A stretch of 64,000 nt of DNA. Origin: Myxococcota bacterium (GTDB taxonomy: Bacteria; Myxococcota_A; UBA796; UBA2385). A model generated the notes under the pieces. That model did no database searches, was not told the origin of the DNA, and saw only the letters and a program-made list of their open reading frames with translations. Each line of letters opens with the position of its first letter. The first letter of the stretch is position 1. Below, one piece after another: positions 1-64,000 of the stretch. The stretch covers positions 320,001 to 384,000 of the forward strand of contig JBIJDH010000001.1 in assembly GCA_044344255.1 (NCBI GenBank). Reading direction: 5' to 3'. The translations under genes were made by a program, and so were the position numbers.

Positions 1-1
1 G

Positions 2-310
2 ATCGGCCGGAGCTGGCCCTACCAGCAGTGCCGACTGCTGCTCAACCTCTCCCGGGTCCACGCCCTGCTCGGCGAGCCCAGCGTGGCCCTGTCACAAGCC
101 GAGGAGGCCCTCCGCCTCGCGGACGCCAGCGGCTACCGCCTCTACGCGATGCGCGCCCGCCTCGCCGCCGCCCAGCTCTCCCCGGACGAGGCCAGCGCCG
201 CCCGGCACGCCCGGGTGGCCGACGCGCTCGTCAAGTCGTTGGCCGCCAACCTCCCCCGCGAGGACGCCGAGCTCTTCATCAGCACCCACAGCCCGGCCCC
301 GCGGGACTAA
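2..310 (+). CDS. Partial CDS (5' end outside window), helical TPR-like C-terminus
   Basis: Frame appears open from the window edge to TAA at 308-310; Ala/Leu-rich helical pattern ALSQAEEALRLADASGYRLY. Confidence 0.6.
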   Translation: MGRSWPYQQCRLLLNLSRVHALLGEPSVALSQAEEALRLADASGYRLYAMRARLAAAQLSPDEASAARHARVADALVKSLAANLPREDAELFISTHSPAPRD

Positions 311-380
311 TCTGCGCCGCACCCCGCCCTGCGCCATCGAAGCGTCGACGCCCGGGCGGGTCAGCGGCTAAGCTCCCACG

Positions 381-1400
381 ATGGCCCCAGTCCCCTCGCC
401 CGCCTCCCCTCGCCTCCCCCGCCCCGCGCTCCCCTGGCTGCTCGCCGCGCTCTTCGCTTGCAGTGGCGGAGACAAGGGCGACGGCAGCGACGGGGCCGGC
501 GCCGATGGCACGGACGGCACCGATGGCGCCGACGGAGGGGCGGACACCGGCCCCGCCCCCTCCATCGAGGGCGCCTGCCCGATGGAGACCCACCAGGGTG
601 GCTTCATCATCGAGGCCTACGACGACTACTCGATCGTCGACGGCGCCTTCCGCGACGGCGTCATCCCCAACACCGTGCTGCAGCCCATCGGCCAGGAGGG
701 TGACTGTACGCTGCTCCAGCGGATCAACCCCTTCTGCGATCCGCCCTGCGCCGCGAGCGAGACCTGCTCCGTCGAGGCCGAGTGCATCCCCTTCCCGTCG
801 GGCCAGGATCTCGGCACGGTGATGGTGACGGGGCTCGCCGTGCAGGTGGAGATGGCGCCCGTCCAGCCGGGCTACCACTACTTCTCCCTCTCGCTGCCCT
901 ACCCGGGCTTCGAGCCCGGGGCCCCCATCCGCCTCCAGAGCACCGGCGGCAGCTACGAGCCCGTGCTGCTCGACAGCGTGGGGGTCGAGCCGCTCACGCT
1001 CGGCGAGCTCCAGTGGACCGTCACCGCCGGGCAGGCGCTGCCGATCACCTGGGGGGCCCCGACGGTCTCCACCCCGGCGACGGTGGAGCTCGAGATCACC
1101 ATCGATCAGCACGGCACATCGCCCTTCGTGCTCCAATGCAGCTTCGCCGACGATGGGGCGGGGGAGGTGCCCGCCGCCCTGCTCGACACCCTCGTCTCCC
1201 ACGGCGTCTCGGGCTTCCCCAACGGCTCGCTCGAGCGTCGTGTCGCCGACTCCGCCTCGATCGGCGGCGGCTGCATCGACCTGCGCCTCGCCACCCCCCG
1301 ACTCCCCGACGTGCGGGTGGCCGGCTTCACCGCTTGCGACGAAGACACCGACTGCCCCGAGGGCCTCGAGTGTAACGAAGCCATCGAGCTGTGCGAGTGA
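381..1400 (+). CDS. Cys-rich lipoprotein of unknown function
   Basis: Lipobox LFAC, Gly/Asp linker, Cys clusters (CDPPC, CDEDTDC..C..C), host-like codon usage. Confidence 0.75.
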   Translation: MAPVPSPASPRLPRPALPWLLAALFACSGGDKGDGSDGAGADGTDGTDGADGGADTGPAPSIEGACPMETHQGGFIIEAYDDYSIVDGAFRDGVIPNTVLQPIGQEGDCTLLQRINPFCDPPCAASETCSVEAECIPFPSGQDLGTVMVTGLAVQVEMAPVQPGYHYFSLSLPYPGFEPGAPIRLQSTGGSYEPVLLDSVGVEPLTLGELQWTVTAGQALPITWGAPTVSTPATVELEITIDQHGTSPFVLQCSFADDGAGEVPAALLDTLVSHGVSGFPNGSLERRVADSASIGGGCIDLRLATPRLPDVRVAGFTACDEDTDCPEGLECNEAIELCE

Positions 1401-1447
1401 GCGCCGCGATGGACACCCCCCAAAGACCCCGCTTCGAGGGACCTCAG

Positions 1448-3025
1448 ATGACACGCTCCACCTCGCACATCTCCCTCCTCTCGCTCCTCGGCCTGGCCCT
1501 GCTCGGAGGCAGCCAGGGCTGCGGCGGGAAGGACGGAGGCGGAGGGCGCAACGGGCAGCTCGACGGCGGGGGCGGAGACTCCGGTGAGCCGAACACCGAC
1601 AGCGGCGGCGCCGACGGCACAGACGGCGGAGACTCCGGCGGGGCCGACACCGGCGGCAGCGACGGCGGCGACACCGGCGACACCGGCGTGCCGCTCGACT
1701 GCTCCGAGCTCCCTGCTGTGCCGATGGACTTCACCGCCATCGAGTCCATGCCCCAGTCCGAAGACTTCGCCTTCGACCTCGAGGGGCGGATGGTCAACGC
1801 CGACCCCCACGGCAACCTCATCGCCACCACGCTGGACGGCACCAAGACCATCCTCGTGCCGGGCATCGGCTACTCGGCGGGCATCGCCTTCCTGCCCGAC
1901 GGCGACGTCGTGATGAACGCGGTCGATGAGGGGGCGCTCAAGCGCATCTCGATCACCGCCGGCTCGGAGACCTTGCTCACCGGCGGCCTCGCCTATCCAA
2001 ACGGCCTCGGCGTCGACCTCGACGGCTTCGCCTACGTCGCCGAGAACGCCGGCAACCGGGTGCGGCGGATCGACACCACGACCGGCGAGTACCAGATCAT
2101 CTCCGACGACGTGATGTACCCGAACGGGGTCAGCTTCAGCCCCGACTACAGCTCCGTCTACATCGGCAGCTTCGGCGGCGGCGTGGTCTACGAGCTCAAG
2201 CAGGACGACGAGGGCTCCTGGCGCACCCGTATCAAGGCCCACGTCCCTCCCACCTCCGTGCCCGACACCTGCGAAGGCCGCGCCGAGGAGGAGGACTGCT
2301 TCCTCTCGACCGGCGGCCTCGGGACCTGCGAAGACGATGGGACGGGCGTCGTCACCTGCCAGCCCGGCCTCCGCGACACGCTGGCCTGCGACGGGAGCGA
2401 GGTCAACGACCCCTGCACCACCGATCGACTCGGCACCACCCACGAGAGCGTCTGCACCGTCCGCTCCTCCACAGGGGAGCTGTTCTGCCCGGCCCAGGAG
2501 GCCGACGACCTCCTCGCTTGTGAGGGGATGATCGACTACGCCGCCTGCAACACGGGCGGCGTGGCCGGCACCTGCTACCCCACCTGGGAGGGCGTGCTCA
2601 CCTGCGTCACGAACGAGGACATGACCGACGCGGCGCTCACCTGCGAGGGGATGGAGGCCGGTGACGAGTGTCTGTACGCCCTCAACTACAGCCCGATGCA
2701 GGGGGTCTGCGCCGACGCCGGGCCCCGCCTCATCTGCCAGCCAAGCTACGGCGGCGGCGGCGGGCTCGACGGCATCAACACCGATGGCTGCGGCAGCATC
2801 TACGTCACCGAGTACACGGCGGGCAACATCTGGCGTATCCCGGCCGACGGCGGTGAGGTCGATCTCGCCGCGCATGTGCCTGCGAGCTGGATCCCCAACA
2901 TGCACTTCGGCTACGGCGTAGGCGGCTTCGAGCGCGACGTGCTCTATGTGATGAACTACGACCGCGGCGGCCTCTTCGCCCTCGAGACGACGGTCGCCGG
3001 CAAGCCCGAGCCCTACATGCCCTGA
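1448..3025 (+). CDS. SMP-30/gluconolactonase/LRE-like beta-propeller lipoprotein with Cys-rich insertion
   Basis: Signal and lipobox SQGC; blade motifs YPNGLGVD, YPNGVSFSPD, LDGINTDGCGSIYV; ATG at 1448 chosen. Confidence 0.75.
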   Translation: MTRSTSHISLLSLLGLALLGGSQGCGGKDGGGGRNGQLDGGGGDSGEPNTDSGGADGTDGGDSGGADTGGSDGGDTGDTGVPLDCSELPAVPMDFTAIESMPQSEDFAFDLEGRMVNADPHGNLIATTLDGTKTILVPGIGYSAGIAFLPDGDVVMNAVDEGALKRISITAGSETLLTGGLAYPNGLGVDLDGFAYVAENAGNRVRRIDTTTGEYQIISDDVMYPNGVSFSPDYSSVYIGSFGGGVVYELKQDDEGSWRTRIKAHVPPTSVPDTCEGRAEEEDCFLSTGGLGTCEDDGTGVVTCQPGLRDTLACDGSEVNDPCTTDRLGTTHESVCTVRSSTGELFCPAQEADDLLACEGMIDYAACNTGGVAGTCYPTWEGVLTCVTNEDMTDAALTCEGMEAGDECLYALNYSPMQGVCADAGPRLICQPSYGGGGGLDGINTDGCGSIYVTEYTAGNIWRIPADGGEVDLAAHVPASWIPNMHFGYGVGGFERDVLYVMNYDRGGLFALETTVAGKPEPYMP

Positions 3026-3048
3026 GCGCGCGCAGGGGCGCCGACCCG

Positions 3049-5709
3049 TCAGTCCTCGATGGACAGAGAGGGAGAGGGAGAGCTCCAGCCATCCCCGGCC
3101 CGATCGACCCGGATCGCGGCCGTCATCGCCCAGGGCGCGGTCCCCGGGTAGACCGGCGCCATCGGCGTGGCCCCCCGGGCGACGACGACGTAGGCGGCGT
3201 CCACGGCTCCGTCGAGGGCGAAGCGGAGGTCATCGGTGGGGGCGCGGGTGTCGACCACGACCCCGTCCTTGTAGAGGTCCACGGCGTCGATCACCACGAA
3301 GCTCGGGTGATGGAGCGCCACCGTGAGGGTGGGCTCCCCCGTGAACAGACCGCCCGGCGCCCAGGATCCGTCTATGGTGGCGTCGATGTAGGGGCCGCGG
3401 CTGACGACCGTGGCGTGGGCGGCCATCGAGGAGACCAGCAGCGTGTCGGTCAGCAGGCTCGGATCGTCGACCCCGGCGCGGAGGTAGGTGACGCTGTCGC
3501 CCTGGCCATCGGTGTAGTCGTGGCTGTCGCTCACGCCCACCGGCGTGGGCAGCAGGCCGCGGTTGACGAGGTCGAGGTAGGCCGCGAAGTAGGCCTCGTA
3601 GCTCCCGGAGTTGAGCACCTCCATGGCGTCGAAGTCTGCAGACCAGTGGTCGGCCTTCTTCACCGTGCCCGTCTCCGTGTCATAGGCCGCCTGCCCGAGC
3701 ATGCCGGAGTTGCCGACAGGGTGATTGATCTGGATGATCCCCGGCTCGCCGTAGAGGCGGTCCCGCATGACCTCGAAGAGCTCGGGCGTGGTCCAGGCGT
3801 TCTCCCACCACAAGGGGGCCCCGTTGTTCGGCCCGTCGTCGCTCAACGTGAGCGGGTAGAGGTTGAAGTGGCCGCGCAGAACGGGGCTCACCTCGTCGGC
3901 GACGATGGTGTGGAGCGTCCCCTCGAGGCCGAGCGGGCCGAGGAGCGGCCGGTAGTCGGCGACGTGGTCGTGGTCGGTGCCGAAGTGCACCTCCACACCG
4001 ACGGCCGCGGTCATCACGAGGCGCTCCTCCATCGGCACGCTGGCGTCGCTCGAGGGGGAGGCGTGGATGTGGGGGTCGAGCACGAGCACCCCCTCGGGGG
4101 CCACGACCTGCGCGAGCTCTGCCATCAGCCACTGCTGCTCCCCGCTCCCGATCGTGACCGCCGCGGTGAAGGGCTCGTACCGGAGGCCTCGGTGGACGGT
4201 CACCGTGTAGTCGCCGGGCTCGAGTGAGATCGCGCCCTGGCCGCTGCGCACATAGCAGAGGGCCGCGCTCCCCCCGGGCCGCCCCGGCACGATTCGAGGA
4301 TCGACGGCGGCCGGGTCCCCCGCGGCGAAGTCGACCCGCACCACCGCGGGCAGGCCGTCCCCCACCTCCACGACGAGGGCGCCCGGCGCGGTGAGGGAGA
4401 GGGCGGTGCTGGCCGAGGCGGGGGCGGACGCGCCCACGCCGAAGCCCTCCGCAAAGTCGATGGGCAGCGCCCCGTCTTGGATGGCCGCGAGGGCCTCGGC
4501 CTTCACCCCCGCCGCGGCGTAGGGGCCGAACCAGGGCGCGCCCGCGGGGAGCTCGACCGAGATCCCGGTGCCGCGGCCGCTCGGCGCCGCCGTGAAGCTG
4601 CGTCCGGCCGGGACCTGGGCCGACCAGCCCCCGAGGGCGTCAGTCCGGGCTTGGGTCCACGGCTGGCCCTCCTCGTCGAAGAGCGTGACCCGCGCGCCGG
4701 AGACCGCCTGCCCGCCTCCATCGGTGACGGTGCCGCCCGCCGCCGTCCCCGCCTCCCCGCGGGCCGCGAGCCAGGCGTCGCTGAGGGTGGCGAGGTCGGG
4801 GCCCACCCCGAAGGCGCGCCGAAAGGTGAAGGGCGCGCCGGCGGTGAGGGGGATCCCGCTTTGCAAGCCGGTGATCACGGGGCCGATCGCGCCGAGGAGG
4901 TCTTGGACCACCGAGCCCGTCCACGGCTCGTCCAGCGACATCAGCGCGAAGGCCCCCTCGCCGTGGTTGCCCACCACCCCGATCCAGGTGCCGGCCGCCG
5001 CCGCGTCTTCGTCGTAGCCCTGCCCGGGCGCCCAGCGGGCCGCGCCGTCGAGCGACATGAGACCGATGTCGCCGACGTCGGCGACGGTGTCCTCGTCCGC
5101 CCAGTCCACCGTCGTCTCGACGAGCAGGAGCGGGCTCCCCGGCGCGAGGGTGTAGGTCGTGGTGACGGTCATCTCCCGCTCGGCCACCATCTCCGGCGCC
5201 TCGAGCGCCCCCGTGACCAGCGCCATCGGCGCGGCGTGGCCCACCACCTCGACGATCGCGGCGCCGCCGTCGGTGCCGTCGCCGAGCACGGTGATCGCGT
5301 CCGGCGCCACGATGCGGCCGAGGCCCACCATCACCGCCAGCTCATCGACGACGTCCCGGCCGGGCTGGCCCTCGGGGCGCACGACGTCGGCGTCAATGAG
5401 GCCGCCCCCCTGGCGGATGTAGTAGTCCCCGTCGCGCAGGCCCTGTACGACGAAGGCCGCGCGGTCGTTGTAGAGCTTGACGTCGCCGGCCCGCCCCTCG
5501 GCGGCGATGCCCCCAAAGAGGGCCGCCTCGTCGGTCACGAAGCCCGCCCGCGCGGTGAGCGCGTCGAGCCGCTCGGTGAGGTCAGGCGCCTCTGGCTCGG
5601 GCGCGGGAGCGCCCTTCGACGGCTCCTCCGAGCGGCACGCGAGGCCGAGGAGGCCGAAGAGGCCGAGGAGCGACAGCGAGCGAGGGCGGACAGCAGAGGG
5701 GGCGCGCAT
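3049..5709 (-). CDS. PHP-type (CehA/McbA-like) metallohydrolase lipoprotein with carboxypeptidase-regulatory-like domain
   Basis: Lipobox GLAC; PHP motifs DPHIH, TDHD, GHFN, INHP, SDSH. Confidence 0.8.
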   Translation of the reverse strand: MRAPSAVRPRSLSLLGLFGLLGLACRSEEPSKGAPAPEPEAPDLTERLDALTARAGFVTDEAALFGGIAAEGRAGDVKLYNDRAAFVVQGLRDGDYYIRQGGGLIDADVVRPEGQPGRDVVDELAVMVGLGRIVAPDAITVLGDGTDGGAAIVEVVGHAAPMALVTGALEAPEMVAEREMTVTTTYTLAPGSPLLLVETTVDWADEDTVADVGDIGLMSLDGAARWAPGQGYDEDAAAAGTWIGVVGNHGEGAFALMSLDEPWTGSVVQDLLGAIGPVITGLQSGIPLTAGAPFTFRRAFGVGPDLATLSDAWLAARGEAGTAAGGTVTDGGGQAVSGARVTLFDEEGQPWTQARTDALGGWSAQVPAGRSFTAAPSGRGTGISVELPAGAPWFGPYAAAGVKAEALAAIQDGALPIDFAEGFGVGASAPASASTALSLTAPGALVVEVGDGLPAVVRVDFAAGDPAAVDPRIVPGRPGGSAALCYVRSGQGAISLEPGDYTVTVHRGLRYEPFTAAVTIGSGEQQWLMAELAQVVAPEGVLVLDPHIHASPSSDASVPMEERLVMTAAVGVEVHFGTDHDHVADYRPLLGPLGLEGTLHTIVADEVSPVLRGHFNLYPLTLSDDGPNNGAPLWWENAWTTPELFEVMRDRLYGEPGIIQINHPVGNSGMLGQAAYDTETGTVKKADHWSADFDAMEVLNSGSYEAYFAAYLDLVNRGLLPTPVGVSDSHDYTDGQGDSVTYLRAGVDDPSLLTDTLLVSSMAAHATVVSRGPYIDATIDGSWAPGGLFTGEPTLTVALHHPSFVVIDAVDLYKDGVVVDTRAPTDDLRFALDGAVDAAYVVVARGATPMAPVYPGTAPWAMTAAIRVDRAGDGWSSPSPSLSIED

Positions 5710-5770
5710 CCGGCGAGGATACGCCGAGTCGGGGCGGCCCGCCGGGATAGGGGCGCCGCCGGAGGTTCAA

Positions 5771-7126
5771 ATGGCCAAGTGGAAGGCGCCCTGCACGGTC
5801 CGCATCGACGGGCTCGACGAGCGCGCCTCGACCGGCGTGGACGCAGAAGGTCGGCGGTGGAAGGTGCGGAACGGCCCCGTCGGCGCCGACCTGCACGTGG
5901 CCCCCGGGCGCAACCAGACCGCCCGCCGCCTCGCCGTCGAGCGCCCCGCGCCCGACGCCGTCGATCCCCGCTGCCCCGTCTTCGGCGTCTGCGGGGGCTG
6001 CCAGCTCCAGGAGATGCCGCTCGACGCGCAGCGACAGGCCAAGCAGGCCCTGGTCACCCGCCTCGTCGGCGCGGAGGGCGTAGTAGTGCACCCGATCCGC
6101 GGCGCGCCGGCGGCCTACCACTACCGGAACAAGCTCGAGCTCAGCTTCTCGCCGCGCCGCTTCGTGCCCGAGGGGGAGCCCGCGCCGCCCCCCGGCGGGA
6201 GCTGGCTCGGCTTCCACCCCCCGGGCTGGTTCGCCAAGGTGGTGCCCATCCCGGGCTGCCCCCTCGGCACCCCCACGATGAACCGGCTCATCGCCGAGGT
6301 CGCCGCCGCAGCCCCCGAGCCCGCCTGGGACACCCTCGCGGGCGCCGGGGGTTGGCGCCACCTCGTGCTCCGCGAAGACACTGACGGGCGCTTGCTCGTC
6401 ACCCTGGTCACCTCGGCGACGGTCACGGGCGAGCAGGTGGAGGCCCTCGCGGCGCGCTTCATCGAGTGGCCCGAGGTCCGGACGGTGCTCCACGTCGCCA
6501 ACGACGGCGTGGCCGAGGTCGCCACCGGGCGGATCGCGGCGGTGCTCAAGGGCGCCCCCACCCTCGAGATGACGATCGGGGCGCCGGCCGGGCCGCTCCA
6601 TCTCTCGCTCCCGCACGACGGCTTCTTCCAAGTCAACACGGCGGGCTCCGAGCGGCTCTTCGCGGTGATCGACGAGGCGCTGGGCGACACGAAGGGCACG
6701 CTCCTCGACCTCTACTGCGGGGTCGGCGTCATCGGCCTCAGCCTCGCCCACCGCTACGCCCGCCTGATCGGCGTCGAGCTGCACGCGGGCGCAATCGAGA
6801 TCGCCCGCGAGAACGCGCGCAGGAACCACATCCAAGGCGAATGGACCGCCGGCACCGTCGAGGCCGTCCTGCCCACGCTCCGCCTGGAGGGTCCGCTGGC
6901 GGTGGTCGTCGATCCCCCGCGGGCCGGCCTCCACCCCTCCGCCGCCCGCTTCCTCGCCGGGCTCCCGGCCGAGGTGCTGGTCTACGTCGCCTGCAACCCC
7001 GCCTCGCTCGGCCGGGACCGAGCGGTGCTGGCGGAGGGCGGCTGGCGGCTCGAGGCCCTGTGGTCGGTCGACCTCTTCCCGCAGACTCCGCACGTCGAGG
7101 CGATCGGGCGCTTCGTCCGCGGCTGA
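5771..7126 (+). CDS. rlmD: RNA (uracil-5)-methyltransferase, RlmD/TrmA family
   Basis: GGAGG before ATG 5771; CPVFGVCGGC Fe-S motif, FFQVN, LDLYCGVG, DPPRAG, YVACNP, DLFPQTPHVE. Confidence 0.85.
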   Translation: MAKWKAPCTVRIDGLDERASTGVDAEGRRWKVRNGPVGADLHVAPGRNQTARRLAVERPAPDAVDPRCPVFGVCGGCQLQEMPLDAQRQAKQALVTRLVGAEGVVVHPIRGAPAAYHYRNKLELSFSPRRFVPEGEPAPPPGGSWLGFHPPGWFAKVVPIPGCPLGTPTMNRLIAEVAAAAPEPAWDTLAGAGGWRHLVLREDTDGRLLVTLVTSATVTGEQVEALAARFIEWPEVRTVLHVANDGVAEVATGRIAAVLKGAPTLEMTIGAPAGPLHLSLPHDGFFQVNTAGSERLFAVIDEALGDTKGTLLDLYCGVGVIGLSLAHRYARLIGVELHAGAIEIARENARRNHIQGEWTAGTVEAVLPTLRLEGPLAVVVDPPRAGLHPSAARFLAGLPAEVLVYVACNPASLGRDRAVLAEGGWRLEALWSVDLFPQTPHVEAIGRFVRG

Positions 7127-7159
7127 GGCTCCCCGCGGCCCCGGAGAGGCCAGGGCCGC

Positions 7160-9379
7160 TCAGTTCCGGAGGCGGGCCTGGTAGCCGGCGATGGCCGCGA
7201 GCACCTCGTCGAGCTCGGCCTCCGAGAGGCCCGCCGCGGCAGACGACAACGCCCGCTCGATGAGATCCATCAGCCCGCGGTCGAGCAGGCTGCGACGCTC
7301 TGCGTCTGGGCGGCGGCCGAGGTTTCGCATCGCCGCTTCGAGGTCAAAGCGCCCGTTGCGGGCGACCTCGACGCCATGAAAGAGCGGCGCGAACGCCAAG
7401 GGGGCGCCATCGAGCAAGAGCTGCACGCTGACCTGACCGGAGCCCGGCCCTGCGTGACGGTCGAGCGACATAGCCACCTGACCCACGACCTCGTTGGCCA
7501 CCGCCAGCTTCTGACGGGCCTCGCCGTCCTCGAGGCGCGGCGCCCCGAAGTTGAGGGCGACCACCTTCTCGTCCACGTCGATCGGCGCGTCCTCGACCTC
7601 GCCCATCTCGACCAGATCGGGGTCCCCTGCGATGTCCGGGAGGAGCGAGTCGTTCTCGGCGCCAGACCGCACCACCCGCTCACTGCGGAGGTCAACGACG
7701 TCGAGGTGGCGGTCCTCCAAGAGGAAGCCCCCAGCGCCCAGCCCGCGGTCCTGGTCGTAGTCCCCGAAGAAGGCGAGCTCATCTTCATTGATGACCGAGT
7801 GCGCCTGCTGCCGGAAGAGGCTCGCCCGAAACCGCAAGGCCTCCGCCGAGAGGCCCTCGGCAGGTGGGCGATCGAGGTCGAGGTCGATCACCGAGTCCCC
7901 GTCGCCCACCCCCACGAGGTCGGCCTCGGCCCCCGAGGCGGCCTCGCTCGGCCGCTCGCCATCGGGCTCCGCGGCGGGGGCATCGGCTCGAGGCTCCTCG
8001 GCTGCCGGATCGGCGACGACCTCGGCGACGACCTCGGCGCTAGGCTCGGAGGTGGGCTCGGCGCTGGGCTCGGAGGTGGGCTCGGAGGTGGGCTCGGAGG
8101 TGGGCTCGGCGACGACCTCGGCCTCGAGCTCCGCGACGGCGACAGGCTCGTCGGCGTCCACCGCCGCCGCGCCGAGCGCAGTCACCGGCTCCGCCTCGTC
8201 GTCAATGCTCAGGCCATCTCCGCTCCCCACCGAGAGCAGGCCATCCATCGGGAAGGACGAGAGCTCGCTCAAGGGCGAGTACGAAGGCGGCTCGTCCTCG
8301 CTCGGCGGCGGACGCGGGTCATCCTCGGAGGTGGGGAAGATGTCGTGGAAGGCGTCGAGGGTGGCGGGGTCGGCGACCACCTCGAGGGCGTCAGGGTCCT
8401 CGTCGGAGGCGAGGTCATCGGTGGCCGCGGGGACGACGGGCTCGTCGCCACGCGGAGCGCCGAGGTCGTAGAAGCCGTCGGAGAAGAGATCCAGCTCGCC
8501 TCCGCGGGCGTCCTCCTCACCCGGCATCTCGCCGAACTCGTCCATCGGCGTGCCCATGAGCGAGTCTTCAGGCCGGAGCGTGAAGGCCTCCGTGTTCTGA
8601 ACCGGGCTCGGGCTGAGCTGCTCGTCGATCGCGAACAGCTCCTCGGTGGCGTACTCCGGCGCCGGGGCCGGGGCAGTGCGACCGCCACGGCGGCTCCCAA
8701 AGCGGATGCCCTGGTCCGAGACTAGCGAGCCGTTCTCCAGCATCGAGCGCACCGCGAGGAGCGTGGGGCCCTCCTCGTAGGGGCTGAAGACCACAAGATC
8801 GGAGAGGGTGATGGAGGGATCGCAGAGATCGAGGAGGCGGAGCTCCTCGGGACGCCGCGCCATCGATGGCCCCGGCCGGACGGTGAGCTGCGCCCGGCGC
8901 TCGCGGAGGGAGGCGATGCGCTCCCTCAGCTCGACCAGATCGTCGAGCAGCGCGAAGGACTCGTGCACCACCTGGACGTTGTCCACAAAGACGGCGTCGA
9001 GGGGCTCGAAGCGCACCTTGCCGAACAGGCAGATGAAGTCGAGGAGGTCCTGCTTGAAGCGCTCGGCGAGCACGTCCATCAGCAGCGTGTCCGGCACGTG
9101 CCCGAGCAGGATCTCCTCGTACCGGGCCCCTCGCTCGATGGCGCGGGTGAAGGACACGCCCTGACGCTCCGTGATCACCCCGTTGTTCACGAGGCGACAG
9201 ACCACCCAGATGCCGTCGTCGGGGCCGTGCGCCGCCAGGACCGCGCCCTGCATCACGAAGACCTTGTGCGCGTCGAAGCTCACCACGGACAAGCAGCCCG
9301 TCAGTCCGCGCTCCAGCACGTCCCTCAAGGCCAGCGCGGCGTCCTGATTTTCGAAGCTCGGCGAGGTCGCGACGGTCAC
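7160..9379 (-). CDS. Hypothetical protein: DUF4388-like N-terminal domain, long acidic low-complexity middle, helical C-terminal domain
   Basis: N-terminus LTGCLSV..KVFVMQGAVLAA resembles DUF4388; acidic Pro-rich centre with EPTS repeats. Confidence 0.6.
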   Translation of the reverse strand: MTVATSPSFENQDAALALRDVLERGLTGCLSVVSFDAHKVFVMQGAVLAAHGPDDGIWVVCRLVNNGVITERQGVSFTRAIERGARYEEILLGHVPDTLLMDVLAERFKQDLLDFICLFGKVRFEPLDAVFVDNVQVVHESFALLDDLVELRERIASLRERRAQLTVRPGPSMARRPEELRLLDLCDPSITLSDLVVFSPYEEGPTLLAVRSMLENGSLVSDQGIRFGSRRGGRTAPAPAPEYATEELFAIDEQLSPSPVQNTEAFTLRPEDSLMGTPMDEFGEMPGEEDARGGELDLFSDGFYDLGAPRGDEPVVPAATDDLASDEDPDALEVVADPATLDAFHDIFPTSEDDPRPPPSEDEPPSYSPLSELSSFPMDGLLSVGSGDGLSIDDEAEPVTALGAAAVDADEPVAVAELEAEVVAEPTSEPTSEPTSEPSAEPTSEPSAEVVAEVVADPAAEEPRADAPAAEPDGERPSEAASGAEADLVGVGDGDSVIDLDLDRPPAEGLSAEALRFRASLFRQQAHSVINEDELAFFGDYDQDRGLGAGGFLLEDRHLDVVDLRSERVVRSGAENDSLLPDIAGDPDLVEMGEVEDAPIDVDEKVVALNFGAPRLEDGEARQKLAVANEVVGQVAMSLDRHAGPGSGQVSVQLLLDGAPLAFAPLFHGVEVARNGRFDLEAAMRNLGRRPDAERRSLLDRGLMDLIERALSSAAAGLSEAELDEVLAAIAGYQARLRN
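8044..8110. repeat. 12-bp coding tandem repeat (GGCTCGGAGGTG) encoding EPTS/EPSA units
   Basis: About 5 imperfect copies visible within the 7160-9379 CDS. Confidence 0.8.
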
Positions 9380-9593
9380 ACGCTCTTCCCGGATCGTCGC
9401 TCCGGTGCCGCGGCCGATCGGGCTTCACCCGAACAGCCTCTCCGGTCGACGGCGCTCCCTAGCATCGTAGCGGCCGACCCGCCGCCGGGTCAACGTCTCC
9501 CAAGGGTGCAAATTCTCAGCCCGGCGCAGGATGGGAGATCGAGGCCGCTTCCGCAGGCGCTCCGCGCGCCCTTCACCACACGGACCTCCGCCA

Positions 9594-10730
9594 TCAACGC
9601 GGCATTCCACCTGGGTTTAACGTGAGCTGCAGCGCCGCCTCTCGCTGGAGGTCCGGCGGCACCTGACCCGGGCGCGCCGGGAAGACGAGATCCAGCGGCT
9701 CCACGACGATGTCCGGGATCACGCCGGCCCCACCCCAGCTCCGTCCGCTCGGCCCGAGCAGCGTGGTCTCGGCGAGGCGGAGCACGAGGTCGCGGCTGAT
9801 CGGGTGCAGCGCCGTCAGCGAGGCCTGTCCCGCCGTGCGGGTGCCGACGATGCGCCCCCGACGGTTGTCATGGAGCGCCATCAAGAAGGCCTCCGCAGGG
9901 CCAGCGGTCTCTCGATCGACGATCACCACCACCCGACCCGGCCAAAGCTGAGGCCCCTTCGCCACCGTCGATCGGGTATCGCCGGAGGGGTCGAGCTCTT
10001 TGACCACGATCGAGCCCGGCTCGAGGAAGAGCTCCGCCGCCGCGACGGCCTCGGCGAGCAGCCCGCCCTCCGTGTGGCGGAGGTCCAAGATGAGGGCGTC
10101 GTGCTCATCGGCGCCCTTGAGGAGGGTCGCGAGGGCGGCAGCGCTGCCCTGTCCGAAGAAGGGGACCCGCACGAGGGTGATGTCAGGGACCTCCTGCGGC
10201 ACGAGGCGCACCCCGCCGACACGATACCGCCCCCGATCCACCGAGATGCGCCGCAGCTCGGCGTCATCCCGGCGAAAGTCGAGGGTGACCTTCCCCCCCA
10301 CGATGTGCGTCAGGGTCTCGTGGAGCACGCGTCCGGGCATGCCCGTGAGCGGCTGGCCGTTGACGCCCACCACGAAGTCCCCGGGGCGAAGGCCTGCTCG
10401 CTCGCCCGGGCCGCCCGGGTAAACGTCGGTCAACACCACGCCGCGCTGGCTGATGACGCTGAACTCAACCCCGATGCCGTAGCGCTCTCCTCGCCGATCC
10501 GCCTGCTCCTCCGCGGCCTCTTGGCTGGTCAGCAGCGCGTTTCCCTCGGTCCCGAGCATCTCGTCGAGGTGGACCGCCATGCCGGCCACGGCGGCCCGGT
10601 AGAGCTGACGCGAGTCGACCTTATCGCCGAACCGATCCTCGACGACCTCGACCGCGGCCTCCAGCGTGCCCGCGTCATCGGCCAACAGCGGCAGGGAGAG
10701 GCCCAATAGGGCAACAGCGATCGGGATCAT
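9594..10730 (-). CDS. S41 (CtpA-like) peptidase homologue with PDZ domain, catalytic residues substituted
   Basis: Signal peptide; PDZ loop YGIGVEF; LILDLRHTEGG; TAGPAE in place of SASASE; TAGQA in place of TxGKG; GVIPDIVV. Confidence 0.8.
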   Translation of the reverse strand: MIPIAVALLGLSLPLLADDAGTLEAAVEVVEDRFGDKVDSRQLYRAAVAGMAVHLDEMLGTEGNALLTSQEAAEEQADRRGERYGIGVEFSVISQRGVVLTDVYPGGPGERAGLRPGDFVVGVNGQPLTGMPGRVLHETLTHIVGGKVTLDFRRDDAELRRISVDRGRYRVGGVRLVPQEVPDITLVRVPFFGQGSAAALATLLKGADEHDALILDLRHTEGGLLAEAVAAAELFLEPGSIVVKELDPSGDTRSTVAKGPQLWPGRVVVIVDRETAGPAEAFLMALHDNRRGRIVGTRTAGQASLTALHPISRDLVLRLAETTLLGPSGRSWGGAGVIPDIVVEPLDLVFPARPGQVPPDLQREAALQLTLNPGGMPR

Positions 10731-10766
10731 CCCTTCTCTCCTGGGGCTCCTGCGCGGCGCGGGCGT

Positions 10767-11300
10767 TCAGAAGGAGCCGCGGCTCGGCGTGTAGTCGACC
10801 GGCCGGAAGCTGTCGCCCTGTTGGAGGGGCGAGGGATCGTCGGAGAGCCGCTGCTCCCGCTCGAGCGCGAGGTTGAGCTGCTTCGAGCTCTCCACCGCGT
10901 GGTCCAGCTGGACATGGGCTCGCCAGCCCCAGAGCAGGCTCAGCACGAGGATCGCCGCGTAGGCGATGGCGGCTCGGCCCGTGATGCGCAGCTCGCGCAC
11001 CAGGAAGGGGGCGCGGTTGGCGACCGGCTCCGCCACCGCCCGCTCCTCACGCTCCAGCGCTTCGGCGAGGCAGTGGTCCATGCGGTCCCACACGCCGGGC
11101 ATCCTGAGCTCCACCGGGCGCTCGGGGGGGCGGAGGGCCCGCAGCGCGTCTTGCTGCTCCGCGAGCTCCGCGGCGCGCTCCGCACAGCGGGCACATTGTT
11201 CGACGTGTCGTTCGAGCTGGTCGCGCTCGCCGGGCGAGAGCTCGCCGTCAAGCCACGGCACCATCCGCTCGCGAGCGGTCAGGCAATCCATTCGGGGCAC
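10767..11300 (-). CDS. Anti-sigma factor, zf-HC2 (ZAS) domain plus one TM helix
   Basis: WLDGEL..HVEQCARC motif, hydrophobic segment AAIAYAAILVLSLLWGW; directly downstream of ECF sigma. Confidence 0.85.
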   Translation of the reverse strand: MPRMDCLTARERMVPWLDGELSPGERDQLERHVEQCARCAERAAELAEQQDALRALRPPERPVELRMPGVWDRMDHCLAEALEREERAVAEPVANRAPFLVRELRITGRAAIAYAAILVLSLLWGWRAHVQLDHAVESSKQLNLALEREQRLSDDPSPLQQGDSFRPVDYTPSRGSF

Positions 11301-11407
11301 CTGTTCGGGGGTTGGCGATTGTCCACCAGCCTATCGGCTGCGGCGCAACTCCAACACCCCGGCCCCGCTCGCTTCTTCCCGCCGCGCCGCCCGCGGAGGA
11401 CTGACGA

Positions 11408-12004
11408 TCAACCTTCGACTGCGACCGTGGCCCCGTCTCCGACCAGCTCGAGGAGGCGGGCGCGGGCGCGGGAGAGCCGAGACATCACGGTGCCCAGCTT
11501 GATGTCGAGGGCGTCGGCGATCTCGGCGTACGAGAGATCGCTGTAGTAGCGAAGCAGCAAGATCTCCTGGTGATCCTCGGTCATCTGGTGAATCGCGGCG
11601 AGCAGCTCGCCCCGACGCTGGCCGTTAAAGACCTGATCGAGCTGATCGCCGTGCACGGCCTCCGACATCGGGTTCGCGTCGAGGATCGCGCCGCGGCGGC
11701 GCTTGTCGCGGACCAGGTTGAAGCAGAGGTTGCTCGTCACGCGGAAGAGCCAAGCCTTCTCCCGAAAGTCCACGTCGAAGAACCGGGGCTCCCGGATCGC
11801 CCGAATGAAGACCTCCTGCACCACATCATAAGCTTCTTCGTGGTCTTTCACGATGCCGATGGCGTGGTAGTAGAGTCGATCGCGATACTTGCGGACCACC
11901 ATGTCCATCGCGAGGCGTCGGTTCTGACCTGCGAGAGACTTGATGTCCTCGTCGTTCCAACGGTTGGCCTGAGCGGGGTCGATGAGGCGGAGCGTGGCGG
12001 TCAT
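11408..12004 (-). CDS. ECF RNA polymerase sigma-70 factor
   Basis: EAYDVVQEVF, AWLFRVTSNLC (region 2); LSYAEIA..GTVMSRLSRAR (region 4). Confidence 0.92.
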   Translation of the reverse strand: MTATLRLIDPAQANRWNDEDIKSLAGQNRRLAMDMVVRKYRDRLYYHAIGIVKDHEEAYDVVQEVFIRAIREPRFFDVDFREKAWLFRVTSNLCFNLVRDKRRRGAILDANPMSEAVHGDQLDQVFNGQRRGELLAAIHQMTEDHQEILLLRYYSDLSYAEIADALDIKLGTVMSRLSRARARLLELVGDGATVAVEG

Positions 12005-12433
12005 GCGCGATCCTGAGGAGGGCCCGGTGGTGGCCCGGACGTGGACCCAAGTGAACCCGGCACCCTCGGTGAGACTTCCCTCTCACGCGACGATGTCGAG
12101 GCCGACCAGGGGAACATGCGCGCCGGATGGGCGATCGGGAAGTGGATTCTTCGATCTTTCCGGCACAGCTCTTGTACGCACCAACCGGTGAGGACATTTC
12201 GACGCCGGAAGGCCACGGAGCCGATGCGGGTTCCCCGCCGGGGTGATCTGTGTGGGCTCGGGTACGGATGTTCCCCAGCATTTCGGGATTCAGCGGCCTG
12301 TTGCACGTCGACCCGTTGACGGAGGCCTCCTCCGCGACGAATTCTACACAGCGCAGGGTGGACCCCACCCGGGTGGGCGCTTCGACCATCCCGCAGCAGA
12401 AGCTGAATCACGCAGAACAGAGGAGGGCTTGGG

Positions 12434-12679
12434 ATGGAAGTGCGGGTCCTGGTCGAAGAGATCGTCAAGGCGATCGTGGACAAGCCCGATGAGGTGGTCT
12501 GCACCGAGGTCGAGGGCGCGCACTCCTGTGTGCTCGAGCTCGTGGTGGCCCCCGAGGACGTCGGTAAGGTGATCGGCAAGAAGGGCGTACACGCCGACGC
12601 CATCCGCCGGATCGTGCACGCGATCGGCGGAAAGAAGAAGATGCGCTATGTCCTCGAGATTATCGAAAACCGTGGCTGA
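12434..12679 (+). CDS. khpA: KH-domain RNA-binding protein (KhpA/YlqC family)
   Basis: 81 aa; IVDKPDEV, DVGKVIGKKG..AIR; GGAGG RBS upstream. Confidence 0.88.
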   Translation: MEVRVLVEEIVKAIVDKPDEVVCTEVEGAHSCVLELVVAPEDVGKVIGKKGVHADAIRRIVHAIGGKKKMRYVLEIIENRG

Positions 12680-12696
12680 CCCTACGGGGCCCCGGC

Positions 12697-14349
12697 CTAC
12701 TCCGTGATTCCCGGGATCCGAACGCCACGCTCATGGGCGACCTCGATCGCGCGCGGATAGCCCGCGTCCGCGTGGCGCAGCACGCCCATCGCCGGATCGC
12801 TGGTGAGGACCCGCTCCAAGCGCCTCGCCGCGGCCTCCGTGCCATCGGCCACGATCACCTGACCGGCGTGGAGGCTGTACCCCATCCCGACCCCGCCCCC
12901 GTGGTGGAAGCTCACCCAGGAGGCGCCGTTGACCGCGTTGACGAGGGCGTTCAAGATCGGCCAGTCGGCGACCGCGTCTGAGCCGTCCAACATCGCCTCG
13001 GTCTCGCGGTTTGGGCTGGCGACGCTGCCGCAGTCGAGGTGATCGCGACCGATGACGATCGGCGCCTTCACCCGACCGCTGCGCACAAGCTCATTGAAGG
13101 CGAGGCCGGCCTTCGCGCGTTGGCCGTAGCCGAGCCAGCAGATGCGCGCCGGGAGGCCTTGAAACTGTACCTTCTCACCGGCCAGCAGGAGCCAGCGGGC
13201 CAGGCCCTTGTCGTCCGGGAAGAGGTCGCGGATGACCTGATCGGTGACGTAGATGTCCTGCGGATCGCCCGAGAGGGCGACCCAGCGGAAGGGCCCCTTC
13301 CCTTCGCAGAAGAGGGGGCGAATGTAGGCGGGCACGAAGCCGGGGAAGTCGTAGGCGTCTGACACCCCGGCCTCGAGGGCCCCGGCGCGGAGGTTGTTGC
13401 CGTAGTCGAAGGTGTGCGCGCCCGCCGCCTGGAGCTTCAGCATCGCCCGCACATGGTCGCCCATGGTGGAGATGGACCGCCGCCCGTACTCGGACGGGTC
13501 GGTCACACGCAGCGCGGCGGCCTCCGCCAGGCTCAGCCCGCGGGGGACGTAGCCGTTGAGGGGGTCGTGGGCAGAGGTCTGGTCGGTGAGGAGGTCGGGC
13601 ACCACCCCACGAGCGAGCAGCCCCTCCAGGCCGTCCGCGGCGTTCATCACCACGCCGATCGAGAGCGGGATGCCGAGGGCCTGGTGATGTCGGGCGCGCG
13701 CGACGGCCACGTCGAGGTCGGGGGCCACCTCATCGAGGTAACGGGTCTCGACACGACGGTGGACGCGGCTGCCATCGACGTCGAAGGCGATGCAGACACC
13801 GTTGTTCATCGTCGCGGCGAGCGGCTGGGCGCCGCCCATTCCCCCGAGGCCGGCGGTGACCACGAGGCGGCCGCTGAGGTCGGCGCCGAAGTGTTGGCGG
13901 GCCGCTTCGGCGAAGGTCTCGTAGGTACCTTGGAGGATGCCCTGGGTGCCGATGTAGATCCAGGAGCCAGCCGTCATCTGGCCGTACATCATCAGGCCCT
14001 TGCGCTCGAGCTCCCGGAAGTGCTCCCAGTTGGCCCACTTGCCGACGAGGTTCGAGTTGGCGATGAGCACGCGGGGCGCGTCTTCGTGCGTGCGCAGGAC
14101 ACCGACGGCCTTGCCGGACTGGACGAGGAGGGTCTCATCTGCCTCGAGGGCCTGGAGGCTGCGGACGATGCGCTCGAAGGCGGGCCAGTCTCGGGCGGCC
14201 TTGCCGGTCCCGCCGTAGACGACGAGGTCTTCCGGGCGCTCCGCCACGTCGGGGTCGAGGTTGTTCATGAGCATGCGGAGGGCGGCCTCTTGCACCCAGC
14301 CCTTACAGCTCAGCTCCGAGCCCCTCGCCGCGCGGATCACCCGTCCCAT
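12697..14349 (-). CDS. hutU: Urocanate hydratase
   Basis: [52 protein letters not shown]. Confidence 0.97.
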
Positions 14350-14500
14350 CGCGCACCCCCTTCGATGGCTTGGGCTCTACCCCGTCCGCTTCGACGGGGC
14401 CCGGCGGCGGGCGGGCAGGCCGACCAACCGCGACGCCGGTCAGGTTATGCCCCGCCGCCCGCTGGACCATCCAGTGAACTACAGCGCCGGAGACCCCGAG

Positions 14501-16216
14501 ATGGCACGCGATCCCTCCCCTCACGCCCGCCCGCCCACCGATGCCCCGAGCCGCGGCCCCGGCAAGGGGAAGCAAGGGACGGACTGGGTCAGCCGCGTCG
14601 CCGATGAGGTGGAGGCCCGGGTCGCCCTCACCAAGGGCCCCGGCGCCCCGATCGTCTGCGCCTCGGGCATCAGCCCCTCGGGCAGCGTTCACCTCGGGAA
14701 CATGCGCGAGCTGATGACCACGCACCTCGTCGCTGAGGAGCTCAAGTCACGGGGGCGGGAGGTCACGCACTTGCACTCCTGGGACGACTTCGACCGCCTC
14801 CGGAAGGTGCCGCTGGGCCTCCCCCAGGAGCTCTCGCCCTACGTGGGGTGCCCGCTCTCCGAGATCCCTGACCCCAAGGGCGAGCTCGACTCCTGGGCCA
14901 CCCGCTTCATCGGGCCCGTCGAGGCCGCCGCGGCCCGGCTCGGGATCTCCTGCCGCTGGGTGCGCCAGTCGCAAAACTACCGGAGCGGAGTCTACCGAGA
15001 CGGCATCCGCCGCGCCCTCCGCGCCCGCACCGAGATCTTCGACATCCTCGAGCAGTACCGCACGGCCAAGCTCCAGGAGCGCCCCGTCGAAGAGCGCCGC
15101 GCCGCGGCCTGGCCGCTCCAGGTCTACTGCCAGACCTGCAACCACGACTCTACGGAGGTCCTCGGCTGGGACGAGCAGAGCGACGTGGTCACCTACACCT
15201 GCAAGCGCTGCGGCCCGGCCCACTTCCGCATCTCCGACGAGCGGCTCCCCTGCAAGCTACCATGGAAGGCGGACTGGCCGATGCGCTGGGCCTTCGAGGG
15301 CGTCGACTTCGAGCCGGGGGGCGAAGATCACAGCACCCCGGGCGGCAGCTTCACGGTCGGCACCGAGGTGGTGCGCCGCATCTTCGGCGGCGCCGCGCCG
15401 CACTACGTCGGCTACGGCTTCGTGGGCATGGCGGGTCGCACCAAGATCTCGAGCTCAGCGGGCACCGACGCCACGCCCGAATTCGCGCTCCGCTTCATCG
15501 AGCCGGCGCTGCTGCGCTTCCTCTACATCCGGCGTACGCCCGGCACCGCCTTCACCATCGACTTCGGACAGGACATCTGGCGGCAGTACGACGAGTGGGA
15601 CGCCCTCCAGAAGAAGGCCGCCGCCGGCGCCGCCTCCCCCGCCGACGCGCGCTGGGTGGAGCGCTGCCTCCGCACCTCGGCCGGCGAGGTGGCCGCCCCC
15701 ACCTTGCTCGTGCCCTTCCGGCTCATCTCGACCTCCGCCGACATGACCTCGGCCAACACCGAGCAGATCCTCCGCATCGTCGCCGCGCACCTTGAGTCCC
15801 CGCCGGAGGCGGCCGCGCTCCAGGCCGCGATCGAGCCCCGGCTCACCTGCGCCGCTGGCTGGATCGAACACTGCCTGCCGGACGACGAGCGCCTGCACGT
15901 CCGCTCCGAGCTCGACCCGGCCACCCTCACCGCCTTGGACGAACAGACCCGCCGCGGCCTCTCCTTGTTGGTCGCGTCGCTCGCCGCCCACTGGTCGCTC
16001 GCCGGCCTCTCTGACCTCGTCTACGGCGTTCCGAAGACGCTGCTCGGCCTGCCCCAGGACACCGAGCCCACCGCGGAGCTCAAGGCCCTACAACGCGCCT
16101 TCTTCGTGGCGATCTACCAGCTCATCCTGGGATCCGACACCGGCCCGCGCCTGCCGACGCTCTTCCTCTCCCTCGGCCAGGACCGCCTGCGCGCCCTGCT
16201 GGGCGGCGACGCCTGA
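14501..16216 (+). CDS. lysS: Lysyl-tRNA synthetase, class I
   Basis: SGISPSGSVHLGN (HIGH-like), SWDDFDRLRKVP, KLPWKADWPMRW, KISSS (KMSKS-like), GPRLPT; start taken at ATG 14501. Confidence 0.93.
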   Translation: MARDPSPHARPPTDAPSRGPGKGKQGTDWVSRVADEVEARVALTKGPGAPIVCASGISPSGSVHLGNMRELMTTHLVAEELKSRGREVTHLHSWDDFDRLRKVPLGLPQELSPYVGCPLSEIPDPKGELDSWATRFIGPVEAAAARLGISCRWVRQSQNYRSGVYRDGIRRALRARTEIFDILEQYRTAKLQERPVEERRAAAWPLQVYCQTCNHDSTEVLGWDEQSDVVTYTCKRCGPAHFRISDERLPCKLPWKADWPMRWAFEGVDFEPGGEDHSTPGGSFTVGTEVVRRIFGGAAPHYVGYGFVGMAGRTKISSSAGTDATPEFALRFIEPALLRFLYIRRTPGTAFTIDFGQDIWRQYDEWDALQKKAAAGAASPADARWVERCLRTSAGEVAAPTLLVPFRLISTSADMTSANTEQILRIVAAHLESPPEAAALQAAIEPRLTCAAGWIEHCLPDDERLHVRSELDPATLTALDEQTRRGLSLLVASLAAHWSLAGLSDLVYGVPKTLLGLPQDTEPTAELKALQRAFFVAIYQLILGSDTGPRLPTLFLSLGQDRLRALLGGDA

Positions 16217-16226
16217 TCGCAGGGGG

Positions 16227-16258
16227 CCTCTCGCCCTCTCGCCCTCTCGCCCTCTCGC
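16227..16258. repeat. 8-bp tandem repeat CCTCTCGC x4 between convergent genes
   Basis: Four exact copies read directly. Confidence 0.85.
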
Positions 16259-16368
16259 CAACAGAAATGAGAGAGCCCCGCTTCGAGGCTCCCGCCCACC
16301 GCAAGGCCGAGGCCTCGAAGGAGGGGGAGCCCCGAGCGGGGCTCCGCGACGAGCCGCCGACGAGGCGG

Positions 16369-18222
16369 CTACTCTTCTTCGGGCGGCGGCGCGGGGGGCG
16401 CGACCTGCTCGACGATGAAGAACTCGACGCGGCGGTTCTTCTCGTAGGCAGCCGGGTTCTTGGCGGGATCGATCGGCTTGTCGGGGCCGTAACCGACGGC
16501 CTCCATACGCGAGGCCTCGACGCCCTTGGCCTGCAGGTAGGCGAGCACGGCGTTGGCGCGGTCCTGCGAGAGCTTGCGGTTCGACTTGGCGTTGCCGACG
16601 CTGTCGGTGTGGCCCTCGATCCGGATCTTCTTGACCTCGGGGTGATCCTTCAGGATGTCGGCGACGTCGTCGAGGAGGCCGTTGCTGGCGGCCTGAACGG
16701 TGGCCTTGCCGGTGTCAAAGAAGACCTTCTCGCGGATATCGATCTTCTCGGCGGTCATGACGGCCTTGGCCGGCTCGAGGACGACCGTGACCTGAGAGGT
16801 GCCGGCCTTCTTGACCTCCACCGGGAGCTTGGCAGCCTTGTAGCCATTGGCGCGGACGATGAGCTCGTGCGTACCCGGATCGAGGTCCTTGGTGCCCGCG
16901 CCGTCGTCGTACTTTCCGGCCTGCTTCTTCTCGGTGGCGTTGTCGACCACGAAGACGCCGGAGAGCTTCTTGCCGTCCTTGTCGGTGACGATGATCTTGA
17001 CGGTGCCGAAGGTGGCGCCCATCGCGAGCACGATCTCCTGACCGGCGCTGACAGCGACCGTCTCCTCGCGGGTGAGGGTGTCGTACCGCTTCGACGAGGC
17101 GGTGATCTTCCACACGCCGGGGTGCAGCTCGCGCTCGAAGTCGGCGTCTCCCTTCTTCTCGCCGTCGGGGCCCGTCATCACGACCTCGGCACCCTTGATC
17201 TTGTTCCCGTTGCCATCGACCACGCGGACATGCACCTTCGTGCTGGGATCGGGACAGCCGTCCTCGTCCATGAAGTTGTCCTTGTCCTCCGGCTCGAGCT
17301 TACAGGCGTCCTTCTTGTTGGGGATGCCGTCGTTGTCCTTGTCCTTCGAGACCGGCGGCTCGTAGCCGAGCAGGAAGACCCCGCGGAAGTCCGGAGAGCC
17401 GATGCCGGAGCTGAGCCCGGTGCCGACGCCGAGGCGGCCGACGACGTTCTCGGATGCGCGGAGCCAACCGCCGGCCATCACTTCGAGGGGGTGGCTCGCG
17501 GCGTTGGAGAGGGGCTCGCCGTAGGTGAGGCTGCCCGCGAGGTCACCGGAGAGGCCGACCTTCTCCTTCTCACCGAAGCCGTGGCCCACGCCGAGGCGGT
17601 ACACGAACTGGTCGTCCCAGGCCACGTTCTGGAGCGTGACATCGGGGACACCGCGGGTGCCGGCGTTCGCGGCGAAGAGGGTGCTGCCCACCTTGTAGTC
17701 GGCGATGAGGCCGAGGGTCCAGCCGAGCCCGGGCGAGGCGAGGGGCACCTCGGGGCCGAAGGTGGCGGTGGGGAGGTCAACCCGGCCGTCGATCGCGAAG
17801 CCGAGGCCGTCATCCTCACGCTTGACCACCGAGGCCTTGACATCCAGGCCGACGTCGCCCAGCCCAGCGGCCGAGAGCGCGGTGACGTTGTCGTCTTGAT
17901 CGATGCCGTTGGCCCACAGCATCACCGGCACGTCCACGCCGAAGCGGAAGCGGGAGAGCGTGAACGCCCCGAGGAGGTTGGCCTGGAGCTCGTTGGCGAG
18001 CAGGCGGTTCTCGGCGTCGTCGGCGAAGCGGTAGACCAGCGGGTTCTTCATGTACGAGAGGCCGAGGCGGGCGCTCCAGTACAGGTTCGGCTTGAGCGCT
18101 GCGTCGTTCGTCCACATCGTCGCGTCGGCGTCGATGGGAGGCGAGTAGGCCTGCGCGTTGATCTCGGGGGTCTCCTGAGCGGAGGCGCCGCGGGTCAGAC
18201 TCAGCAAGAGGAAGGTCAGCAA
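16369..18222 (-). CDS. OmpA-family outer-membrane protein: N-terminal beta-barrel, TSP3 Ca-binding repeat, Ig/PEGA-like domains, OmpA C-terminal domain
   Basis: TTG start after GGAGG; DKDNDGI..DAC..EDGCPD; IEGHTD, LSQDRA, NRRVEF. Confidence 0.88.
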   Translation of the reverse strand: MLTFLLLSLTRGASAQETPEINAQAYSPPIDADATMWTNDAALKPNLYWSARLGLSYMKNPLVYRFADDAENRLLANELQANLLGAFTLSRFRFGVDVPVMLWANGIDQDDNVTALSAAGLGDVGLDVKASVVKREDDGLGFAIDGRVDLPTATFGPEVPLASPGLGWTLGLIADYKVGSTLFAANAGTRGVPDVTLQNVAWDDQFVYRLGVGHGFGEKEKVGLSGDLAGSLTYGEPLSNAASHPLEVMAGGWLRASENVVGRLGVGTGLSSGIGSPDFRGVFLLGYEPPVSKDKDNDGIPNKKDACKLEPEDKDNFMDEDGCPDPSTKVHVRVVDGNGNKIKGAEVVMTGPDGEKKGDADFERELHPGVWKITASSKRYDTLTREETVAVSAGQEIVLAMGATFGTVKIIVTDKDGKKLSGVFVVDNATEKKQAGKYDDGAGTKDLDPGTHELIVRANGYKAAKLPVEVKKAGTSQVTVVLEPAKAVMTAEKIDIREKVFFDTGKATVQAASNGLLDDVADILKDHPEVKKIRIEGHTDSVGNAKSNRKLSQDRANAVLAYLQAKGVEASRMEAVGYGPDKPIDPAKNPAAYEKNRRVEFFIVEQVAPPAPPPEEE

Positions 18223-18376
18223 GGGGGCCTCCAGGACCAGAACAGGTTCAGGGTGACGGCCCCTTTACCGGGTGGGCGAAGGGAGCGCCACGGGCGGGGT
18301 CGGGCCACCGCCTTCGAAGCGCGCCCAGGGTAACGTCAGGCGGTTGAAAAGAAAACAGCGGGGGCACCGATTGGGC

Positions 18377-19519
18377 TCAGGAAACTCGACCCCGCTTTCG
18401 TTCGAGGATGCCCCGCAGCACCGTCACTCCCGCCGCGACCACCTCGGGGGGCGCCGACGTGAAGCACAGTCGAACGTAAGTGGGGTAGTCCGCCCCGCAC
18501 GAGGGGCCCGGCGCGAGGACCAGCCCCTCTTCCACGCAGTCCGAGAGCAGACCATCGAGGCCCCGCTCGTCGAGGACATCGGCCACGTCGATGAACAGGA
18601 AGGTTCCGCCCTCGGGGGCGGGCTGGCCGAGGGCCACCGCCGCGGCTCGGCCCGCCGCCTCATAGGCCGCGCGGGCCTGCCTGACCCAATCGGCGCCGGA
18701 CTCCAGGGCCCGGGCCGCCGCGACCTGCGAGGCGGTGGGCGCGGCGTAGAAGCTGTGGGTGGCAACCTTTCGGAGCTCCGCCATCACGCCCCCCTCGGCG
18801 GGGCCCACCACCCACCCGCAGCGGTTCCCGGCCATCCCGTACGCCTTCGAGGCGCTGCCCACCGTGAAGGTGCGCTCGGGCGCGTGCTCGGCGAGCGAGC
18901 GGTGGGGTCGCGCGTAGGCGAAGGGGGCGTAGACCTCATCGGACCAGATCCAGAGCCCGTTCTCCCGCGCCACCGCGGCGAGCTCAGCACACTCGGCCTC
19001 CGTGAAGACCCTCCCCGTCGGGTTGTGCGGGCTGTTGACGTAGAGGGCCGCCGTCGCGCCGGAGATCCGCGCCTCGAGGCGGGCCCGCAAGGACGCGGTG
19101 CCCCCGAGCAGAGGGACCTCCACGGGGCAAGCGCGGGCGGCGCGCACCACGCCAGGGATGAGCGGCCAGTACGGAGAGAGGATCAGGACCTCATCCCCCG
19201 GAGACAGCGTGCTGGACGCGATCGAGGAGAGGGCGCCGGTCGCCCCTGCGGTGACGAGCACCCGCTCGATGTCGACGCCGTGCCGCTCCGCGAGCGCCCG
19301 GAGCAGCGCCGGGTGGCCGTGGGGAGCGGAGTAGCGGTGCACACCGGGAAGATCGCGCAGGTCCTCCATCCGCGCCCCATGGACCGGCTCCATCCAAGTG
19401 TCGCCGACATGGAGCGGGTAGCCGCCCCCCTGAAGCGCGGCGATGCGGTGGGCGAGGCGAGAGAAGACGCCACCACGCATGGCCGCGATCTGAGGATCCA
19501 CCTGAGGAAACCGAGGCAT
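18377..19519 (-). CDS. PLP-dependent aminotransferase class I/II
   Basis: NSPHNPTG, SDEVY, SASKAYGMAGNRCG. Confidence 0.9.
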   Translation of the reverse strand: MPRFPQVDPQIAAMRGGVFSRLAHRIAALQGGGYPLHVGDTWMEPVHGARMEDLRDLPGVHRYSAPHGHPALLRALAERHGVDIERVLVTAGATGALSSIASSTLSPGDEVLILSPYWPLIPGVVRAARACPVEVPLLGGTASLRARLEARISGATAALYVNSPHNPTGRVFTEAECAELAAVARENGLWIWSDEVYAPFAYARPHRSLAEHAPERTFTVGSASKAYGMAGNRCGWVVGPAEGGVMAELRKVATHSFYAAPTASQVAAARALESGADWVRQARAAYEAAGRAAAVALGQPAPEGGTFLFIDVADVLDERGLDGLLSDCVEEGLVLAPGPSCGADYPTYVRLCFTSAPPEVVAAGVTVLRGILERKRGRVS

Positions 19520-19665
19520 CGTGCACCCCCCTTCCCGGCGCCCGGGCGCCGACGCGCCGGGAGCCCCCGTCGCAGCCCGCGAGGATGCACCAAAAAAGGT
19601 GTCGGAGCGGGTCCAGGATCGCCTCGCGCCCGCGTTGAACCCGTGAACGTAAACCCGAGGCCACG

Positions 19666-20739
19666 ATGCGGACGCTGATCCTCACCCTCCCCTCACTGGT
19701 CATCGGGATCGGCTGCCGCTCGGGCAGCGCCTCGAAGGCTGGTGATGACACTTCTTCGAGCGCCGCCGGCGGCGACTCGGCGGCGGCAGACGACTGTCCC
19801 GATGAAGACTTCCAGGACGTCTCCACCTACGATCAGGCCGATCCCTACGCCGATCCCACCCTGAGCGTGAGCTGCGAGGCAGACACGCTCGTCGTCGAGA
19901 CCAACGGCATCCCGAACTTCGAATTCGTCGCCGTCACCCCAAATGATCTCTCCGAGGTCCCCCTCACCTACCGGATCCCGCTGTCCCCGGTGGAGGCCGA
20001 CGTCGAGTCCGAGCTCGGCTTCGGCGTCGTCGGTCTGGCGGTCAACGGGCTGCCGATCTACGGCGCCTTCGAGGCTGCCCCCACCTACGGTGATCCCCTG
20101 CTGGACGGAATCGTAGACTTCTGCAACGGCCACGTCGCACCGGGGGGCCAGTACCACTTCCACGGCCGCCCCGACTGCCTCTTCGATGAGGTCGACGGCC
20201 AGACCTCGCTCGTCATCGGCTACGGCCTCGATGGGTACCCGATCCTCGCCCCCTTCGAGTGTGCCGACGCGGACTGCACCGAGGTGATCGAGCTCGAGAG
20301 CTCCTGGGCCTACATCGGCGGCTCGGAGGCGGCGCTGGAGGCCAACGAGTACCAGGAGGGGACGGGGGATCTCGACCGTTGTAACGGGAAGACCCGCTCC
20401 GATGGTAGTTATGCCTACTACGCCACGACCACCTTCCCCTACCTCCTCGGCTGTCACCACGGCGTGGTGGCCGACGACGCGGTGACCGCGACGGGCGGCG
20501 GTGACGGCGGTGGCGGCACCGACGGCGGCGGCGGTCCCACCGCCTGCTCCGACGACGGGGACTGCGAGGGGGTCTGCCCCGAGGGCTCCATCGACTGCGT
20601 GTGCGTGGACGATCCGCGGGCCGGCCAGATCTGCGCCGCCACCTGCGAGCGCGATGAAGACTGCCTCGACACCGACGGCATGCCCTTTATCTGCGATGAA
20701 GCCCAAGGTGTCTGTGTGCCGGAAGGAGGTGCCCCTTGA
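19666..20739 (+). CDS. YHYH-family lipoprotein with Cys-rich C-terminus
   Basis: Lipobox GIGC; GLAVNGLPIY, DFCNGH, YHFH, GYGLDGYPI, DLDRCNG, YAYY, FPY. Confidence 0.85.
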   Translation: MRTLILTLPSLVIGIGCRSGSASKAGDDTSSSAAGGDSAAADDCPDEDFQDVSTYDQADPYADPTLSVSCEADTLVVETNGIPNFEFVAVTPNDLSEVPLTYRIPLSPVEADVESELGFGVVGLAVNGLPIYGAFEAAPTYGDPLLDGIVDFCNGHVAPGGQYHFHGRPDCLFDEVDGQTSLVIGYGLDGYPILAPFECADADCTEVIELESSWAYIGGSEAALEANEYQEGTGDLDRCNGKTRSDGSYAYYATTTFPYLLGCHHGVVADDAVTATGGGDGGGGTDGGGGPTACSDDGDCEGVCPEGSIDCVCVDDPRAGQICAATCERDEDCLDTDGMPFICDEAQGVCVPEGGAP

Positions 20740-21539
20740 TCCTGCTCCTCAGCCTCCTCTTCGCCTGCGGCGGGGAGCCCCCGACGGTCGCCAGCGCGGA
20801 GCCCACCGTAAAAATAGATAACGACCGTGTAACGAGCCGTAACACCCCAACGCTGCTCAGCGGCGCGCGCTACCGGCTGAGCTGGGACACGAGCGGCGCC
20901 GTCCGCCAGGACGACGGGGCCTGGACCATCGACACCGACCTCGGCTACCGGGTGCTGCTCCGCGACGGTCACCTCGCGACGCGGGCGGTCTCCCTCGTCA
21001 CCTGCACGCCGGCCCTGCAGGGCGCATCCTCGGGCGCGCTGGGCCTGCTTCACCTGATCAACCTCTTGGTCCCTCCTGCCTTCGCTTGCGAAGGGGAAGA
21101 GGACCCCTCCACCGTCGCAGGGGTGGTGGAGTGGCTGATGCAGCCGGCGGCGGTGGAGCTCGGCAGCGCCTCGTTCAAGGCGGCCCGCTACTGCAAGCTG
21201 CACCACCAGAACGCGCGGGCCCACAGCGACAGCCGCGGCCTGCGCCCAGATCAGGGGATGGAGGAGCGCACCCTGCACCTCGAGGGCAGCTTCCAGCGCG
21301 GAGACGCCGCGCCGGTGGCCTTCTCGGTGCGCTCCGACCTCGCCTGGGGAGAGCTCCGCCCGCTGGAGGTGGAGGCAGCGCAGGGCACCGGCTTCGTCGA
21401 GGCCGAGCTCAGCCGGGATCTGGGCGGCCTCTTCGACGGGATCGAGCTCAAATCCGCGGACGAGGAGACCCTGGCCCGCGGGGTGCTGCGCAACCTCAAC
21501 CGCGGGATGAGCCTCACGGTGCGGTCCGCCGCGCCCTGA
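20736..21539 (+). CDS. Hypothetical lipoprotein
   Basis: Lipobox LFAC; TTG start overlapping the YHYH stop. Confidence 0.65.
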   Translation: MILLLSLLFACGGEPPTVASAEPTVKIDNDRVTSRNTPTLLSGARYRLSWDTSGAVRQDDGAWTIDTDLGYRVLLRDGHLATRAVSLVTCTPALQGASSGALGLLHLINLLVPPAFACEGEEDPSTVAGVVEWLMQPAAVELGSASFKAARYCKLHHQNARAHSDSRGLRPDQGMEERTLHLEGSFQRGDAAPVAFSVRSDLAWGELRPLEVEAAQGTGFVEAELSRDLGGLFDGIELKSADEETLARGVLRNLNRGMSLTVRSAAP

Positions 21540-21573
21540 GCGGAGGTGTGCGAGGGGGGCCGCGCGGCCTCCC

Positions 21574-22077
21574 TCAATCCACCCGCACGGTCTTCAGGCC
21601 GTCGTCGTGCTCCCCGCCGCGGGCCTCTGAGCCCTCCCGGCGCCGGGGCCCCACCCAGATGAAGCCCCGCGCGGCCCGCACCGCGTAGCTCGCGAGGGGA
21701 CGGGTGGGGTCGGTGAGACAATCGCCGGTTCTAACGTCATACTTCCAGTCGTGGTATGGACAGGTGACGATGCAGCCGATCAACTTGCCCTCCCCCACGG
21801 GGCCGTCTTCATGGCGGCAGGCGTCGTCTACGGCGTACAGGCCGCCCTCGACTCGGAAGAGGGCGACGTTGCGGGCCCCGAGCCGCACCGTGCGCCCCAC
21901 CCCGTCCCGGAGCTGGCCCTCGGCGCAGACGGCGCGGTAGCCGTCCGCGTCCGGCTCCGGGGGGAGGAGCTGGGGGATGGACGAGGGCGCCCCCGCGGCG
22001 GGCTGCGCGGTCTTATCGGCCTTCCCCCTCCCTGGGAGCTCCTTCTTCAGGCCACGGAGCATATCGCGCAGTCCCAC
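21574..22077 (-). CDS. Rieske-type [2Fe-2S] ferredoxin-like protein
   Basis: CRH..CPYHDW ligands. Confidence 0.85.
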   Translation of the reverse strand: MGLRDMLRGLKKELPGRGKADKTAQPAAGAPSSIPQLLPPEPDADGYRAVCAEGQLRDGVGRTVRLGARNVALFRVEGGLYAVDDACRHEDGPVGEGKLIGCIVTCPYHDWKYDVRTGDCLTDPTRPLASYAVRAARGFIWVGPRRREGSEARGGEHDDGLKTVRVD

Positions 22078-22101
22078 CTTGCCTCCCAGCGGACAGAGCC
22101 C

Positions 22102-22794
22102 CTAACCGGCTCCGCGGGCCGGCTCGACCGTCGCGCCGAGACCCTCGTGCAGACGCGCGTACCAGCTCCGCGCCGCCTCCGTTCGCCCCGGGAGCGCGGT
22201 GGTGCCCCAGATGATGGTCAGCGTCCGCCGAGTCTCCTCATGGGTCTTGCTGCGCTGTGCGTCCTTGACCGGCCCCGCGCTCGGACCCAGCACATCGAAG
22301 AGGCCGAAGAGCCCCCCGACGTCGATCACCTGCCCGGCGGGGTTGAAGGCGTAGCTCGTCCCCTTCGGGAGGAGTCCGATTCGAAGGGGCGCCTCGAGCC
22401 GGGCCGCATCGACCACCGAGATCGGGAGACCGCTGTGCAGGCTCACGGCGTTGCAGACGTCAACCGCAGCGTTGATGCCCTTCTCCGGGCTGAACCAGCC
22501 CTCGTCAACCGCCTTCCACAGGTACTCGCTGGCCGGCTTGCCGCGACCCGTTGGCTTGAAGCCCCCCAGCCGGAGCAGCTCACGGACCGCGCCCCGGACC
22601 GCCTCGTCCGTGGCGAGGGGCGCCCGAGCCTCCCGCGAAAACAGCGCCAGCAGAGAGGGGGGGCTCGAGATGGCGCCGATCGCGCGCGGCCAATCGCTCC
22701 AGAAGCAGGCGACGTCGAGCAGAGGGTGCGGTTCGACGACGATAGGCGGGCTCGCCGCTGAGCTGGCCGTGTTCATAGGCGCTCCGGAGGCCAA
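22102..22794 (-). CDS. Free-standing B3/B4 (PheRS-beta editing-like) domain protein
   Basis: GFKPTGRGKPASEYL, INAAVDVCNAVSL; exact start uncertain (alternative ATG 22776). Confidence 0.8.
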   Translation of the reverse strand: MASGAPMNTASSAASPPIVVEPHPLLDVACFWSDWPRAIGAISSPPSLLALFSREARAPLATDEAVRGAVRELLRLGGFKPTGRGKPASEYLWKAVDEGWFSPEKGINAAVDVCNAVSLHSGLPISVVDAARLEAPLRIGLLPKGTSYAFNPAGQVIDVGGLFGLFDVLGPSAGPVKDAQRSKTHEETRRTLTIIWGTTALPGRTEAARSWYARLHEGLGATVEPARGAG

Positions 22795-22904
22795 CCCCTA
22801 ACCAGCCAGCGCCGCGCCGCGCCCGGCCGACGCTCGACGGGGCGACGCGGGCTCCTGGTTGTCTCCCTCTGAATTGGGACTAAACTGGCGCCCCCGGAGC
22901 TCCC

Positions 22905-23387
22905 ATGACGAAGCGGTACATGACGGTGGAGGGCCACACGGCCATCCAAGCAGAGATTGACTTCCTTTGGTCCAAGGAGCGGCCCGAGATCGTCAATCAG
23001 GTGACCGCGGCCGCCGAGCTCGGGGATCGCTCCGAGAACGCCGAGTACATCTACGGCAAGAAGCGCCTCCGAGAGATCGACAGCCGCCTGCGCTATCTGC
23101 AGAAGAAGATAGACGGCGTGACGGTGGTCGAGCTCTCCTCGATGCCGGCCCACAAGGACGTGCGCTTCGGAGCGATCGTGACCGTCGAGGATGACGACGG
23201 TCAGCGAACCTTTCGCCTCGTGGACCAGGACGAGTCCGACCCCTCCCGTCGGCGAATCAGCATCCAATCTCCGATCGGACGCGCTTTGCTGGGCAAGAAG
23301 GTGGGCGACCACGTCGAGGTGGAGCTCCCGAAGGATCGCATCAGCCTCGAGATCGTGGAGATCCGCTACGGCGGCGGCGAGCCCTGA
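22905..23387 (+). CDS. greB: Transcription elongation factor GreB
   Basis: LWSKERP, GDRSENAEYIYGKKRLREIDSR, ISIQSPIGRALLGK. Confidence 0.93.
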   Translation: MTKRYMTVEGHTAIQAEIDFLWSKERPEIVNQVTAAAELGDRSENAEYIYGKKRLREIDSRLRYLQKKIDGVTVVELSSMPAHKDVRFGAIVTVEDDDGQRTFRLVDQDESDPSRRRISIQSPIGRALLGKKVGDHVEVELPKDRISLEIVEIRYGGGEP

Positions 23388-23540
23388 CGCGGCCCCGATC
23401 ATGGCTTTTCCCACGCAGACTTCGACCGCGCGTGGCAATGTGGGGATCGAGGGCCGCGCCGGTCTGGCGACCCCGTCCGGCCGAAGTGGCCGCGGGCCCT
23501 TCGGGTCGAGGGCACCACCTGTTCGTTGTTCGAGGGAAAC

Positions 23541-23936
23541 ATGGCGGTACGGCTGAGCACCCCAGCACGACTCTCCGCGGAGCTGCACCCCACCCGCAGC
23601 CCCGGGCAACGCGCCCCGGAGGCGACGGCCGTCGCCCACTCGGCCTTCACCCGCCGCCGTGATGTCACCCACCAAGGGCTCTCCTTCTGCGGCGGCCCGC
23701 GGCGGGAGATCGCCTACCGGCTCGAGCTCGGCGCCACCCGCCCGCCCGAGCGCCTGGATCAGCCGGACGAGGAGCTGGAGGCGGAGTCGATCCGGCTCCG
23801 CGAGGCCGTCGGGAGGCCCCCGAGCCGCGCCGACCGCGACCGCGCCTGGGTGGGAGACCGCTTGGAGCGGCTCGAGGACGAGCTGGCGATCCGCGCAGCC
23901 CTGGCCGGGCGCCCCCGGAGGAGCACCCGCGGATGA
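23541..23936 (+). CDS. Hypothetical protein
   Basis: ATG 23541 after GAGGG; stop overlaps next start (ATGA). Confidence 0.45.
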   Translation: MAVRLSTPARLSAELHPTRSPGQRAPEATAVAHSAFTRRRDVTHQGLSFCGGPRREIAYRLELGATRPPERLDQPDEELEAESIRLREAVGRPPSRADRDRAWVGDRLERLEDELAIRAALAGRPRRSTRG

Positions 23937-24796
23937 GCGGCATGGCGCCCGAGGTGCTGCGCAGCCGCCTCCAGTCCCCGCGCGCCGCGGACCGCCTCGC
24001 CGCGGTAGAGCGGGTCGCCGAGGACTGCCTGCTCGAGCTCGAAGGTGAGCTGCGCTCCCTGCTCAGCGACGACTCCCCCTACCTCTTCCTCCGCGGCGAC
24101 GAGGAGCTCGTGGCGGAGCTTCGATACGCCGCCCTCACCGCGCTGCAGCGCCTCTGCCGCCTCGCCGACCGGCCGCTCGCGGTCGGCACCCTGCGCGTGC
24201 GGGCCGCCACCCCCGCCGCCCTGCTCGAGCCGATGGCCGACCTCGCGCTGCGGGGCCTCAACAGCCCGCAGCGCCGGGCCGTGCTCGGACAGGTGGACGC
24301 CCTGCTCGACGCCCGCGTCCGCCCAGACCCTGACCACCACACCCTCCTGCGCAGCTACCTCATCCTCCGGGAGCTCGGTCAGATCAGCTACCGCCTGGAG
24401 CGCCCCGATCCCCTGACGGGGCTCCTCCCCCTCCAGCGAGAGGTGGAGGCCAGCCAGGTCGAAGGCGACCGTCCGCGGCCCCACCTCCGCGTTCATGGCG
24501 CGCAGGGCCACCTCCTCGGCCATGTGTACCGGAGCCGCGTCGGCTGGGTCCTCGACTTCGCCGAGTCGGAAGAGGCTGCCCGCGCCGAGCGCTTCGCCGC
24601 GACCGTGATGGCGCTGCGGGAGGGTGGGATCCCCCAGCTCCTCTTCGAGGGAGAGGGCCCCTCCGGCCCAGGGGCCGGGCTCGACGACCCCACCGTCCCC
24701 GCCGACAGTGAGGAGCCGGCTCTGTACCTTCAAAACCTCGGCGCCTTCCTCGGGGCCCGCTTTCGGGTCGAGCTCGTGCTCGACAGCGGCGAATAG
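23933..24796 (+). CDS. Hypothetical protein
   Basis: 287-aa ORF with host-like codon usage, coupled to neighbours. Confidence 0.6.
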   Translation: MSGMAPEVLRSRLQSPRAADRLAAVERVAEDCLLELEGELRSLLSDDSPYLFLRGDEELVAELRYAALTALQRLCRLADRPLAVGTLRVRAATPAALLEPMADLALRGLNSPQRRAVLGQVDALLDARVRPDPDHHTLLRSYLILRELGQISYRLERPDPLTGLLPLQREVEASQVEGDRPRPHLRVHGAQGHLLGHVYRSRVGWVLDFAESEEAARAERFAATVMALREGGIPQLLFEGEGPSGPGAGLDDPTVPADSEEPALYLQNLGAFLGARFRVELVLDSGE

Positions 24797-24798
24797 CC

Positions 24799-26202
24799 GT
24801 GCTCCTGATGCTGCTCACCCTCTGTAGGCCGGGGGAGGCCGCGGCCCTCGACACCCTGGACGTCGGCGGGCCCTGGGGCTCCCCCACCACCGACGAGCCG
24901 ACGGCCCTCTGGTGGAACCCGGCGGGCATCGCCGCGGGGGGAGGTCACCAGCTCTTCGTGGAGGGTGCGCCGGTCTTCGCCAGTTTTCACCTGGACCGTG
25001 CCCAGCCGCATCGCGGGGTGGACGAGTACGGGCTCACGGGGGTGATCCCCTACCTCGGGCTCACGAGCGACCTCGGGGTGGATGGCCTCGGCCTCGGCCT
25101 CGGGCTCGCGGCCCCCTATGTGCGGGGGGCGAAGGCGCGCGGGGAGGGCGGCGCAGGGTCCTTCGCGCTGCGGGAGGGCTCCACCCAGACGCTCCACCTC
25201 CTCTTCGCCGGCGCCTACGAGTACCGCGACCTCGTGGCGGTCGGCGCCGCCTTCCACCTCGTGGACAGCCGCTGGGAGGCCACCCTCGACAATGACACGA
25301 TGGTGCAGCTCTCCGACGCCCTCCAGGCCGAGGGAGAGGAGCCCGGCTACACCGACGAGGGCCTCGAAGACCCGCGTTACGCGACCACCCTCGACTACGA
25401 CACGCTCCACGCCCGCACCCACACCTGGGCCCTCGGTCTGCGGGCCCGGCCCCACCCACGGGTGGTGATCGGCCTCTCCCATCAGCGCCCCTACCGCCTC
25501 GACCACCAGGGAGAGGTCTCGCTGCAGACGAGCTGCCCGCCCACCTCGGACGCCGCGGGTCGCCTCGGGGCCGAGCTCTATGGCATCTGCGACGCCACCC
25601 TGCGCGCGAACGCCGGCCTCGCCTACGATATGCCCGCGCGCTGGCACATGGGGGTGGCCTACACCCCCATCGATCCCCTCAAGGTCGAGCTCCTCGGAGG
25701 CTTCGTCACCTGGAGCCGCTTCAGCGACTACGAGATCCAGATCTCGGACACGGCGGAGAAGAACACCTTTGAGACCGACAAGGCCAAGGAGGAGACCCCC
25801 GCCCTCATCGATCAGGACCGCCTCTGGGCCCGCGACGCGATGGACTCCTGGTTCGCCGGCCTCGACCTCAAGCAGGAGGTGGCCGGCGGTCGGGTGATCC
25901 TCGGCGGGCGCGCCCTCTACGATCGAGCGGCCATCCCCACCTACGCCCTCTCCGCCAACAACTGGGACGCCGACGACCTCGCCCTCTCCGCCCTCGTCGC
26001 CTTCCGGCCCTTGCCCCAGGTGCGGATCGGCGCCACCTTCACCCACCACATCCTCGCCGAGCGGGAGACGACCGACAGCGAGTTCGGCATGACGCTTGAC
26101 CCCGCCACCCGGAAGGAGGACCGCTGGTTTTACCCGCACGGGAATGGACGTTACACCGGCGGGATCGAGCGAATCGGCCTCAGTGGCAGCCTCCACTTCT
26201 GA
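24799..26202 (+). CDS. FadL/OmpP1/TodX-family outer-membrane transporter
   Basis: Signal peptide, DEPTALWWNPAGI hatch motif, beta-strand pattern, terminal Phe. Confidence 0.82.
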   Translation: MLLMLLTLCRPGEAAALDTLDVGGPWGSPTTDEPTALWWNPAGIAAGGGHQLFVEGAPVFASFHLDRAQPHRGVDEYGLTGVIPYLGLTSDLGVDGLGLGLGLAAPYVRGAKARGEGGAGSFALREGSTQTLHLLFAGAYEYRDLVAVGAAFHLVDSRWEATLDNDTMVQLSDALQAEGEEPGYTDEGLEDPRYATTLDYDTLHARTHTWALGLRARPHPRVVIGLSHQRPYRLDHQGEVSLQTSCPPTSDAAGRLGAELYGICDATLRANAGLAYDMPARWHMGVAYTPIDPLKVELLGGFVTWSRFSDYEIQISDTAEKNTFETDKAKEETPALIDQDRLWARDAMDSWFAGLDLKQEVAGGRVILGGRALYDRAAIPTYALSANNWDADDLALSALVAFRPLPQVRIGATFTHHILAERETTDSEFGMTLDPATRKEDRWFYPHGNGRYTGGIERIGLSGSLHF

Positions 26203-27031
26203 GCGCCCGGACGCCGCGAGGAGCCCATGATCGCCGAGTGGTGGACCGCCCGAAACACGCCGGCCTCTCCCCTCGCCCGCCGGCTCGGCTATGTCGATGA
26301 GCTCGTCGCCATCGAGGCTCGCGCCGCCCGCCAGGCCGAGGCCTGGGCCCCTCACCTCGCGCGCTGCCGCTCCTTCATCGAGGCCGGGCGAGCCCCCGAG
26401 GCCCGCGGCCGAGCGGTGCTGCTCGGCGCGGGCCGCCTGGCCGACCTGCCGATCCTGGACCTGCTCGAACGGTACGCGGCCCTCGACCTCGTCGACCTCG
26501 TGTTCACGGCCGCCACCCGGGCGGCGGCGGCGCAGCACCCCCGACTGTCGCTGGTGGAGCAAGACATCAGCGGCGTCCTCGCTACGCTCCCCGCGCTCTC
26601 CACCCCGCCCGCGGCCTTGGCGGGCTGCGCGGGGGCCGACCTCGTCTGCTCGATCAACCTCGCCTCCCAGCTCCCCATCCGCCCCCTCGCCGCCCTGGCG
26701 CGGTCGGATCACCCCGAGGAGGCCCTCCAGGGCTGGGCCGGCGCCCTCATCCAGGCCCACCTCGACGCGCTCGCCGCCCTGCCCTGCGCTGTGGTGCTGA
26801 TCACCGACACGGAGCAGCGCTGGATCGATCCCGCCGGCGTCCCCGTCGAGGCCACTGACACGCTCTATGGGGCCCGCCTCCCGTCCGGAGCGGGGCCATG
26901 GACCCGCGAGGAGTGGACCTGGAGCATCGCGCCGCGGGGGGAGGCGCACCGGCGCTGGCGAGACGAGCGTCGGGTGGTGGCCCTCCGCCGCCCGGCCCGC
27001 GCCGCGAGCGCGGGCCCCAGCGCGGCGAGGG

Positions 27032-29311
<2,280 letters not shown>

Positions 29312-29427
29312 GGGGCTTCCTTGGGAGGGCCGCTCCCTTAGCACGGACCCCGGGGGCCGGCCCCGAACCCAGGCGGCGCGGCCGCGGCGCGGCTCGTCGG
29401 GCGGGCGGGAGCGGTTACCCTCGACCG

Positions 29428-31983
29428 ATGGCCTCCCCCTTCGCCGCCCTCACCAGCCGCCTCGGCGCCCGCCTCACGAGCGGCCTCGGCCGCCTCGCGC
29501 CCGGCGTCGAGCGCCTCGGGGAGCGGGTCGGCCCCGCCGCCCGCCTCGCGCGGATCGACCTCCCGTTGATGCGGGCCTGGATGAAGAACGCGGGCGCCGT
29601 CGAGGCCGCGCTCGGCCGGGCCGAGGCCGCGGCCTACACCGAGCTCGTCCTGCGCTGCGCCGAGCTCGACCCCGCCCTGGCGCGGCACATCGCCCACATG
29701 CTGCCCGACCACCTCGCGCGGGTGCCCGCCGCCGAGCGCCCCCGGTACCGCAGCCTCCTCAAGGCCGTGCTCGCTGACCGGCCGGCCGCCCTCGGCCTCG
29801 TCACCCGCACCCTCCCTGACCTCCTCTCCCGCCTCGACGATGAGAGCCTCAGCCGCTTCCTCGCCCAGGCCCTCGCCCTGCATCACCAGTCGGCGCGGAA
29901 GGCCGAGAGCTTCCTGCGCATGGAGAGCGGGGAGGCACAGCAGGAGGCCAGCCGCCTCCAAAGGGGCCTCACCCTCGCCGAGGTGCGCCGCACCCTCACC
30001 CACTACGCCCGCGCGCACTGCGGCGAGGACGTGCAGGTCCGGCCCGGCTCCGCCGGCTTCACCGACGGGCGGCACATCTACCTGCCCGAGCGGATGGACC
30101 GCTTCGGGGACGCCCGCGACTTCCTAATCTACCGCGTACTCACAGCTCGTAACGCTGGTTATATCGAGTTCGGCACGCTCGACCTCGAGCTCGACTTCAC
30201 CCCCGGCGACTGGCCGGAGCGAAGGGCGGGCGAGGTCGAGGTCGAGCGCCTCCTGCGGGGGTTCCAGAACGGCTCCATCGCCCGCGATCTGTTCACCTTG
30301 ATGGAGAACACCCGCATCGAGGCGCGGGTGCGGGCGGAGTACCCCGGCGTGGCCCGCGACATGGACACCCTCGCCCAGGCCTGGCGCCCCGAGCGCCCCG
30401 ACTGGGAGGGGCTGGCCCCGGCGGAGCAGGCCATCGAGGGCCTCGCTCGCCTCGCGATCGGCCTCTCCCTGCCCGAGGCGCTCCCCCCCGCCGTTGAAGC
30501 GGCGATCCGCGCCGGCGCCGCGGCCCTCGACCGCCTGCGCGACGAGACCGCCACCGTCGAGACCACCGTGGAAGCCCTGAGCCTCACCTACCCCTGGATG
30601 GACGCGCTGCTCGTGCGGGTAGACGAGGCCTCGCTCCGCCCTCCCCGCGCAGAAGGCGGGACCAGCGGCGAGGGGGCGAGAGGGCCGGAGGGTCGGCCAG
30701 ACCCGGAGGCCGAGCCCACGCCACCCCGCCCCAACCGCGACCCCACCGAGGACGACCCCGCCGCCTACCGGCCGATGGCCCGCGACCCCTTCGGCGCCGA
30801 GCTCCGCACCGAGACGATGGCCGAAGAGGACCGCAGCATCGAGGACCGCGCGCGAGACCTCCTCAGCGCCCTGAAGCAGCGTGACAGCGAGGCGACCCTC
30901 CGCGAGGCCCGCGACCAGGCCCGCCGAGAGGGGTCCTCCTACGCCGAGATGGACGCCTTCCTCGAGCGTAATCAGGCCCCCGCCGGCCCCATGCGCGACC
31001 CCACGATGGACCACGAGGCCCTCCAGCGCGACCCGCGGCCCCAGGCTGCGCTCGCCCAAGACCCCGACGTTCAGCACACGGGCAAGGTGGTCCTCTACCC
31101 CGAGTGGGACGCCACCATCGAAGATTACAAGCCCAACTGGGTGCGGCTCACCGAGTACAACCTCCAGCCCGGCGGCTCGGGCTTCGTCGAGGCCGTCCGC
31201 GAGGAGCACGGCGCGCTGATCGGACAGATCCGCCGCGCCTTCGAGGCCCTCCGCCCAGAGACGGCGCGCCGCCACCGCGGGCTCACCGACGGCGACGAGA
31301 TCGACATCGACCGCGCGGTGGCCGAGCGGGTGGAGAAGAAGAGCGGGGGCTCGCCAGACGGACGGGTCTACATGCGCAACCACCGCGAGGAGCGCGACGT
31401 GGCGGTCGCCTTCCTCATCGACATGAGCTCGAGCACGAACGAGGTGGTCAACAGCGAGGCCAAGCGCATCATCGACGTCGAGAAACAAGCGCTGGTGCTC
31501 ATCAGCGAGGCGGTGGACGCCATCGGGGACGAGGCGGCGATCTACGGCTTCTCTGGCTACGGCCGCGATCAGGTGGCCTTCTACATCGCCAAGGAGTTCA
31601 CGGACCCCTGGAATGACTCTGTGCGGGAGCGCATCGGCCGCATCTCCTGGAAGATGGAGAACCGCGACGGCGCCGCCATCCGCCACGCCACGAAGAAGCT
31701 GCTGGCCCGCCCTGCGCGTGTGCGCCTGCTCATCCTCCTCTCGGATGGCAAGCCCCTCGACTGTGGCTGCGACCACTACTCTGACCGTTACGCCCAGGAG
31801 GACACGCGGGTAGCCCTGACGGAGGCCCGCAAGCGCGGCGTCCACCCCTTCTGCATCACCGTCGATCCGCAGGGCCACCACTACCTCGCCCGCATGTACG
31901 GCGAGATCGGCTACACGGTCATCGACCGCATCGAGAAGCTGCCCCAGCGCCTGCCACAGATCTATCGGAGGCTGACCCGCTGA
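29428..31983 (+). CDS. VWA-domain protein, NorD/CbbO-like
   Basis: ENTRIE, YPEWD, DGDEIDID, MIDAS DMSSS, NRDGAAIRHA, LSDGKP, EDTR, PFCITVD. Confidence 0.85.
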   Translation: MASPFAALTSRLGARLTSGLGRLAPGVERLGERVGPAARLARIDLPLMRAWMKNAGAVEAALGRAEAAAYTELVLRCAELDPALARHIAHMLPDHLARVPAAERPRYRSLLKAVLADRPAALGLVTRTLPDLLSRLDDESLSRFLAQALALHHQSARKAESFLRMESGEAQQEASRLQRGLTLAEVRRTLTHYARAHCGEDVQVRPGSAGFTDGRHIYLPERMDRFGDARDFLIYRVLTARNAGYIEFGTLDLELDFTPGDWPERRAGEVEVERLLRGFQNGSIARDLFTLMENTRIEARVRAEYPGVARDMDTLAQAWRPERPDWEGLAPAEQAIEGLARLAIGLSLPEALPPAVEAAIRAGAAALDRLRDETATVETTVEALSLTYPWMDALLVRVDEASLRPPRAEGGTSGEGARGPEGRPDPEAEPTPPRPNRDPTEDDPAAYRPMARDPFGAELRTETMAEEDRSIEDRARDLLSALKQRDSEATLREARDQARREGSSYAEMDAFLERNQAPAGPMRDPTMDHEALQRDPRPQAALAQDPDVQHTGKVVLYPEWDATIEDYKPNWVRLTEYNLQPGGSGFVEAVREEHGALIGQIRRAFEALRPETARRHRGLTDGDEIDIDRAVAERVEKKSGGSPDGRVYMRNHREERDVAVAFLIDMSSSTNEVVNSEAKRIIDVEKQALVLISEAVDAIGDEAAIYGFSGYGRDQVAFYIAKEFTDPWNDSVRERIGRISWKMENRDGAAIRHATKKLLARPARVRLLILLSDGKPLDCGCDHYSDRYAQEDTRVALTEARKRGVHPFCITVDPQGHHYLARMYGEIGYTVIDRIEKLPQRLPQIYRRLTR

Positions 31984-32007
31984 GACATAACATTCACGTA
32001 ACGCCCG

Positions 32008-32382
32008 TTATGGGATGACCACCGGGCCGCCCGCCGCCCGCCAGGCCTTCCAGCCGCCCGCGAGCGAGGCGACGCTGCGGAAGCCCATCTGCTGGAGAGA
32101 GTCTGCGGAGAGCGCGCTGCGAAAGCCGCCGCCGCAGTAGAGGACGAGCTCCCGGTCGAGCTCGGGGACCAGCGCCTCGATGTCCCGCTCGAGGACGCCC
32201 CGGCCGAGGTAGCGGGCCCCCTCGATGTGGCCGGCGGCCCACTCGCTCTCCTCCCGGACGTCGAGCACGAGCGGACCCGCCCCCTCCTCCGCGCGGCGCA
32301 GGAGGAGGTCTTCGACGGTGACCTCCCGCACGCGGGCCTTGGCGGCGTCGACGAGGCGGAGGAAGGCGGGGCTGTGGTTCAT
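32008..32382 (-). CDS. Rhodanese-like sulfurtransferase
   Basis: LDVREESEWAAGHI, YCGGGFRS, LAGGWKAW. Confidence 0.9.
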   Translation of the reverse strand: MNHSPAFLRLVDAAKARVREVTVEDLLLRRAEEGAGPLVLDVREESEWAAGHIEGARYLGRGVLERDIEALVPELDRELVLYCGGGFRSALSADSLQQMGFRSVASLAGGWKAWRAAGGPVVIP

Positions 32383-34868
32383 CGGTTGGTCTCCACGGGG
32401 CTGGGCTCCACGGGGCTCTGCTCGGTATTCCTGTTCTCGGTCCCTGGAGCCGAGCTTGGAGACGGCGTGTCCGACCGGCCGGGGCCACGGTTGGAGCGGC
32501 GGACGACGTCCTCGAGCTGATCAAGGGCCCCACAGACCCGCCCGAAGAGCGTGGCGGGATCGGCCTCGTCGGCGCGGCCCGCCGGCAGATCACAGAGCAG
32601 CGCGAGGGCCTCCTCCACGCGCTCCACCGCCCAGACGTGGAAGAGACCCGCGGCGCAGGCCTCGACCACCACTTCGTCGAGGCAGAGGTCGGCGGCGTTC
32701 TGCTTGGGGATGATGACCCCCTGCTCGCCGGTGAGCCCCCGCGCGGCGCAGAGCCGGAAGAACCCCTCGATCTTCTCGTTGACGCCGCCGATCGGCTGGA
32801 TGAGGCCGAGCTGATCCACGCTGCCGGTGACCGCCCGCCCCTGGAGCACGGGCACAGTGGCCACCGCGCTCAAGAGCACGCAGAGCTCCGCCATGCTGGC
32901 GCTGTCCCCATCGATCTTGCCGTAGTGCTGCTCGACGGAGAGGCTGGCGTTGAGGGCCAGCGTGCGGGTGCGCCCGAAGCGGCCGAGGAGGAAGCCCGAG
33001 AGCACCTGCACCCCCTTGTGGTGGATGCGCCCCGAGAGGCCCACCTGGCGCTCGATGCTCACCACGCCCCCACGGCCGGCCCCCGCCGTCGCGGTGATCC
33101 GCAGCGGGCGCCCAAAGTCGTGCCCGCCGGCATGATAGACCGCGAGGCCGTTGACCTGTCCCACCACGGCGCCGTCGGTGCGGACGTGGATGAGGTCTTT
33201 GATCAGCGCCTCTCGGGACCGCCGCTCGGCCCCGCCCTGCCGCTCGGCCCGGAATTGGAGGGCCCGCCCGACGTCCTCCCGGGTGACGAGGGGGCCGGCC
33301 GCGAGGAAGTCGGCCTCGCGCGCGAGGTCGGAGAGGGCGCCCATCGCGAGGCGGATGTGGCCGCTCTGTCCGCCCTCACGCACCGCCCACTCGATGATCG
33401 CCGCGACCGCGTCTCGCCGCAGGGGGCGCTGCTTCTCCCGCACGTTGATGCGGGCCAGGACGGCGGCGATACGAAGCGGGGTGTCGGGGCCGAGCTCGCC
33501 GTCCTCGTCAACCTCCGCCTTGATCTTGAAGATGCTCGGGAAGTCGGGGTCCGTGTTGAAGAGGATGGCGTGGGTGAGGTCGTCGCCGATGAGCACGACC
33601 TTGACGTCCAGCGGGATGGGATCGGGGCGGAGCACGGCGACCACACCGGGGGCGGTCTCGAGGTTCTGCAGACCAAGCTCACCGAACACCATCGCCCGCT
33701 TCAGGGTCTTCCATGAGCCGGACTCCATCAGCAGGTCTGCCGCGTGGAGGACGAGGAAGCCGCCGTCGGCGTCGTGGAGGGCCCCTGCGCGGAGGTGGGT
33801 GTGGTCCGCGGGGCGGCCCTGCGCGCCGTCGTGCGCGATGCCCCCGAACAAGTTCATGAAGGTGGGATCGGGCACCACGACGATGGGGGCCTGTCGGCCT
33901 CGCCCGCCGCGGTGAAGCAAATTGACATGAAAAGCGCCGAGGATCTCAGGCGCCGGCTCGCCGTCTCGCCCGGGCTCCTCATCGGCGGACAGCCGCCCGT
34001 CGCGGAAGGCGTCGAGCTGCTCCCCCACCGCCTCATGGAGCTCACGCAGCCAGGCGCGGGCCGCCTTGACCTTCTCCCCGACGTCGGCGAAGAGCGGCGA
34101 GGTCTCGGCGAGCACCGCCCGCTTCTCCTCCGCCCCCACATCGCGTGTGGCCTGCATCGCGAGGCGCCGCGCGCCGCTGATCACACGGGCGAGGTGGTCT
34201 TCGAGGAGGTTGAAGCCGGCCTCGATCTCCTCGATCGGCCGATCGAGCTTGCCCTCGTGCGCGAGGAGGTAGACCTCGGGGCGCGTCTTGGGCTCCTCCT
34301 TGAGCATCAGCACGATGGTGGGGGAGGCGTCCTCCCCCTCCCCCTCCTCGCCCACCGCGAAGCCCTGCTCCTTCACCCGCTCCTGGAGCTCGATGAGCGG
34401 GTGGCGCTGGGCCTTCTCCATCTCGCGGAGGATCTGGTCCCGCCGCTGTCGCACGGGCTCGGAGTCGAGGATGCGGGGGATCTCGTCAAAGAGGAGGTTC
34501 AGGAGCTCGGTGACCGCCTTGCGGAGGACCAGGCCGGCGCCCGCGGGGAGCTCGAGCAGCTGTGGGCGGGAGGGGTCCCCGAGGTTGCGGACATAGGCGA
34601 AGTCTCGCCGACGACGGCGCTGCGGGGCGAGGTCTCGCAGGATTCGCTCAATGGTGTGCAGGCGCCCGCCGCTGTTGAGCCCGGAGACGAAGAGGTTGTA
34701 GCCGGGGCGCTCCATCGCCACCCCCTGCGCGATGGCCCGCAGCGCGGCGTCTTGCCCGACGATCGTGTGAGAGGGCGCGATCTCACGGGTGTCGGCGAAG
34801 GGCAGCCCACCCTCGGGGACGCGCCAGCGGAGCTTCTCGGCAGGCAGGGACAAGGCCAGCGAGGACAT
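32379..34868 (-). CDS. Lon-like S16 protease with AAA_32-type N-terminal region (LonC/YcbZ-like)
   Basis: IVGQDAA, GALHDADGGFL, GQVNGL, DGDSAS (Ser), NEKIEGFF (Lys); start taken at ATG 34868. Confidence 0.88.
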   Translation of the reverse strand: MSSLALSLPAEKLRWRVPEGGLPFADTREIAPSHTIVGQDAALRAIAQGVAMERPGYNLFVSGLNSGGRLHTIERILRDLAPQRRRRRDFAYVRNLGDPSRPQLLELPAGAGLVLRKAVTELLNLLFDEIPRILDSEPVRQRRDQILREMEKAQRHPLIELQERVKEQGFAVGEEGEGEDASPTIVLMLKEEPKTRPEVYLLAHEGKLDRPIEEIEAGFNLLEDHLARVISGARRLAMQATRDVGAEEKRAVLAETSPLFADVGEKVKAARAWLRELHEAVGEQLDAFRDGRLSADEEPGRDGEPAPEILGAFHVNLLHRGGRGRQAPIVVVPDPTFMNLFGGIAHDGAQGRPADHTHLRAGALHDADGGFLVLHAADLLMESGSWKTLKRAMVFGELGLQNLETAPGVVAVLRPDPIPLDVKVVLIGDDLTHAILFNTDPDFPSIFKIKAEVDEDGELGPDTPLRIAAVLARINVREKQRPLRRDAVAAIIEWAVREGGQSGHIRLAMGALSDLAREADFLAAGPLVTREDVGRALQFRAERQGGAERRSREALIKDLIHVRTDGAVVGQVNGLAVYHAGGHDFGRPLRITATAGAGRGGVVSIERQVGLSGRIHHKGVQVLSGFLLGRFGRTRTLALNASLSVEQHYGKIDGDSASMAELCVLLSAVATVPVLQGRAVTGSVDQLGLIQPIGGVNEKIEGFFRLCAARGLTGEQGVIIPKQNAADLCLDEVVVEACAAGLFHVWAVERVEEALALLCDLPAGRADEADPATLFGRVCGALDQLEDVVRRSNRGPGRSDTPSPSSAPGTENRNTEQSPVEPSPVETNR

Positions 34869-35026
34869 GCCGCGCTCAGGCAGGGGAAAGACCAACTCGG
34901 GCACGGCGCCTCCGGAGGCGCCCCCTATCGCGGAGCGCGGTCCACCGGCGGCGGAACCCACTTCGCGGACTGTGATAGGCTCCACGCGACAGGTCGTGAA
35001 GGGTCGGGGCCTCACATGGGGAGCGG

Positions 35027-35533
35027 ATGACACCTTCTTCTGGGGACTCCCCTGCCGCTGGGATCACCGCGCAGGGTCGCGCGACGGGTGAGGATGAGGA
35101 GGCCGCGCCGCGCCCGGTGTCCTGGCGCGTGCTGGTGGTGGACGACGAGCCCGACGTCCGCGAGGTGCTCGCTGACTTCCTGGTCGCGATCGGGCACACC
35201 GTCCGCGCTGTGCCCAGCGGCCGCGAGGCGCTCGACCACCTCGCCCTGGGGGTCCATCCTCCGTACGACCTCGCGCTGGTAGACTGGCACATGCCCGGCA
35301 TCGGCGGCCGGGACGTCGCCCAGGGCATCCGCGACCTCGCCCCGACCACCCGCGTCCTGCTGACCACCGGAGAGCTGACCGAGAGCATTCGGGGCGGCAA
35401 AGAAGGGAAGTGCTGGGTTGACGTGGTTCGAAAACCGTACTCGCTAAGAGACCTTCGAGACCGCATGGCGAAGGCGATGGTGGAGCCCCCGTCGCCCGCC
35501 CCGCCCCTCCCCGACGGCTCCGCACCTCGGTGA
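35027..35533 (+). CDS. Single-domain response regulator (receiver)
   Basis: VLVVDDE, DWHMPG (phospho-Asp), TTG, KPY. Confidence 0.85.
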   Translation: MTPSSGDSPAAGITAQGRATGEDEEAAPRPVSWRVLVVDDEPDVREVLADFLVAIGHTVRAVPSGREALDHLALGVHPPYDLALVDWHMPGIGGRDVAQGIRDLAPTTRVLLTTGELTESIRGGKEGKCWVDVVRKPYSLRDLRDRMAKAMVEPPSPAPPLPDGSAPR

Positions 35534-35554
35534 CAACTGGAGACGCAATTCTGC

Positions 35555-35583
35555 TTGCCAGCTCACCTGAAGCGGTCTAAGAT
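35555..35583 (+). promoter_or_regulatory. Sigma70-type promoter
   Basis: TTGCCA (35555-35560), 17-nt spacer, TAAGAT (35578-35583). Confidence 0.7.
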
Positions 35584-35589
35584 AAAAAC

Positions 35590-35873
35590 ATCAGAGGACG
35601 GTCGCTCCCGCACCGCCTTCGACCCGCTCTAACGAACACTCCAGCAGCTCCTCCTCTTCGTGGCCTTCGGGCTCACGCGGCGCGAGAGGGCTCGGATCCC
35701 GGAATATAGTCTCCCCCGCCGGACACCACCTGGCAATCGTCTCAGCGTCTCCTCCATCTTCAATGCGGTGAGGGCCGTTTGGGGGGGACTCTATTCCGGG
35801 GTTTTCGTTTGTTCGTCCTGAGTCGCCGGAGCCCCCGACCACACCCTTCAGGGTGTCGCAGTCGGGGGTTTTT
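35590..35873 (+). ncRNA. Candidate structured non-coding RNA (family unassigned)
   Basis: Lies between a promoter and a terminator with no convincing ORF; several long complementary stems and a UUCG tetraloop. Confidence 0.6.
35832..35873 (+). terminator. Intrinsic terminator
   Basis: CCCCCGAC..ACACCC-TTCA-GGGTGT..GTCGGGGG followed by TTTTT. Confidence 0.8.
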
Positions 35874-36357
35874 GCTTGGGAGATCCTTCCTCTCCTGTCG
35901 GCTGGGCTCCACCCGGCGGCGGCGCTCCACCCGGCGGCGGCGCTCCACCCGGCGGCGGCGCTCCACCCGGCGGCGGCCCGACGCCTCCACCGCGCTGCCC
36001 AGGGCCGCCCTCCTCTTTCAGGAGCTCCCGGTGCAGGTGGGGACGACCGACCAGCACCCGGCAGCGCTCCTCGAGCGTCTTCTCCTGGATGCGGTCGCAG
36101 TACTGGTAGGAGCTGGGATCGACCTCCCGGGTGACCGTGAGCCAGATGAAGTCGCGGACCAGAGGGTCGCTCACGTGGGACTCCACCGCGCGGACGCCGG
36201 CCTTGGGATCGCCGCGAAAGAGCTCCGGCGCGGCGCTGACCCAGCACTCATCGGCCGACTTACCGGGAGACATCGCCTCACAGTCGGCGGCGCTCGGGGT
36301 GCCGGCGGTGCCGCCGCAGGCGGAGAGCAGGAGAAGGACGAGGGAGTGCTGGCGCAC
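35848..36357 (-). CDS. Hypothetical lipoprotein with GGAPPP repeats
   Basis: Lipobox LSAC, four further Cys, 18-bp tandem repeat around 35906-35977. Confidence 0.65.
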   Translation of the reverse strand: MRQHSLVLLLLSACGGTAGTPSAADCEAMSPGKSADECWVSAAPELFRGDPKAGVRAVESHVSDPLVRDFIWLTVTREVDPSSYQYCDRIQEKTLEERCRVLVGRPHLHRELLKEEGGPGQRGGGVGPPPGGAPPPGGAPPPGGAPPPGGAQPTGEEGSPKQKPPTATP

Positions 36358-36477
36358 GCATCACCGGCGGGTGGGGAGGGCGGGGTCGCGGCAGGGGGAT
36401 GGCGCCGCAGGGCAGCTTGCACCGGTGCGCGAGAGGGGGCAAGCGGCGCGTCTCCCCCAGCGGAATAGGAGCGGCGG

Positions 36478-37314
36478 ATGCTGCCCTCACCCTTGACCCG
36501 CGATGCCCCTCGGTCCGCTCCGCCCGCGCTGATGCTGCTGGTCGGCCTCCTCGGCTGCTCCCGCCGCCTGGAGCTCTCGGAGGAGGTCCCGAAGGCAGAT
36601 CCCACCTCCGCCTGGCGCGAGGTGTTGGAGGCGGCCATCCAGCCCGAAGGCCTGAGCTACGCCCACGTCGAGGCCCACCGGGCCGAGCTCCAGCGCTACC
36701 TCGCCTGGGTGGGCGAGCACGGGCCCATCACCGACGGCTACAAGGAGTCGGCGGAGGACAAGCGGATCAGCTTCCTGGTCAACGCCTACAACGCCTGGGT
36801 CATCGAGGCCGTGCTCCAGAACGCGCCCCTCACGAGCGTCCAGGACCTCTCTTTCGCGCCCTGGAGCCTCAAGCCGGGGATGAGCTTCTTCCTCGGGCAG
36901 CAGATCCGCGTCGATTCGAACAACACCACCTTGTACCGCCTCGAGCGTCACTCCATCGTCAGCCGCTACCAGGAGCCGCTGCTGCACGTCGCGCTCAACT
37001 GCGCGAGCCGCGGCTGTCCGCCCCTGCGCTGGTGGCCCGAGTCCGGCCTCCAAGCCACTTTGCAGGCGAGTATCCGGGCCTGGCTCGCCACCGAGACCGG
37101 CATGCAGCCCATGGGCGACGGCTACGGGGTGAGCGAGATCTTCTTCTGGTACGAGGATGACTTCCTCGACTGGACCGACGCCCGGGATCTCTGCGAATTC
37201 CTCGCCCCCTACACCAAGGGAGAGCGGCACGAGTGGCTGGCCCGAAACAGCGAAGACTGCCCGCTGCAGCGGATCCCCTACGACTGGTCGCTGAACGTTG
37301 CCCCCGCGGACTGA
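36478..37314 (+). CDS. DUF547-domain lipoprotein
   Basis: FLVNAYNA, HVALNCASRGCPPL, SEIFFWYEDDF, YDWSLN; lipobox LLGC. Confidence 0.85.
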   Translation: MLPSPLTRDAPRSAPPALMLLVGLLGCSRRLELSEEVPKADPTSAWREVLEAAIQPEGLSYAHVEAHRAELQRYLAWVGEHGPITDGYKESAEDKRISFLVNAYNAWVIEAVLQNAPLTSVQDLSFAPWSLKPGMSFFLGQQIRVDSNNTTLYRLERHSIVSRYQEPLLHVALNCASRGCPPLRWWPESGLQATLQASIRAWLATETGMQPMGDGYGVSEIFFWYEDDFLDWTDARDLCEFLAPYTKGERHEWLARNSEDCPLQRIPYDWSLNVAPAD

Positions 37315-37419
37315 TCTCTGCCCGGCCGCTTCGCCGCCGATCGACCTTCCCCCCCAGCCGAGTTAGAGCGCGACCCCCGCCGCCCCTCGCGAGAGGGTCG
37401 GCCGCCCGAGGGAGGGCCC

Positions 37420-38394
37420 ATGGCCGACATCAAGCAGCCCGAGCTCACCTCCAGCGACCGCCCCAAGGCGGGCCCGCGGCCCCCGAAGCCGCCCTGGTTG
37501 AAGGTCAAGATGCCCTCCGGCGAGCGCTATGCCGGCATCAAGGGCCGAGCCCGCGCGCTGGGCCTGCACACCGTCTGTGAAGAGGCGAAGTGCCCGAACA
37601 TCGGCGAGTGCTGGGGCGGCGGCACCGCGACCTTCATGGTGATGGGCGGGATCTGCACGCGCGGCTGCCGCTTCTGCGCCGTCGACACCCGGCGCACCGG
37701 GATGCCGCTCGATCCCGCCGAGCCCGCCAACGTCGCGGCGGCGATCGCCGAGATGGGCCTCGACTACGTGGTGGTCACGAGCGTGGACCGCGATGACCTC
37801 GAAGACCAGGGCTCCGGCCACTTCGCCGCCTGCATCCAGACGATCCGCGCCCAGAACCCCCACACCCTCGTCGAGGTGCTCATCCCCGACTTCCGCGGAG
37901 ATGAGGCCCTGATCGCGCGGGTGGTGGCCGCCCGCCCCGACGTGCTGGCCCACAACGTCGAGTGTGTGGAGCGCCTCACCCCCACCGTGCGCGACCCCCG
38001 GGCCGGCTACGCCCAGAGCCTCGCCGTGCTGGCGGCGGTCAAGCGGCAGGACCCCGAGCGCCTCACAAAGTCGAGCATCATGGTGGGCGTGGGGGAGACC
38101 GAGGCCGAGGTGGTGGAGACGATGCGCGCGCTCCGTGCGGTCGGCTGCGACTTCCTGACCATCGGCCAGTACCTCCAGCCCACGCAGAAGCACCTCGCCG
38201 TGACCGAGTTCATCCCCCCCGAGCAGTTCGACCGCTACCGCGACATCGGCGTCGAGCTCGGCTTCGCGTATGTGGCCAGCGGTCCGCTCGTCCGCAGCTC
38301 CTATCGGGCCGGCGAATTCTTCATCCGCCAGCACCTCCGCAGCGCGGCCGGCCCGCTGCCCACCGACGCGGCGCCCCTCGAGGACTCTCCGTGA
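37420..38394 (+). CDS. lipA: Lipoyl synthase
   Basis: CEEAKCPNIGEC, CTRGCRFC, VRSSY. Confidence 0.96.
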   Translation: MADIKQPELTSSDRPKAGPRPPKPPWLKVKMPSGERYAGIKGRARALGLHTVCEEAKCPNIGECWGGGTATFMVMGGICTRGCRFCAVDTRRTGMPLDPAEPANVAAAIAEMGLDYVVVTSVDRDDLEDQGSGHFAACIQTIRAQNPHTLVEVLIPDFRGDEALIARVVAARPDVLAHNVECVERLTPTVRDPRAGYAQSLAVLAAVKRQDPERLTKSSIMVGVGETEAEVVETMRALRAVGCDFLTIGQYLQPTQKHLAVTEFIPPEQFDRYRDIGVELGFAYVASGPLVRSSYRAGEFFIRQHLRSAAGPLPTDAAPLEDSP

Positions 38395-39257
38395 ACCACG
38401 CCCCGACTCCACCCGTGAACACGCTCCTCCCCGCGGCGCTGCGGGCGCTCCTCACCGATGACCCGCGGGTGCACCTGCTCGGCGAAGCGGTAGACCTCTC
38501 CCCGGCCACCGCGGGGCTGCGCGCCGCCTTCCCGGGGCGGGTGCACCTCCTCCCCGCCGCCGACGCGACCCTGACGGGGATCGCCGTCGGCATGGCCTTC
38601 GGCGGCGCGCGACCGATCGTCGAGCTCTCGGGCCCCGCCTCGATCTGGGGGGCCCTGCAGCAGCTCGGGCAAGAGGCGGCGCCCGCCCGCCGCGCCGGCG
38701 AGTTTCGCTGCGGGGTCGTGCTGCGCGTCCCCGTGGGCCCAGGGGAGCCCCTCCCGCTCGACCTCCTCGCCGGGGTGCCTGAGCTCGGGGTGGCCGTGGC
38801 CTCCTCCGCCCAGGACGCGGTGGACCTCCTCCGCTCCGCCCTCGCGGGTGACCAGCCGGTGGTGATCTTCGAGCCGGCGATGGCCCTCGCCCGCCCCGCC
38901 GCCGCGGGCACCCCGGCGCGCAGCATCGGTGCGGCTCGCCTCGCTCGCGAGGGTGACCGCGCGACGCTGCTCGCCCACGGCGACGGCGTCGCGGTGGCCC
39001 TCGCCGCCGCGGAGCGCCTCGCCGGAGAGGGCGTGGAGATCGAGGTGCTCGACCTCGGGAGCCTCCAGCCCCTCGACCGGGCGGCCCTCTCGGAGCGGGT
39101 GCAGCGGACCGGCCGCGCCCTCGTCGTCGGCGGCCCCCTCGGGCTGCTCTCCACCGTCACCGAGCTCGCCTTCCTCCGCCTCGAGGCCCCGCCGGTCGTG
39201 GTCCCGGCCGAGCTCGAGGCCGTCACCGCCGCCCTCCGGCTGGCCCTGAGTTTCTGA
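38391..39257 (+). CDS. Degenerate 2-oxoacid dehydrogenase E1-beta-like protein
   Basis: GTG overlapping lipA stop; LLGE, GIAVGMA..RPIVE, PVVIFEP, EVLDL..LQPLD; catalytic motifs eroded. Confidence 0.72.
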   Translation: MNHAPTPPVNTLLPAALRALLTDDPRVHLLGEAVDLSPATAGLRAAFPGRVHLLPAADATLTGIAVGMAFGGARPIVELSGPASIWGALQQLGQEAAPARRAGEFRCGVVLRVPVGPGEPLPLDLLAGVPELGVAVASSAQDAVDLLRSALAGDQPVVIFEPAMALARPAAAGTPARSIGAARLAREGDRATLLAHGDGVAVALAAAERLAGEGVEIEVLDLGSLQPLDRAALSERVQRTGRALVVGGPLGLLSTVTELAFLRLEAPPVVVPAELEAVTAALRLALSF

Positions 39258-39293
39258 ACCCCCGCGCCGCCCGGCGGCCAGGAGCGAGAGCCC

Positions 39294-40610
39294 ATGTTTG
39301 TGTTCGTGCTGCCCGAGATCGGAGAGGGCGTCGTCGAAGGCGAGATCGTGAAGTGGCTCGTCGTCGAGGGAGACACGATCCGTAAGGATCAGCCCGTCGC
39401 CGAGGTGATGACCGACAAGGCCACCGTGGAGATCACCTCCCCCCGCGCAGGCCGCATCAGCCGCCGTCACGGGAGCGAGGGCACGATCATCAAGGTGCAC
39501 ACCCCGCTGGTCGACATCGAGGAGGGGGCCGGCGCCGCGCCCGCCCCGGCCGCCCATGCGCCGAAGGCCGCTCCCGCCGCCCCGGCTCCGGCCCCAAAGG
39601 CCGCGCCGGTCGCCGTCCCCGTGAAGGCGCCGGTCGCCGCGCCCGCCGGGTTGGCCGCGCCGGTCGCCGCCCCGGTGAAGGCGCCGGTCGCCTCGCTGCC
39701 GGTCGCCGAGCCCGCCGCCCGCAGCGGCGCCAAGACCCTCGCCACCCCCGCCGTGCGCTCGCACGCCCGCTCGGCCGACGTCGACATCGCCGAGGTGCCC
39801 GGCTCTGGCAAGGGCGGGCGGGTCACCCACCAGGACATCGAGGCCTTCGTCGCCCACCCCGCTGAGGTCAAGGCCCCGCCGGCCGTGCAGGCGCCGGCCC
39901 CCGTCCAGGGCGACGAGCGGGTGCGCATCATCGGGCTCCGCCGGAAGATCGCCGAGAAGATGGTGCAGTCCTACCAGAGCGTCCCCCACTTCTGCTACGT
40001 GGACGAGGTCGACTGCACGAACCTCTACGCGCTGCGGAAGGAGCTCGCCCCGCTGGCCGAGCAGGGCGGGGTGAAGCTCACCTACATCCCCTTCATCATC
40101 AAGGCGCTCTGCAAGGTCTTCCGGGAGTTCCCCACCGTCAACGCGGTGATGGACGAGGCCGCCTTCGAGCTCGTGCTGCGGAGCCAGGTCAACATCGGCA
40201 TCGCCACCGACTCCCCGGCCGGCCTCTACGTGCCGGTGGTCAAGGACTGCGCGAACAAGAGCATCCTCGAGCTCGCCGCGGAGATCGCCGACCTCTCGCT
40301 GCGCACCCGCCAGGGGAAGGTCTCCCTCGCCGAGCTGCAGGGCGGCAGCTTCACCATCACCTCGGTGGGCAACATCGGCGGGCGCTTCGCGACCCCGATC
40401 ATCAACTCGCCCGAGGTGGCCATCCTCGGCGTGAACCAGATCCACGACCGGCCGATGGCCATCGACGGGGCCGTGGTCATCCGCAAGATGATGTACCTGT
40501 CCCCCTCCTTTGACCACCGCGTCATCGACGGCGCCGTGGCCGCCCGCTTCGTCTCCGCCCTCAAGGCCGTGCTCGAGCAGCCCACCCAGCTCCTCCTGGA
40601 GCTCCGGTGA
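39294..40610 (+). CDS. 2-oxoacid dehydrogenase E2 (dihydrolipoamide acyltransferase)
   Basis: Lipoyl motif MTDKA, Ala/Pro linker, PSBD ATPAVR..GSGKGGRVT, catalytic DHRVIDG. Confidence 0.93.
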   Translation: MFVFVLPEIGEGVVEGEIVKWLVVEGDTIRKDQPVAEVMTDKATVEITSPRAGRISRRHGSEGTIIKVHTPLVDIEEGAGAAPAPAAHAPKAAPAAPAPAPKAAPVAVPVKAPVAAPAGLAAPVAAPVKAPVASLPVAEPAARSGAKTLATPAVRSHARSADVDIAEVPGSGKGGRVTHQDIEAFVAHPAEVKAPPAVQAPAPVQGDERVRIIGLRRKIAEKMVQSYQSVPHFCYVDEVDCTNLYALRKELAPLAEQGGVKLTYIPFIIKALCKVFREFPTVNAVMDEAAFELVLRSQVNIGIATDSPAGLYVPVVKDCANKSILELAAEIADLSLRTRQGKVSLAELQGGSFTITSVGNIGGRFATPIINSPEVAILGVNQIHDRPMAIDGAVVIRKMMYLSPSFDHRVIDGAVAARFVSALKAVLEQPTQLLLELR

Positions 40611-41209
40611 CCGCCCCGGCCGCAGGCCCCCTCGCCGCCCTGCTGGAGGCGGAGGGGCGGCTGAACGCGCTCGGTCCTCTGCCCTTCCCGCTGCCGCTCG
40701 GGCGGACGGCGCCGGTGGTGGCGGGCGCCTTCACCGGCATGGGGCGCGGCGACTGGGCGGTGACCGGCCCCCGGGAGCGCATCGGCGCCGTCCTCCGCGG
40801 CTGCGGGGTGGAGCGCCTGCTCGACCCCGCCGCGGGGGCCCGGCCCTACAAGCTGCTCCCCGTCTCCGCCGCGCCGGGTAACCGGGCGCTACACGCGGTA
40901 GGCTTGGCGATCCAGAGCGGCGGCCCCGTGCTCTGCATGCTCGGCCTCGCCTCCGCGGCCTCGGGTGCGCTCCACGAGGCCCTGAACAGCGCCGCGCTCT
41001 CCGGCGCCCGAGTGGTCTTCGTGCTGACGGTGATGGAGCTCGGAGATGACGCGCCGATCGGCCCGCAGCTCGCCGCCTCCCCCGCCGCCCTCGCCGCGGC
41101 CTACGGCCTCCCGGCCGAGGTCGTAGAGGGGACGGTCGAGGCCGTGGCCGCCGCGGTCTCCGTCGCCCGCCTGCGCACCACCGCCAGCCTGATCGTCGCT
41201 CGCATTTAG
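40607..41209 (+). CDS. Short degenerate E1-alpha-like protein (200 aa)
   Basis: GDWAV..PRE, HAVGLA, GALHEALN.AAL..ARVVFV; lacks GDG and NN of the ThDP motif. Confidence 0.68.
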   Translation: MTAPAAGPLAALLEAEGRLNALGPLPFPLPLGRTAPVVAGAFTGMGRGDWAVTGPRERIGAVLRGCGVERLLDPAAGARPYKLLPVSAAPGNRALHAVGLAIQSGGPVLCMLGLASAASGALHEALNSAALSGARVVFVLTVMELGDDAPIGPQLAASPAALAAAYGLPAEVVEGTVEAVAAAVSVARLRTTASLIVARI

Positions 41210-41262
41210 AACATATCCGGCGTTACACGCCTGTTACTCATATAAATCTATCGAGGATCATC

Positions 41263-42660
41263 ATGGAAACCCGCAAGTACACCGCCGTCGTCGTGGGCTC
41301 CGGCCCCGGGGGCTACCCCTGCGCCATCCGCCTCGCCCAGCTCGGCGTGAAGACCCTCTGCATCGAGCGCGAGAACTGGGGCGGCGTCTGCCTGAACGTG
41401 GGCTGCATCCCGAGCAAGGCCCTCATCACCGCCGGCAAGAAGTTCGAGGAGCTCAACCACCTCGCCGAGATGGGCATCGCGGTGCCGGCCGGCGCCACCC
41501 TCGACATGGCTCAGCTCCAGAAGTGGAAGGCCGGCATCGTCGAGAAGCTCACGGGCGGCGTCCGCACCCTCCTCAAGGGCAACAAGGCCGACATGCTGGC
41601 CGGTGAGGCGAAGTTCATCGACGCCCACACCCTCGAGGTGGCGACGAAGGATGGCCCCGTGCGGGTCGAGGCCGAGCACATCGTCATCGCGACCGGATCG
41701 CGGCCCATCCAGGTGCCGGGCTTCTCCTTCGCCGACGACCGCGTGATGGACTCCACGAAGGCCCTCGCCCTCTCCGAGGTGCCGAAGCGCCTCGTCGTGA
41801 TCGGCGGCGGCTACATCGGCCTCGAGCTCGGCCAGATGTTGCAGAAGGTGGGGGCCAAGGTCACGGTGGTAGAGATGATGGACCAGGTGCTGCCCGGCTT
41901 CGACCCCGAGGTCGTCAAGATCGTGGCCCGGCACCTCAAGAAGAGCAAGATCGACGTCCTGCTCAAGACGAAGGCCCTCGGCTGGGAGGAGGGCGAGGAC
42001 GGCGCCGTCGTCAAGCTCCTCACCCCGGAGGGCGAGAAGACGGTGGTGGCCGACAAGATCCTCGTCACCGTCGGCCGGCGCCCCAACTCCGAGAACCTCG
42101 GCCTCCCCGGCCTCGAGCTCGAGCGCGGCCACATCAAGATCGACCGCCAGCAGAAGACGAACATCCCCGGCGTCTACGCGATCGGCGATGTCGCCACCGG
42201 CATGATGCTCGCCCACAAGGCGACCCATGAGGGGGAGATCGTGGCCGAGGTCATCGCCGGCCACAAGGCCTTCAACGACGCCCGCACCGTGCCGGCCGTG
42301 GTCTTCACCGATCCCGAGATCGCCACCGCCGGCCTCCAGGAGCAGGAGGCCGTCGCCAAGGGCTACACCGTCAAGGTCGGAAAGTTCCCCTGGGCCGCCA
42401 ACGGCCGGGCCCTCTCGATGATGGACACCGACGGCTTCGTGAAGGTGGTGGTCGACGCCGCCGATGACCGAGTGCTCGGCGTGACCATCATCGGCCCCCA
42501 CGCGAGCGACCTCATCAGCGAGGCCGCCCTGGCGATCGAGATGGACGCCGAGGCCCTCGACATCGGCCTCACCATCCACCCGCACCCCACCCTCGGGGAG
42601 GCGGTGATGGAGGCGGCCAAGGCGGCGCTCGGCCAGGCCGTGCACATCATGAACCGCTGA
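41263..42660 (+). CDS. lpdA: Dihydrolipoyl dehydrogenase (E3)
   Basis: GSGPGGY, GGVCLNVGCIPSK, GGGYIG, HPHPTLGE. Confidence 0.96.
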   Translation: METRKYTAVVVGSGPGGYPCAIRLAQLGVKTLCIERENWGGVCLNVGCIPSKALITAGKKFEELNHLAEMGIAVPAGATLDMAQLQKWKAGIVEKLTGGVRTLLKGNKADMLAGEAKFIDAHTLEVATKDGPVRVEAEHIVIATGSRPIQVPGFSFADDRVMDSTKALALSEVPKRLVVIGGGYIGLELGQMLQKVGAKVTVVEMMDQVLPGFDPEVVKIVARHLKKSKIDVLLKTKALGWEEGEDGAVVKLLTPEGEKTVVADKILVTVGRRPNSENLGLPGLELERGHIKIDRQQKTNIPGVYAIGDVATGMMLAHKATHEGEIVAEVIAGHKAFNDARTVPAVVFTDPEIATAGLQEQEAVAKGYTVKVGKFPWAANGRALSMMDTDGFVKVVVDAADDRVLGVTIIGPHASDLISEAALAIEMDAEALDIGLTIHPHPTLGEAVMEAAKAALGQAVHIMNR

Positions 42661-42699
42661 CCGGCCGAGGTCGGAGTCGGTGTCTGCGGCGGCCTCGCC

Positions 42700-44664
42700 T
42701 CAGAGGCCGCCGAGCATCGGCAGCCAGGGCCAGGAGCAAGCGGGGGCCTCGCTCATCGCCGGGACGGTCGAGAGGTCCCACAGCAGGGCCTGCTCGTCGT
42801 CGACCACCGGCGGCCCGAAGGCGGCGGTGACCGTGGCGGCGAGCGAGTCGTCGGGGTCGAGCGACCGCGCGAAGTAGACGCCGGCGTAGCCGTGCTCGCG
42901 GAGGGCGAGCACGTCGGCGCGGACGCAGGCGACCCGCTCGGCCTCTGGCGGCGGCGCGGGCACGATGTTCTGGCTGAAGCGGGTGATGGCGTCGAGGCGG
43001 GAGAGGTAGCTCCACGGGAGGGTGGAGTCGCCGGTGGGGCGGACGTTGGCCGAGACCGCGCGCCCGTGCTGGAGCTGCCAGAGGAGGTGGACCCGCTCCA
43101 TCCGCACCGAGATGCGAGGCGGGTAGCTCGTGTTCGGCAGGCCGAGCAGCGCCCCGGCGGGGAGCGCCCGGACGCCCTCCCCGAGCGCGACCGGCAGCTC
43201 CACGGAGAAGGTGGGGCGCGGGAAGGCGTAGGGCGTGGGGTAGCTGAGCTGGTCCGCGGCCACGAGGCCGAGGGCGGCGAGGCCCACCCCCACCCGCAGG
43301 GCGGGGTGCCGGAGCCGCTCTTCGACGGCGCGGAGGCCGAACATCGCCGCGAGGCCCACCGGCACGGAGACGAAGCAGGCGATGCGCAGCCAGTTGTGCA
43401 CCACCCCGGTGAGCGGGAGGGCGGCCAGCAGGGCGGCCGGGGGGAGGTACCAGCGGGACGGCCCGCCCGGGCCGACGGCGGCGCCGGCGCTGAGCATCGG
43501 CCCCAAGGAGAGGAGCACGATCCAGAGGCCGAGCAGCCACCAGCCGAGCCCGCGGCGCCCACGGGAGAGGAGGCCGGCGAGGCCGAGGAGCAGGGCCGCG
43601 AGGCCGGGGTAGCAGAAGGCCGGGTGGAGCTGCCCCGCGTGCGCCCAGGCGTCTCGGCCGGGCCGGGCCTGGAAGCCCTCCCCGAGCGCGCCGGGCAGGC
43701 GGAGGACATCGACGAGGCGGCCGAGGGGCTCGACGAAGGACTGCCCCGCCTGTCCCGACAGGCTCGCCCGCTGGTCGACGCCCGGCCAGGGGTGGGTGGT
43801 GAGGAAGACCGCGAGGGGCGCGACCGAGAGGAGCGAGACCGCGGCGATGATCCCGAGGCGGGCGCCGAGCGAGGCCGCGCCCCGAGCCCCCTCCCGACTT
43901 GCGTCCCAGGCCATCCCGAGGGCGAGCGGCGGCACCACGAGCAGCAGCAGGGGCCCGAGGTAGGGGCCGCCCTGCACGATCGCGCCGAGGAGGAGGCCCG
44001 CCCCGACCGCGACGGCCCAGCCGCCTTCGCGGAAGGCTCGATGACAGAGCAGGATGAACCAAGGGAAGATGGCCGCGGAGAAGTACTCAGCCCGGCCGGT
44101 GAGGGGCTGGGCGACGAGGAAGGGGCCGAGGCCGGCGGTGAGCGCGCCGAGGGCGACCGGTAGGGCGTGGCCGGGGCCGAGCAGGCGGCGGCCGAGCGCC
44201 CCCATCCCGAGCACCGTGAGCGCGATCGAGGCCGCGTGCAGCGCGTTCCAGGCGAGGATCGCCCCCTCCGAGCCGCCCCCGCTGAGCCACCAGAGGGGGG
44301 CGGTGAGCAGGAGGTTGACCGGGTTCGTGGTCGGCTGCTCGAAGGGGTAGGGGTGGTCGATCGGCAGGCGGAAGGCGAAGGGCCCCGTCTCCCCGAGCGA
44401 CTGGAGGGCGGCCCAGGTGGCCCAGAGGTGCGCGGGGGCCTCCGAGGTGGCGCTGCCGAGGGCGAGGCGGCTCGGCGCGGTGAGGGCCGGCCCGCAGAGC
44501 AGGCCCACACAGAGCAGCGCCACGAGGCCGACGGCCACCGCGTCAGCGCCCCACCCGCGCGCGATCGCGGGCGCGGCGGGTGGGGGCACGGCGGGGATCA
44601 CGGCGGGGATCACGGCGGGGATCACGGCGGGGATCGCGGGGCGCTCGTCTCGCAGGTGTTTCAC
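42700..44664 (-). CDS. Polytopic membrane protein, possibly GT-C/YfhO-like glycosyltransferase
   Basis: More than 10 hydrophobic segments, soluble C-terminal domain with WQLQHGR; start uncertain. Confidence 0.6.
   Translation of the reverse strand: MKHLRDERPAIPAVIPAVIPAVIPAVPPPAAPAIARGWGADAVAVGLVALLCVGLLCGPALTAPSRLALGSATSEAPAHLWATWAALQSLGETGPFAFRLPIDHPYPFEQPTTNPVNLLLTAPLWWLSGGGSEGAILAWNALHAASIALTVLGMGALGRRLLGPGHALPVALGALTAGLGPFLVAQPLTGRAEYFSAAIFPWFILLCHRAFREGGWAVAVGAGLLLGAIVQGGPYLGPLLLLVVPPLALGMAWDASREGARGAASLGARLGIIAAVSLLSVAPLAVFLTTHPWPGVDQRASLSGQAGQSFVEPLGRLVDVLRLPGALGEGFQARPGRDAWAHAGQLHPAFCYPGLAALLLGLAGLLSRGRRGLGWWLLGLWIVLLSLGPMLSAGAAVGPGGPSRWYLPPAALLAALPLTGVVHNWLRIACFVSVPVGLAAMFGLRAVEERLRHPALRVGVGLAALGLVAADQLSYPTPYAFPRPTFSVELPVALGEGVRALPAGALLGLPNTSYPPRISVRMERVHLLWQLQHGRAVSANVRPTGDSTLPWSYLSRLDAITRFSQNIVPAPPPEAERVACVRADVLALREHGYAGVYFARSLDPDDSLAATVTAAFGPPVVDDEQALLWDLSTVPAMSEAPACSWPWLPMLGGL
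44587..44634. repeat. 12-bp tandem repeat CACGGCGGGGAT x4
   Basis: Four exact copies; encode IPAV in the 42700-44664 frame. Confidence 0.9.
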
Positions 44665-44779
44665 GGCTCCCCCCTATTCAACGACCGGGGCAGGAGCCGC
44701 GCAGGCGGCGGATCCTCGGGCTGCCGGGGCTGTCAAGCCCCGAATGCGGTCACTTTATGACCTTGATGGTTCCACGACC

Positions 44780-44794
44780 CGAACGTAAGTTCAG
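44780..44794 (+). promoter_or_regulatory. Putative LexA (SOS) box
   Basis: CGAAC-GTAA-GTTCAG (GAAC-N4-GTTC palindrome) 3 nt before the imuA-like ATG. Confidence 0.7.
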
Positions 44795-44797
44795 TGC

Positions 44798-45511
44798 ATG
44801 CCGCAGGCCGAGACCATCGCCGCCGCCGATCCGGGCCCCCTCCGTGGGGACCGCGGGGCCACCCTCGCCGCCCTCCGGGAGCGCATCGCGCGCATCGCCC
44901 CGGTGCGGGCCCGCGAGGGTCGCCTCTCGACCGGCATCCAGGGCCTCGACGACGTCATCGGCGGCTGGCCCCGCCCCGGCCTCTCCGAGCTCGTGGGGCG
45001 GCCCGGCTCGGGGCGGATCGGCCTCGCCCTGCCCCTGATGGTGGAGCTCACGCAGCGGCGGCAGCTCGTGGTCCTGCTCGACGGGCGCGGCTGGCTCCAC
45101 CCGCCGGGCCTGCCGGGGGTAGACCTCGAGCATGTCCTGCTCATCCGTCCAGGGCAGAGCCGCGCCGGCTGGGCGGCCGAGCAGGTGGCCCGCTCCGGCG
45201 CCGCCCCCCTCCTCGTCGTGGTCGACGGCCCGCCGCTCGGGCGGGGCGGGCGCCGGCTCCAGCACGCCGCCGAAGAGGGCGGCTGCGTCGTGCTCACGCT
45301 CAGCGAGCGCGCCGACCCTGACCTCCCGGCCGCCCTGCGGCTGGAGGTGGCGGCGGCGGATCGGATCTTGATTCGGAAGGACGGCCGAGGGGCGCGGGAG
45401 CGGGTGGTCGCCCTGGACATCGCCCCTCGGTCCGTCCTTCCCTTTCAAGCGCCCGCCCGCCCCCGCGGGGGCGATCGGCCCTACATGCAGGAGTCGGAGG
45501 GGTCGCCGTAG
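44798..45511 (+). CDS. imuA: ImuA-like (RecA-fold) SOS mutagenesis protein
   Basis: LSTGIQGLDDVIGGWPRPGLSEL, degenerate Walker A GRPGSGRI, GVDLEHVLLIRP, RRLQHAAE; upstream SOS box. Confidence 0.72.
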   Translation: MPQAETIAAADPGPLRGDRGATLAALRERIARIAPVRAREGRLSTGIQGLDDVIGGWPRPGLSELVGRPGSGRIGLALPLMVELTQRRQLVVLLDGRGWLHPPGLPGVDLEHVLLIRPGQSRAGWAAEQVARSGAAPLLVVVDGPPLGRGGRRLQHAAEEGGCVVLTLSERADPDLPAALRLEVAAADRILIRKDGRGARERVVALDIAPRSVLPFQAPARPRGGDRPYMQESEGSP

Positions 45512-46014
45512 CTCGACTCGGGGCCGCGGTTCACATGATCGAGGAACCACTGATCGAGCACGTCCTCATCGACACACTGGAGCAGCAGCCGGTGCTCCCA
45601 GCTCACAGCGGCGAAGGGGACGCCGAGCTCGCTGTAGGGCGTGAGCAGGGCCCAGACCTCGAGGGACTCGACGAGGCGGGTGAGCGTGGCCACCTCCTCC
45701 GGGCAGCCCTCCGGACAATTGTAGAGGAAGACCACGCCGCCGTGCTCGAGGTTGTGCACCCAATTCTCGTCGGGGACCTCCTCCGTGTGGACGCCCCAGG
45801 GGGCCCAGCAGGGGTTGTGGTCGCCGCCGGAGGGGGGCGGATCGGCGTAGTCGAGGGCCTCCTCGGTGTGCTCGGCGGAGGCCGCGGGGACGACCTCATC
45901 CACGCAGCCGCCCTCGCAGGCGTCGCAAGAGGCGGTGCTCGCGGTGGCGGTGGACTGGTAAGGAGCGTCCTTGCGGCAGCCGAGGAGGGCGAGGAGGGCG
46001 GGGAGGAACCACAT
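45481..46014 (-). CDS. DUF3105-domain lipoprotein
   Basis: Lipobox LLGC; PPSGGDH, VHNLEHGGV, GPE. Confidence 0.85.
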   Translation of the reverse strand: MWFLPALLALLGCRKDAPYQSTATASTASCDACEGGCVDEVVPAASAEHTEEALDYADPPPSGGDHNPCWAPWGVHTEEVPDENWVHNLEHGGVVFLYNCPEGCPEEVATLTRLVESLEVWALLTPYSELGVPFAAVSWEHRLLLQCVDEDVLDQWFLDHVNRGPESSYGDPSDSCM

Positions 46015-46085
46015 GGGCCCAGCTTAGCCGCTCCGCCCGCCGCCGACCCGCTCGGGGCCCCCGCGCGCGGTGGTAGCCTCCCGCC

Positions 46086-47111
46086 ATGATCCCGCCGACC
46101 CTGCTCCTCCTCGCCCTCACCGCTCCGGCTAGGTCTGCCCCCCGAGCGGCCACCACCCTACGAGAGTGGCGACACGAGGAGATCGACCCCAAGGTCAACA
46201 CAGACTTCACGGCCTTCACCGTCGGCAAGAAGCACCTGCACCTGAGCCCGCTCGGCATGAGCTATGGGCTGCTCGACAACACCGACGTCGGCACCGACTA
46301 TTTCTACTACTTTGCCCTGACCCCCAACCTGAACGTGAAGATCACGGCGATCCAGACCGAGCACTTCGACCTCTCCCTGCAGGGCGCATGGTACCGCAAG
46401 AACCTCGAGAGTGCTCCTTACAACGTACCGAACGGCGTGGTGGAGCTCACCCCGGTGGGCTTCACCGGGAGCTGGACCGCGACCCCCAAGTTCAGCCTGC
46501 ACGCCGGCGCGAACTGGAACATCGTGCGGATGGTGGGCAGCATGAAGGCCACCGACATGGCCCTGGCCATGGGCAACTTCACCGGGGTGGACGTCAACGA
46601 AGACCTCACACGGGTCCTGCTCGGCAACACGAGCGTCTATGCAGGCGGGACCTTCACCCTGAGCCAGCTCCACCTCGCGACGGAGTACCGCTTCAACCGT
46701 CGCGACAGCATCATCGCCGAGTCGAACACCTACGTCCACATGAACGGTCTGGTCGCCGGGGGCATCGCCGACACCAAGGGGGGCACCGAGATCGAGGTCG
46801 GCCCGTCGGTGCGCTTCGAGCAGGGCATGACCGGCAAGATCCCGACCATCACCTCCTTGTCATACCAGATGTCGCTGCCCCGGCTCAACGTGCGCGTGGG
46901 CGTCCCCCTGCTCCCGCCAGCGAAGAACCGCAAGCAGCTCCTCCAGACCGTGTACGGATACAATCAGGCCTTCGAGGTCTCCTGGTTGATCGGCCCCGAC
47001 CTGCCCCCCTCGCTGCTCAAGGCGCGGCGTCAAAAGGCGACGACCCGTCAGTCCACCACCATCCACAGCGACGAAGAGAGCGATGAAGAGAGCGACGAAG
47101 AGTCGGAGTGA
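46086..47111 (+). CDS. Secreted, probably outer-membrane beta-barrel hypothetical protein
   Basis: Signal peptide, alternating beta-strand pattern, acidic DEES x3 tail. Confidence 0.65.
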   Translation: MIPPTLLLLALTAPARSAPRAATTLREWRHEEIDPKVNTDFTAFTVGKKHLHLSPLGMSYGLLDNTDVGTDYFYYFALTPNLNVKITAIQTEHFDLSLQGAWYRKNLESAPYNVPNGVVELTPVGFTGSWTATPKFSLHAGANWNIVRMVGSMKATDMALAMGNFTGVDVNEDLTRVLLGNTSVYAGGTFTLSQLHLATEYRFNRRDSIIAESNTYVHMNGLVAGGIADTKGGTEIEVGPSVRFEQGMTGKIPTITSLSYQMSLPRLNVRVGVPLLPPAKNRKQLLQTVYGYNQAFEVSWLIGPDLPPSLLKARRQKATTRQSTTIHSDEESDEESDEESE

Positions 47112-47172
47112 GCGGTCGACCCGCTTGGCAGGGCGGGCCGGAGCGAGTACCCTGCCGCCTCGTGAGGTAGAC

Positions 47173-49152
47173 ATGCGCGCGCCCTTCGGACTGGTCATCG
47201 CCCTCTCAGCCCTCTCCCTCTCCGCCTGCAAGGGGGAAGACTCCGCAGAGAAGGGCGACTCCGAGGCCCCGATCGAGGAGGTCTACAGCGACTGTGATCC
47301 GGTCGCGCCCACCCTCTGCGGCCTGCCCTTCCCCTCCACCTTCTACATGAAGGAGGACAGCGGCAGCCCGACCGGCTGGCGGGTCAACCTCGGCGAGACC
47401 ACGCTGCCCCTCCGCGCCGACATTGACGGCGTGCGCCTCCAGCCCGCGCCCACCTACTGGAACGAGCGCGACGGCTGGTCGGTGGGAACGCCGATGCTGG
47501 CTCACTTCCCGAGCCTCTCCCTCGACAACGTGGTGGGCCATGACCGCCTGGCTGACTCCCTCCTGGACGACAGCACCACCATCGTCATCGACGTCAACAC
47601 CGGCGAGCGGGTGGCCCACTGGGGCGAGCTCGACGTGAGCCTCGGCAAGTCTGACCGCTCGCTCTTCATGATCCGCCCCGCCGCCGCCTTCGAGTACGGC
47701 CACCGCTACGTGGTCGCGATGCGGGCCCTCAAGGACGAGGCGGGCGCCGACATCGAGCCCTCCGAGGCCTTCGCCGCCCTCCGCGACGGCGGCGCCACCG
47801 ACACCTGGGACGTCGAGGGCCGCCGCGCCACCTACGATGAGGTGGTCTTCCCCGCCCTCGAGGCCCAGGGTTGGGCCCGCGGAGAGGTCCAGCTCGCGTG
47901 GGACTTCGTGACCGGCAGCCAGGAGGGCATCACCGGCAAGGCCGTCTTCATGCGCGACGACGCGCTCGCCCAGCTCGGAGAGGGCGCCCCCGCCTACACG
48001 ATCGACGAGGTCATCCCGCTCGAGGACACCTACAAGGCCTTCGAGGTGCACGGCACGCTCACCGTGCCCCTCTACACCGAGGAGGACGGGCCGGGCACCG
48101 TGCTCACCCGCGGCGACGACGGCATGCCCTACCAGAATGGCGAGACGCACGTGCCCTTCACGGTCATCGTGCCGCGCTCGCTGGTGGACGGGGCCAAGCC
48201 CGGCGCGATCGTGCAGTACGGACACGGCCTCCTCGGCGCGCAAGATGAGGTGGGCTCGGGCTACCTCGGCGAGATCGCCGACCGCTACGGCTGGATCATC
48301 ATCGCGGTGGACTGGACCGGCATGAAGGAGGGCGACGCCGGCCAGATCTCGCTGATGCTCGTCAACGACCTCGGCGGCTTCGCCATGCTCCCCGAGCGCT
48401 GTCAGCAGGGCTTCGTCGAGTTCACCTACGCGATGCGCCTCGCCTCGAAGGGCCTCGTGAACGATCCGGTCTTCCAGGTCACCGACAGCGCCGGGGCCAC
48501 CGTGTCGCTGATCGACCCCGAGCGCCGGTACTACTACGGCAATTCCCAGGGCGGCATCCTCGGCGGCGCCTACATGGCCCTCTCCCAGGACATCGAGCGC
48601 GGCACCCTCGGCGTCGGCGGGGGCCCCTACCAGCTCCTGCTGACCCGAAGCAAGGACTTCGAACCGTTCTTCCTTCTCTTCCAGCAGATGTACCCCGACC
48701 CCGCCGACGTCGCGCTCTGGCTCGGCTACCTGCAGACCCTCTGGGACAGCGCCGAGACCACGGGCTTCGCCCGCTCGCTGACCGCGAACCCGCTGCCGAA
48801 CACGAACGCCAAGCAGGTGCTCATGCAGGTGGGCATCGGCGACGCCCAGGTGACCACCCTCGGCGCGGAGCTCCTCGCCCGGAGCACGGGCTCCACGCTG
48901 ATCAACGAGCCGGTGCGGCCGGTGTGGGGGATGGAGACGGTGGTGAGCACGACCACCGGCTCCGGCCTCGTCGAGTGGGAGTACGGCCTCGAGGAGCCCT
49001 ACACCAACACGCCCCCCTCCGACGACCAGGCCGATCCCCACGAGTGGCCCCGACGCGAGTTCAACGGCCAGGAGCAGATGGCCCACTTCTTCGCCACCGG
49101 CGAGATCAAGGACTTCTGCGGCGGCCCCTGTCAGGACCTCGCGCACGAGTGA
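47173..49152 (+). CDS. Alpha/beta-hydrolase lipoprotein with Ig-like N-terminal region
   Basis: GAGG RBS, lipobox LSAC, PFPS, YGHGL, nucleophile elbow GNSQGG, GDAQV, DPH. Confidence 0.78.
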   Translation: MRAPFGLVIALSALSLSACKGEDSAEKGDSEAPIEEVYSDCDPVAPTLCGLPFPSTFYMKEDSGSPTGWRVNLGETTLPLRADIDGVRLQPAPTYWNERDGWSVGTPMLAHFPSLSLDNVVGHDRLADSLLDDSTTIVIDVNTGERVAHWGELDVSLGKSDRSLFMIRPAAAFEYGHRYVVAMRALKDEAGADIEPSEAFAALRDGGATDTWDVEGRRATYDEVVFPALEAQGWARGEVQLAWDFVTGSQEGITGKAVFMRDDALAQLGEGAPAYTIDEVIPLEDTYKAFEVHGTLTVPLYTEEDGPGTVLTRGDDGMPYQNGETHVPFTVIVPRSLVDGAKPGAIVQYGHGLLGAQDEVGSGYLGEIADRYGWIIIAVDWTGMKEGDAGQISLMLVNDLGGFAMLPERCQQGFVEFTYAMRLASKGLVNDPVFQVTDSAGATVSLIDPERRYYYGNSQGGILGGAYMALSQDIERGTLGVGGGPYQLLLTRSKDFEPFFLLFQQMYPDPADVALWLGYLQTLWDSAETTGFARSLTANPLPNTNAKQVLMQVGIGDAQVTTLGAELLARSTGSTLINEPVRPVWGMETVVSTTTGSGLVEWEYGLEEPYTNTPPSDDQADPHEWPRREFNGQEQMAHFFATGEIKDFCGGPCQDLAHE

Positions 49153-49176
49153 CGGGGCCCGGCGGAGGGCGCTCGA

Positions 49177-49617
49177 TCAGGGCTGATCGGCGCGCCGCTC
49201 GTCAATCTCCACGAGGTTGACGAGGTTCCCCTCCGGGTCTTGCGCGGTGAGCAGGCGGGTGTTGCCCTCCTTCCGCGGCTGAAAGACCCGCATCCGATGC
49301 TGCTCCAAACGACGCTTCAGACCGGCCAGATCGGGCACAGCCAGCTCAAGGTAGAAGGACTGGCCGTCGCCGCGGTTGTAGCCCTGCACCTTGACCGCGT
49401 CGAGCAGCACTACCTTGACCGGCCCCGCCTGCAGCAGCAGGTGGTTTCGGCCGCGGCCGACGATCTTGAGCCCGAGCAGATCGACGTAAAATTCCCGAGC
49501 GACCGCGAAATTCCGACACGGGATCGTGACCCCTTTGAGGCGGGTCGCGCCCCGATCAGCCCGCTCGGCGGAGGTGGAGCCGGGGCGTGTGCGGGACCAG
49601 AAGCCGCGGGTGCTCAC
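49177..49617 (-). CDS. VOC/glyoxalase-family protein
   Basis: AREFYVDLLGL, DPEGNLVNL. Confidence 0.82.
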   Translation of the reverse strand: MSTRGFWSRTRPGSTSAERADRGATRLKGVTIPCRNFAVAREFYVDLLGLKIVGRGRNHLLLQAGPVKVVLLDAVKVQGYNRGDGQSFYLELAVPDLAGLKRRLEQHRMRVFQPRKEGNTRLLTAQDPEGNLVNLVEIDERRADQP

Positions 49618-49733
49618 AGGGTGTGGCTCACGGGGGGGTGGCTCACGGAGAGGTGGCGCACGGAGAGGTGGCTCACGGAGAGGGTGCTCACAGGGTGTGG
49701 CTCACGGGGTGACGCTCGGGGTGGCTCACGGGG
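49608..49733. repeat. Imperfect ~15-bp tandem repeat (GGTGGCTCACGGAGA-like), 8 cores
   Basis: GCTCAC/GCGCAC cores at 49612, 49626, 49641, 49656, 49671, 49686, 49700, 49723. Confidence 0.85.
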
Positions 49734-49792
49734 ACGCGACGGCCGAGCGATGCTACAGCATTCCCCGTCACGGGCACGTTAGGAACGCGCCG

Positions 49793-52282
49793 ATGTCGTA
49801 CCCACGCTGGACGAAGCTCCGCGCCGCGGCGCGCCTGCTCCCCCTCGCCTTGCTCGGCTGCCGCGAGGCCCCGCCGCCGCCGCTCTCGCTGCGCGGGTCC
49901 GGCGGCGGCGCCCCGATGCTCCGCCTGCTCGACCACCGGTCCGAGGCCAACTTGCGCCTGCCGGCGGCGAGCCTGCCCCCCGAGGGGCCCAGCGGGGGTC
50001 GCTTCCGGCTCGATCAGGGTTGGCAGCGGGTCCGTGGGGGTCGGGTGTGGCAGCGGCCGGCGCCGATCCCCCTCCCCCACCTCCACTACACCACCGCGCC
50101 CACCGGGGTCCGCCTCGAGGACGCGGCCGGGGTGTCGCTCCCCTACACGAACGGGCTGCTTGAGCGCGCCACCCCCACCGGCTCCTGGGAGGTGGTGGAG
50201 GGCACGCTCTACCTGAGCTCCCCCACCGACCCGGGCAAGGCCCCGCCGCGACTCCACTCCGCCCCCACCGCCGAGGCGGAGCGCCGCCTCGACCCGACCG
50301 CGAGCGGCCTCGCCCCCGCCGACTACGTGAGCGAGCGGATCACCGTCGCCGGCCACACCCGCGACGCCCTGCTGCTGCCCGCCCCCGCCGAGGTCCGATA
50401 CACCGTCACCCTGCCCACGGGCGCCGCCCACGTGCGCTTCGGGGCGGCGCTCTATCCGCCGCCCGTCTCCGCCTGGGAGGGGGCAGCCCGCCTGTCCGTG
50501 GAGGTCGAGGGGGCCTCCATCTGGTCCCTCGAGGCCCGCGCCGGTGAGCCCTGGACAGAGGTCAGCCTCGACCTCAGCCCTTGGGCAGGACAGACGATTG
50601 ACCTCCGCCTCCAGGCGGAGCGCCTCTCCCCGGACGCCGCCGGCTGGGCCGCCTTCGCCACCCCCGAGCTCTCCGGGACGCCCAGCACTCTGGGCCCGCG
50701 GCGCGTCGTGCTCGTCGGCGTCGACACCCTGCGCCTGAGCCACCTCTCTCGGGAGGGCTATCCGCGGCCCACCACCCCGCACCTCGACGCCCTCGCGGCC
50801 GAGTCGGTGGTCTTCTCCGAGGCCCGCGCGCCCGCGCCCCGCACCCGCCCGAGCTTCCGCACCCTGCTCACCGGCCGCGAGCCCCTGGCCGCGATCGGCG
50901 CCCCCACGCTCGCCGAGGCCTTCGCCGCCGCCGGCTGGAGCACCGCCGGCTTCGTCGCCAACGTGCACCTCATCCCCCGCCTCGGGATGGCGGACGGCTT
51001 CCGCTGGTGGGAGTACCTCGACTCCGCCCCCGCCGCCCACCAGGTCGACCGGACCCTGTCCTGGCTGACCGAGCACCAGGGAGAGGACAGCCTCGTCTTC
51101 CTGCACCTGATGGACCCTCACGTCTTCTACACCCCGCCGCCGCCCTACCTCGATCGGTTCACGACCGGCCTCGACCCTGGCGACCTGCCCGACAACTACA
51201 ACCGCTGGCTGGTGCGCCGCTGGGAGGAGGCCGAGCCCCTCACCCCGGCGAAGCGGGAATTCATGATCGCCCGCTACGACGGAGAGCTCGCGTACATCGA
51301 CGATCAGCTCGATCGCCTCGTGCAGGCGATAGACCGCCTGCCGGGACAGACCACCCTCGTGCTCACCTCCGACCACGGAGAGGAGTTCTGGGAGCACGGC
51401 GGCTTCGAGCACAACCACACGCTCTATGACGAGCTCCTCCGCACGGTGCTCTGGATCCGCCCCCCGAAGGGAGGCGTCGGCGCCGAGATCGACGCCCCCA
51501 CCGCCCTCGCCGACGTCGCCCCCACCCTGCTCGACCTCGCCGGCCTGCCCCCCATCGAGACCGACGGCCTGTCCCTCGCCCCCCTCCTCCAGGGCTCACT
51601 CCCCCCCGCGCCCCTCCTCCAACAACTGATAGACCGGCCCCTGGCCCACGGCCACATGATGTTCGCCCCCGAACAGTGGGCCGTCACCACCCGCGGACAC
51701 AAGTACATCCTGTCGACCGGCAGCGGCGCCGAGCAGCTCTTCGACCTCCGCGCCGACCCCGGCGAGCACCACGACCTCTCCGCCTCCGCCCCGCTCGACC
51801 CCTATCGGGCGGCCCTTCACACCGCGACCGGCTGGCCCGTCGGTCCGGGCTGGCGGATCGTGCTCACGAAGCAGCGCGGCGGCTTCACGCTCACCTTCTC
51901 CGAGCCCCTCCTCGCCGCCGGCGTCATCGACCCCGAGGCCCTCCGCGACCACCGCGCCAACCTCGAGTGGGGAGAGATCCCCCCCTCCGTCCCCACCGAC
52001 GTCGGCGTCGTGACGCTGAGCGCCGACCGGCGGACCGTGACCTTTCGCCCCGGCCCCAAGGGCACCGGACGACTGTACCTGCTCGGCCCCACCGCCACCA
52101 CCACCGCGACGACCGACGCCGGGGCCACCGTTCAGGCCGGGAGCGTGACCCTCGGAGAGGGGGCGGCGGTGATTGAGGTTGGGATCGTGATCGTTCCGGA
52201 GGACAGTGAGGCGAAACGACTGGCCGGGAACCACGACCCGGACGCGATCGAGAGCCTAAGGGCGCTGGGGTATGTGGAGTAG
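49793..52282 (+). CDS. Sulfatase/alkaline-phosphatase-superfamily lipoprotein (Thr at nucleophile position)
   Basis: Lipobox LLGC; VDTLR, PRTRPSFRTLLTG, HLMDPH, YDGE, SDHGE, LFDLRADPGE, LRALGYVE. Confidence 0.85.
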   Translation: MSYPRWTKLRAAARLLPLALLGCREAPPPPLSLRGSGGGAPMLRLLDHRSEANLRLPAASLPPEGPSGGRFRLDQGWQRVRGGRVWQRPAPIPLPHLHYTTAPTGVRLEDAAGVSLPYTNGLLERATPTGSWEVVEGTLYLSSPTDPGKAPPRLHSAPTAEAERRLDPTASGLAPADYVSERITVAGHTRDALLLPAPAEVRYTVTLPTGAAHVRFGAALYPPPVSAWEGAARLSVEVEGASIWSLEARAGEPWTEVSLDLSPWAGQTIDLRLQAERLSPDAAGWAAFATPELSGTPSTLGPRRVVLVGVDTLRLSHLSREGYPRPTTPHLDALAAESVVFSEARAPAPRTRPSFRTLLTGREPLAAIGAPTLAEAFAAAGWSTAGFVANVHLIPRLGMADGFRWWEYLDSAPAAHQVDRTLSWLTEHQGEDSLVFLHLMDPHVFYTPPPPYLDRFTTGLDPGDLPDNYNRWLVRRWEEAEPLTPAKREFMIARYDGELAYIDDQLDRLVQAIDRLPGQTTLVLTSDHGEEFWEHGGFEHNHTLYDELLRTVLWIRPPKGGVGAEIDAPTALADVAPTLLDLAGLPPIETDGLSLAPLLQGSLPPAPLLQQLIDRPLAHGHMMFAPEQWAVTTRGHKYILSTGSGAEQLFDLRADPGEHHDLSASAPLDPYRAALHTATGWPVGPGWRIVLTKQRGGFTLTFSEPLLAAGVIDPEALRDHRANLEWGEIPPSVPTDVGVVTLSADRRTVTFRPGPKGTGRLYLLGPTATTTATTDAGATVQAGSVTLGEGAAVIEVGIVIVPEDSEAKRLAGNHDPDAIESLRALGYVE

Positions 52283-52581
52283 CGGTGAGTTGGGGTGGTG
52301 GTTGGTCGGAACCTCGACCGACACTCGGCCGCCCCCGAGACAGACTTCGAAGCGAAAAGGAATCGGAGCGAGGCGAACAGACCTCCACCTCAACAAAGGC
52401 GGCAAGGTGCGGACTGCTCGCGGCCCCAAGCTCAGTGCACGCGGTGCGTGCACTCTTGACCTGGACCCACCACCGTGAGCTCCCTCGACCGACGACCCGG
52501 GAAGCTGGCGCTCCCTCGCTCTGGGCGCATTCCAGCTGACTGGGACATTGAGCACGCGCGACGGTATGTGCGTACTGCAGC

Positions 52582-52855
52582 CTGTGCAGCGCGAGGCGGC
52601 CCACCTCCAGCGCATGCGCGAGGCTGACGGCCAACGACTGAGCCCCGAACTCGCGCTCAAGCTCCCTGCAGAGATCCTCGACGCTCCGCTGAAGGGTGAG
52701 CTTTCCGAGCGCCACCTTGATGACGAGCTCCCGGGGGCTCACGACGCTCAGGGGGAGCTCATCGGCCTCGAGGATCGCCTCCCTGGCGGTCGCCGAGAGG
52801 GCTTCGGACCGGAGAGCGCCCAGAGGGCGGCGTGGGTGTCGAGCACCAAACTCAA
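52582..52855 (-). pseudogene. vapC: VapC (PIN) toxin pseudogene, frameshifted and truncated
   Basis: TTG at 52855 gives LSLVLDTHAALWALSGP; 1-nt frameshift near 52805; continues EALSATAREAI..LSVVSPRELVIKVALGKL..HALEVGRLALHR; DPFDR motif missing. Confidence 0.78.
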
Positions 52856-52960
52856 TGGGACCTGAAATCCAAACCCTCGATGGACAGGGGCTCATCGAAG
52901 TCGTCTCGAAGTACCGCGACGCCGGGCATCGTCCCGAAGCGCCGCCTCGGTGTGGTCGCT
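52852..52960 (-). pseudogene. C-terminal remnant of the cognate antitoxin
   Basis: PRRRFGTMPGVAVLRDDFDEPL..stop, resembling the RxxG..DDFDxPL tail of VapC-associated antitoxins; its TGA overlaps the vapC TTG; no start found. Confidence 0.6.
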
Positions 52961-53008
52961 GAGCCCTCCGCCGGCGGGGCGCCCCCCTCCGGCGCCGATG
53001 CGGCGCCA

Positions 53009-53035
53009 CCTCCCCCCGCGAAACGCGGGAGGAGG
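53009..53035 (-). terminator. GC-rich hairpin downstream of the orphan wecG 3' copy
   Basis: CCTCCCCCCGCG-AAA-CGCGGGAGGAGG; no U-tract. Confidence 0.4.
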
Positions 53036-53090
53036 ATCTTCGGGGAGCAAGCCGAGCTCCCCGCCCCATCACCCAGCGGTGACGTTGGCC

Positions 53091-53344
53091 GCTCAGCCCC
53101 CGTCGGCCAGCCGGGTGCGCCGCCGCAGCCGGTACTCCCGCAGCACGTACTTCACGAAGGTGAGGTCATCGAGGAAGCGGGGGCCCATGCGCTTCGGCTC
53201 CAGGATGACCCGCCAGGTGATCTCCACGCCGCTCGTCAGCATCCAGCGCGGGGCGCGGGTGGTGAGGCCGGTGGCGATGTCGAAGGCGCCGCCCACGCCG
53301 AGCACGAAGGGGACCTTGAGCTCGGCCCGGTTGCGCTCCACGAA
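53091..53344 (-). repeat. Direct repeat copy 1: orphan 3' end of the wecG-like gene
   Basis: 254 bp matching 55843-56096 with 5 mismatches by eye; encodes FVERNRAELKVPF..RLADGG stop without the 5' part. Confidence 0.95.
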
Positions 53345-53447
53345 GGACAAGGTCGCCCACTTCACGCTGTACTTCACACCTCCGCCACGTGGCGTTACGG
53401 GAGGCGCAGGCGACCGGGTGTGAAGCCGGACGCCAGAGGGGGTGAAC

Positions 53448-54245
53448 ATGACCGACAGCCCGCTGACCGGCCCGCCGCCGAGTGAGGTGCCGCTACCACG
53501 GGCGCCGCTGGTGCGGGTGATCGCGCAGGTCCGCTTCCCGATCATCGCCTCGGTGGAGAAGCGCGACTTCATCGCGCAGTTCCAGGAGGCGATCCGGGAT
53601 AACTACCCGTTGATGCGTCAGGAGACGTCGAGCTCCCTCGTCAGCACACAAGGCCTGGGCCAGATCGAGGTGCGGTCCAACACCGTCTGGAGGTTCCACG
53701 ACCGGGAGCATCACTGGCGTGTCACGCTCGCCGCAGATTTCATCGCGCTGGAGGCGAACGCCTACAGGAGCCGCAGGGACTTCTTCGGTCGCTTCGAGCG
53801 CCTGATGGTGGCGCTCGCTGAGCATGTCCGCCCCAGCGCACTCGACCGCCTCGGGGTTCGGTACATCGACCGGCTCACGGACCAGGCGTTTGGCGAGCTG
53901 TCCTCGTTCATTCAACCCGCGCTGCTGGGCGCACTCGGAACAACGGTGGGCCGTCACGCGCGGCTCGCCCTCAGCGAGTACGTGTTCGACTTGCCCGACG
54001 AGCGTGGTCAGATGCGGGCACGTTGGGGAATCGTTCCAATGAACGCCACCATTGACCCGACCGCCATAGAGGCGATCGATAAGCCGAGCTGGATCCTCGA
54101 CCTCGACGCCTTCGTGCAGGAGGAGCGAACCTTCGAACCCACGCATGTGGCAAAGGAGGCGACCCGGCTGGCCGCGCGATGTTACGCCTTCTTCCGTTGG
54201 TCGGTGACGGAGCGGTTCCTTGAGTACTTTGCGGAGATGCCATGA
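53448..54245 (+). CDS. TIGR04255-like sporadically distributed protein
   Basis: APLVRVIAQVRFP, YP, WRFHD..WRVTL, F..RF, RLGVRYIDR, WILDLD, FFRWSVT; AGAGGGG RBS. Confidence 0.75.
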   Translation: MTDSPLTGPPPSEVPLPRAPLVRVIAQVRFPIIASVEKRDFIAQFQEAIRDNYPLMRQETSSSLVSTQGLGQIEVRSNTVWRFHDREHHWRVTLAADFIALEANAYRSRRDFFGRFERLMVALAEHVRPSALDRLGVRYIDRLTDQAFGELSSFIQPALLGALGTTVGRHARLALSEYVFDLPDERGQMRARWGIVPMNATIDPTAIEAIDKPSWILDLDAFVQEERTFEPTHVAKEATRLAARCYAFFRWSVTERFLEYFAEMP

Positions 54246-54952
54246 CCTCGATGGTGCATGAAGGCGTCCCGACGTACGGCACCTCCGCGATGGGCGCGCG
54301 GTCTACGCGCCCGGCCCTCATGGTGGTCTTGGTGACGGGGGCGATCACACTCCAGGCGACCACCGCCAGCCGTGAAGGTTGTCTCATCGGCGTTCAAGTG
54401 GTCTTCGACACCAGCGCGACGACCGCCGGGGGTGGGATCGCCGCCTCGGCCGCCGTGTCCGAGCCGGCCGAAGCGGACACGACGGCGCAGGCGCTCTCGA
54501 AGCTCCGTCGGGTATCCGGCTTGACCTGGGAGCAGCTCGGCCGTGTGTTCGCCGTGAGCCGTCGCGCGGTGCACTTCTGGGCGAGCGGAAGGCCCATGTC
54601 CGCCGAACACGAGGAGCACCTTCGACAAGCGCTCGCGCTGGTTCATCACCGTCCGGCGGGGGCCGATCAAGTACGCGGCGCCCTGCTCTCCATCGTCGAT
54701 GGACAGCAGGTGCTGGAGCTCCTCGCGTCGAAGCGCTTCGAGGAGGTGGAGGCTGCGCTGACGTCGAGCGTGGGCGCGAGACAGCGGCCGAATGCACCCA
54801 CACGGGCGCCGCTCTCCCCGTCAGCCAACGCCGCTCGGCGACCACCGCCGCCCGACGTGATGGCGGCGGGCGAGGACGAGTCCGCGCACACCCTCATGGG
54901 GCGCGGGCGAACGGCGCGCACCTCGCGGAGTCGCGGTCGTGGCCAGTCCTGA
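54242..54952 (+). CDS. Xre-type HTH protein with MbcA/ParS-like C-terminal segment (putative antitoxin/regulator)
   Basis: LRRVSGLTWEQLGRVFAVSRRAVHFWASG; GQQVLELLASKRFEEV; ATGA overlap with upstream gene. Confidence 0.7.
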   Translation: MTSMVHEGVPTYGTSAMGARSTRPALMVVLVTGAITLQATTASREGCLIGVQVVFDTSATTAGGGIAASAAVSEPAEADTTAQALSKLRRVSGLTWEQLGRVFAVSRRAVHFWASGRPMSAEHEEHLRQALALVHHRPAGADQVRGALLSIVDGQQVLELLASKRFEEVEAALTSSVGARQRPNAPTRAPLSPSANAARRPPPPDVMAAGEDESAHTLMGRGRTARTSRSRGRGQS

Positions 54953-55784
54953 CCACGGCTCCGCAGACATCGACCAGGCACTGGCGTCGTGGCGCCAGGG
55001 CGACAGCGTGCTGGGCCAGCACTGGTTCCTTGGGCGGGCGGATCCATCGCGACCCATCACAGACCAGAGCCGGGAGGACTGCGACCCCGAGACGGGGAAC
55101 TACGAGAGCGAGGTCCCCGGGTTCTCCGTCCTCACGCAGACCTGCGATCTGGTCCGGCGATGCGATCACCGTCCATTCGTCGAGATCGCGCCGCTCACCC
55201 ACCTCGACGAGGAGGAGTGGCGATCCGTGGTCCGGGGGCGCCAGCCGCGTTTCGCGTGCGTGCCGGCGCTGGCCCACCGGCGCCTCGCCGTCGACCTCGA
55301 TCGCGTGATGACCGTGGAGAAGGCGGTCGTTGCCACATGGGAGCGCGTCCCGGGCTGGTCTACGGACGATGAAGCTCGATCCTTCGCGCTCGCGCTGGCG
55401 CGCAAGCGGGCCCGCGCAGCGCTCCCCAATGACTTCGTCGAAGTGGCGCGCCCTCTCCAAGGCCGAATCGTCGAGAGGCATGACAAACAGAGCGAAGAGG
55501 GGCAGGCGCTGCGTTCCCTTCGCGAAATCCGCGTCCGCGCGGCCCCTTCCTGGGAAGCCGCCGATGTGGAGATCGACCTCCTCTTCATCCGAGACGAAAC
55601 AGCCACGGAATTCGCGGGCAAGACCTGGGCGGATTGGATGAGCCAGTGGCTGAAACGCGTTCCGGCTGGCGGGCGCTTTCGGCGCATCGATGGAGTTGTA
55701 CAGACACTCGACGACCTCAGCGCCCGAGACTACCTTGAGAGCGATCCCCTCGACCTCGGGTACCTGTCCGACCGCCCGCCGTAG
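54939..55784 (+). CDS. Hypothetical protein with MazF/PemK-like N-terminal pattern (putative toxin)
   Basis: WRQGD, VLTQTCDL, VEIAPL, VDLDRVMTVEK; GTG start overlaps upstream CDS end. Confidence 0.65.
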   Translation: MASPDHGSADIDQALASWRQGDSVLGQHWFLGRADPSRPITDQSREDCDPETGNYESEVPGFSVLTQTCDLVRRCDHRPFVEIAPLTHLDEEEWRSVVRGRQPRFACVPALAHRRLAVDLDRVMTVEKAVVATWERVPGWSTDDEARSFALALARKRARAALPNDFVEVARPLQGRIVERHDKQSEEGQALRSLREIRVRAAPSWEAADVEIDLLFIRDETATEFAGKTWADWMSQWLKRVPAGGRFRRIDGVVQTLDDLSARDYLESDPLDLGYLSDRPP

Positions 55785-55842
55785 TGAGCGCCATGTCCCC
55801 GCCCCGCGCCCGATCCACGCATCAGGCCCGATGACGCAGGGA

Positions 55843-56096
55843 GCTCAGCCCCCGTCGGCCAGCCGGGTGCGCCGCCGCAGCCGGTACTCCCGCAGTACGT
55901 ACTTCACGAAGGTGAGGTCATCGAGGAAGCGGGGGCCCATGCGCTTCGGCTCCTGGATGACCCGCCAGGTGATCTCCACGCCGCTCTTCTGCATCCAGCG
56001 CGGGGCGCGGGTGGTGAGGCCGGCGGCGATGTCGAAGGCGCCGCCCACGCCGAGCACGAAGGGGACCTTGAGCTCGGCCCGGTTGCGCTCCACGAA
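55843..56096 (-). repeat. Direct repeat copy 2: 3' end of the intact wecG-like gene
   Basis: Matches 53091-53344 at offset 2752. Confidence 0.95.
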
Positions 56097-56666
56097 CTCC
56101 TCCTTCTTGGGGGAGGAGATGGCGATGAAGAGCATGTCGGCCTTGGAGTCGTTGATCTGGCGGGTGATCTCCGCCTCGTCCTCGACCTTGAAGTAGCCGT
56201 TACGGCGGCCGACGATCTGGATGCCCGGATACTGCTTCTCGAAGTTGTCGGCCGCCTTCTGGACCGACTCCTCCTTCGCGCCGAGCATGAAGATGCGGTA
56301 GCCCTTCTTCTGCGAGACCGGCAGCATCTCGAACATGATGTCGACGCTCGGCACCCGCTCGGGCAGCGCGTCCTGGAAGAGGCGGCTGAACCAGATCACC
56401 GGCGTGCCGTCGGCGGTGATGAGGTCACAGGAGCGCACGATGCGGGCGAACTCGGGCTCCCGCTGCATCTTGAGGAGCTGATCGACGTTGACGCCGATGC
56501 TCTGGTAGACGCGGTCACGGCGCGCGATGTAGCCCTCGACCCGGCGGATGGCCTCGGCCATGTCGACGCGGTCGAAGGGGCAGCTGAACATCTGCACGCG
56601 GTCGAGCTTCTCGCCCGCGGCAGAGGTGTGGAGATACTCCCCAGCGGGGATCCCGGCGCCGTGCAT
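55845..56666 (-). CDS. WecG/TagA/CpsF-family glycosyltransferase (GT26)
   Basis: ADGTPVIW, GRRNGYF, SSPKKE, GVGGAFD, RAPRWMQ, EPKRM; ATG 56666 after AGGAG. Confidence 0.9.
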   Translation of the reverse strand: MHGAGIPAGEYLHTSAAGEKLDRVQMFSCPFDRVDMAEAIRRVEGYIARRDRVYQSIGVNVDQLLKMQREPEFARIVRSCDLITADGTPVIWFSRLFQDALPERVPSVDIMFEMLPVSQKKGYRIFMLGAKEESVQKAADNFEKQYPGIQIVGRRNGYFKVEDEAEITRQINDSKADMLFIAISSPKKEEFVERNRAELKVPFVLGVGGAFDIAAGLTTRAPRWMQKSGVEITWRVIQEPKRMGPRFLDDLTFVKYVLREYRLRRRTRLADGG

Positions 56667-56674
56667 GGTCGCTC

Positions 56675-57724
56675 CTAAGCCTGCTCGGCCTTGACCGTCA
56701 TCTCGCGCACCGCGCTCGAGGCGCCGGGGCCGAAGCTGGCGGCGTGATCGATGCGGTTCCAGTTGTCGCGGAACCAGCGGATGTTGGCCTCGAGGCCGAC
56801 CTCGAAGGGCGTGTTCGGGTTGTAGCCGATGAGCTTGCCCGCCTTCTCGACGCTGGCGCAGAGGCGACGCTTGGTGTCCCACTTGCGGCGGGCGGCCCAG
56901 GAGATGCCCGCCTTGTTGCCGACGGCCTCGTTGATCATCTCGGCGAGCTCGCCGATGCGCGTCTCCCGGCCGGAGGCGAGGTTGAACTCCTCACCGATGG
57001 CCTCGGGGAGCACGCCCGAGCGGAGCAGGCCGTCGTTGATGTCGCCCACGAAGGTGAAGTCGCGGGTCTCGGAGCCGTCGCCCGTGAGCGGGAGCGGGAG
57101 GCCCTTCATCGCCCAGTAGATGAAGTTGGGGATGACGTTGCGGTACTGCCCCGGCACTTCGCCCGGCCCGTAGCTGTTGAAGAAGCGGGCCTTCACCACC
57201 GGCACATTGTAGTGGTGGTGGAAGAAGTTGCCGTAGAGCTCTCCCAGCATCTTGGTGATCTGGTAGGGCGTCGTGAGGTGCATGCTCATGAACTCCTCCC
57301 GCAGCGGGAGGGGAGCGGCGCTGCCGTAGATCGAGCAGCCGCTCGAGGCGTACACGAAGCGCTCGACCGGGTGGAGCGTGCTGTACTCGAGGAGCCGCAG
57401 CGTGCCCATGCCGTTGACCATGAGGTCGTTCTCGGGGTGATCCACCGAGTTCTGGTTCGCGAAGAAGGCGGCGAGGTGGAAGACGATGTGCGGCTTCTCG
57501 AAGAAGCAGCGCTTGAGCTTCACCTCGTCGAGGATATCGCCCTCGACGAACAGCACGTTCGGGAGGCTCGGCACGTTCCAGCGCGGCGAGCTCACGAGGT
57601 TGTCGAGGATGATGACCTTGGCCGCGATCGGGGAGAGTGCGCGGACGAGGTTTGAGCCGATGGCGCCAGCGCCGCCCGTGACGAGCACGGTCTTGCCGGC
57701 GTATTGGGAGAGGTGATCGGACAT
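56675..57724 (-). CDS. NAD-dependent nucleotide-sugar epimerase/dehydratase
   Basis: TGGAGAIG, YQITK (YxxxK), RFFNSYGP, TRDFTFV. Confidence 0.92.
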   Translation of the reverse strand: MSDHLSQYAGKTVLVTGGAGAIGSNLVRALSPIAAKVIILDNLVSSPRWNVPSLPNVLFVEGDILDEVKLKRCFFEKPHIVFHLAAFFANQNSVDHPENDLMVNGMGTLRLLEYSTLHPVERFVYASSGCSIYGSAAPLPLREEFMSMHLTTPYQITKMLGELYGNFFHHHYNVPVVKARFFNSYGPGEVPGQYRNVIPNFIYWAMKGLPLPLTGDGSETRDFTFVGDINDGLLRSGVLPEAIGEEFNLASGRETRIGELAEMINEAVGNKAGISWAARRKWDTKRRLCASVEKAGKLIGYNPNTPFEVGLEANIRWFRDNWNRIDHAASFGPGASSAVREMTVKAEQA

Positions 57725-57876
57725 GGGCGTCTCTCTCGAGGTGGAAGACGAGGGGGTGCTGGGTAGACCGGGATACGCACTGGGCCGTCCCCGGGATCTC
57801 ACCGGCAGCGACCACGGTCCGCTCCTCCGATGAGCCCACGCCGCCTCATGCCCCGCTCCACCCGGCTCGGCACGTC

Positions 57877-58911
57877 ATGGAATGCAAATCCTTGATCAGC
57901 CCCCGAATCGTCACGCCCCCCTTCCGGGGCCCTCTCTTCGTCGTCGGGATGCCGAGGTCGGGCACCAAGCTGCTGCGCGATCTCCTCAACGGACACAGCC
58001 AGATCGGCATCCCCGCCGCAGAGACGGAGTTCCTCCCCGACTGGTGCCGCCGCTGGCCCGAGTTCGGAGATCTGTCAGACCGCGCGACCTTCCAGCGCTT
58101 TTATGACCGGATGCAGAAGAGCGCATACTTTGTGTACCTCCGCGAAGAGCAGCGCTACGAGACCGACCCCCAGCGCTGGTACGAGGCCTGCGCCGGTTGG
58201 GGGGTGGCCGAGGTCTTCGAGGCCCTGATCCGGGAGGACGCCCATTGTCCCTTGGGATCGACGCGCATCTGGGGTGACAAGTCCCCCTCCTACATCGCCC
58301 AGGTGCCCCTGCTCGACCGCCTCTGGCCCTCGGCGCGGGTGGTTCACATCGTCCGCGACGTGCGCGACTACGCGCTCTCCATCCACCACGCCTGGGGCAA
58401 GGACATGCTCCGTGCCGCGCAGCGCTGGGTGGATCGGGTGGAGCAGGTGGCGCAGGAGGGCGCCGCCCTCGGCCCGCACCGCTTCCAAGAGCTGCGGTAT
58501 GAGGACCTCCTCACCGATCCGGCGGTCGCGCTCGACAAGCTCAGCGGCTTCCTGGACATCCCCTTCGAACCCAGCATGACGAAGCTCCAACGCGCCTCGG
58601 AGAACAAGGGGGATGCTAAGGGTGAGATCGGGATCAAGGCGGATAACAGCGGGAAGTTCGGGGCCCGGATGGAGCCCGGGCTCCGCCGCGCCATCGAGGC
58701 CATCGCCGCCCCGACCCTCGCTCGGTACGGCTATGAGGGCGTCCCCTCGACCCCCGCCTCGCGGGTGCCCGCCTGGCGGATGATGGCGGGGCAAGCCGCC
58801 GACGGCGCGGCCCTCGTGCGCTCGGAGGCCGACGAGCGGGGCTGGCTCGGCGCCCTCCGCTTCCGGTGGTCGGTCTTCGCCGAGACGGGGGCCTGGGAGC
58901 GGCTCCGATAA
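57877..58911 (+). CDS. PAPS-dependent sulfotransferase
   Basis: GMPRSGTK, WGDKSP, IVRDVRD..S, LRYEDL. Confidence 0.88.
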   Translation: MECKSLISPRIVTPPFRGPLFVVGMPRSGTKLLRDLLNGHSQIGIPAAETEFLPDWCRRWPEFGDLSDRATFQRFYDRMQKSAYFVYLREEQRYETDPQRWYEACAGWGVAEVFEALIREDAHCPLGSTRIWGDKSPSYIAQVPLLDRLWPSARVVHIVRDVRDYALSIHHAWGKDMLRAAQRWVDRVEQVAQEGAALGPHRFQELRYEDLLTDPAVALDKLSGFLDIPFEPSMTKLQRASENKGDAKGEIGIKADNSGKFGARMEPGLRRAIEAIAAPTLARYGYEGVPSTPASRVPAWRMMAGQAADGAALVRSEADERGWLGALRFRWSVFAETGAWERLR

Positions 58912-58951
58912 GGCCGCGGAGCCCCTCTCCCCGCGCGAGCCGGGCCGTCGG

Positions 58952-59851
58952 TCAGGCCTTCCAGCGCGAGAGGTCGCGGTCGAGCAGGCGCTCCAGGCGC
59001 TCCACCTCGGGCCGGAGCTCCGCCTGGAGGCGGGCCCGCAAGGCGGGATCGAGGGGGGCCCGCTCAAGGTGGCGGGAGTTCAGGCGCCGCACCGATCTCC
59101 GAAGGCGCACCCGGAGATCCGACGGAAAGAGGCCCTTGAGGGGCTCCGGGACGTGGGCGAGCAGCCGCCGGAGCCCGTCGCTGCGCACGGCTTTAGCGGT
59201 GTTGACCTCGCCCTCGGGCGTCGGGGCGGCGTCGAGGCCGAGCCAGTCGAGGAGGCCCGCCCAGGTGGCGGGGAGCGAAGACCGCAGGTCGTCCTGGAGC
59301 AGCACGCGCACACGGTCACGGCCGAAGACGGTGAAGTACCGCTCCACCTGCTCAGCATACGCGGCGACCCGCCGGTAGAGCAGGCCCTCGGGGAGCGGGG
59401 TGCGGGGCGGGAGCTGCTCCCCTCGGCGTCGAGCGGGCTCCGCGGCCAGCGCGAGCGCGAAGTCGCCGATGTCTTCGTCGTGGACGCTGTTGTAGCGGAG
59501 CTGTCCCCACAGCGCATACATCATCGAGACGGGCTCCCGGATGAGCACGATCACCCGCGCATCCGGGTTGAAGGCATGGATCTCGACGGCCGCCCGCTCC
59601 GAGTAGAGGTACCAGACGCTGGAGTCTCCGAGGCGGCGGTGCGCCACCGAGGCCCCCGCGAAGTGAGCGAGGTAGGCGGCACGGTCGGCGCAGGGCCGGT
59701 GCCGGAGCCCGAGATCGCTCCCGAAGTAGTGGAGGTCCTTCCGGGCCGCCATGAAGACCTGGGGGTGGCCCTCGAGGTAGCGCGTGAGCGCCGTGGTGCC
59801 GCACTTCGGGGCGCCGACGAGGAAGAGGTCCGGGAGCCGATGCTCGGCCAT
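58952..59851 (-). CDS. PAPS-dependent sulfotransferase
   Basis: GAPKCGTT, KDLHYF, GDSSVWY, IREP, DLSRW. Confidence 0.88.
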   Translation of the reverse strand: MAEHRLPDLFLVGAPKCGTTALTRYLEGHPQVFMAARKDLHYFGSDLGLRHRPCADRAAYLAHFAGASVAHRRLGDSSVWYLYSERAAVEIHAFNPDARVIVLIREPVSMMYALWGQLRYNSVHDEDIGDFALALAAEPARRRGEQLPPRTPLPEGLLYRRVAAYAEQVERYFTVFGRDRVRVLLQDDLRSSLPATWAGLLDWLGLDAAPTPEGEVNTAKAVRSDGLRRLLAHVPEPLKGLFPSDLRVRLRRSVRRLNSRHLERAPLDPALRARLQAELRPEVERLERLLDRDLSRWKA

Positions 59852-59875
59852 GGTCGCGTCCGGGGAAGCGGAGGG

Positions 59876-60337
59876 TCAGCGGGTCCGGGCGAGCATCAGG
59901 CCGAGGAGGATCGCCAGCAGCACCATGCCCCCGTAGACCAGCCACATGAAGCGGCGATCCCGGAGGGTGGGATCGGGCATGGAGTCCCCCCTCCGCTTTC
60001 GGCGCTGGGTGCGCTGGGCGTACTCCTCGGGAGAGAGCCAGACCTCCCGGCCGGTGGAGTCGATGTAGACCTTGTAGCCCTTCTCCTCATAAAATTGCGC
60101 TCGAACACCCTCGCGGATCGAGAAGAGCTCAGAGTGTCGGGCCGCTTGACGGCGCTCCTGGGTCTGCCGCTTGCGGGAGCGGCGCTTCTCGATCGTCTCC
60201 TGGCGACGCGCGTGATCCTCCTCGAGCTGCGCTCGGAAGGCCCGCTCGGCCTCCTCCCGCTCGCCGGGAGACAGGCCGAGCGGGACGGTCGGCAGGTCCG
60301 AGGTGGTCTCCTGCGATTCGGCGGGCGACTTGGGCAT
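59876..60337 (-). CDS. Hypothetical protein, coiled coil plus C-terminal TM helix
   Basis: Charged helical region, YIDSTGREVWL, hydrophobic C-terminus; ATG 60337 after GGAG. Confidence 0.6.
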   Translation of the reverse strand: MPKSPAESQETTSDLPTVPLGLSPGEREEAERAFRAQLEEDHARRQETIEKRRSRKRQTQERRQAARHSELFSIREGVRAQFYEEKGYKVYIDSTGREVWLSPEEYAQRTQRRKRRGDSMPDPTLRDRRFMWLVYGGMVLLAILLGLMLARTR

Positions 60338-60468
60338 CCGAGCTCCGAGGGCGCCGTCCCGTGGGGGCCGGCCCCGCCTCATAACCCTGCCCTCTGTTTC
60401 GAGGGGCCGCAACGACCCGCGTTTGACGGCGACGGGCCCCCGGGTGACTCTCCTCGTTCGGAGGGCCG

Positions 60469-61179
60469 ATGATCCCAGAGCTCCTGACCAGCGCCCGGGT
60501 CCGACTGCAGCGCCGCTTCGCGGACCTCGACATTGACGAGAACCGCCGCGCCCGGGAGGACCGCGAGGTGCTCACCCAGCGCATCTCCACGCTGGCCGCC
60601 TGGCCTAGGGAGGCGCCGAAGATCGCCCGGCGCTTCCGCGACGACTACCTCGACTACCTCAACCGCGTGGGCCACCCCAACCACGCCGCCTCCCTCGAGC
60701 TCATCGCCACCCTCTGGCTGATGGCCGAAGCGCTCCAGCCGAAGCGGATGGTCGACCTCGGCTCCGGCTTCACCTCGTTCATCTTCCGAACCTGGGCGGC
60801 CGAGCACCCGGGCGTCGAGGTCTGGTCGGTGGACGACTCCCCCGAGTGGCTGGAGCGCACCCGCGCTTGGCTCGGCGAGAAGCGGGTCTCCACCGAGAAC
60901 CTCGCCGTGTGGGAGACCTTCATCCAGGCCCCTCCCGCCCCCTTTGACCTCGTGCTCCACGACATGGGGATGATGGACACCCGCGCCCGCACGCTCAACC
61001 AGGCGATCAGCCTCGCCCGCAAAGGCGGCTACGTGATCCTCGACGACGTGCACAAGGATGAGTACCGCCGCTACGCGACCGGCGAGCTCGAGCGGGCGAA
61101 CATCCAGGCGCTGAGCCTCAAGGCCTTCACGAGAGACCCGATCTTCCGCTACGCCTGGCTGGCGCTGCCCACGCTGTAG
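60469..61179 (+). CDS. Class I SAM-dependent methyltransferase
   Basis: MVDLGSG, SVDD, FDLVLHD, GGYVILDD. Confidence 0.85.
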   Translation: MIPELLTSARVRLQRRFADLDIDENRRAREDREVLTQRISTLAAWPREAPKIARRFRDDYLDYLNRVGHPNHAASLELIATLWLMAEALQPKRMVDLGSGFTSFIFRTWAAEHPGVEVWSVDDSPEWLERTRAWLGEKRVSTENLAVWETFIQAPPAPFDLVLHDMGMMDTRARTLNQAISLARKGGYVILDDVHKDEYRRYATGELERANIQALSLKAFTRDPIFRYAWLALPTL

Positions 61180-61205
61180 GCGCCCCAGCGCCGCCGGTCA
61201 GCCGG

Positions 61206-62129
61206 TCAGCGAGCGGCCTTCCAGGCCGGCAGCGGGCGGTCGAGCAGCGCCTCCAGGGCCTCGACCCGCGGGCGGAGCTCGGCGGTGAGCCGCGCCTTGG
61301 TCTCGGCGGCCATCGGCGGACGGTCCTCAAAACGAAGGTTCACCCTTCGGAGCACGCGCAGACCGAGGCGAGCGCCCGGGAAGGGCGCGGCGTCGACCCC
61401 CTCGAGCACCCTTCGGGGGCCGGGGCGGATCATCCAGTCGCGGAGCGCGCCGACGCGCACGCCGCGGTTGCTGTTGCGGGAGCGTTCGCTCGCGTCCATC
61501 ACGGCGTCCATCCCTGGGAATTCCGTGCGCACACCGAGGAACTGGAGCAGCCGACGGTACTGTTCGCGGGGGTCCTTCTGTAGATCATCGAGCAGGATCA
61601 CATGCACGCGGTCCCGGCCGAGGGCGTCGAAGTACCGACCGACCTGCGCGGCGTAGTCGGTGTTCTTCATGTAGTGCAGGGCGCAAGCCGGGATCGAGCT
61701 CGGCGGGAGGCGCCGCCCGGCGAGGCGGTCGGGCTCGGCGGCGAGGGCCTCTTCGAAGGAGGCGATGTCCTCGTCGCCCGAGAACACGAGGTGGCTGTGC
61801 AGGGAGTGCAGCCAGCTCGTCGGGTTGCGCAGAAGCATCACCACCCGGAGATCGCCGGAGAAGGCGCGCAGCTCGCCGGCGGCCCGCTCACTGATGAGCG
61901 ACCAGGTCGAGGCCTCGCCCACCCGCCGGTGGGCCGCCTTCGCCCCCCGGAAGAAGGAGAGGTAGTTCTCGAGGGTGCGGGGCGGGTCGTGGTAGCGCAG
62001 ATCCGCACCGAAGTAGTGCAGCTCCTTCTTCGCCATGAAGATGTCGGGGTGACCAGAGAGGTAGGAGTCGAGCAAGCCGGAGCCGCTGCGCGGGTGGCCG
62101 ACGAAGAGGAAGTCAGGGCGGCGGCTCAC
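61206..62129 (-). CDS. PAPS-dependent sulfotransferase
   Basis: GHPRSGSG, KELHYF, GEAST, LRNP..S; paralogous to 58952-59851. Confidence 0.85.
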   Translation of the reverse strand: MSRRPDFLFVGHPRSGSGLLDSYLSGHPDIFMAKKELHYFGADLRYHDPPRTLENYLSFFRGAKAAHRRVGEASTWSLISERAAGELRAFSGDLRVVMLLRNPTSWLHSLHSHLVFSGDEDIASFEEALAAEPDRLAGRRLPPSSIPACALHYMKNTDYAAQVGRYFDALGRDRVHVILLDDLQKDPREQYRRLLQFLGVRTEFPGMDAVMDASERSRNSNRGVRVGALRDWMIRPGPRRVLEGVDAAPFPGARLGLRVLRRVNLRFEDRPPMAAETKARLTAELRPRVEALEALLDRPLPAWKAAR

Positions 62130-63211
62130 GGGCGGGCTCCCGGTTGGCGGACACCGTCCCAGAGCGAACGGTGCTGGAGGATGATCACGTCCAACCCAAA
62201 GCGCGCCTCGGCGAGGCGGCGCCCCGCGGCGCCCTGGGCGCGGCGGAGGGAAGCGTCTCCGAGGAGGAGGGCGAGCTGGTCGGCCAGCGCGTCGCGATCG
62301 CCGGGCTCGACCAGGGCGCCCGTCTGGCCCGCCTCCACGGACTCCGGGATGCCCGCGATGGGGGTCGAGACCACCGGCAAGCCCATCGCCATCGCCTCGA
62401 GGATGCTCATCGGCAGGGCCTCGTGGTAGCTCGGGAGGCAGAAGACGTCGGCGCCCGCGTACTCGGCGAGGCGGGCGGCCCCGCTCACCCAGCCCGGCAC
62501 GCTCACGTGGGCCGCGAGTCCGCGGCGGGCCACGGTGTCGCGGAGGCGCTCGACCTCGCCGTTGCCGCAGAAACGAAACTGGGCCTCCGGCACGCGGCGG
62601 AGCACGCGGGGGACGGCGGCCAGAAGATCCCAGGTGCCCTTCCGGTCGCCGATCTCCCCCATGAAGACAACGGTGGGCGCGGGGTGGGCCGAACGATCGG
62701 GGGGCGTGAAATTGGCCAGATCCACGGGGTTGTAGAGGACCACCAGCGGGAAGCCGGGGCCGACCAGGGCCTCGATCACGCCAGCCATCGACCGGGAGAG
62801 CACCACCACCGCCGCCGCCCGGCTGAACATCCAGCGCATCATGCGGCGGTGGACGGGGGAGCCCTCGATGAAGCCCGCCAGATCGGGGATGTGCAGGTGA
62901 ACGATCACCGGGCGGCCGGTGGCGTGCGCCTGCTCGAACCAGACCAGCTTCCGGTAGAAGGAGGCGAAGTAAGACAGGTGGATGTGGAAGACGTCCGGGC
63001 GCCAGCCCCGCGCGAGCTGCCCGGCGAAGATGAGCTCCCGGCGCACCATGCCGGCGGCCTTCCGCCAGCGCGGCCCATTCTTCATGGTGCCGAAGTAGCG
63101 CACCTCGGCGCCCACCCGCGGGGCCGCCTCGACGAGGAGGCGCGCGACCGTGGAGATGCCGCCCTGGGCGTCCAGGTCGGGGCCGATCATGGCGACGGAG
63201 AGGGGGGTCAC
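62126..63211 (-). CDS. Glycosyltransferase family 4
   Basis: YNPVD, RKG, FCLPSYHEALPMSILEAMAMGLPVV. Confidence 0.92.
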   Translation of the reverse strand: MTPLSVAMIGPDLDAQGGISTVARLLVEAAPRVGAEVRYFGTMKNGPRWRKAAGMVRRELIFAGQLARGWRPDVFHIHLSYFASFYRKLVWFEQAHATGRPVIVHLHIPDLAGFIEGSPVHRRMMRWMFSRAAAVVVLSRSMAGVIEALVGPGFPLVVLYNPVDLANFTPPDRSAHPAPTVVFMGEIGDRKGTWDLLAAVPRVLRRVPEAQFRFCGNGEVERLRDTVARRGLAAHVSVPGWVSGAARLAEYAGADVFCLPSYHEALPMSILEAMAMGLPVVSTPIAGIPESVEAGQTGALVEPGDRDALADQLALLLGDASLRRAQGAAGRRLAEARFGLDVIILQHRSLWDGVRQPGARP

Positions 63212-63999
63212 GGGGCCCCGTTATCCGAGGGGAGCTGTGGCGGCAGGCCGGCGCGGAGGCGGCTCAAGGTCTCCACCTCGAAGGGGGTGGCCTGCCCCGC
63301 ATCGACGAGCGCCGCCACCTCCACCTCGAGCTCTGCGAAGGGCCGCGCCTGCTCGATGAGCTGCCGGATGAGCAGGCGCCGGAGCCCGACCAAGGCGGGC
63401 TCTTCTCGGAGCAGCGCGCGCAGGAGCTCGATGGCGGCGGGATCACCGGCGGCGGCCTTCGCTCGCGCGAGGCCCACTCGGCTCGGCCGGTCGTCCTTCC
63501 CGCACTTCGCCCGGGCCCGCTGGTACCACTCCACCGCCTCCGCCGCACGGTTGAGGTCGAGGCGGGCCTCGGCCCCGGCGAGCAGCGTGCCGCAATTCCG
63601 GTCCGGCACCGCCTCGATCAGCGCCAGCGCCCGCGCAGGCTCCCCCCAACGGTTGAGGTGGACCGCGAAGGCGAGGCCCATGGTGGGATCGAGGCCGACC
63701 GAGCGCTCGAAGGCCTCCCGCGCCGCGGCCTGCCACTCGGGGCGACCATCGCGGGCGAGCACGCGGCCCGCGTCGCGGAGGCGGTCCGCACGATCGGGGA
63801 TCATCAACTCCAAGCCGCCCGCGGGATCAGGATCTGACGAGAAGGCCTCGACGATGAGGCCCATGGCGTCTACATCCTCGGGGAGATCGAGCGCGAGGCC
63901 GGCAGACCAGGCCGCCCGCGCCGAGGGGGTCTGGCTGAGCTCCGCCTCGAAGCGGGCGAGGGCCAGCCAGGTCCAGGGGTCGCTCGGGTAGACGCGCGT
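63208..63999 (-). CDS. Partial TPR-containing protein (5' end outside window)
   Basis: Frame open to the window edge (YPSDPWTWLALARFE..); TPR-like helices AAEAVEWYQRA, VGLARA. Confidence 0.7.
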   Translation of the reverse strand, partial: TRVYPSDPWTWLALARFEAELSQTPSARAAWSAGLALDLPEDVDAMGLIVEAFSSDPDPAGGLELMIPDRADRLRDAGRVLARDGRPEWQAAAREAFERSVGLDPTMGLAFAVHLNRWGEPARALALIEAVPDRNCGTLLAGAEARLDLNRAAEAVEWYQRARAKCGKDDRPSRVGLARAKAAAGDPAAIELLRALLREEPALVGLRRLLIRQLIEQARPFAELEVEVAALVDAGQATPFEVETLSRLRAGLPPQLPSDNGAP

Positions 64000-64000
64000 G

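Follow-up and report, generated by a model that had tools for sequence, protein, structure and literature searches.

What is a 2.5 kb insert, carrying three genes as its whole cargo, doing in the end of a glycosyltransferase gene? The question is raised by a 64,000 nt stretch of a Myxococcota genome (the window), in which three translationally coupled genes, at 53442-55784, have a copy of the wecG/tagA 3' end on either side. From the genes, their predicted folds and their conservation we infer roles in toxicity, binding and defence, and read the cassette, with a probability of roughly 0.55, as a mobile three-part toxin-antitoxin module, most likely an abortive anti-phage defence, the third part of which is a helper other than SecB. 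Its design is probably a new one among bacterial anti-virus switches.

The bounding repeat, recognised as such in the initial annotation, is 268 nt long, with copies at 53077..53344 and 55829..56096 that are 96% identical around a core of 254 nt at 98% identity (53091-53344 and 55843-56096). That annotation did not mention what the repeat is, namely the 3'-terminal part of a gene for a WecB/TagA/CpsF glycosyltransferase. The right copy, the insertion site, belongs to the intact gene on the minus strand (55845-56666; PF03808, E 4.7e-57). The left copy, on the same strand, is a displaced and decaying gene end of about 83 codons and a stop, which at the amino acid level matches residues 190-273 encoded by the intact gene to 94%; four of the five differences in its coding part change the residue away from that of the orthologue in genome G003, which has a single copy of this gene end but differs in downstream synteny. 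DNA contigs from two other runs bridge the junction between the left repeat and gene 1, and no joint skipping the insert was seen in four contig sets, a form of data that drops rare forms. A duplication of over 30 bp, an insert of under 20 kb and no mobility gene together characterise insertion with long target duplication, a description that the cassette fits with its repeat of 254-268 nt, its 2.5 kb insert and its three genes only. A tRNA-targeted island was rejected, there being no tRNA in the window and no integrase within the insert. The unique leader of the insert (53345..53441, plus strand) is presumed from its position to be a promoter or operator region; no sigma-70-like or promoter-like site was found in it. 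The 'non-host codon style' ascribed to the insert is mild, with a GC3 of 0.80-0.84 against 0.90-0.96 in ten flanking genes, placing the cassette in the lowest 17-22% among the 4,096 long ORFs of the genome. In the RNA run X20, two 151 nt pieces fall within gene 3 at a depth of 2, for which DNA carry-over is a possible source; they are therefore given no weight.

The site in the window is a polysaccharide cluster beside a decayed toxin-antitoxin pair, not a defence island. An ordinary gene struck with a long duplication, a decayed pair next door, many housekeeping neighbours and direct repeats of at least 70 nt spanning the cassette in 11 of 59 related loci would all suit a selfish addiction module, in which a toxin-antitoxin pair and its helper keep themselves in the chromosome, for example against excision between the repeats, and have no role in phage defence. 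We think this unlikely, since a costly third gene is retained almost without exception, gene 1 recurs in front of HEPN, PIN and HNH genes, one version of the cassette sits between the integrase and portal genes of a P2-like phage, and machine learning gives high defence scores. The last of these come from Table S4 of the DefensePredictor study (PMC13092281), where eight clusters of the family of gene 1, TIGR04255, are predicted to be novel defence genes with log-odds of 4.7-9.3; the family is absent from that paper's list of screened systems. Together with some of the nearest neighbours of the cassette these scores argue for defence: of the 46 neighbours that could be named, 12 are of defence or toxin-antitoxin type and seven are mobile-element genes. 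Counting against the anti-phage reading are the other 27, which are ordinary genes, and the limits of this survey, in which 81 of the 127 neighbours were unnamed, a control set was lacking and three of the hsdM genes counted belong to genomes related to one another. Counting against it too are the polysaccharide cluster itself, the lack of any match to gene 3 among 50,697 phage records and the small number of gene 1 relatives on viral contigs, only three.

All three ORFs lie on the plus strand, and they overlap as first described, by ATGA at 54242-54245 and by 14 nt at 54939-54952. Gene 1 (53442..54245) encodes 267 aa from a GTG at 53442, with an alternative ATG at 53448; gene 2 (54242..54952) encodes 236 aa and gene 3 (54939..55784) 281 aa. 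The motifs originally quoted for genes 2 and 3 are present in the translations. The distribution is patchy, over many phyla, plasmids and viral contigs, and the expected co-conservation was borne out: the gene order is kept in 77 of 80 loci, drawn from many phyla, gene 1 lying upstream of gene 3 in 77 and gene 2 in 78, with two of the three misses at contig ends. The four-nucleotide overlap of genes 1 and 2 recurs in 62 of the 77 loci holding both. Among 401 genomes of this phylum, TIGR04255 was matched in 58 and gene 3 in 21; 18 of the gene 3 matches adjoin TIGR04255, one is on another short contig and two are C-terminal remnants. This constancy of genes 1 and 2 upstream of gene 3 counts in favour of a three-part module.

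Gene 3, the putative toxin, belongs to a family that forms some 1,700 clusters when grouped at 50% identity, and its model (pLDDT 88.4) has a MazF/PemK/CcdB-fold domain (residues 14-162) fused to a domain resembling minimal nucleotidyltransferases (MNT; 161-280). The MazF likeness proposed from spaced motifs is thus seen in the fold, with Z 9.5 to 8zws_A (rmsd 2.8, 102 aligned residues) and 9.2 to 4mzm_A; all five matches counted at a Z of at least 8 are MazF or CcdB, the latter (1vub_A, Z 8.8), which is not an RNase, lying within one Z unit of MazF. Foldseek gives MazF a probability of 1.00 but an E of about 1e-3. At the sequence level, PF02452 did not match gene 3 at E<=1, nor did the RES profile, and hhalign of the gene 3 profile with an alignment of 29 PF02452 members gave a non-significant probability of 1.2-3.7%. 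The catalytic residues of MazF are the Arg of an RP motif and the Thr of a PLT motif. In 131 gene 3 sequences, aligned in a register taken from motifs and the weak hhalign match rather than from residue-level superposition, the first position (60) is variable and the second (87) is Val in 61% and Thr in 5%, the window copy being among those with Thr. Given these unconserved positions and the hhalign result, gene 3 is at most a putative RNase. Among the near-invariant residues are instead C69 (99%) and D70 (97%). The extra C-terminal domain noted at the outset does exist and is nucleotidyltransferase-like (MafI 8hhj_A, Z 7.6; 2rff_A, Z 6.8; 8xeh_E, Z 6.4), but lacks a catalytic motif: that of MNT proteins is GS...DxD...D, and here no GS is conserved, Glu211 is shared by 32% of the sequences, and the four residues found most often at position 213 do not include Asp, which the window copy has there.

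That neither domain conserves its textbook motif would suit a cassette that is no toxin system at all but a small operon serving regulation or metabolism, in which an Xre regulator accompanies two folds that have lost catalysis. One locus (L072) could be taken in the same sense, as an intact gene 3 there lies directly downstream of an unrelated 385 aa ORF, but it is at a contig end. The toxin fold of gene 3, the MbcA-like antitoxin architecture of gene 2, the sporadic distribution (21 of 401 genomes) and the nuclease third genes of sister operons make such an operon very improbable.

Gene 2, the putative antitoxin, has a variable, Ser/Thr/Gly-rich N-terminal tail (about residues 1-79), an Xre helix-turn-helix (HTH) and MbcA-like domain (about 80-174) and a basic, Arg/Pro-rich C-terminal tail. 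The Xre/MbcA assignment stands: the family profile (A3) matches MbcA (6fkg_C) across both domains, profile positions 91-173 aligning with chain positions 20-106, at a weak E of 0.0043, and 35 of 56 members match an Xre-like HTH at E<=0.1, below Pfam cut-offs. The tail is poorly conserved, with 31% Ser, Thr and Gly and 4.7% aromatic residues; the C-terminal tail has 21% Lys and Arg and 0.8% aromatics. An N-terminal extension was rightly noted, but its description as hydrophobic needs qualifying, as the hydrophobic character is not conserved: over the best 19 residues the hydropathy of the window copy is 1.58, the family median is 1.17, and a value of 1.6 is reached in six of 56 members. On these values a transmembrane anchor was rejected as a family trait.

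The assignment of gene 1 to TIGR04255 is secure (142.7 bits against a curated cut-off of 30; E 1.7e-41). Its model (pLDDT 91.8) is a two-repeat alpha/beta saddle in a TBP-like arrangement. The structural matches are weak, all at Z 7.3 or less, a level which the search tool calls common; the nearest folds include TBP (Z 6.5, rmsd 5.2, 144 aligned residues), rolling-circle Rep and the N-terminal domain of RnlA/LsoA. Pfam gave no match to gene 1 at E<=1, and nothing was found when the gene 1 and gene 3 profiles were compared with PDB sequences. SecB and RES were absent among the matches listed in fold searches of the gene 1 and gene 3 models, and either may have matches beyond those listed. For gene 1, a viral structure library yielded one whole-fold match, to the unnamed A0A515MGR4 (E 1.1e-8), and otherwise TBP-like structures; the ESM Atlas yielded only unnamed or TIGR04255 clusters. 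Complex prediction for the products of genes 1 and 2 scored 0.02, which is uninformative either way.

Other loci with TIGR04255 lend support to its being a third component. In a survey of best-scoring loci (the best 30 of 73 matches, which favours the clade of this cassette), a coupled second ORF was present in 42 of 43 and a third in 39 of 43. The third genes include HEPN (L133), PIN (L136) and HNH (L139) genes. In further loci, the labels ADP-ribosyltransferase-like (L122, L137, L131) and HLxWH peptidase-like (L106, L108, L125) were given by eye, and no library confirmed them. The cores of the middle genes are unrelated to one another (Xre, HEAT), and in 34 of 40 their first 60 residues are richer in Ser and Thr than the rest (median 0.217 against 0.123). 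Both this and the reuse before HEPN, PIN and HNH genes argue for a helper, and two single cases, both in MAGs, point to its acting on the tail. The only intact locus with genes 2 and 3 but no TIGR04255 (L052) has lost or replaced the tail, scoring 1.0 bit with a tail model trained on the other 55 rows of A3, which score 17-85 bits; in L075, genes 1 and 2 are fused and the tail is shortened.

A defence module could also be wired otherwise, with the TIGR04255 saddle binding nucleic acid or the toxin, gene 3 acting as a CcdB-like protein-binding poison or the Cys-Asp pair performing some other chemistry. The TBP, Rep and RnlA/LsoA folds near gene 1, the near-invariance of C69 and D70 where MazF catalytic positions vary, and the Z of CcdB are consistent with such arrangements. 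Set against them are the low Z of all gene 1 matches, the unrelated folds of the third genes, which argue against direct contact between gene 1 and the toxin, and the loss of tail and gene 1 together in L052; hence we judge them improbable.

Under the preferred reading of a helper-gated module, gene 3 would be a toxin that arrests growth by means of its MazF-fold domain. Its target would probably be RNA, its site a non-canonical one to which the invariant WRQGD, QTCD, K128, R155 and R159 contribute, and its nucleotidyltransferase-like domain would serve for docking or as a lid, without catalysis. Gene 2 would neutralise it through the MbcA-like domain and basic C-terminal tail, and its HTH would repress the operon. 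As the antitoxin is being made, the TIGR04255 protein, translated first, would hold its variable N-terminal tail and stabilise it, until a phage protein or host shut-off removed the helper, so that the antitoxin was lost and the toxin freed. This holding of the tail and its release are the least certain step, and are put forward tentatively. So too is a broader possibility, somewhat short of an even chance: that TIGR04255 is a second, SecB-independent gatekeeper of toxin-antitoxin systems, the saddle of which holds the N-terminal tails of unrelated antitoxins and senses phage on behalf of MazF-fold, HEPN, PIN, HNH and ADP-ribosyltransferase-like toxins, and that gene 3 is a toxin whose MazF fold carries an active site of a new kind. 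If so, functions would be gained both for the gene 3 family and for TIGR04255; the release of toxin under chaperone control would have arisen a second time, from an unrelated fold and with the polarity reversed; and phage detection would have a modular part in a sensor that already serves several toxins.

The cassette matches no catalogued system, as had been anticipated: PADLOC 2.0 and NCBIfam 20.0 give only HTH-level or weak matches, and no component match, to genes 1-3 of this clade. Full-text literature searches found no paper naming TIGR04255, and searches for the three-gene operon found no description of it. The 3HP system (hp+hp+hp) of Rousset was set aside by eye only, on a comparison with Table S2A of PMC9122126 in which the lengths differ and none of the family motifs was seen. 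As described in PMC13069673, Type II Gabija likewise has a divergent, MazF-like effector, GajC, in an operon against phage, but GajC works with a UvrD helicase and contains an insertion of five helices; the cassette has no helicase. Insertions with long target duplications also involve small selfish or defence cassettes within long direct repeats and without a mobility gene, but as described in PMC2853133 they concern restriction-modification genes.

With MazEF, PemIK and CcdAB the cassette shares the fold of gene 3 residues 14-162 (Z 8.4-9.5), along with an RGD-like start and P-L-x and D-x-V-x-T-V-E-K motifs in register. It differs in lacking a PF02452 match and conserved catalytic Arg and Thr positions, in an insert between strands 1 and 2 and a fused 120 aa domain, and in having an Xre/MbcA-like partner rather than MazE, and a third gene as an obligatory member. 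MbcTA and Xre-RES systems share the Xre HTH and MbcA-like C-terminal domain of gene 2, but gene 3 has no RES profile match and gene 2 bears long tails at both termini. The type VII MntA-HepT (MNT-HEPN) system shares the MNT-like fold of residues 161-280 (Z 6.0-6.8), which here has no conserved GS or DxD, is fused to a toxin domain and has no HEPN partner in the cassette.

Toxin-antitoxin-chaperone (TAC) systems have their genes in that order, whereas the order here, in 77 of 80 loci, is accessory, antitoxin and toxin, with the accessory gene first. The accessory is TIGR04255, SecB being absent among the fold matches listed, and the toxin joins a MazF fold to a nucleotidyltransferase-like domain. 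In the account of HigBAC, CmdTAC and MqsRAC (bioRxiv 10.1101/2024.02.24.581848), the ChAD is C-terminal and aromatic residues drive its recognition; the extension here is N-terminal, Ser/Thr-rich and aromatic-poor (4.7%), and this scarcity of aromatics counts against our explanation. The likeness lies in the coupling of three genes, in an antitoxin extension that varies and is probably disordered, and in a single accessory family reused with different toxins. On our best reading, the module would resemble toxin-antitoxin-chaperone systems in logic without being one of them.

A three-gene module, probably of the tripartite toxin-antitoxin kind, is both real and widespread. In the window its ORFs lie on the forward strand at 53442-54245 (gene 1, encoding a TIGR04255 protein), 54242-54952 (gene 2, a putative antitoxin) and 54939-55784 (gene 3, a putative toxin); these, the two overlaps (ATGA at 54242-54245, and 14 nt at 54939-54952) and the motifs quoted in the initial annotation were all found in the sequence. 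One search gave 1,667 relatives of gene 3; another, with clustering at 50% identity, gave 1,728 clusters. A survey of gene 3 neighbourhoods bore out a conserved order: among the best 80 of 148 loci in a GTDB sample, drawn from cyanobacteria, myxobacteria, Gemmatimonadota, acidobacteria, planctomycetes, gammaproteobacteria and others, gene 3 is preceded by gene 1 in 77 loci and by gene 2 in 78, with the -4 overlap retained in 62 of 77 loci. The same gene order is found in plasmid relatives from Rhizobium, Sphingomonas, Kocuria and Chroococcidiopsis (around 30-50% identity) and on two of three viral contigs. Across a set of 401 genomes, TIGR04255 was found in 58 and gene 3 in 21; of these gene 3 matches, 18 adjoin TIGR04255, two are short remnants and one sits on a different short contig. 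When 49 loci are compared pair by pair, the identities of the three genes correlate with one another at 0.54-0.64 (the pairs not being independent).

Gene 3 had been described as MazF/PemK-like with an extra C-terminal domain, of which the fold and the additional domain stood, whereas the catalytic positions and a sequence-level link did not. In the predicted structure (pLDDT 88.4), residues 14-162 resemble the MazF/PemK/CcdB fold (Z 9.5, rmsd 2.8, 102 aligned), the five chains counted at Z of at least 8 each being MazF or CcdB, and residues 161-280 resemble minimal nucleotidyltransferases (Z 6.0-6.8) and the MafI immunity protein (Z 7.6). A Pfam search gave no match to PF02452, and hhalign placed the probability of a relationship with MazF below 4%; the link, drawn from the model, is structural only. 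Residues W18, Q20, G21, D22, G61, Q67, C69, D70, K128, G139, R155, R159 and P163 are 95-100% conserved in 131 diverse sequences. MazF relies on a catalytic Arg and Thr, and nucleotidyltransferases on GS and DxD motifs; in motif register, the Arg position is variable across these 131 sequences and the Thr position mostly Val, and neither the GS nor the DxD motif is kept. Hence the evidence reaches a toxin fold but stops short of RNase chemistry. An operon with no toxic function, to be judged on the fold and these altered positions together, is highly improbable.

Gene 1 was rightly assigned to TIGR04255 (142.7 bits against a cut-off of 30). Its predicted structure (pLDDT 91.8) is a two-repeat alpha/beta saddle with only weak similarity to its nearest solved folds (Z at most 7.3: spermine synthase N-domain, McsB, AdoMet decarboxylase and TBP), and SecB is absent among the matches listed. 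Defence through other wiring, for instance with the saddle sensing nucleic acid or gene 3 acting as a CcdB-like poison, seems quite unlikely.

In the family alignment, gene 2 begins with a tail of 65-90 residues, 31% of them Ser, Thr or Gly, followed by a core and a basic C-tail; mean column identities are 0.33, 0.65 and 0.50 respectively. Its proposed likeness to Xre/MbcA antitoxins was upheld, the family profile matching M. tuberculosis MbcA over both domains (E 0.0043) and 35 of 56 members matching Xre-like-HTH at E of 0.1 or less; the hydrophobic extension also ascribed to it was not, there being no conserved membrane segment and a hydropathy of at least 1.6 in only 6 of 56. Two of the three loci without gene 1 are at contig ends; in the third, L052, TIGR04255 is absent upstream, genes 2 and 3 are intact, and gene 2 (4788-5990) starts with roughly 200 aa of unrelated sequence where the tail would be. 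In another single case, L075, genes 1 and 2 are fused into one 463 aa ORF (2098-3489) with a short tail, which may be genuine or an assembly error.

We favour, at a probability of roughly 0.55, a toxin-antitoxin module that acts in abortive defence and is gated by a helper other than SecB. In the functional steps we infer, gene 3 would arrest growth and gene 2 would both neutralise it and repress the operon; gene 1, made first and translationally coupled to gene 2, would capture the emerging tail and so give a stable antitoxin, a stability that would end when a phage factor or host shut-off took gene 1 away.

TIGR04255 operons were sought at 43 loci: 29 from the 401-genome set (drawn from the 30 best-scoring of its 73 matches), three viral, and 11 from plasmids and phages. 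A second ORF on the same strand, starting within 45 nt, was present in 42 (a count including at least one apparently spurious ORF, at L128), and a third in 39. These third genes comprise 27 of the gene 3 family, two short MazF-like genes without its C-terminal domain, and ten of other kinds. Among these ten, Pfam identifies a HEPN, a PIN and an HNH gene, inspection by eye alone suggests two ADP-ribosyltransferase-like and three HLxWH peptidase-like genes, and two fall in no class. Operons whose third gene lies outside the gene 3 family include L122, L137, L131, L106, L108, L125, L133, L136, L139, L134 and L138. Middle-gene cores are Xre, HEAT-repeat or unclassified, and Ser+Thr content is higher in the first 60 residues than in the remainder in 34 of 40 middle genes. 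Tentatively, TIGR04255 could be an antitoxin gatekeeper of a second class that works with many toxins. The three-gene L108 operon, in a P2-like Burkholderia phage (PV111789.1), has an integrase on one side and a portal on the other, and adjoins another toxin-antidote pair.

Among 127 of the 136 nearest neighbouring ORFs (nine near-duplicates from sister genomes being left out), 46 could be named: 27 are ordinary, seven mobile and 12 of defence or toxin-antitoxin type, namely five type I R-M genes, a type II methylase, a CBASS lipase, and PtuA-like, DrmD-like, HepT-like, PIN and Xre-peptidase antitoxin genes. Since most neighbour matches fall below curated cut-offs and the count has no control set, defence enrichment is suggested, no more. 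At least eight TIGR04255 clusters appear among the predicted novel defence genes in Table S4 of DefensePredictor, with log-odds of 4.7-9.3 against a cut-off of 4, and none in that paper's file of screened systems (PMC13092281). A pure addiction module is unlikely.

The cassette lies in a 2.5 kb insert which, by repeat search of the window, is flanked by two 268 nt direct repeats (53077-53344 and 55829-56096) that share 96% identity, each a copy of the 3' terminus of a WecB/TagA/CpsF glycosyltransferase gene. The right copy is the end of the intact gene (55845-56666, reverse strand); the left has five coding differences, four of which move the residue away from that of the orthologue in another genome, G003, hence it is the displaced, decaying gene end. 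Contigs from two other DNA runs span the junction between the left repeat and gene 1, one of them matching 53433-54843 without difference, so the insert is not an assembly artefact. The insert contains no mobility gene, the 64 kb window no tRNA, and no empty-site strain was found among the genomes examined. The 'non-host codon style' first ascribed to the cassette holds insofar as its GC3 (0.80-0.84) is below that of ten flanking genes (0.90-0.96), but is only mildly foreign, the cassette's values falling in the lowest 17-22% of the genome's 4,096 long ORFs. Among 59 related loci whose flanks reach at least 1 kb, 11 have long direct repeats (at least 70 nt) on either side of the cassette, closely in six (L053, L034, L060, L067, L071 and L005), whose sites are unrelated; the L053 repeat (3736-4050 and 6864-7177) corresponds to the 5' end of a gene for an ABC-F ATPase. 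The pattern is consistent with insertion accompanied by long target duplication, as reported for restriction-modification genes in the accessible part of PMC2853133.

Genome-wide, there are 32 near direct-repeat pairs, the cassette's included (around 80-580 nt, 88-99% identical, 0.8-10 kb apart), and the others may enclose similar cassettes. Just left of the insert (52500-52950, reverse strand) is a remnant toxin-antitoxin pair, consisting of the C-terminal end of a DUF2281-like antitoxin (E 0.069) and, by eye, a truncated and frameshifted PIN/VapC-like gene, neither piece of which has a Pfam match. An imperfect tandem repeat with a 15 nt unit (49608-49733) separates two divergent genes elsewhere in the window.

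Neither genes 2 and 3 nor the whole system are represented by a model in PADLOC, Pfam or NCBIfam, and the defence catalogue check (PADLOC) returned no matching system. Full-text searches of openly available papers found none that names TIGR04255 and none that describes the three genes combined. The cassette is likewise undescribed in the accessible parts of PMC9122126 (including part of Table S2), PMC10440598, PMC13617665, PMC13092281, bioRxiv 10.64898/2026.10.19.760177 and PMC13069673, whose supplement lacks TIGR04255. MazEF, MbcTA and MNT-HEPN were ruled out as its identity by motif and profile tests. In working logic, the cassette may be likened to toxin-antitoxin-chaperone (TAC) systems, with their SecB-like chaperone; however, it differs in both of the TAC-defining features tested, gene order and antitoxin tail. 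TAC genes run toxin, antitoxin, chaperone, the opposite of the order here. The TAC segment recognised by the chaperone (ChAD), as described in the available portion of bioRxiv 10.1101/2024.02.24.581848, is aromatic and at the antitoxin C-terminus, whereas the tail in this cassette lies at the N-terminus and has few aromatic residues.
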